A model generated the notes under the pieces. That model had not been told where the DNA came from. It worked only from the letters and a program-made list of their open reading frames with translations, and made no database searches. Source: Salisapilia sapeloensis CBS 127946 (taxonomy: Eukaryota; Protista; Oomycota). From it: a stretch of DNA of 38,899 nucleotides. The position numbers and the translations under genes are program-made. Numbering within the stretch: the stretch's first letter is position 1; each line of letters begins with the position of its first letter. Positions 1 to 38,899 of the stretch are shown piece by piece. The stretch spans positions 1-38,899 of the forward strand of contig JAADVB010000179.1 in assembly GCA_023334545.1 (NCBI GenBank). The letters run 5' to 3'.

Positions 1-10334: not shown

Positions 10335-10772
10335 ATGAGTCGCCATCAACGGGAATGGAGCCACTTTATCCAGTCTATCGTACCTGCTTCGATCTCGAAA
10401 GACTATTGCTTTATCGATGACCACGGCATCGTGGCGTATGCACAAGAATACTTTTCGGACATTGACGACTTTGACACGAAGCAGTTTCAAGAAATTTTTA
10501 CAGCATTCTCTCATCAACACATACGCGCGGAGCGTCCCGACGATGAGCAATTGGATATAACTGCATCCTCCTCCTCATCTATTCAAATCCGAGATACGAC
10601 GTTCTACATCGTTTCGACTACCAATTCAAGTATCTGTGCGACCACAAATAGATCCGGTCAAGAGCTCATTGTCGAAAAGTTTCCATTTGGCTATCTGGTA
10701 GTCCTCCTCCACCAAGTAGACCTACGTACGTCCTTCGCTACCATCGACCAAGCCTGCCAGACCTTGCGCTAA
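10335..10772 (+). CDS. Divergent profilin-like (or related alpha/beta sandwich) protein, 145 aa
   Basis: Profilin-like layout: N-terminal W-containing helix, strands IQIRDTTFYIV / SICAT / LIVEKFPFGYLVV, terminal helix FATIDQACQTLR. Fold call is by pattern only. Confidence 0.6.
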   Translation: MSRHQREWSHFIQSIVPASISKDYCFIDDHGIVAYAQEYFSDIDDFDTKQFQEIFTAFSHQHIRAERPDDEQLDITASSSSSIQIRDTTFYIVSTTNSSICATTNRSGQELIVEKFPFGYLVVLLHQVDLRTSFATIDQACQTLR

Positions 10773-10852
10773 TTTCTTCCAATCAACCTTCTTCCTTTCT
10801 CATATTCGCCAATCGTTCGCAGTATCCTATACCATCGCATTGGAAGTCGAAC

Positions 10853-11314
10853 ATGTACTTCTGTCCTGCATGCAAAGTCTACGTGAATGACGATAGCAGT
10901 CAGACACACGATCAGTCTACTGCACATTTATTCGCCACTTCCGACGCACCTACAAAGAGCAATAAAATATGGCTGCCAGCATCGAATCGTGGGTATCAAT
11001 TGCTTCAGAACTTGGGATGGAATGAAGACACTGGACTGGGTGTGGATGGAAGAGGTCGCATGGAACCGATTGCAACTGTCTACAAGAACGACAGAACTGG
11101 CCTAGGCATCGTCTCCACTTCCAAACACGCTCGAATCACACATCCAACGGTATGTATAAGCGGTGCGAAACGGAAACAAAAGGATGATCTGAAGCATCAT
11201 GTTACGAAGAAGCAGCGAAAGAAGACGGAGGCAAGAGAGAAGAAGCGGGATATGGATATCGCGAGAGAGTTGTATTCGCACAACTTGGAAGGGTATGAGC
11301 AGTATTTTAGATGA
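10853..11314 (+). CDS. Zn-finger + G-patch domain protein (resembles the GPANK1 C-terminus), 153 aa
   Basis: CPAC...HDQSTAH zinc finger, G-patch SNRGYQLLQNLGWNEDTGLGVDGRGRMEPI...DRTGLG, basic tail. Confidence 0.9.
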   Translation: MYFCPACKVYVNDDSSQTHDQSTAHLFATSDAPTKSNKIWLPASNRGYQLLQNLGWNEDTGLGVDGRGRMEPIATVYKNDRTGLGIVSTSKHARITHPTVCISGAKRKQKDDLKHHVTKKQRKKTEAREKKRDMDIARELYSHNLEGYEQYFR

Positions 11315-12834
11315 TAGCGTGGCGAATGGCATCGACAACCATGCCGTGGGCTGGTACTCGATCCCCCATCATGGCAAAGACGACATCCGGATGGGAGCAA
11401 TCATCGACCTCAACAATTTCCACAGACTTGTTTGCTTTTTTCTACAACAAATAAACATTTGTATATATACATGAAAAGTTGGATGAATAGTGCAGGGCAT
11501 GACGTACGAGTGCCTCTGCAAACTTGACAGAAGATGAGTGTGGAACCACCTACAGGATAAGGATGAGAAGTTTGAATCAAATGCACAGGACAGGTAGTAT
11601 ACGCACAGTGTCTGCTGTGCCATGGATGAGGTGGAACGGCGGAAGCGTGTAGTCTAGATCACAGGTCAGTCGGATGACAATGGAGGTTAAAGGGTGAATA
11701 TACCTATGTCCGCTGACTCCCGAATGATGTGGGTGGGACTGCACTTGGCAAAGTTGCTTGGTCCGAGCATCGTTGGCTTCATACCAGAGACCTCGTGGAC
11801 TAGATGAAGGTGTAAGCGTGATATGTCCAATGGAAGTTGGAGATAAGAGCAGGCTGGGTATACCTTGGATTGGTCCAGCATCACGTTTGCTCTCGAAAAT
11901 GTAGTGGTCATTGATATCATACACGCCAGCAGCACCAATGAACCCCTTCACGATACTTGCAACTGGCCTCTCTTCCGTCTATCATTCCACTTGGAGGATG
12001 AGTATGCTGGCTGGTAGTGCATTAAGGTGTCTGTGTACCGAAGTGGATGCTTGCGAAGTGTCCACGCTGGTTATAGCTGACCTGATTAATGTGAGCGCTC
12101 CAACATGTGCACCTATAAATCGTCAGGCGTGTCAAGTGACTTCTTACATGGGTGTCTGGCTTGTACGTACCAGAGGAATGGCCACTGACGTATATCTTTT
12201 CCGCATCACCTCCATACAAATGTACATTCGTAGCAATCCATTGGATCTAAATAGATACAACCAGTTAATGAATTGCTTATATGCACTATGCACGACAGAG
12301 ACATACAGCGTCCTCTGTGTTTTGGATCATATCGTCAATGTATCCACTCGGGTACGTCTGATAATCGAGGACAGCGACGACAATGTCCAATTTAGAGGCT
12401 AAGTATTCCCCTACGAGTCCATACTGCCATCGATGTCCAAATGACCACCCTCCACCATGAATAAACACAAGGACAGGCTTCTTCTGTTCACTCGAATGGA
12501 CACCATAAATGTCCATTTTTAAACGATTGTGGACACCGTAGCGTACACCAGCTCTCGTACCCGCTTCTTTCCAAACTAAAAGGCGAGCGATGCGAGATGT
12601 CAGTCGTGGTTTAGCAAACACCATGAGGAATTCACAAGCTGCCAGGAATTGTCCGAACAACGTATGTCGAAATGCTAGCCATCGGAGCTGTAGAGACGAC
12701 GGTGGTGCAGCATTTCCAAGCTGCAAATGGTGCTTTTGCTGTCGATATAAACGTAGGGTCCTATGCAGGTAGAATGCAAGCACAAGTGGCACGCCAAAGC
12801 GCTTAAAGCCTTGACCAAGAGCGCTGATATCCAT
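11307..12834 (-). CDS. Alpha/beta hydrolase, isoprenylcysteine methylesterase (ICME)/HSL-like, multi-exon
   Basis: N-terminal hydrophobic anchor, oxyanion HGGGW, nucleophile VSGHSSGAH across a splice, AGVYDI, LIHGTADT, catalytic His in DDCSHPDV. Last exon ends IRHAII* at 11307. Confidence 0.85.
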
Positions 12835-13039
12835 CACAGTTCGGCTGATTTGACATCATGATTGTTGATCACCTGGTAGATCGAATGTGATTATCAGAAA
12901 TAAAGACATAGAGTTTTATGAGGAAATATTGTAGTGAGGTCGAAGTAGATGCTCCTGGATGAAATGACAAGAGCTACATGCATTGGTTGATGTTATCAGC
13001 TACCTAGAAGTACTTGTATCTAGACTAGCTGCCCTCCAT

Positions 13040-14613
13040 CTAACTCTTATGTCCTCTTTCCGCGCGTTTCGCTGCGGCACTGGCGGCTACGGCGCCAGCG
13101 ACTGCTCTTTGAGCAGCCTGTTGTCGACGGTAAGGTCCAGACTCTTTCGCAATGGACGGAGCGTCATCTTCCAAATCATGTGTCTCTTTCTTAATCCGTG
13201 CTGATGATCGAGTTGCAATAGGTTGGTCTTTTTCCACTACTTTCTCATCCTCCTTTTTCACCTTTCGCGTCGATCGCTTGGGTCTCGTTGCTTTCTTCGA
13301 ATTCTTTTCTTTCTCCGAAATTTCATTTTCCTTCGGACTCTCTTCTTTCTTCAGTGGTGCCTTTGCCTTTTTCTTGCCCAATGGCTCGTGGACACTCCTC
13401 TTGCTTGCCTTTCCTGTCTTCGTACCAAACTCTAATGGCTTCTTATTCTTTTCTTTCGCTCCCAATTTTTTCAATTGAGTCGTGTAGTATTCGTAATCAG
13501 GTCGATCTTCAAAGTCACACGCGCGTGCCTGCTCTAGCATCTGACTCCACTGTGATGGCAGGTCGGCACAGAGGTCGGAGGGAGACGTGTCAGCCTTGGC
13601 TTTGGCTCCCTTTGCATCGCTTGTAGCGTCTTGCCATGGAAGGTTGCCTCGCATGAGGTAGATGAGGACGTACAGAAGTGCTTCTACGTCATCTCGACGA
13701 CTAGCACCTGATAACTTGTTAGGTCTGTAAAGATTACAAGATGCTAAGTGAAGATACCTGCGCCTTGATGGCAGTGGTGGCTGAGGAAGGTGGGTGTCCC
13801 GACAATGTTAGATGTCTTAAAGGCTTTGTGCTGACCTGTTGGCGTCACGTATCGATCGGATATACCAAAGTCTACAAAATAGACCTAGCGCATGGTTTAC
13901 TTTTGTGCTTAGCTATTATGAATAGGAAATGTACTTTGCTTTCGTTGTCCAGGTCTAACATAAAGTTATCAGGCTTGATGTCTACGTAGACAATGTTTTT
14001 GGAGTGGATATGCTGCAGCGTTTCAAGCTATAGTATGCTAATCATTAGTGTCATGAGCGGCTGAGATATACATAAAAGATTATATACGAGGTCTAGTCCG
14101 ACTTGAGCTGCGGTGGAAGAGGGGACGGGGCCATGCTCTTGGACAACATCTTCCAGCGTTCTTCCAAGTCGTTGCATGACAAAGAAGCGGTATCCCTGCA
14201 TACAACACCGTTAATATACCTTTCGTCTTAAATACGAAGAGTAAATTTGTACCTGGTCTTCTCCGTAGGCATTTGGAGGTAGGTATGGTAAGCCACGGTG
14301 CTCACGTAGGTGCGTTTGGTACAAGAGGTGTTCAGCGTATAAAGCGTCAGCGTTGCGTTCCACCGCCGTCTTCTTTCGTTTCTTACTCTTATTTGCTCGA
14401 GCTGGAATGTCAGGTAAAGGAGATACTTTCATGACAAATTCAGAGCATTGAACGCTCTTTGGCAAAGGGTCTGCAGAATGGACTAACCTCAAGTTTGTAT
14501 CATAAGCCCCTCTACGCGGTATCAAAAATCAATATACCTGCATACACGTCACTACACGCTCCCGATCCTAACTTTTCATCCAGAATCCAGTTCTTTAGTT
14601 GCTTCCCTTCCAT
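13040..14613 (-). CDS. Casein kinase 1/VRK-family protein kinase with a basic low-complexity tail, multi-exon
   Basis: LGSGACSDVY, FVMK, FFVMQRLG, IVYVDIKPDNFML, VDFGISDRY, GTPTFLS, SRRDDVEALLYVLIYLMRGNLPWQ, DRPDY. Confidence 0.9.
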
Positions 14614-14793
14614 ACGAACGAAGACAAAGGCGCTGAGAATAGCACAAGAAGCTGTCGGATGATTTCTTGTCAAGATTTGTGTCCAAAAGATATGTTGATT
14701 GGCAGATATTATAAAAGACAAAGGAGGATTGGATAAAACAAAACGGTACAAGACTGGAACAGCAGCATTTAACTCGATTGATTCCAAGCGATC

Positions 14794-16125
14794 TTACATT
14801 CGCGATTGCATCTGATGGCGAACGTACTCTGGCCTATTGATATCGATAAATAATAGAAACAGTCTTTGTAATAATATGACATACTTGATATCTTCCAGAC
14901 GAGCCGTGCCAGCAAAGAGCATCGCTTGCTTGAGCTCCTTGTTGATAATCTCCAGCACTCTCGACACACCGCCTTCGCCCTATCTTTTCATTAGGCATCG
15001 AGACAATAGTATATTGCAATAGACAAGCAATTACGTTGTGAGTGAGACCCCACAGCACTGGACGACCGAGGAATACGGCTCTCGCACCCAACGCCAAGGC
15101 CTTGAAGACGTCTGTGCCACGGCGTACGCCACCATCCATGTACACTTCCGCCCGTCCGTTTACGGCTTGGACGATGGCAGGCAAGGCTTCAATGGTAGAA
15201 GGCACGCCATCTAGCTGTCGAGCGCCATGATTCGACACCAAGACGGCATCGCAACCCAAGTCAGCAGCGATGGCAGCGTCCTCTGGACTGAGGACACCTT
15301 TGACGACGATGGGAAGGTTCGTGATGCTCTTGAGCCACTGGACATCCTTCCAATTCAACGTCAAGTCAAAGAGCTCGCTGACGTAATGCGCCAATCCCGA
15401 GTCTTCTTCGCTCGTCACACCGTGGGCATGCTTTCCACCTTCCTTGGCAAAGTTGGCCAGGCTCAAGTGGGGCGGGAGCTTGAATCGGTTTCGAACGTCC
15501 TGTTCGCGCTGCCCGAGCTTTGGTGTGTCTACTGTCAAGACGATGGCACTGTAACCAGCTTTCTCCGCTCGACGGACCAAGTTTCTCGTAATTTCTACCA
15601 GTGGTATGAGCCATGGATCTGAGTAGAGCTAGGTAGAGACGTACCTCGGTCTTTAAAGACGTAGAGCTGGTACCATCGGAGTCCATTTCCATTCGCTTTG
15701 CCAACATCCTACTTGCTACTTAGTACACTATTAATAGGATGGTGATGAGGGAAGCGTACTTCGATGTTTGTCGTCGTAAGCGTCGAGAGGATCATGCACG
15801 TGTTGGCTTTGGCAGCAGCTCGAGCAGTGGCTTCTTCACCATCCGGGTGAGCCATACGCTGCATGGCAGTGGGTGCGATGCAGATAGGGGATTCAATTCG
15901 CTTCCCCAAGACTGTCGTCGTGATGTCCATGTTGGACACGTCACGCAGGACGCGTGGGTAGAGCGTGAGGCGTGTGAAAGCGTTTCGATTTTCACGGAGA
16001 GAGTACTCTGCATCGGCCCCAGATGAATAGTAGTCGAATGCATTCTTTGGAAGGTGCTCTTCCGCATACTCTTCGTACTCGTTCACTGTTAATGGCGCAG
16101 CGTCACTTCCGGGCACGAGCTTCAT
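14794..16125 (-). CDS. HAO1: FMN-dependent alpha-hydroxy acid (glycolate) oxidase, peroxisomal, multi-exon
   Basis: [73 protein letters not shown]. Spliced C-terminus ends QSRM* (PTS1-like). The start could lie further upstream. Confidence 0.93.
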
Positions 16126-17169
16126 GGCTTCCGAGGAGAATTGTATTATGTTTGAAGTAGCGTCGATGGACATTTGGTACATAATTTTGTAATCAGACGT
16201 AGCGCAAGTCTGACTTGAGTGCATGTGAAGAGGTAGACTTCAAGTTACTGATGACGGTATGAAGTAGATCGTAGAGGTTTTAGAAAAACAACTTAAAGGA
16301 GTGGAAGCTCGGACGTGCGAGTTGTATAAATGTACTAGTGCCTATGCACCACTCGGTATGCCATGACGCAATGGAGTTGACCTAGAAGGCTGATGACTGC
16401 ATTGCTTACATGAATGATAAGGGATTTCTTGTGGTGTTTCCTCGTGCGAATGAAGTCGTAATGCTTTTAGGCATGTGCGTTTACAGATAAGAGCGATGTA
16501 ACATCTTGTGTATGGCATTCAGCACTACATGCCCGACTCGAAGTAGACGGGTACTTTAAGTAGCACGCTCGTACTGTTTAAGTACCAATTGCATCAAGTC
16601 ATTCGATATATCGCACAACGACGATAGATTTGTGCTATGGATACAGCCTAACATAAAGTCAGAACTGGAGACCGGCTACTGAGTCGTTAGCATGGTCTTC
16701 AACTTGTTATCGATATGCCTCCCCGAAGAAGCATAAAAGGAGTAAACTGTTTGTCATATCAAGAGCAGTAGAAGCTGTACATTCGCCCCTGAACAGAAAT
16801 CGCTACCAAGAAAGAAGATATAACAGAGAACTCTTAGCTATATTTTCGGCCTTTACTACCTACCTGCTGCTTTAGCGCAAGTAGTGCGAGTCCTATCTTG
16901 GTAACGCACTAACTTGCATCTACCAGCCATCTCCGAGTGCGATCTAGTTTTATCTGAGAAAACAAGGATGTTGCAGACTGCGCCATTACCCACGTAATCC
17001 GCCAACCAAGAACCACAAAACCTCGCTCGTTGAGCGTCTTACCAGCTACCTAGTGCATCTACATTCACGCGACAAGCACGGGAGACAGCACGACCAGCAA
17101 AAGCATTTTATGCAAATCAATTTGAAAACGTGTATTCCAAGTACCTAGAATGCAACAAGTATGCTATTT

Positions 17170-17531
17170 CTACTTGCGACCACCATTGTGGTGGGTTCCA
17201 GTCACTTTGTTCTGACTTGCAGCACGGGCTGCCTCGGCCTTGGCAACGAATGCGTCCTTGTCGAAGCTCACCTTTGGGTGCTTGTTCGAGTAGTGTGCCT
17301 GTTCAAGTCGTAATATTAATACCAGGCCATGTACATCCTCTACAACATCAAATATACCTCCAGACTCTTAATGTCAGGCATGGAGCTCATGCAGACTTCG
17401 CACGTAAAGTTCATTTTCGCCACCTTACGGTTATCAGCGCCAGATTTGCCACCGCCCATGTTCCTCTGGGCATCAAGCTTCGCCTTGAGCTCACCAGCAG
17501 TATGCTTCTTCATCTTTGCTTTTCCTCCCAT
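17170..17531 (-). CDS. Small zinc-finger protein, ZNF706/At2g23090-like, 2 exons (~99 aa)
   Basis: CEVCMSSMPDIKSLE|AHYSNKHPK after removing the intron at 17299-17357; matches the ZNF706-type CxxC...MPD.K...H...KHPK pattern. Confidence 0.8.
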
Positions 17532-17838
17532 AGTGACAAGTTGCTTTATGCGCGATGGGCAGATGCACGGCAGGTAGTCGAAGCGTTTATGGCGAGCAGA
17601 AGTGAATGGCGGGTGCGGTCATCTGAGACGATGCCAGATAGGCACAGATCAGGCACATCATCTGCCATAGTACTCTTTCCAAGCGACCTTCCCACCACCT
17701 CTATTTGGATGTCGCTCATACGACTTGTAAAGTGTTCGTACAAGTATAATATCAACAAACAGCAAACTGTCCGGACTTGTGACACTCTAAATTTCGTCCT
17801 CACATCCACACAAAGCACGGGAGGAAAACGCAATTAAC

Positions 17839-18348
17839 ATGCTAGCTTCGAGTACTCGTCGCATTGCTGCCCGCGCGCTCCACACGAGCGCTCGTCTATC
17901 GGCCGCGGAAGGCGCCCCAGCCGCTGCTGATGCCACCAAGGTCACGTTGAACCTTAGCACGCCGTACGAGGCCTTCTTCAAGGAAGAGCAGGTGGATCTC
18001 GTCCAGATTCCAGGCCAGGCCGGTGAATACGGTGTCACTGCCGGCCACTCGCCCGTCATTGGCCAGCTCAAGCCTGGTGTGATCAAGGTCCACCACAAGC
18101 GTGAGACGGAAGTTGAGTCCTTCTTCACCGCCGGCGGTTTCGCCCTCACGCACGAGAACTCGGTGACGGACATTGCGTGCGTCGAGTGCGTCAAGCTCGA
18201 GGACCTCGACCGGGAAGCTGCCGAGGCTGGACTGAACAAGTACCGTCAGCAGCTGAGCAGCGCTGCGGAAGGCTCTCCTGAAAAGACGGAGGCTCAGATC
18301 GGCTTCGACACGTACCAGGCCATGGTCACTGCGCTGCAGGGCCACTAA
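17839..18348 (+). CDS. ATP5F1D: Mitochondrial ATP synthase F1 delta subunit
   Basis: Mitochondrial presequence, LNLSTPY, VQIPGQAGEYGVTAGHSP, LKPGV, FFTAGGFA, C-terminal helical hairpin. Confidence 0.95.
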   Translation: MLASSTRRIAARALHTSARLSAAEGAPAAADATKVTLNLSTPYEAFFKEEQVDLVQIPGQAGEYGVTAGHSPVIGQLKPGVIKVHHKRETEVESFFTAGGFALTHENSVTDIACVECVKLEDLDREAAEAGLNKYRQQLSSAAEGSPEKTEAQIGFDTYQAMVTALQGH

Positions 18349-18465
18349 GAAGTTGATAAAGAAGGAAGCAAAATCAAGTGTCTTTTTGCTCTTTTCTTTT
18401 TCTTTAGCTCCGTTTTCCTATTTCGACCAGTTTAGTCTGAAGGGACGCACCGACTCGACGTTAGC

Positions 18466-18974
18466 ATGTCCGAATCAGAGCATGGAGGACGCGGACAAGT
18501 GATCGATGTAGTCATGCCGACGTATATCATGGTGCCGACGGAAGATGAATGGTGAATGGTTTTTAAACACATGACAAGAGAATTGGAATTGATCTTGTAT
18601 GTAGCTTTCGTCCGAAGAAAGTTTGTCGAATCATTTCCGATTGTCTGCAGGCCGAATTAGATGGAAAAGAGTATGATGAAGAGGAAAGCAAGGTCTGGTG
18701 CTGTACCATAGCTGATCAAGTCAAAGGTCGTATCGAGAACGAATGCCATTTTCCTCGGTACAAGATTGTTGTCCAAGCGTTTGTCGGGCAGCACAAGATG
18801 GAGGACGTGCGTATCACTTCTCGATGCCTATGGGACACCGACCATGACAACCACGCGTCCGCGGAATTCAATAGTGTATCACTACTTTCGCCCCACTATC
18901 TCCTCCCCATACTCATACTTGTCTAGCAACATATCTGGGGCACTTGCATCGTCTTTGGGTTCTACGCCGACTAG
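18466..18974 (+). CDS. Tctex-1 family dynein light chain (TCTEX1D2/DYNLT2B-like), 3 exons; absent from the ORF track
   Basis: Introns 18552-18604 and 18876-18926 give MSESEHGG...PTYIMVPTEDECFRPKKV...RYKIVVQAFVGQHKMEDVRITSRCLWDTDHDNHASAEFNSQHIWGTCIVFGFYAD*, a typical Tctex-1 signature. Confidence 0.9.
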
Positions 18975-19115
18975 CAACAGACACTTGGGTCAAAATCTAA
19001 ATCTCTTTTTTATTCGTTTCAATCTACCTCCAAGCATGCAAAAAAATGAAAAATATCGGACACGTCCGTTTGTAGTATCACAAGGTCATAAGTTGTTTCT
19101 ATCCAAAAGGAGCTT

Positions 19116-19959
19116 TCAGCAAGCTCCATTGGCAAGCATGTCCCACGTAATCTGGAGATCCAAGTCGCCTTCATGCGTACACAAGTGGTCCAAGTTGGCA
19201 AGCATGAGCTCCACCTCGAGCTTCAATTCATGGATTTGCGGGTGAGCGATAAATTTCATCGATTTGCCATGGCAGGCGTCGAGAGCCTGCATCTTCACGT
19301 TGATCAGCGCTTCACGTTCCGTCGGGCCGTCTCCGAGGGAGATGACATGACGCGGGACGACCGTGTCAATGTCCGCCGTTATGTCCGTCTCGCTGTCGGA
19401 CGAAGACGGGAAGACTTCGTGGTTAAAAGCCTCGATTTTCCATTGGCGAGGAGAGTCGGGGTGTGCACCCTCATAGGTTGTACGAGCAGACACGACCTTT
19501 AGTTGGGTGTGTAGCATCGGAACAACACGAGGCATGAAGAGCGAGGCGGAGAGTTCGACCCACCCAGCCTCAGCGGCAGTCACGATGACGACGCGACCGT
19601 ACGAGAGTGCCTTCTCCAATAGTAGGAGGACGGAGTCTTCTAGATCCGCAAGTGCTGCAGAGACGTCGGATGGAATGTCCGGCTTCTCGTTGACAAACTT
19701 TGGGCACAAGCCTCGTTGGGCGACGGCAGTGGATGCCATAATCGTGTCATCTGAAGAGAGTTTTATTAATATGTGCGAAAGAAAATGCTGAAAAGGCAGA
19801 CATACCCCAGTCAAAGAAGAGTACGACGCCATTTCCTTTTTCGTCCGACTTGGTAATGGACGTCGTTGGTGCCGTGACGTCGACAGTGGCGTCGAGCTGC
19901 GGCGTCGGCATGGTCTCTTCGACGCAGACGTCTCCTGCCAAATCGCTGTGTGGTGCCAT
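19116..19959 (-). CDS. HAD-superfamily hydrolase-like protein, 2 exons
   Basis: A phase-1 intron joins VLFFDW and DDTIM to give motif I DWDDT. Also VVIVTAAEAGWV (motif II), WKIEAF, ISLGDGPTEREA (motif IV). Confidence 0.8.
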
Positions 19960-20414
19960 CTCTCTTTCTCTTGTGGGATGGATGTGAAAATGGAGTCAGC
20001 TACCGGAGCGAGGACGCGACGTCGTTGGCACCGAGCACAAAGTACGAGACTGAATATTCTTTCGGTCTCTTTCCAAGTCGACGCGCGCGAATAGCTTTCA
20101 ACCAATCCTATTGGCTCATTATGATTTTCTACCAATCGAGAATAAGAAACATGTCTGAACCTCGTGCTGTTTGATTGTAGGACAGCATTACAGCCTTGAT
20201 GGACGTAAGTTGCACATACTTCGCGCATAGCTCTCTTCTGTCGTCATAGACTTTTCCCAGACAAGTACCAGTAGACGTAAATTGTAAAATCAATGTGGAC
20301 GGATGGAAAGAGAGTACAAGCAAGAAAGTTGATTTGCGACGAGACGACTGTCAAGTGGCTACAATGTCAGACTCGTCACAGGACTTCGTCTAAGAAAAAG
20401 AGTACAAAAGAAAT

Positions 20415-22934
20415 CTACGATCCGGTGCCTCCGCGACGAGCAGCCGAGCGTGGAGCCTGCAGCTTCTCCGGGTTAACTTCGTCCCACTCGATCCCGATCA
20501 CACGGTTAATGAAGCGGCTCTCCTTCTTCTCCGGCTCGCCCTCACGCTCTTTAAAGATGCCAAAGCACGTCTTGCACACTAACTTCTTCTCATGATTCGC
20601 ATGTCCACGTCGGATCCGGCCTGGGAATCCCATCGGGAACTTGTACAGCTCCACGGTCAAGGCACAGCAGTCATGGCAGAGTACGCGACCACAATGTGTG
20701 CAATTTGCCTTGCGCGTGCCAAATTTGAATTTCTTCTGACACATCATGCAGTTCGTTCGTTCCTTCTCAGAAATGAACGTCGGCGGGTAGTACACGTGCT
20801 CCAAGAGCACTCGCGTAGACTTTCGATTCAACTTTTCAAAGACATTGCGTCCTTCCGAATCCTCCACGTCGAGTTTCGCACCAGCACGCAAGAGCGCACC
20901 AGCAGTCTTTAGCAGACCACGATCTAACGCGGTGTGGATGACAGTCTGTCCGTCATGCAAGTCATTGGGGTTCGCGCCGAACTTAAGCAGCATGCGCGGG
21001 ATGAGGACGTTATCGTCTTTGTTCGTGATGACACTAATGATCAATGGAGTGAATCTGCGCGAGTTCTTGACGTTAGCATTGGCACCAGACTCCAACAAGC
21101 AGTGGACCATCGCAGGCTTCTTGGTTGCTGCAAAGTGCACCACTGTGTTCCCTTTATCATCCACCATGGTCAAGAGATCTTCTAGTGGTTGGTAGTGGTC
21201 GACAATGTACTTGACGAGCTGAACGTTTCCACTCTTGGCAGCCAAGTGGAGTCCACTTTGTCCGTGGTTGGGTTCTCGTTCCGCCAATGCGTCCGTGCCA
21301 TGCACCTTGATATGCTGCACCACGCCTCTCAGGTTTCCTTTCTGACACATCGCATGGACTTCGTCCAATGGCTGACTCTGCATCATCGGTTCATTCGTGT
21401 TTTCCATCGTCATGCGAATGGATTCCTTCGGGACATTCGAGTTTGTAGGTGATACTTCCGGACTCTTGGCCTGTGTGAGGTCATCTACGACACCAATGCC
21501 ACCTGCCTCGGATTCCTCTGGGAGAACAGGGACGGATTCCGTTTCAATCGAGTAGTTTCCAAGCATCGCGACGCCAGAACTCTGCTTTCGAAGTCGATCT
21601 TGCGAAGGCGAATGCTCCGGAGACTTATCTACCTCCGTGCGTTGCTTGTCTCGAGGTTTCTGGACCGTCGGTCGTTCATTCGGGAGTGAAGAAACGTCCG
21701 ACTCGACGCTATCGCTCTGGAAAGATTCTTGTGGATAAGTCGGAGGGATGGACGATGTATCGGACTCGCCGCTCTCACGTGGGAACGATTGCTCCGGGAC
21801 GCTACTACGCACCCATTTCGACATACCGGCCGAAGAGACTTCGGATTCACTATCGCTTCCTTCAATGTCGTTTTCAGCAGACACGTCGCTGGGTTTCAAC
21901 GCAGCCTTGACTTCGCTCTTCAATTCCGTCGGAACAGTTGGAAGGACGAGAGATGAATCACGTCCCTCCGAGCTTCGTGAGTCCTCCGAATCTTCGTACA
22001 CGACCTGTGGTCCGGCAGCCTCTCTCGCATCCACAAGCGAGTTGCGACTGGCCGAGCTTTCCTCCATGCCGACCAAGTCTGCCGTGTCTTCCACCGACAT
22101 TTCAGATACTTGGTGTGGCATGTCTTCGTCATGTTCTTCGATCGTAAGCTTGTCCAAGTTGAAAGACGTCGTGGGTTTCTCGGACGCTTGTTCCGACAAG
22201 ACTGGGCTACCGCTATAGCTTTCCACTCGGTTGCCTGGCGCAGGAGCTTCTTCCTCGAAAGACTCTTCCTCTGTCTCTTTTAGAGCTTGCTCCATGTCCT
22301 TATGCATCTGGTCACTTGGCTTGGCCATCGCAGAGTTTCCAGCCGACTTGTTTTGGGTCGACGCTCGCGTGGAGCTACGTTGGGAGCTTCTAGTGGAACC
22401 TCGTTGTGATCCTGCTTGGGAGTTGGTCGTCCAATTGGCACTCCCCGACTTTTTCGTCTGCGTGGATCGACGAGTATCACCTGGTGGTGGTTTCGAGCCG
22501 GACGGACTCGTCGGTCCATCACTCGTAATGACAAAGTGGCTCTGTCGAGTGTGCTGAGGTGCCGGTGGTGGCGTTTTGTCCGTGTCGGGCGATAGTTTAT
22601 GGAAACGTAATGTGGCTGGGAGGTCACATTCTTGTAGATACTGGACGACTTGATCGAGTGCGAGTTTGGAAAAATCTCGGAGATTGATGGACAGGAGATG
22701 GTCACCTGGTCCAACGTTCTTGATGCCAAATGGGAATCCCTTGCCAGTAACACGGCTCACGGCGACACCTTCGCCGTTCTCAAACGTCGTGAGAGCGACG
22801 CCCAAGTCACCTCCTTCCCAAATGAGCTGATACTCGATCATTTCATCCGTCTCGCTATCGACGACAGACTCGACGAAACTTCCGACCAAATCCTGGTACT
22901 CAGCCGCTTGTTCATGCATCCAATCTCCGCTCAT
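20415..22934 (-). CDS. PDZ + long disordered linker + ankyrin repeats + FYVE-type zinc finger protein, intronless
   Basis: PDZ-like GGDLGVAL...VGPGDHLLSIN, S/E-rich linker, ankyrin repeats (SGLHLAAKSGN, TVVHFAA, TPLIISV, TVIHTAL), 8-Cys FYVE. Likely start MSGDW at 22934. Confidence 0.88.
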   Translation of the reverse strand: MSGDWMHEQAAEYQDLVGSFVESVVDSETDEMIEYQLIWEGGDLGVALTTFENGEGVAVSRVTGKGFPFGIKNVGPGDHLLSINLRDFSKLALDQVVQYLQECDLPATLRFHKLSPDTDKTPPPAPQHTRQSHFVITSDGPTSPSGSKPPPGDTRRSTQTKKSGSANWTTNSQAGSQRGSTRSSQRSSTRASTQNKSAGNSAMAKPSDQMHKDMEQALKETEEESFEEEAPAPGNRVESYSGSPVLSEQASEKPTTSFNLDKLTIEEHDEDMPHQVSEMSVEDTADLVGMEESSASRNSLVDAREAAGPQVVYEDSEDSRSSEGRDSSLVLPTVPTELKSEVKAALKPSDVSAENDIEGSDSESEVSSAGMSKWVRSSVPEQSFPRESGESDTSSIPPTYPQESFQSDSVESDVSSLPNERPTVQKPRDKQRTEVDKSPEHSPSQDRLRKQSSGVAMLGNYSIETESVPVLPEESEAGGIGVVDDLTQAKSPEVSPTNSNVPKESIRMTMENTNEPMMQSQPLDEVHAMCQKGNLRGVVQHIKVHGTDALAEREPNHGQSGLHLAAKSGNVQLVKYIVDHYQPLEDLLTMVDDKGNTVVHFAATKKPAMVHCLLESGANANVKNSRRFTPLIISVITNKDDNVLIPRMLLKFGANPNDLHDGQTVIHTALDRGLLKTAGALLRAGAKLDVEDSEGRNVFEKLNRKSTRVLLEHVYYPPTFISEKERTNCMMCQKKFKFGTRKANCTHCGRVLCHDCCALTVELYKFPMGFPGRIRRGHANHEKKLVCKTCFGIFKEREGEPEKKESRFINRVIGIEWDEVNPEKLQAPRSAARRGGTGS

Positions 22935-23173
22935 GATTGTCTCCTGCCTATTGTGTTGTGAGCTATAGAATCCAGCACGATCTATTGCGCTATTTACGAC
23001 CGATCGAAGATAGTAACGGCGGCACCCACTTGTGCCCTGTTCCCATACAAAGCGCGACAGAAAATCCCCAAGAGACGTACGCAAGGATCAGAAGCTAACG
23101 GCTCTATCTACCATGACATGGAGACAACATGTACTTTGATATATTTGTACGCGATCAAAACGATGGATGAAAA

Positions 23174-25882
23174 CTATGCTGACGACTCTTGCCTCGTACG
23201 ACTGTACTCGGAAATACGTTCCAAGTTGGATAAAAGCTGGTCAAGTTCTCGTGCAGGAGACACTCGATGTTGTTCCAACGTCGGCGTTGACTCGGTGCTC
23301 GATGGACTCGTCACGGTTGTATCGACACTAAGCTTGGTCTGTTCCTGTCTCTTTAAACCAGCAAGGGACTTTTTTAGCTTTGAAATATCACTGCGCTTCT
23401 CCTGTACTTCCCTCGTCAACCTTCGTTCATTCTGCACAAGTGCATTCGATTTATCTCGTTCGCTCTCCAACTGCGCTTGCAAGCTCTCGATTTCACGCAC
23501 AAGACCACTCGTATGATCCTCTGCCGTCGACTGCATCTGCTTCTGGGCATTCAAAAGCAATTGCACTCGATTCGCGAGCTCTGACTTCTGTCCTTCTACC
23601 TCTTGTTTATCCTCCAGCACCTGTCGTAGCTCTTCCTGCACTCGTTTCACCTCCTCCTCTTTTCCCTTGACTACCTTCTTCGCCTTATGCAGTCGCCGCT
23701 TGAGCTCGACGAGAGATTCCATACTATCACTACCAGAAGACGATGTAGAAGATGACAAGGAGCTCGAGCGTCCACTTTCGTATCGACGCAGTTTCTTTCG
23801 ATACGACTGGAGCTGTGTCGACAGAGCTAGTCGTTCGTTCTGATCTTCCTTGGACTGATGCACGAGAGCAATGATCTTCTCTCCAAGTTCCAAGTTGCGT
23901 TCACCAGCATTCTCAATCCGATGCACAAGCTGCTGGACATCCTTTTCCAATTGCTTTCGTTCTGCCTCGAGCTTCTTCTCTCGATTAGACCGCGCTTCTT
24001 GTCCGGACACGAGTCTCGACTGCACTTGCTCCAATTCAGACTCTAAAGATCGTATCCGATTCGATAGACGTTCCTCTTCTTCCTTACAAGACGCAATCTC
24101 TTCGTCCTTCTGCTGCACCAGCACTTGTGATGCTTCGACTGCTTCATCCCGTCGCTTGCGTTCATCCTGTGCTTCCGATACACGCGTCTCGAGATCCTGG
24201 ATCTGATCCCTTGCTTCCTTTAGTTCGTTAAAGAGAAGCTCACAGCGTCTGTGTTCGTCTGCAACAGCCTGCTCCTTTGTCTTCTCTGCGTCCTCCAGTT
24301 TCGATTCAAGTGTCTGCTTCTCGTGGTAGAGGACAGAGTGCTGACTCTGCTCTTGCTGAAGACTCGACACTAGCTGCTCTTGTCTCTGCAATTGACCCCA
24401 CAAGTCGCTGATCCGAGCATTCAACCTCGAACTTGATACTTCCGACTCCTTTACAACTTGCTCCTTTGCCTCTTCTGCTTCCTGCAGACGACTCTTCAAG
24501 CTTGCATTTATGTCTTGGAGCGACTGGAGTTGAGATTGAAGCTGCTCTAGCTCTCGTATGGCAGAAGAAGCATGCTGTTCATCATTTAGTAGAGCGTGGA
24601 AACCAGAGTGGAGAGTGTCTGTGAGTGATGAGCGACAATCCTGGAGCTCCTGGTATCTCTGTTGCATTCGTTCGAGCTCTCTTTCCAACTGCTGTTCCCG
24701 ACGTTTCGTCTGTGCTAACGCTGACCCATTCTCTCGTTCTTCAAATTCTTTTTCCAAGAGCTGATATTGGAGCTTTTCCACGAGCGTCTCTTTCTCATGT
24801 GCACGCTTTTCGATTGTTGTCATCTGCGCTTTTAAACTCTTGTTCTCGTCTTCTAACAAGGTCTTTTCCGCCTGATATTCCTGTCGTAAACGTTCTTTTA
24901 AGCCAGTCATTTCAGACTTGAGCGTCGAGACGACGATACTCGTGTCTCGACTAGAGACTTTGTGTGTCATTTTATTTATTTCCTCCTGCGCAACTTCCAA
25001 TTGAGATTCGAGCGTCTCTTTATCACGTTGACACTGGCTTAATTGTGCTTCGACAGTCTCTTTATCAGTATCTTTCGACTGAAGCGTATCACGAAGAGAA
25101 GACAATTGATCGTTTTTATCTTCCAGAGACGATTGGAGTAAAGAGATTTTCTCCTGACTCTGTGTCAATTGAGACTCTAACGATGTCACTTGATCTTGAA
25201 CTGTCTTGTTGGAAGATAATTGCGACGACAAAGAGGCATTCTGCTGCTCTAGCTCTTGCTTCCCACTTATTAAAGACTCGATTTCAGATTGGAGCTTGGC
25301 ATTCTTCTCTTCTAGATGTTGAATCTGTTCCAACCGCTTTTCCAACTGACTCTTGTCTGATGTAAGCTGGTCAATCGTTGCGGTCTTTTGTTGGAGCTCC
25401 TGCTCGAGGCTGAGACTACGATTCTGTCCTTCTGTAACTTCTCGTTGCAGCTTGAGCTCCATTTGCTCCACTGCCTGTGAGAAGCGACTTAATTGAGATC
25501 GAAGTTCTCGATTCTGCTGCTGCACTTGTGTCTGTTCTTGCGTCCAGCGAGACTGCTGTCGCTTCAGTGCATCCACTTGGTCTCCTAACGATCGATTTTC
25601 ATGCGCCAATTCTGCCACTGAAGCTGCCGTTTGATGACCATCCTCGACATTTGCAAGGTACTGCTGTAATGTATCAACCTCAGTCTTAAACCGTTCCTCT
25701 CGTTGTCGATAGAACTCAATTTGAGATGACAATGCTTCAATCGTGCCTTTTTGCTCGGCATGCAGTTGATCAAGTGCCGACCCAACGTACCCATCGGCAT
25801 CATACGAGTCGTCATGATACCGAGCACTTCCCTCGCCTCGTGCAGTATCCATACTACTACTCCACGAGGCTCTTTCTTCCAT
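23174..25882 (-). CDS. Long coiled-coil protein (~900 aa), possibly cytoskeletal/centrosomal
   Basis: Uninterrupted E/Q/K/L/S-rich heptad ORF with first in-frame ATG (MEERASW) at 25882. No catalytic motifs. Confidence 0.8.
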   Translation of the reverse strand: MEERASWSSSMDTARGEGSARYHDDSYDADGYVGSALDQLHAEQKGTIEALSSQIEFYRQREERFKTEVDTLQQYLANVEDGHQTAASVAELAHENRSLGDQVDALKRQQSRWTQEQTQVQQQNRELRSQLSRFSQAVEQMELKLQREVTEGQNRSLSLEQELQQKTATIDQLTSDKSQLEKRLEQIQHLEEKNAKLQSEIESLISGKQELEQQNASLSSQLSSNKTVQDQVTSLESQLTQSQEKISLLQSSLEDKNDQLSSLRDTLQSKDTDKETVEAQLSQCQRDKETLESQLEVAQEEINKMTHKVSSRDTSIVVSTLKSEMTGLKERLRQEYQAEKTLLEDENKSLKAQMTTIEKRAHEKETLVEKLQYQLLEKEFEERENGSALAQTKRREQQLERELERMQQRYQELQDCRSSLTDTLHSGFHALLNDEQHASSAIRELEQLQSQLQSLQDINASLKSRLQEAEEAKEQVVKESEVSSSRLNARISDLWGQLQRQEQLVSSLQQEQSQHSVLYHEKQTLESKLEDAEKTKEQAVADEHRRCELLFNELKEARDQIQDLETRVSEAQDERKRRDEAVEASQVLVQQKDEEIASCKEEEERLSNRIRSLESELEQVQSRLVSGQEARSNREKKLEAERKQLEKDVQQLVHRIENAGERNLELGEKIIALVHQSKEDQNERLALSTQLQSYRKKLRRYESGRSSSLSSSTSSSGSDSMESLVELKRRLHKAKKVVKGKEEEVKRVQEELRQVLEDKQEVEGQKSELANRVQLLLNAQKQMQSTAEDHTSGLVREIESLQAQLESERDKSNALVQNERRLTREVQEKRSDISKLKKSLAGLKRQEQTKLSVDTTVTSPSSTESTPTLEQHRVSPARELDQLLSNLERISEYSRTRQESSA

Positions 25883-26070
25883 ATAATCGCTCTTGTCCAC
25901 GCACTTGATACTACGCTTTCGGCGGGAAGTCCATGGCACATATAGCTGTTAATTGTTGCAAATGTACCGTGTTCAATATGTTGTACCTGATATGATGAAT
26001 GGGTACGATATCATCTCGAGGAAGTCCGCCGCAGAATCGTGTGGTGACTAAGCTACTCCTCCTCTCTTCT

Positions 26071-26101
26071 TTCACTTCCGATTGCAACACATTTCAATTT
26101 G
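26071..26101 (+). promoter_or_regulatory. Tandem INR/FPR-like core promoter elements upstream of MetRS, in a divergent promoter shared with the coiled-coil gene
   Basis: TCACTTCCGATTGC and CACATTTCAATTTG lie 10-40 nt before the ATG and resemble the oomycete YCATTYY + AWTTTNC motif. Confidence 0.45.
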
Positions 26102-26111
26102 AAACGCTTAA

Positions 26112-28322
26112 ATGGAAGAGACTAGTGCTACCGTATCGTTGACACAACGTATGAGTCAATTGGAAACTTCGAATAAGGTCAAGGATGATCGGATTCGGGA
26201 GCTCGAGACGCTTTTGCAGCAAGAGCGTCGTAAACATGCGAGTGAGCCGGAAAAGTTCTACCTCACGACTGCTATCCACTACACGAATGGATACCCGCAC
26301 ATGGGTCATGCCTATGAGAACGTCTTGTCGGATGTCATCAGTAGATATCATCGCGTGTGTGGCCGAGATGTCTTTTTCCTCACCGGTACGGACGAACACG
26401 GTCAAAAGGTGGCGCAGACGGCTGAAGCTGCTGGTATGAAACCCATCGAGATCTGTGACAAGTACGCTGGTGTCTTCCAACAGCTCGCGAAGGACCTGAA
26501 CCTGTCCAATGACGACTTCATTCGTACCACGAGCGACCGTCATAAGACGTTTGCCCAGTGGCTATTCCAACGTGCGTTGGACCGTGGAGATATCTACCTC
26601 GGCGAGTACGAAGGATGGTACAATGTGCGTGAAGAAACGTTCGTGACGGAGACCGAAGCCAAGCAGACGGACTACAAGGACCCTGCCTCTGGTACTCCGT
26701 TTAAGAAGATGCAGGAAAAGTCGTACTTCTTCCGCATGTCCAGATACCAGGACCAGCTCGTTCGTCACTTTGAAACGCACCCGAACTTTTTGCAGCCAGA
26801 AGTGCGTCGTCAGGAGATCCTCCGACGTCTCGAAGAGCCGTTGCAAGACCTGTCTTGCTCTCGCACGACCTTTAACCACGGTATTCCGCTACCGAATGAC
26901 CCTGAACACGTCATGTATGTGTGGTTCGATGCCTTGTCCAACTACCTTTCGGCGCTCGGATACCCCGACAACGCTCGTTCGAGATACTGGCCAGCGAGTG
27001 TCCACGTGATTGGCAAGGACATTTCGTGGTTCCACTCGGTCATTTGGCCATGCATCTTGCTCAGCACCGGTATTCCGTTGCCTGAACGTGTGTTTGCCCA
27101 TGGATTTGTCAACGCTAAGGACGGCTCTAAGATGAGCAAAAGTCTCGGGAACATCGTCGACCCGTACGACATGATGAACAAGTACGGTCTCGACTCGTTC
27201 CGTTACTTTTTGGCTCGATGCTCACGCTTCGGACATGACATGCCATTCAGCGAAGACGATCTCGTGAACACGCACAACGCAGAGCTTGCCGATACGCTTG
27301 GTAACCTCGTGCACCGCACAGTAAGCTTGACGCAAAAGTACGCGGATGGAAAGGTGCCAGAAGTAACCGAGGTCGACCGTCCGTTTGATCCTGTGCAGCT
27401 GGAGAAAGACGCAGAGCAGGCGTTCCGAGAGTACTCGCCGCAGAATCTCGCGACGGCTGTAATGCAGTGTCTAAAGGACACGAACAAGTACTTGACGGAC
27501 AAGGCGCCGTGGCACATGAAGGACAGTCAAGGCCCAGTCGTCGTCGTACGCACGTGTCTCGAAGCTGTCTACATCTTGGCGCACTACTTGTGCCCGTTCA
27601 TGCCAGACACGTCTACTACGATCTTTAACAAGTTGAGTGCCAAGCAAAAGACACTGCCAGAGTTGTCTCCGAACTTTGATAACCTCGACGTTGGTGCGAC
27701 GGTGGAAGTGGGCGAGATCTTGTTCCAGAAGGTGTTGACGGACGAAGAGAAGAAGAAGGCGGAAGAGAAGGAAAAGGCCAAGGCTGGTGTGAGTGCCAAA
27801 AAGCAGGAGAAGAAGGCTGAGCTGCCGCTGTTTGCGTCCTTAGACATTCGTGTTGGCGTCATTAGTAAGGTGTGGAACCACCCGGATAGCGACAAGCTCT
27901 TCTGTGAAGAGATTGATATCGGCGAGGAAGAACCGAAGCCGATTGCGTCTGGACTACGACCATTCTACTCGCTCGAACAGATGCAAGGCCGCAAGGTCCT
28001 CGTGCTACTGAACCTCAAGCCAGCCAAGCTGGGTGGATTCAAGTCGCACGGTATGGTCCTGTGCGCTTCGAACGAAAGTCACGACCAGGTGGAGTTCGTG
28101 GAGCCGCCAGTCGACGCCAAGGTCGGTGAGCGCGTGTTTGTGGACACCGAGAGCGGAGAACCAGTGTCGGCTGCGCAAATGAAGAAGCAGAAGGTATGGG
28201 AAAAGTGCGCGCCATTGCTACTCACGAATGACGGTAAGGTCGCGACGTACAAGGGCGAACCGATCAAGACGTCTGCTGGCGAATGTGTCGCGCAGTCTTT
28301 GGTGAACGCGCACATCAGTTAA
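26112..28322 (+). CDS. metG: Methionyl-tRNA synthetase (bacterial/organellar-type core) with a C-terminal EMAPII-like tRNA-binding domain
   Basis: FYLTTAIHYTNGYPHMGH (HIGH motif), FLTGTDEHGQK, YVWFDAL, GKDISWFH, KMSKSLGN. C-domain LDIRVG...HPDSDKL...NLKPAKLGGFKSHGMVLCAS. Confidence 0.96.
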   Translation: MEETSATVSLTQRMSQLETSNKVKDDRIRELETLLQQERRKHASEPEKFYLTTAIHYTNGYPHMGHAYENVLSDVISRYHRVCGRDVFFLTGTDEHGQKVAQTAEAAGMKPIEICDKYAGVFQQLAKDLNLSNDDFIRTTSDRHKTFAQWLFQRALDRGDIYLGEYEGWYNVREETFVTETEAKQTDYKDPASGTPFKKMQEKSYFFRMSRYQDQLVRHFETHPNFLQPEVRRQEILRRLEEPLQDLSCSRTTFNHGIPLPNDPEHVMYVWFDALSNYLSALGYPDNARSRYWPASVHVIGKDISWFHSVIWPCILLSTGIPLPERVFAHGFVNAKDGSKMSKSLGNIVDPYDMMNKYGLDSFRYFLARCSRFGHDMPFSEDDLVNTHNAELADTLGNLVHRTVSLTQKYADGKVPEVTEVDRPFDPVQLEKDAEQAFREYSPQNLATAVMQCLKDTNKYLTDKAPWHMKDSQGPVVVVRTCLEAVYILAHYLCPFMPDTSTTIFNKLSAKQKTLPELSPNFDNLDVGATVEVGEILFQKVLTDEEKKKAEEKEKAKAGVSAKKQEKKAELPLFASLDIRVGVISKVWNHPDSDKLFCEEIDIGEEEPKPIASGLRPFYSLEQMQGRKVLVLLNLKPAKLGGFKSHGMVLCASNESHDQVEFVEPPVDAKVGERVFVDTESGEPVSAAQMKKQKVWEKCAPLLLTNDGKVATYKGEPIKTSAGECVAQSLVNAHIS

Positions 28323-28468
28323 GGACGATGCAGTGCAGTCTTGAATGTGCCCTTGTAGGCTCACGTAGGAAGAGAATGAAAGCACTTTGATTTCGAGTTA
28401 TGGCGTCGATAAGTCGGTTTTATTACTTCTGTAGGTGTTGAAACGTCCGAGGTGTGGCAGTGGAAAAG

Positions 28469-31400
28469 ATGCAAGCTGGGGACACGTCGGAAATCCTTGT
28501 CAATGCTATCTATCAAAGATACTCGTTTCAACCGCGCAAGAAGGTTGACTTGAGCGTATACACTCCATTGATCGGAGGTAAGCAGGGAGATGTAGATGAG
28601 TTGATTGCAGCACATCTTTCGGAGGAATGCGTTCAACTTATTTTGAAAGGATTGCCAGCACTTGGCTGTGCTAAAGGTATGGCAGAAGAGTGTATGATAG
28701 AGTTGCCGTAGATGGGTGGATACTGACAATGGTGTAGATTACCGACGGTTGCTTAAGCGATGCATTCGACTGCGGGAACTCAACGTATCGGATGCAACGA
28801 ATCTTAGCGTAAGCTGACACTTGTGCATGTATTTGCTGATCTCTCTCACTTCCAGCTGCACATTAGAAAGCTGCTTTCGTCGCCATTGCACAGCAGTGCC
28901 CTCACATTGATACGCTTGTGCTGAGCGACTTGGACTACCTCACAGACAGTCTAGTGAAAAAGATACTGACAAGTTTTCACAATCTCCACTCTATCGATAT
29001 TGGAGGGTGTGATGCTTTGACGGATGCTGCCATAAAAGTCATTACGACAAACGTGGTCTTTCTAAGGTCCATTCGCGTCGACGACTGTTATCGTGTTTCT
29101 GACCGCTCTATGAAGCCAATGATGGAGACTCATGGCCACAACCTTCGACTTGTATCCTTTCGACGCTGTGTAAAAGTCACCAACGCTACATTGAGGCAGC
29201 TTCTCGCGACTAAACCGAAGGAGCTTATCGAATTAAACGCGGCAGGCTGCACGTCCTTAAGTGATGAAGCGACAGAATTTCTTACAACTGTACCGGCGTA
29301 CTTTGGGGAACGAAAGTTGCCAGGCTACGAAAACTTGCGCCGAATCGATATCTCTGGATGCTACAAGTTTACCAGTCTCACGTGCAGTTGGATAGCGGCT
29401 GCTTGTCCTCTCTTGCTTTGTTTAAACATATTTGGTTGTACTGGAATATGTGATAAAGGGGTCAAAGCCATCGCGTGTCTGCAATATTTAGAGGATTTAG
29501 ACATATCTGGTTGTGTCAACTTGACAGTGAGCGGCTTAATGCATCTGTTTAGTGCTGCACCCACCACATCGTACCTGCACGAAAGTCAAACTGTTTCTAG
29601 ACAGCCCTTCGTGAGGTTGGCGATGCAAAACGTCCAGTCTCTTTCGGACCCGCATGTACTTGCCATCATTGGTTCTAGCTCCAAACAGCTATGCTACCTA
29701 GATATATCTTTTACTTCAGCTATATCCCCCGCGACACTAGCCCAGCTCGTGCGTGTCTGTAAGAATGTTGAAGAGCTATATCTAAGACGTCAACCAGGTG
29801 TCAATCGCATGGTCATGGCGATGCTTGCAACAAACAACTTTAAGCTTCAGGTGCTAGACTTACGTGAATGTATTGGCGTCGATGATCTTGCATTATATCC
29901 GTTACTTGTGATGAGATCGCTTCGAAAGTTGTATCTCTCAGGCTGTTCTAAGATCTCTGCAAAAGGTATGAAGACACTCCCACCAACATTGACTGAGTTG
30001 CACTTGCAATATCTTCCTCAAAACGTAGTCACAGATTATGTTTGTGAAACTATCGGTCCTCGTTGCCGAATGTTAGAAGTACTAGATTTATCTTACTGCT
30101 GTGGTATTTCTACGACTGGTGTTCGAAAGATCCTTCAATGCTGTCAATATCTCTACAGTCTAAATATATACGACTGCAAGACCATCACCATCGAGCAACT
30201 TGACCAGATACTCCAGAAAGATGAAAGAGTTCGCTACGGTGTTGAGGTTCTTCACGATGAAGAAATGAAATATTTTGGTTTTCATTCGTCTGACCCACAA
30301 GTTGCGATGAAGGCGCGTGCACGGGAAAAGGAACTGGCAGCTTATCGACGACTTAATGCCGCCGCTACGTGGATACAGAACTTTTACCAAAGCTATCGTC
30401 GTCGTTTGGCAACCACGAAAGACCGCAAACAGCGAGAATGGAATGAGTTCTGCGCTGTAATTGATATCCAACGCACTTGGAGAGGGTACTATGCTCGAAG
30501 AGCGTACACTGTACATAAGCAGAAGTTTGTGAACTTTGTCGTCAAACTCCAGCGTCTTTGGCGTAGAATTATTGAGTCTAGAAAAATTCGTAGAGCAATT
30601 GGTTTCTGGACGAACCGAATTCTCATGATTCGCTTTATTCAATGGAAAGCAGCGTTCCAACGTTTGCAAATGGAGAGAATAAGAGCAAAGAATCATCTAC
30701 ATTCTGTCAAGGCATTACAGTTTTTCACAGAGCGACGTGCAGGTCCTATTTTCTATGCCTGGCGGAAGCACATATTGAGAGAACGAGAAGTGAAGAGTAA
30801 GGTCTTGAACTTCTTACGATACAAGTCGCTGCCAAAAGTGTTGTCCGCTTGGAGAGAATTGTTAGCATACGACAAAGAACGTCAATGGAAACTCTCCGTT
30901 GTTTTCTTAAACGTTGCAGATCTGGAAACATACAACTCAAGTGTTCAACGCCCTCTTGTCGATCGATCATACAATGCAGTAAAGAAATTAGTTTGGAGGC
31001 GATGGAAACAATTTGCTTCAGTACAAAAGAGCTTTGTCATGAAAGCTGCATTTTCTATTATTTCTGGGGTAACGCTACGGTGCATAAATAACCATTGTAC
31101 GCACGTTCTAACGTATTTTAATTGCCTATAGAGCCTGCTGCACTGGGGATTTCGTCAATGGAACCAAAATGCAAAGCGAAAGAAGCATTTACGAGAGAAA
31201 ACGAAGAAGATTGCTCGGAGACTTGTTCATCGCGATATATTGTGCGTTTGGAATGGCTGGCGAGACTATATCGAGCGGAAAAAAGCAATGAAGCGGGCAC
31301 TTGCTCTGCTATCCAACAGTATCGTGAACAAAACATGGTTTGCATGGAAGCGAGAGCATGAGCATACAGTCGCCTTACGCCAGATTTCAGGGAAGCTTAT

Positions 31401-34400
31401 AGGTAGACTTTTGAATGGTAATCTGTCGCGTGCTGTGGCTTCCTGGTACGACTTCACCCAGGAACAACTTGTTTTGAGGCAGCGTCTACGGCAAGTTGTG
31501 GCATTAATGACGAATGGCACACTGGTACGAACGTTTTACGCTTTCGTACAACACAGGCAAGAGATGCAGCTCTTCCGTCGCCGAATGCGTGCTCGGATGG
31601 AGAATGCAGACTTATTCTATCGTTGGACGAGATGGGTCAAGTACACACGAGATTGTCAGCTAGTCTATCGTTCAGCTTCAGTTTTACAAGCTTTTTGGCG
31701 TGGAACACGTGCTCGGAGGGATGTAGAAGATTGGTTTTTAAAAAGACTTTGGGCTGTTGTCAAGGTTCAAAAAGCTTGGCGCGGACGCTTAGGTCGCATG
31801 CTGTTGCTGGCAGCTACAAGAAAGTCTCGCTTGAAAGAGTACATTCGTGCAGAACGGGAACGAGATGCACTGCTACATGAAGAACAGTTGATGCGACAAT
31901 TTAATCGGGATATTGAAATGATCGTCCTACTGCAAAGGCAATGGCGTGGTGTTGCCGCACGGACGTTGTACTTTGAAGTTCGGCGCGCTCGAGTGATTAA
32001 AAAGAAACAAGAAGAGCGAGAGTTACAGGAACTCGTACGAGCAGAAGCCATGAGGAGAAAAATGAATCGTGTGTACCGTCAAAAGTTGATGGAGCTGTCA
32101 GCGATCACTATTCAACGCTTTATGCGTGGCTATTTGGCACGGCTTTGGTATCGAGGTCAACAAGAAGCGATAGTAGAGAGACGGACTGCGATATTTTTAC
32201 AAGCTGTCTACCGGGGAAGAATTTCACGGCGAAAGACTGCAGCCCTGAGGCGTAGTTATGTCACTCGGATGGAGATGTTGGCAAGAAGAGCAGTAGAAGG
32301 GAAGGTGCTACGAACAATGGGAGCCACGACTCGTCCAACACAACGCAGATTAAGGCGCTTTTTAAACTTCTTTGGTTTAGATCCTGCCACCTTTTTAACC
32401 GACATTCAACTCGTATTTCAGGAAGTTCGAGAGGATTTTCAGCGTCTGCGTTTGTTCTTTGATATTGTCAAAGCAAAGGTGAATGCAAATGCTGAAAAGC
32501 AAGCGCAGTTGACTCTAGGGACCAGCGTAGAGCGAGTTCATCCGCTTACAAGCCGATCAAGCTTAAATAGTTTTCGTGGAAAGTCTGACGCGACAAAGAA
32601 GTTTATTAGTGACTTAGATAAGATTGTTGCTACGACACAAAAGGAACAGAAGAAAGAGGAGCGTGCAGTTGCCGTTGGAGACGCTGTTCGAATTGTTTTC
32701 CAGGGTCATTCTCGGTGTGGTGAGACAGGCTGCGTACTGCAGATGAAAGATGGAGTGGGTGAAGTCAAAATGGATGTGGATGGTGCACTTGAATTTATTC
32801 CACTTATGATTCCCGCGACAAAGGTGGAGCCTGAGAAGCCTGTGCTACATCGAGTACCTGACATGACATTCACAGCGGTTTCGCTGAAGCGTATTGATGG
32901 TCACATTAGTTTGCAGTGGAGAGAAGAATTAATAGCGTATGCTGAAACCATTGCAGAAGAGTCAAAGCGGTATTGTGCCGCACGTGTAATCCAATGTGCT
33001 GCTCGAACGTACTTGTCTCGAGTAGCTTATCAGGAAGAGTTGGAAAAACAAGGTGTATATGCCGCCCGGAGACAACGTGCTTTATTAAAAATATTGCAGG
33101 CTTTCGGTGGAGACAACAATCGGATCACAAATATTCTCGAACAACTATACTTTGTACGACCATTGAACATCCCTCGTGGACTCTTGGATGAACCATTGGA
33201 AATACAGAAAATCATTAATCGTTTCCAAAGGTTTCTCGCTCGTCAAAAGGAAATTTACAACGCATTCATGCGACTATCACCTGACATGTATCAAGGAAGT
33301 GGTGAATTCTACGGGCAAATGATGCCAATTCCTTTCCAAAAAGTTATTGATCGTATACTCTTTTATCCTCTCCGGTGGATGGCAAGAGTCACTCGCGTAC
33401 CTGCTGCGACTTTCGCTGAGAAGAGAGGAATGGCGATGCTAGCACATTTTCTTGGAGGCGCTGAATTCGTGAAAACGTTTGAAGAAAAGCATGTTTTAGC
33501 TCACTCACACTTGTTCATTCAATTAAAGCAGTGTCATTTCTGTGCCTCGGAAGGCTGGGCAATGGTTCACGGTGTTTTCGTGAAGCGGAAACTTAAGTTG
33601 AGTGCGGATGGGACGCCATTACCACCTGATATACTTCAAGATGACAATGAAAATGGGAAGAAGAAGTTAAAGAAGATAAAGAAGAGGACCAGAAGAGTTC
33701 CACATGGATGGGGAGTAGCTCATTTCTTGTCGGGTCAGGTAGGCGCTGGCGTTAGCTGGCTGGCAAAAAACTCTATCGAGGCACAGTTTAAAAGTCTACA
33801 ACTAATGAAGAGGTTAAAGCAACAGGAGAAAGAAGAAAGGCTACGGCAACAGATATTACTACGACAAGGTACTTTGAATGAAAAGCGATCAAAGGAAGGA
33901 CCAAGGGGTTTTGCGAAGAGACATGCAGAGCTAAGTTTTTTGGAAGAACAGCTAAAGGACTTATATGCACGACTAATTAAGGAAAGAGACCGATGTGACG
34001 CCGAAGAGCGTAGCATTTATAATCATGAGAAAGAGATGAATGCAAAAATTGAAACGCAGAAAATTGAGCTGATGCGTCAGGGAAAGGAGCTTAGTGAACT
34101 TCAGCAACAACCACCGGATATTGTCGCAGAAGTTTTTATGATTGAATCACCCAAGTCGCCACTTGAGTTTCTTATTCCTGGGTGTCGATTTGAAGTGGAG
34201 ATGGATGATGGAGATTGGTACGAATGTGACTTGCTATCTATCGATCCGTATGTTGATTGCATAGCAGAAATTAAATTTGTTGTCGATGGTCAGATAGAAA
34301 AAATTAAACTCATTGAGGAGAAAGAAAGTGACGATACAGCTAGTGAAGTAGAGAAGCCACGACAGTCTGTGAGGGAAATTAAGGCTGCTGCTGCGGCTAG

Positions 34401-37400
34401 AGCTAGAATGAAATTAATTCCGTTCCGTAAGTGGAGAGCTGGTAGTGCAGTCGATGTTGAATGGGAGGAACCAGTGGATAATGGTGCTTCTATCTTGAGA
34501 TATATCGTTGAATGGAAAGATGAAGAAGATGAAGCTGTTCATGGCTCTAGTGTGATCGGACTGCCTTTCGACAATGTGGTAGATGACACGAAACCTACTA
34601 TACCAAAGAGCACAACATTGTGGCCCATAGCTTCATCCCAAGCTACGTCACTGCGGGTACGTGTGGCAGCTGAAAATATGAAAGGCCGCGGAGGAGCTGG
34701 GCTTTACCTGCCGTTACCAGAACTTATGACCGAAGTCAGCTATAGAACAGCAGTCCGACTACCAACTCCCAAAGTAGACACCTCCGAAGACGAGGCATTG
34801 GAAACTGCTGCAATGGAAAGGGAAGACACTCTATCACAAAATTTCCGTCGTCAACTTACTTGTACTATTTGCAAGCTAAATTTTGGAGATAATGAAAGTG
34901 TGTATGAACATATCGCTTATGCTCACACTGTACCGCTCACTTGCCCATTCAAGTCATGCCAGCAGATTTGTTCCTCAGAACAAGCATTTCGTTATCATTT
35001 GTGGAAATGCACTGTTCCAAAGCCTACGCCAGAGGAACTGCAGAGTGAAATATTCATGGAAATCTTTTCTATTTCCAAGCAATACTGCTTTCGAAAGCCA
35101 CGTCGACATGCTTTACCATCGAACAGTCCACTGCATGAGCGTGGTGGAGAGGACTTGTATTTGGAGGGAAAGTTTAAGGAAGCTCGTATTGCTTGGATAC
35201 AGCTAGCAGAGGAGATTCATGATCGTTGCTTGCTTTATGATCGGGTTCAGCGAGAAAGAGAAAGAGACAATCGATTTGTGCCTCCTGAAGAAATGTTTGG
35301 AATCGATTTCACTGCTCCAGACGTGAATGTTGCACGTCGCAATGACGTAGTCCGTGCCCGCGAGAATTTGGAAGAAGAGCTGGAAGCTTACACGCTAGAG
35401 ACAAACGCAAAGTTAGACCAATTACGACATGAAGAAAAAGAGCTGCAAGAGTACATTGCATTAAAAACAAAAAGGTTGAAAGCAACAGAAGAAGAATGGC
35501 AGAAGCAGTCATTAAAACGTGAGAAGAAGAAAGCGATGAAGAAGTTAGCAGGGATTCAAGAAGATATATCATTACTAGTAAAAGTGTCTACAGAGCGCAT
35601 TTATGAAATGAAAGAAGAGATTGAACGCTTGACTACGATCGAAAAAGCTTTCGTACCTTTTACTCATCAAGTTGTTCGTCTGATGCAACTCAGTGACACA
35701 TTACGCAAGGCCCATGAGCGTACCAATACCATTTTACAAGCGCACCGAGCGCTTTTGGACTATTACCACGAAGATTTGAAGAATATGATGAACAGGTCTG
35801 ATCATGAAGTCCAAGGTCTCGAAGCTTGGGATGCGATGGTACAAGCTCGTCGAGAGCAGCTTCAAGCACTTCAAGAAGAGATGCGTCGCATGCAACTTAT
35901 TCATCGGGCAGAATTAGAAGGATTGTGCCACAAACGAGATGAAGGAGATGAAAAGTTCCAGCTATATCGCTTACGAATGCATCAGGATAAGTTTACTGGG
36001 AGAAAGGAGCGAGCTATGCAGGAGCTTTTAAGCAAGAAAATTGGTCGGAAAATGGCCAAAGGTCATGCAAAGGAAGAGGACTCGGATGTGCCAGAGCCTT
36101 TCCACAATGCGCTCGAGTCAGTTCAAATTGCAAACCATGATTTGGTACTCCATGAGAAGTTTATACAAGGCAAAGATGCAGAAGCAGACTATTTGAAGGA
36201 CGAAGCAAATCTTTCTGCTCGACTATCAGTTACGAATGAGGAGGACAGCTCTAGTGAGCAGGTGAATGACCTGACTATCCAAGAGGAAGCTGATGTAGTC
36301 GCGGAGGCAACGTTAGTTGAAACACAAGACCCACTTACATCTGAAGAAGATGGTGTAATCGTCCGCGGTGTCGATATGAAGAGGCGGAACGTGGACGAAT
36401 TGCCTCACACATACCGAAGACTCGAGTGCAGCTTTGTAGATGGCTTCATATATGGTGACGTTCGAATTGAGTTTAATGATGGATCCGTGTACGAAGGACC
36501 GTGGGTCAACGATGCGTCATACCATCAACAGTACGCTACAGAGCAGCCGATAGTAAGTGATAACCATTGGGGAAAGTTTACGTACCACGGGGATGGTAGT
36601 GTCTGGGAGGGTGAAGACGTGGACAACTTCTTTTCGCCATTTGTAGCAAATGGGCATCATTTCCAAGTAACAACAAGCGAAGGGCACCAATACGAAGGCG
36701 GTGTACGGAATGGACTCTTTCATGGTACTGGCACATTGCACATGAATTTCACATTTTCACAAGGCGAGTACATTGGCGAGTGGGTGAATGGAAAACGTGA
36801 GGGGTATGGAATTGAGCAATACGATGGTGGGGAAGTGTATGAAGGAGACTGGCACAACGACCTTCGCCATGGCACTGGATCGATGATTTATGACGATGGC
36901 TCCAAATACGAAGGACATTTCGAGTATAATTTATGGCACGGTGATGGCATTCGAACACTTGCCAATGGTGATAAGATATCTGGTTGCTTCGCGAATGGGT
37001 ACTTGAATGGCTCAGGTTTCCTCGAGTACGCGGACCGAAAGAGCTCATACCGAGGAGAGTTTAGAAACACGTTACGGCATGGCTTTGGACTGTTAATATT
37101 CGCTAATCGAGATAGGTATGAAGGGCCATTTGTGGATGGCGAAATGCATGGCGAGGGAAAATACACGACTTACATAAAGGAAGAGGAAACGATAGCAGGC
37201 CTTGGCGAGCAAATCGATCGAATGGGGAAATGGGTGAACGGCGAGCGTGTTGCTTGGTTAAGCAATCCAAGCACACGTGCTGCTACAAATACCTTCATCA
37301 ACTACTTTGCTACTCAGCGAACGGTGGAAGGCGAACAGGAAATGGATTTGCAAATACCAAAGTTTAAGACACCGTACGCTGTCATGGTCGCGAGTATGCT

Positions 37401-38899
37401 ACCGAGCTTACCAGAAGGTGTTGATGGCGGAAATGCGTTCGTACAAACTATTGTTCAGATGTTAGCCAAGTCACAGAACGTTGTCATCGGATCCAATTTG
37501 CTTGAAACCTCAATTGAAGAGCACAGTTCTGTGCAGCGGGAATTGAACGATGAAGTGGAAGCATTGGACGCGTATCAGAACACGATGGAGGAATCAGAGC
37601 GGCATTTGCGTGCTGAACGAAGGAGCATGCAAGTAGCGGAAGGTGAGCTTGAGAAAGCAATAGCTAGAGAACAGGAGCTACAGATAAAAGTCGAAACATT
37701 TTGGAAGAAGGATACGAATGGACTTGAGAAAGAGTACAAGCGGGCAGTTGCAATGCTTCAGAAGACAGATGTCATGTACTTCCATCGGCTTCGATCCGCC
37801 CGTCTTGATGCTGCTTGCACATCACTGCTGGATGCGTTTTGCATCCTCTTAAATTTCACTTCAAACTTCTACCTGAATGGTCAATTCTATCAACCAACAA
37901 GAGAGGATGTCGTAAAGATGTTATCGAACAGCGATGAAAATGTGGCTTTAGGTGATAAAGAAGGCCTGATTCATCGTTACAATGTGAAAGCATTGTATGT
38001 ACTTCCGCTGTTCGATATCTACTCCTTTAGCGAAGGCACTCGTAAAGATATGCTATTCAGTTTAACTCCAGTGATTCATCATCCTCGACTTCGTCCAAAC
38101 AACGCGAAAATATATCAAATATCGCCTGCACTCACAGCCATTTGCGTTTGGGTGCGAGCTGCTTACTACTATGCGAAGAAAGCAACTGAGATCTACCCCG
38201 TTGTTCAGCGTTCATTAGACATTATACATGTTCTTGACAGACAACGAGAAGTCGTACAGGAGGCTAAAGCGGCATTTGTGGATGCCAAGTTACATCAGAG
38301 AGCAGTTCGAGATGAAGTAGAGATGCGAGAAGAAATGATCAAAGAGTTGAGAGCAAGGGAGAGGCGATTGGCCAAAGTTGTGCAGGATATTGAGATGCTG
38401 GATGCTATTGAGCAGAAGCGTCTACATAAAAAGCATATCAAGTTACCATCGCCGGTGCGTCCGGTTTCAGCTAGCTTTCGTAGAGATGCTGGAAATGACA
38501 GTGAAGACGGTGGTGCGTTGCAATCGATCAATCATCGTCAAGCCTTTTCAGAGACTCATGATCCAGAGGAAGAGCTGAAGAAGCAGGAACGGAAAGTGAA
38601 GGAGGATATTATGGAATCCATTGTGGCGGATGACGAGGTGGCTCAAGAGTTTGATCAGCTTAAGCGAGAAATTACCAAGGTTTTAGATAGAGGAGGAGGA
38701 AAGGTTCCGATGGACGATGTCCCAGCCTTGTTTGAGGAAGTCATGCTAAAGCCACTGGATCCGAAGTACTATGGAGTGAAGAAGTTGCGGACTTTATTAG
38801 AGCTATTAGAAGATGTTTGTACGATCGTGCCACCTCGGCGAGAGGGTGATACCGAAACGCTCGAATACCCTTTAGCATCCGAAGACGACAATGGAAATG
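28469..38899 (+). CDS. Giant multidomain protein (>3400 aa, 3' end outside the window): LRR - IQ - Sfi1-like - IQ - KOW-like - Tudor-like - FN3 - zinc fingers - coiled coil - MORN - dynein stalk/MTBD-like - LOTUS/OST-HTH-like
   Basis: Exons 28469-28676, 28738-28808, 28867-31068 and 31132->38899, with GT-AG introns that preserve the frame. Reading the last exon in frame +1, I found no stop to the window end. Domain motifs are listed in the findings. Confidence 0.88.

What the first reader, a model, noticed from the sequence alone, without database searches (positions are those of the whole stretch)
38650..38830. LOTUS/OST-HTH-like domain directly after the microtubule-binding module
Seen: LKREITKVLDRGGGKVPMDDVPALFEEVMLKPLDPKYYGVKKLRTLLELLEDVCTI fits the OST-HTH pattern (helix, G.i.l..l...y....g..ld....G...l..ll..l...v). 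Established: LOTUS domains bind RNA or DEAD-box helicases in Oskar, TDRD5/7 and MARF1. Inference: together with the Tudor-like and zinc-finger modules, this suggests microtubule-anchored RNP localisation, which I do not know to be described in oomycetes.
Basis: partly seen in the sequence, partly recalled or inferred. Interest (0 to 1): 0.7.

Follow-up and report, generated by a model that had tools for sequence, protein, structure and literature searches.

The report
Known LOTUS domain, giant oomycete scaffold
The stretch really encodes a LOTUS (OST-HTH) winged-helix domain near the end of a giant oomycete scaffold protein. The same domain in the same protein family was already catalogued in the 2010 paper that defined the domain, so it is a correct but ordinary call.

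Summary

The domain sits about 75 residues after a dynein-stalk/MTBD-like module, inside a conserved oomycete protein of more than 3,400 residues. The gene continues on contig C405 with a U1/JAZ-like C2H2 finger and a WW-like domain.

It is not new. Anantharaman et al. 2010 list a Phytophthora ramorum protein as SFI1+TUDOR+MORN x4+OST-HTH+WW. Their alignment contains the P. ramorum orthologue's LOTUS sequence, and they already proposed RNA localisation to cellular sub-structures. NCBI names one orthologue "OST-HTH/LOTUS domain".

The linker after the wing is acidic, variable in length and unstructured, so the domain is the minimal subtype. That argues against Vasa-type helicase binding. Function remains inferred. 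The scan holds no earlier LOTUS note.

The parts
38632..38865 (+). LOTUS/OST-HTH winged-helix domain, full predicted fold: helix 1, strand 1, helices 2-4 and a two-strand wing
38656..38829 (+). Core segment matched by Pfam PF12872 (profile positions 4-62 of 71)
   Evidence: 27.1-28.8 bits against a cut-off of 23.8. The genome scan gives 28.2 bits and this is its only match.
38421..38631 (+). Low-complexity linker between the stalk/MTBD-like module and the LOTUS domain
   Evidence: Translation. Saprolegnian orthologues align only from about residue 60 of the query piece, which is where the LOTUS begins.
37500..38420 (+). Coiled coil, globular part, coiled coil resembling the dynein stalk and microtubule-binding domain, with no motor
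   Evidence: phmmer against PDB: the top seven hits are dynein heavy-chain stalk/MTBD regions, best DNAH1 8i3j_A at E 5.8e-4. Pfam gives no hit at E 0.05. An earlier scan note, s1-280852, reads it the same way.
36424..37230 (+). MORN repeat array
   Evidence: PF02493 at 100.5 bits, 5 stretches in window:36301-37500.
34858..35000 (+). Internal C2H2-type zinc finger(s), weak match
   Evidence: zf-C2H2_3rep E 0.0036 and zf-C2H2 E 0.043, all below the cut-offs.
31132..32700 (+). IQ-motif region (listed as SFI1 in the 2010 architecture)
   Evidence: PF00612 IQ at 53.9 bits. The SFI1 label comes from PMC2848206 supplementary file 1.
28867..31128 (+). N-terminal leucine-rich-repeat part of the same gene, separated from the main frame by one stop at 31129-31131 (a probable short intron)
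   Evidence: LRR_6 at 52.9 bits. Frames. Orthologues carry the same LRR families.
38866..38899 (+). Start of the acidic linker that leads to the U1/JAZ-like C2H2 finger and WW-like domain on contig C405 (L003:3-581); the contig ends inside the gene
   Evidence: The last 141 nt of the window are identical to the first 141 nt of C405 and of C367. On L003 the frame stays open to a stop at about nt 581.

Best explanation
This is a genuine OST-HTH/LOTUS winged-helix domain of the minimal subtype (mLOTUS), with no C-terminal helix 5. It lies near the C-terminus of a giant scaffold protein found across oomycetes. The domain order is LRR, IQ/Sfi1-like rod, weak FN3-like match, C2H2, MORN, motor-less dynein stalk/MTBD-like module, LOTUS, U1/JAZ-like C2H2, WW-like. 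The orthologous Phytophthora domain was already catalogued when the family was defined in 2010. Shown here: domain identity, fold class, conservation, position and the absence of the extension. Inferred: the LOTUS, together with the adjacent U1/JAZ-like finger, most likely binds RNA. G-rich or G-quadruplex RNA is the activity reported as ancestral for LOTUS domains. The rest of the protein would hold that RNA or RNP at a cytoskeletal site through the stalk/MTBD-like, IQ and MORN modules. I put domain identity at about 0.95 and the RNA-tether mechanism at about 0.35-0.4.
Against: No binding activity of any kind was tested. The domain piece is net acidic in this species (K+R 12, D+E 20, pI 4.5) and in most peronosporalean orthologues. 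Seven basic positions are conserved, however, and the saprolegnian domains are basic. Some LOTUS domains, such as Tapas and NE0665, showed little G4 binding. The zinc-finger family matches are all below their cut-offs. The MTBD-like neighbour rests on marginal sequence E-values, and microtubule binding is untested. The model of LOTUS plus linker plus finger is of an orthologue (P0011), not of this genome's protein, because here the gene is split over two contigs.
Confidence: 0.6

Rival explanations
1. The domain works like an extended LOTUS (Oskar, TDRD5, TDRD7): it recruits and stimulates a DEAD-box RNA helicase rather than binding RNA itself.
For: The closest solved structures are the first LOTUS domains of TDRD5, TDRD7 and Tejas, which are helicase-binding eLOTUS domains. 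Tudor and LOTUS co-occur in those proteins, and TUDOR is listed for the Phytophthora orthologues.
Against: Vasa binding requires the C-terminal extension (helix 5), and removing it abolishes binding (PMC5458760). Here the wing is followed by an acidic, Pro/Gly-rich linker of variable length with no predicted helix, and then by the zinc finger. The same paper notes that non-animal LOTUS domains appear to lack the extension and that those organisms have no Vasa orthologue.
Confidence: 0.12
2. The domain is a protein-protein or self-association module of the scaffold, for example dimerising as Oskar LOTUS does in some insects, with no nucleic-acid role.
For: The domain is net acidic in this species, net charge -8, pI 4.5. 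It sits among protein-interaction modules: WW-like, MORN, IQ and LRR. Oskar eLOTUS showed no RNA binding in one laboratory's assays.
Against: Seven basic positions are conserved throughout the oomycetes, including the invariant Lys-Lys at the start of the last helix. G4-RNA binding has been reported across kingdoms. The adjacent finger is of an RNA-binding C2H2 type, though the match is weak.
Confidence: 0.22
3. The match is chance, or the domain is a generic winged helix that is not a true member of the LOTUS family.
For: The scores are only 3-5 bits above the cut-off, and 21.9 bits (below it) when the whole 2,589-residue frame is scanned. A PDB sequence-profile search found no LOTUS chain. 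All Foldseek E-values are above 0.01.
Against: There are independent hits in 21 of 24 orthologues. LOTUS structures fill the top six structural ranks, well above generic winged helices, in two models. The orthologous sequence is part of the founding OST-HTH alignment.
Confidence: 0.03

Closest known systems
Phytophthora OST-HTH proteins of Anantharaman, Zhang & Aravind 2010 (Pram1000000908: SFI1+TUDOR+MORN x4+OST-HTH+WW, 3,507 aa; Psoj1000010146: TUDOR+OST-HTH+WW; Pram1000012897: OST-HTH+WW)
   Same: This is the same gene family. The window's C-terminal 490 residues are 41-42% identical at 99-100% coverage to giant P. ramorum, P. sojae and P. infestans proteins with IQ, MORN, OST-HTH and WW. 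The alignment row in the paper's supplement reads the same as the LOTUS of the P. ramorum orthologue P0025. The paper draws the same functional inference of RNA localisation to cellular sub-structures.
   Different: The 2010 architecture does not list the dynein stalk/MTBD-like module, the LRR head, or the U1/JAZ-like finger between OST-HTH and WW. In this genome the canonical terminal WW of the orthologues was not found on the 1,005-nt continuation contig.
TDRD5 / TDRD7 / Tejas first LOTUS domains (eLOTUS; PDB 3s93, 3rco, 8wxs)
   Different: Sequence identity is only 13-19%. The C-terminal helix-5 extension needed for Vasa binding is absent here. The protein context is different, and oomycetes have no germline.
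MARF1 LOTUS domains (mLOTUS; PDB 5yad)
   Different: MARF1 has tandem LOTUS arrays with a NYN nuclease and RRM domains. Here there is a single LOTUS in a cytoskeletal scaffold.
Drosophila Oskar LOTUS (PDB 5a48, 5a49, 5nt7)
   Different: Oskar's domain has the extension and binds Vasa. Identity is about 8-10%, and Oskar's partner domain is an SGNH-like OSK domain.

Membership tests
OST-HTH/LOTUS (Pfam PF12872) | Match to the family profile above the curated gathering score | tested here: met
   27.1, 28.8 and 28.2 bits against 23.8. It scores 21.9 bits only when the whole 2,589-residue frame is scanned.
OST-HTH/LOTUS (Pfam PF12872) | Winged helix-turn-helix fold closest to solved LOTUS domains | tested here: met
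OST-HTH/LOTUS (Pfam PF12872) | Family match and sequence conservation maintained across orthologues | tested here: met
   21 of 24 orthologue pieces match PF12872. Nearly invariant positions include Gly54, Lys56, Lys57, Leu61, Leu62 and Leu64.
OST-HTH/LOTUS (Pfam PF12872) | Binding of G-rich or G-quadruplex RNA, reported as the ancestral activity | not testable with these tools
   Known only from PMC7498356.
Extended LOTUS (eLOTUS) subclass | C-terminal extension that forms helix 5 and is required for Vasa binding | tested here: not met
   The post-wing linker is acidic and variable in length. In the orthologue model it has no secondary structure and low confidence before the zinc finger. The definition is from PMC5458760.
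Extended LOTUS (eLOTUS) subclass | Binds and stimulates a DEAD-box helicase C-terminal RecA domain | not testable with these tools
   No multimer prediction or assay is available.
Oomycete giant SFI1/IQ-MORN-OST-HTH-WW scaffold (Anantharaman 2010 architecture) | Collinear full-length similarity and the same domain order as the Phytophthora proteins | tested here: met
   42 oomycete proteins match at E 1e-58 to 1e-145 over 78-100% of the last 490 residues. IQ, MORN, OST-HTH and WW were found in P0025. LRR, IQ, MORN and OST-HTH were found in the window.
Oomycete giant SFI1/IQ-MORN-OST-HTH-WW scaffold (Anantharaman 2010 architecture) | Tudor domain upstream of the MORN repeats | tested here: inconclusive
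   No Pfam hit at E 10 on the two candidate SH3/Tudor-like stretches. The 2010 call used profile methods that I did not repeat.
Oomycete giant SFI1/IQ-MORN-OST-HTH-WW scaffold (Anantharaman 2010 architecture) | C-terminal canonical WW domain | tested here: inconclusive
   A WW-like three-strand unit follows the finger on L003, but the canonical terminal WW of all orthologues was not found in any frame of the 1,005-nt contig C405. It may lie beyond the contig end, or it may have been lost.

The most novel reading that the evidence does not exclude
In oomycetes the apparently single LOTUS domain is wired next to a motor-less dynein stalk/MTBD within one polypeptide. The protein would then be a static tether from microtubules to RNA or RNP, for example at the basal-body or flagellar apparatus or on hyphal microtubules. 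That would be a route to RNA localisation independent of motor transport. Neither the 2010 catalogue nor any paper found in the library describes this LOTUS-MTBD adjacency.
Probability: 0.25. Interest if true: 0.55.

Novelty: already known. Interest (0 to 1): 0.15.

Why it matters
As a domain call it adds little. The orthologous Phytophthora domain is in the founding OST-HTH alignment, and automatic annotation already tags several orthologues. Two points may still be useful. The domain is of the minimal subtype, which steers experiments towards RNA binding rather than helicase binding. It also lies next to a dynein-stalk-like module that the 2010 architecture missed. Together with the U1/JAZ-like finger, this gives a concrete and cheap hypothesis of a microtubule-anchored RNA tether for a protein conserved in every oomycete lineage sampled, including major crop pathogens.

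Tried and rejected
- A profile of the 24 LOTUS pieces searched against PDB sequences found no LOTUS chain, only a spurious PLP-transferase hit at E 0.12. Sequence divergence is too great, so structure comparison was needed.
- All Foldseek E-values were above 0.01, although TM reached 0.78. The VIA-align second look resolved the ranking.
- Pfam at E 10 on the two Tudor/SH3-like stretches returned nothing, so I do not endorse 'Tudor-like' from my own data.
- Pfam found no dynein MT family on 37501-38500. Only the PDB phmmer search gave marginal dynein hits.
- Literature searches for LOTUS with oomycete or Phytophthora returned only the 2010 paper as relevant. A search for LOTUS with dynein stalk or MTBD returned nothing that combines them.
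- The scan's notebook holds no LOTUS note for this genome.
- I did not run the large representative-protein search.
Each piece was searched by reference, and the intact LOTUS-linker-finger-WW unit was modelled on orthologue P0011 instead.
- A chance match or generic winged helix was considered and rejected (see the rival explanations).

Full report
**What is in the sequence.** It lies in an open frame of 2,589 codons (31132-38898) that runs off the end of the window. The window is the whole of contig C455 of a 22.4-Mb, 1,365-contig assembly. The last 141 nt of the window are identical to the first 141 nt of two short contigs, C405 and C367. On C405 (L003) the frame stays open for about 190 more codons and then stops. 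C367 carries in-frame stops. Each piece was searched by reference and the joined step was left out.

**Is it a LOTUS domain?** Yes.
- Pfam PF12872 (OST-HTH/LOTUS) matches nt 38656-38829 at 27.1 bits (E 4e-6) on a 152-residue piece and 28.8 bits on an 85-residue piece. The curated cut-off is 23.8.
- Only when the whole 2,589-residue frame is scanned does the score fall just below the cut-off, to 21.9 bits.
- A six-frame scan of the whole assembly with the same profile finds this place and no other (28.2 bits, E 3.4e-5).
- A word-index protein search with the last 490 residues returned 42 proteins, all oomycete where a source names them. They include Globisporangium, Lagenidium, Pythium, Phytophthora, Nothophytophthora, Plasmopara, Thraustotheca, Achlya and Aphanomyces, at E 1e-58 to 1e-145. 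Most are 2,400-4,200 residues long.
- The LOTUS segment aligns in all but one of them, a partial protein model (P0020) that ends before this region. In the Saprolegniales the alignment starts at the LOTUS, while the linker before it does not align. Mean column identity is 58%.
- Scanned one by one, 21 of 24 orthologue pieces match PF12872, best E 2.6e-8.

**Fold.**
- AlphaFold2 on the 24-row alignment gives pLDDT 86 with the order helix, strand, helix, short helix, helix, two-strand wing.
- Foldseek E-values are weak for so small a domain. Even so, TDRD5 (3s93) and TDRD7 (3rco) reach TM 0.76-0.78 at rmsd 1.6-1.7.
- A second model, of the orthologue P0011, gives the same ranking.

**Which kind of LOTUS.** Jeske et al. 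2017 split the family into two subclasses. Extended LOTUS domains have a C-terminal extension that becomes helix 5 and is required for Vasa binding. Minimal LOTUS domains lack it (PMC5458760).
- Here the second wing strand is followed by an acidic, Pro/Gly-rich stretch that ranges from about 15 to about 45 residues among orthologues. It runs straight into a C2H2 finger.
- In the model of the orthologue's LOTUS-to-WW unit, this stretch has no secondary structure and the lowest confidence of the structured part. The LOTUS, the finger (strand pair plus helices) and a three-strand WW-like unit are all confident.
- I therefore class the domain as minimal.
- Ding et al. 2020 report G-rich and G4 RNA binding for animal, plant and bacterial LOTUS domains, with exceptions (PMC7498356). 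That is the best available guess at the activity here.
- The following finger has invariant Cys, Cys, His, His and weak matches to zf-C2H2_jaz, SF3a60/Prp9 C-terminal and zf-met. These are all RNA-associated C2H2 types, and all matches are below the cut-offs.
- Against RNA binding, the domain piece is net acidic in this species (12 K+R against 20 D+E). Seven basic positions are conserved, however, and the saprolegnian domains are basic.

**Context.** From my own scans the gene contains:
- LRRs at 28867-31128;
- IQ motifs at 31132-32700;
- a weak FN3-like match and weak C2H2 matches around 34400-35000;
- a MORN array at about 36424-37230;
- no Pfam family on 37501-38500.

That last stretch finds dynein heavy-chain stalk/MTBD regions as its top seven PDB sequence hits. 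The best is DNAH1 8i3j_A at E 5.8e-4, and the conserved Cys-x-Trp-Val-Arg-Ala motif is aligned. This agrees with an earlier scan note (s1-280852). I regard the resemblance as real, although on my own data its statistics are marginal. I could not reproduce 'Tudor-like' with Pfam.

**Comparison with what is known.** The founding paper of the domain (Anantharaman, Zhang & Aravind 2010, PMC2848206) says the following:
- OST-HTH occurs in stramenopiles.
- It is fused there to Tudor and WW domains and to MORN repeats.
[quoted passage not shown] The alignment row for Pram1000012897 reads the same as the LOTUS of the P. ramorum orthologue I retrieved, P0025. One orthologue is named 'OST-HTH/LOTUS domain [Phytophthora cactorum]' by NCBI, and five others carry a precomputed PF12872 tag.

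Three things are not listed there: the stalk/MTBD-like module immediately upstream, the LRR head, and the finger between LOTUS and WW. I found no paper that combines LOTUS with a dynein stalk or MTBD.

**Verdict.** The mechanism is an mLOTUS plus U1/JAZ-like finger acting as an RNA-binding end of a cytoskeleton-anchored scaffold, and it is inferred, not shown. I put domain identity at about 0.95 and the mechanism at about 0.35-0.4. The most novel reading still open is a static microtubule-to-RNP tether built from a motor-less dynein stalk next to the LOTUS. It depends on the neighbouring finding, not on this one.

**Limits.**
- The large representative-protein search was not used, because the family scans had settled the domain.
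Absences from it (Albugo, Hyaloperonospora, Peronospora, Bremia) therefore mean nothing yet.

Noticed in passing
G000 contigs C1058 (L006:1-1143, minus strand), C907 (L005:4099-4709 and beyond) and C367 (L004): There are decayed partial copies of the 3' part of this gene. C1058 covers residues 2070-2450 at 93% amino-acid identity with in-frame stops, and its upstream flank is unrelated. C907 covers residues 2386-2589 and beyond at about 78% identity, with a frameshift and many stops, including stops inside its LOTUS copy. C367 shares the window's last 141 nt exactly and then carries stops in the finger and tail. They look like pseudogene fragments or degenerate segmental duplicates.
   Followed up: partly
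window 38759-38899; L003:1-141; L004:1-141: The contig ends inside the gene at a branch point, and two contigs share the same exact 141-nt overlap. This looks like a de Bruijn-graph break caused by the duplicated 3' end. The intact continuation is C405.
   Followed up: yes
L003:440-1005: Every orthologue ends with a canonical WW domain after an acidic spacer. On C405 the frame stops at about nt 581 without it, and no frame of the 1,005-nt contig matches it. It may be a lost terminal WW, an unseen intron, or lie beyond the contig end.
   Followed up: partly
whole assembly G000: The six-frame scan with PF12872 found only this one OST-HTH place in 22.4 Mb. The 2010 catalogue likewise lists only this protein family for Phytophthora. 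The giant scaffold may be the sole LOTUS protein of oomycetes, though the scan's first-look filter limits its sensitivity.
   Followed up: partly
L003:165-245 (and column range 96-122 of alignment A2): A C2H2 finger lies between the LOTUS and the WW-like unit. It has invariant Cys-x2-Cys, His and Trp-His, plus a long following helix. Weak matches to dsRNA-binding JAZ-type and SF3a60/Prp9-type fingers suggest a U1/matrin-like RNA-binding finger that the 2010 architecture does not list.
   Followed up: partly
window 38614-38868: The LOTUS piece is strongly acidic in this species (net -8, pI 4.5). In Saprolegniales orthologues it is basic (pI about 9.6). This is a large charge shift within one orthologous domain.
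   Followed up: no
window 31129-31131: A single stop separates the 754-codon LRR frame (28867-31128) from the 2,589-codon frame in the same reading frame. This is consistent with a short in-frame intron, as another note of the scan suggests.
   Followed up: no
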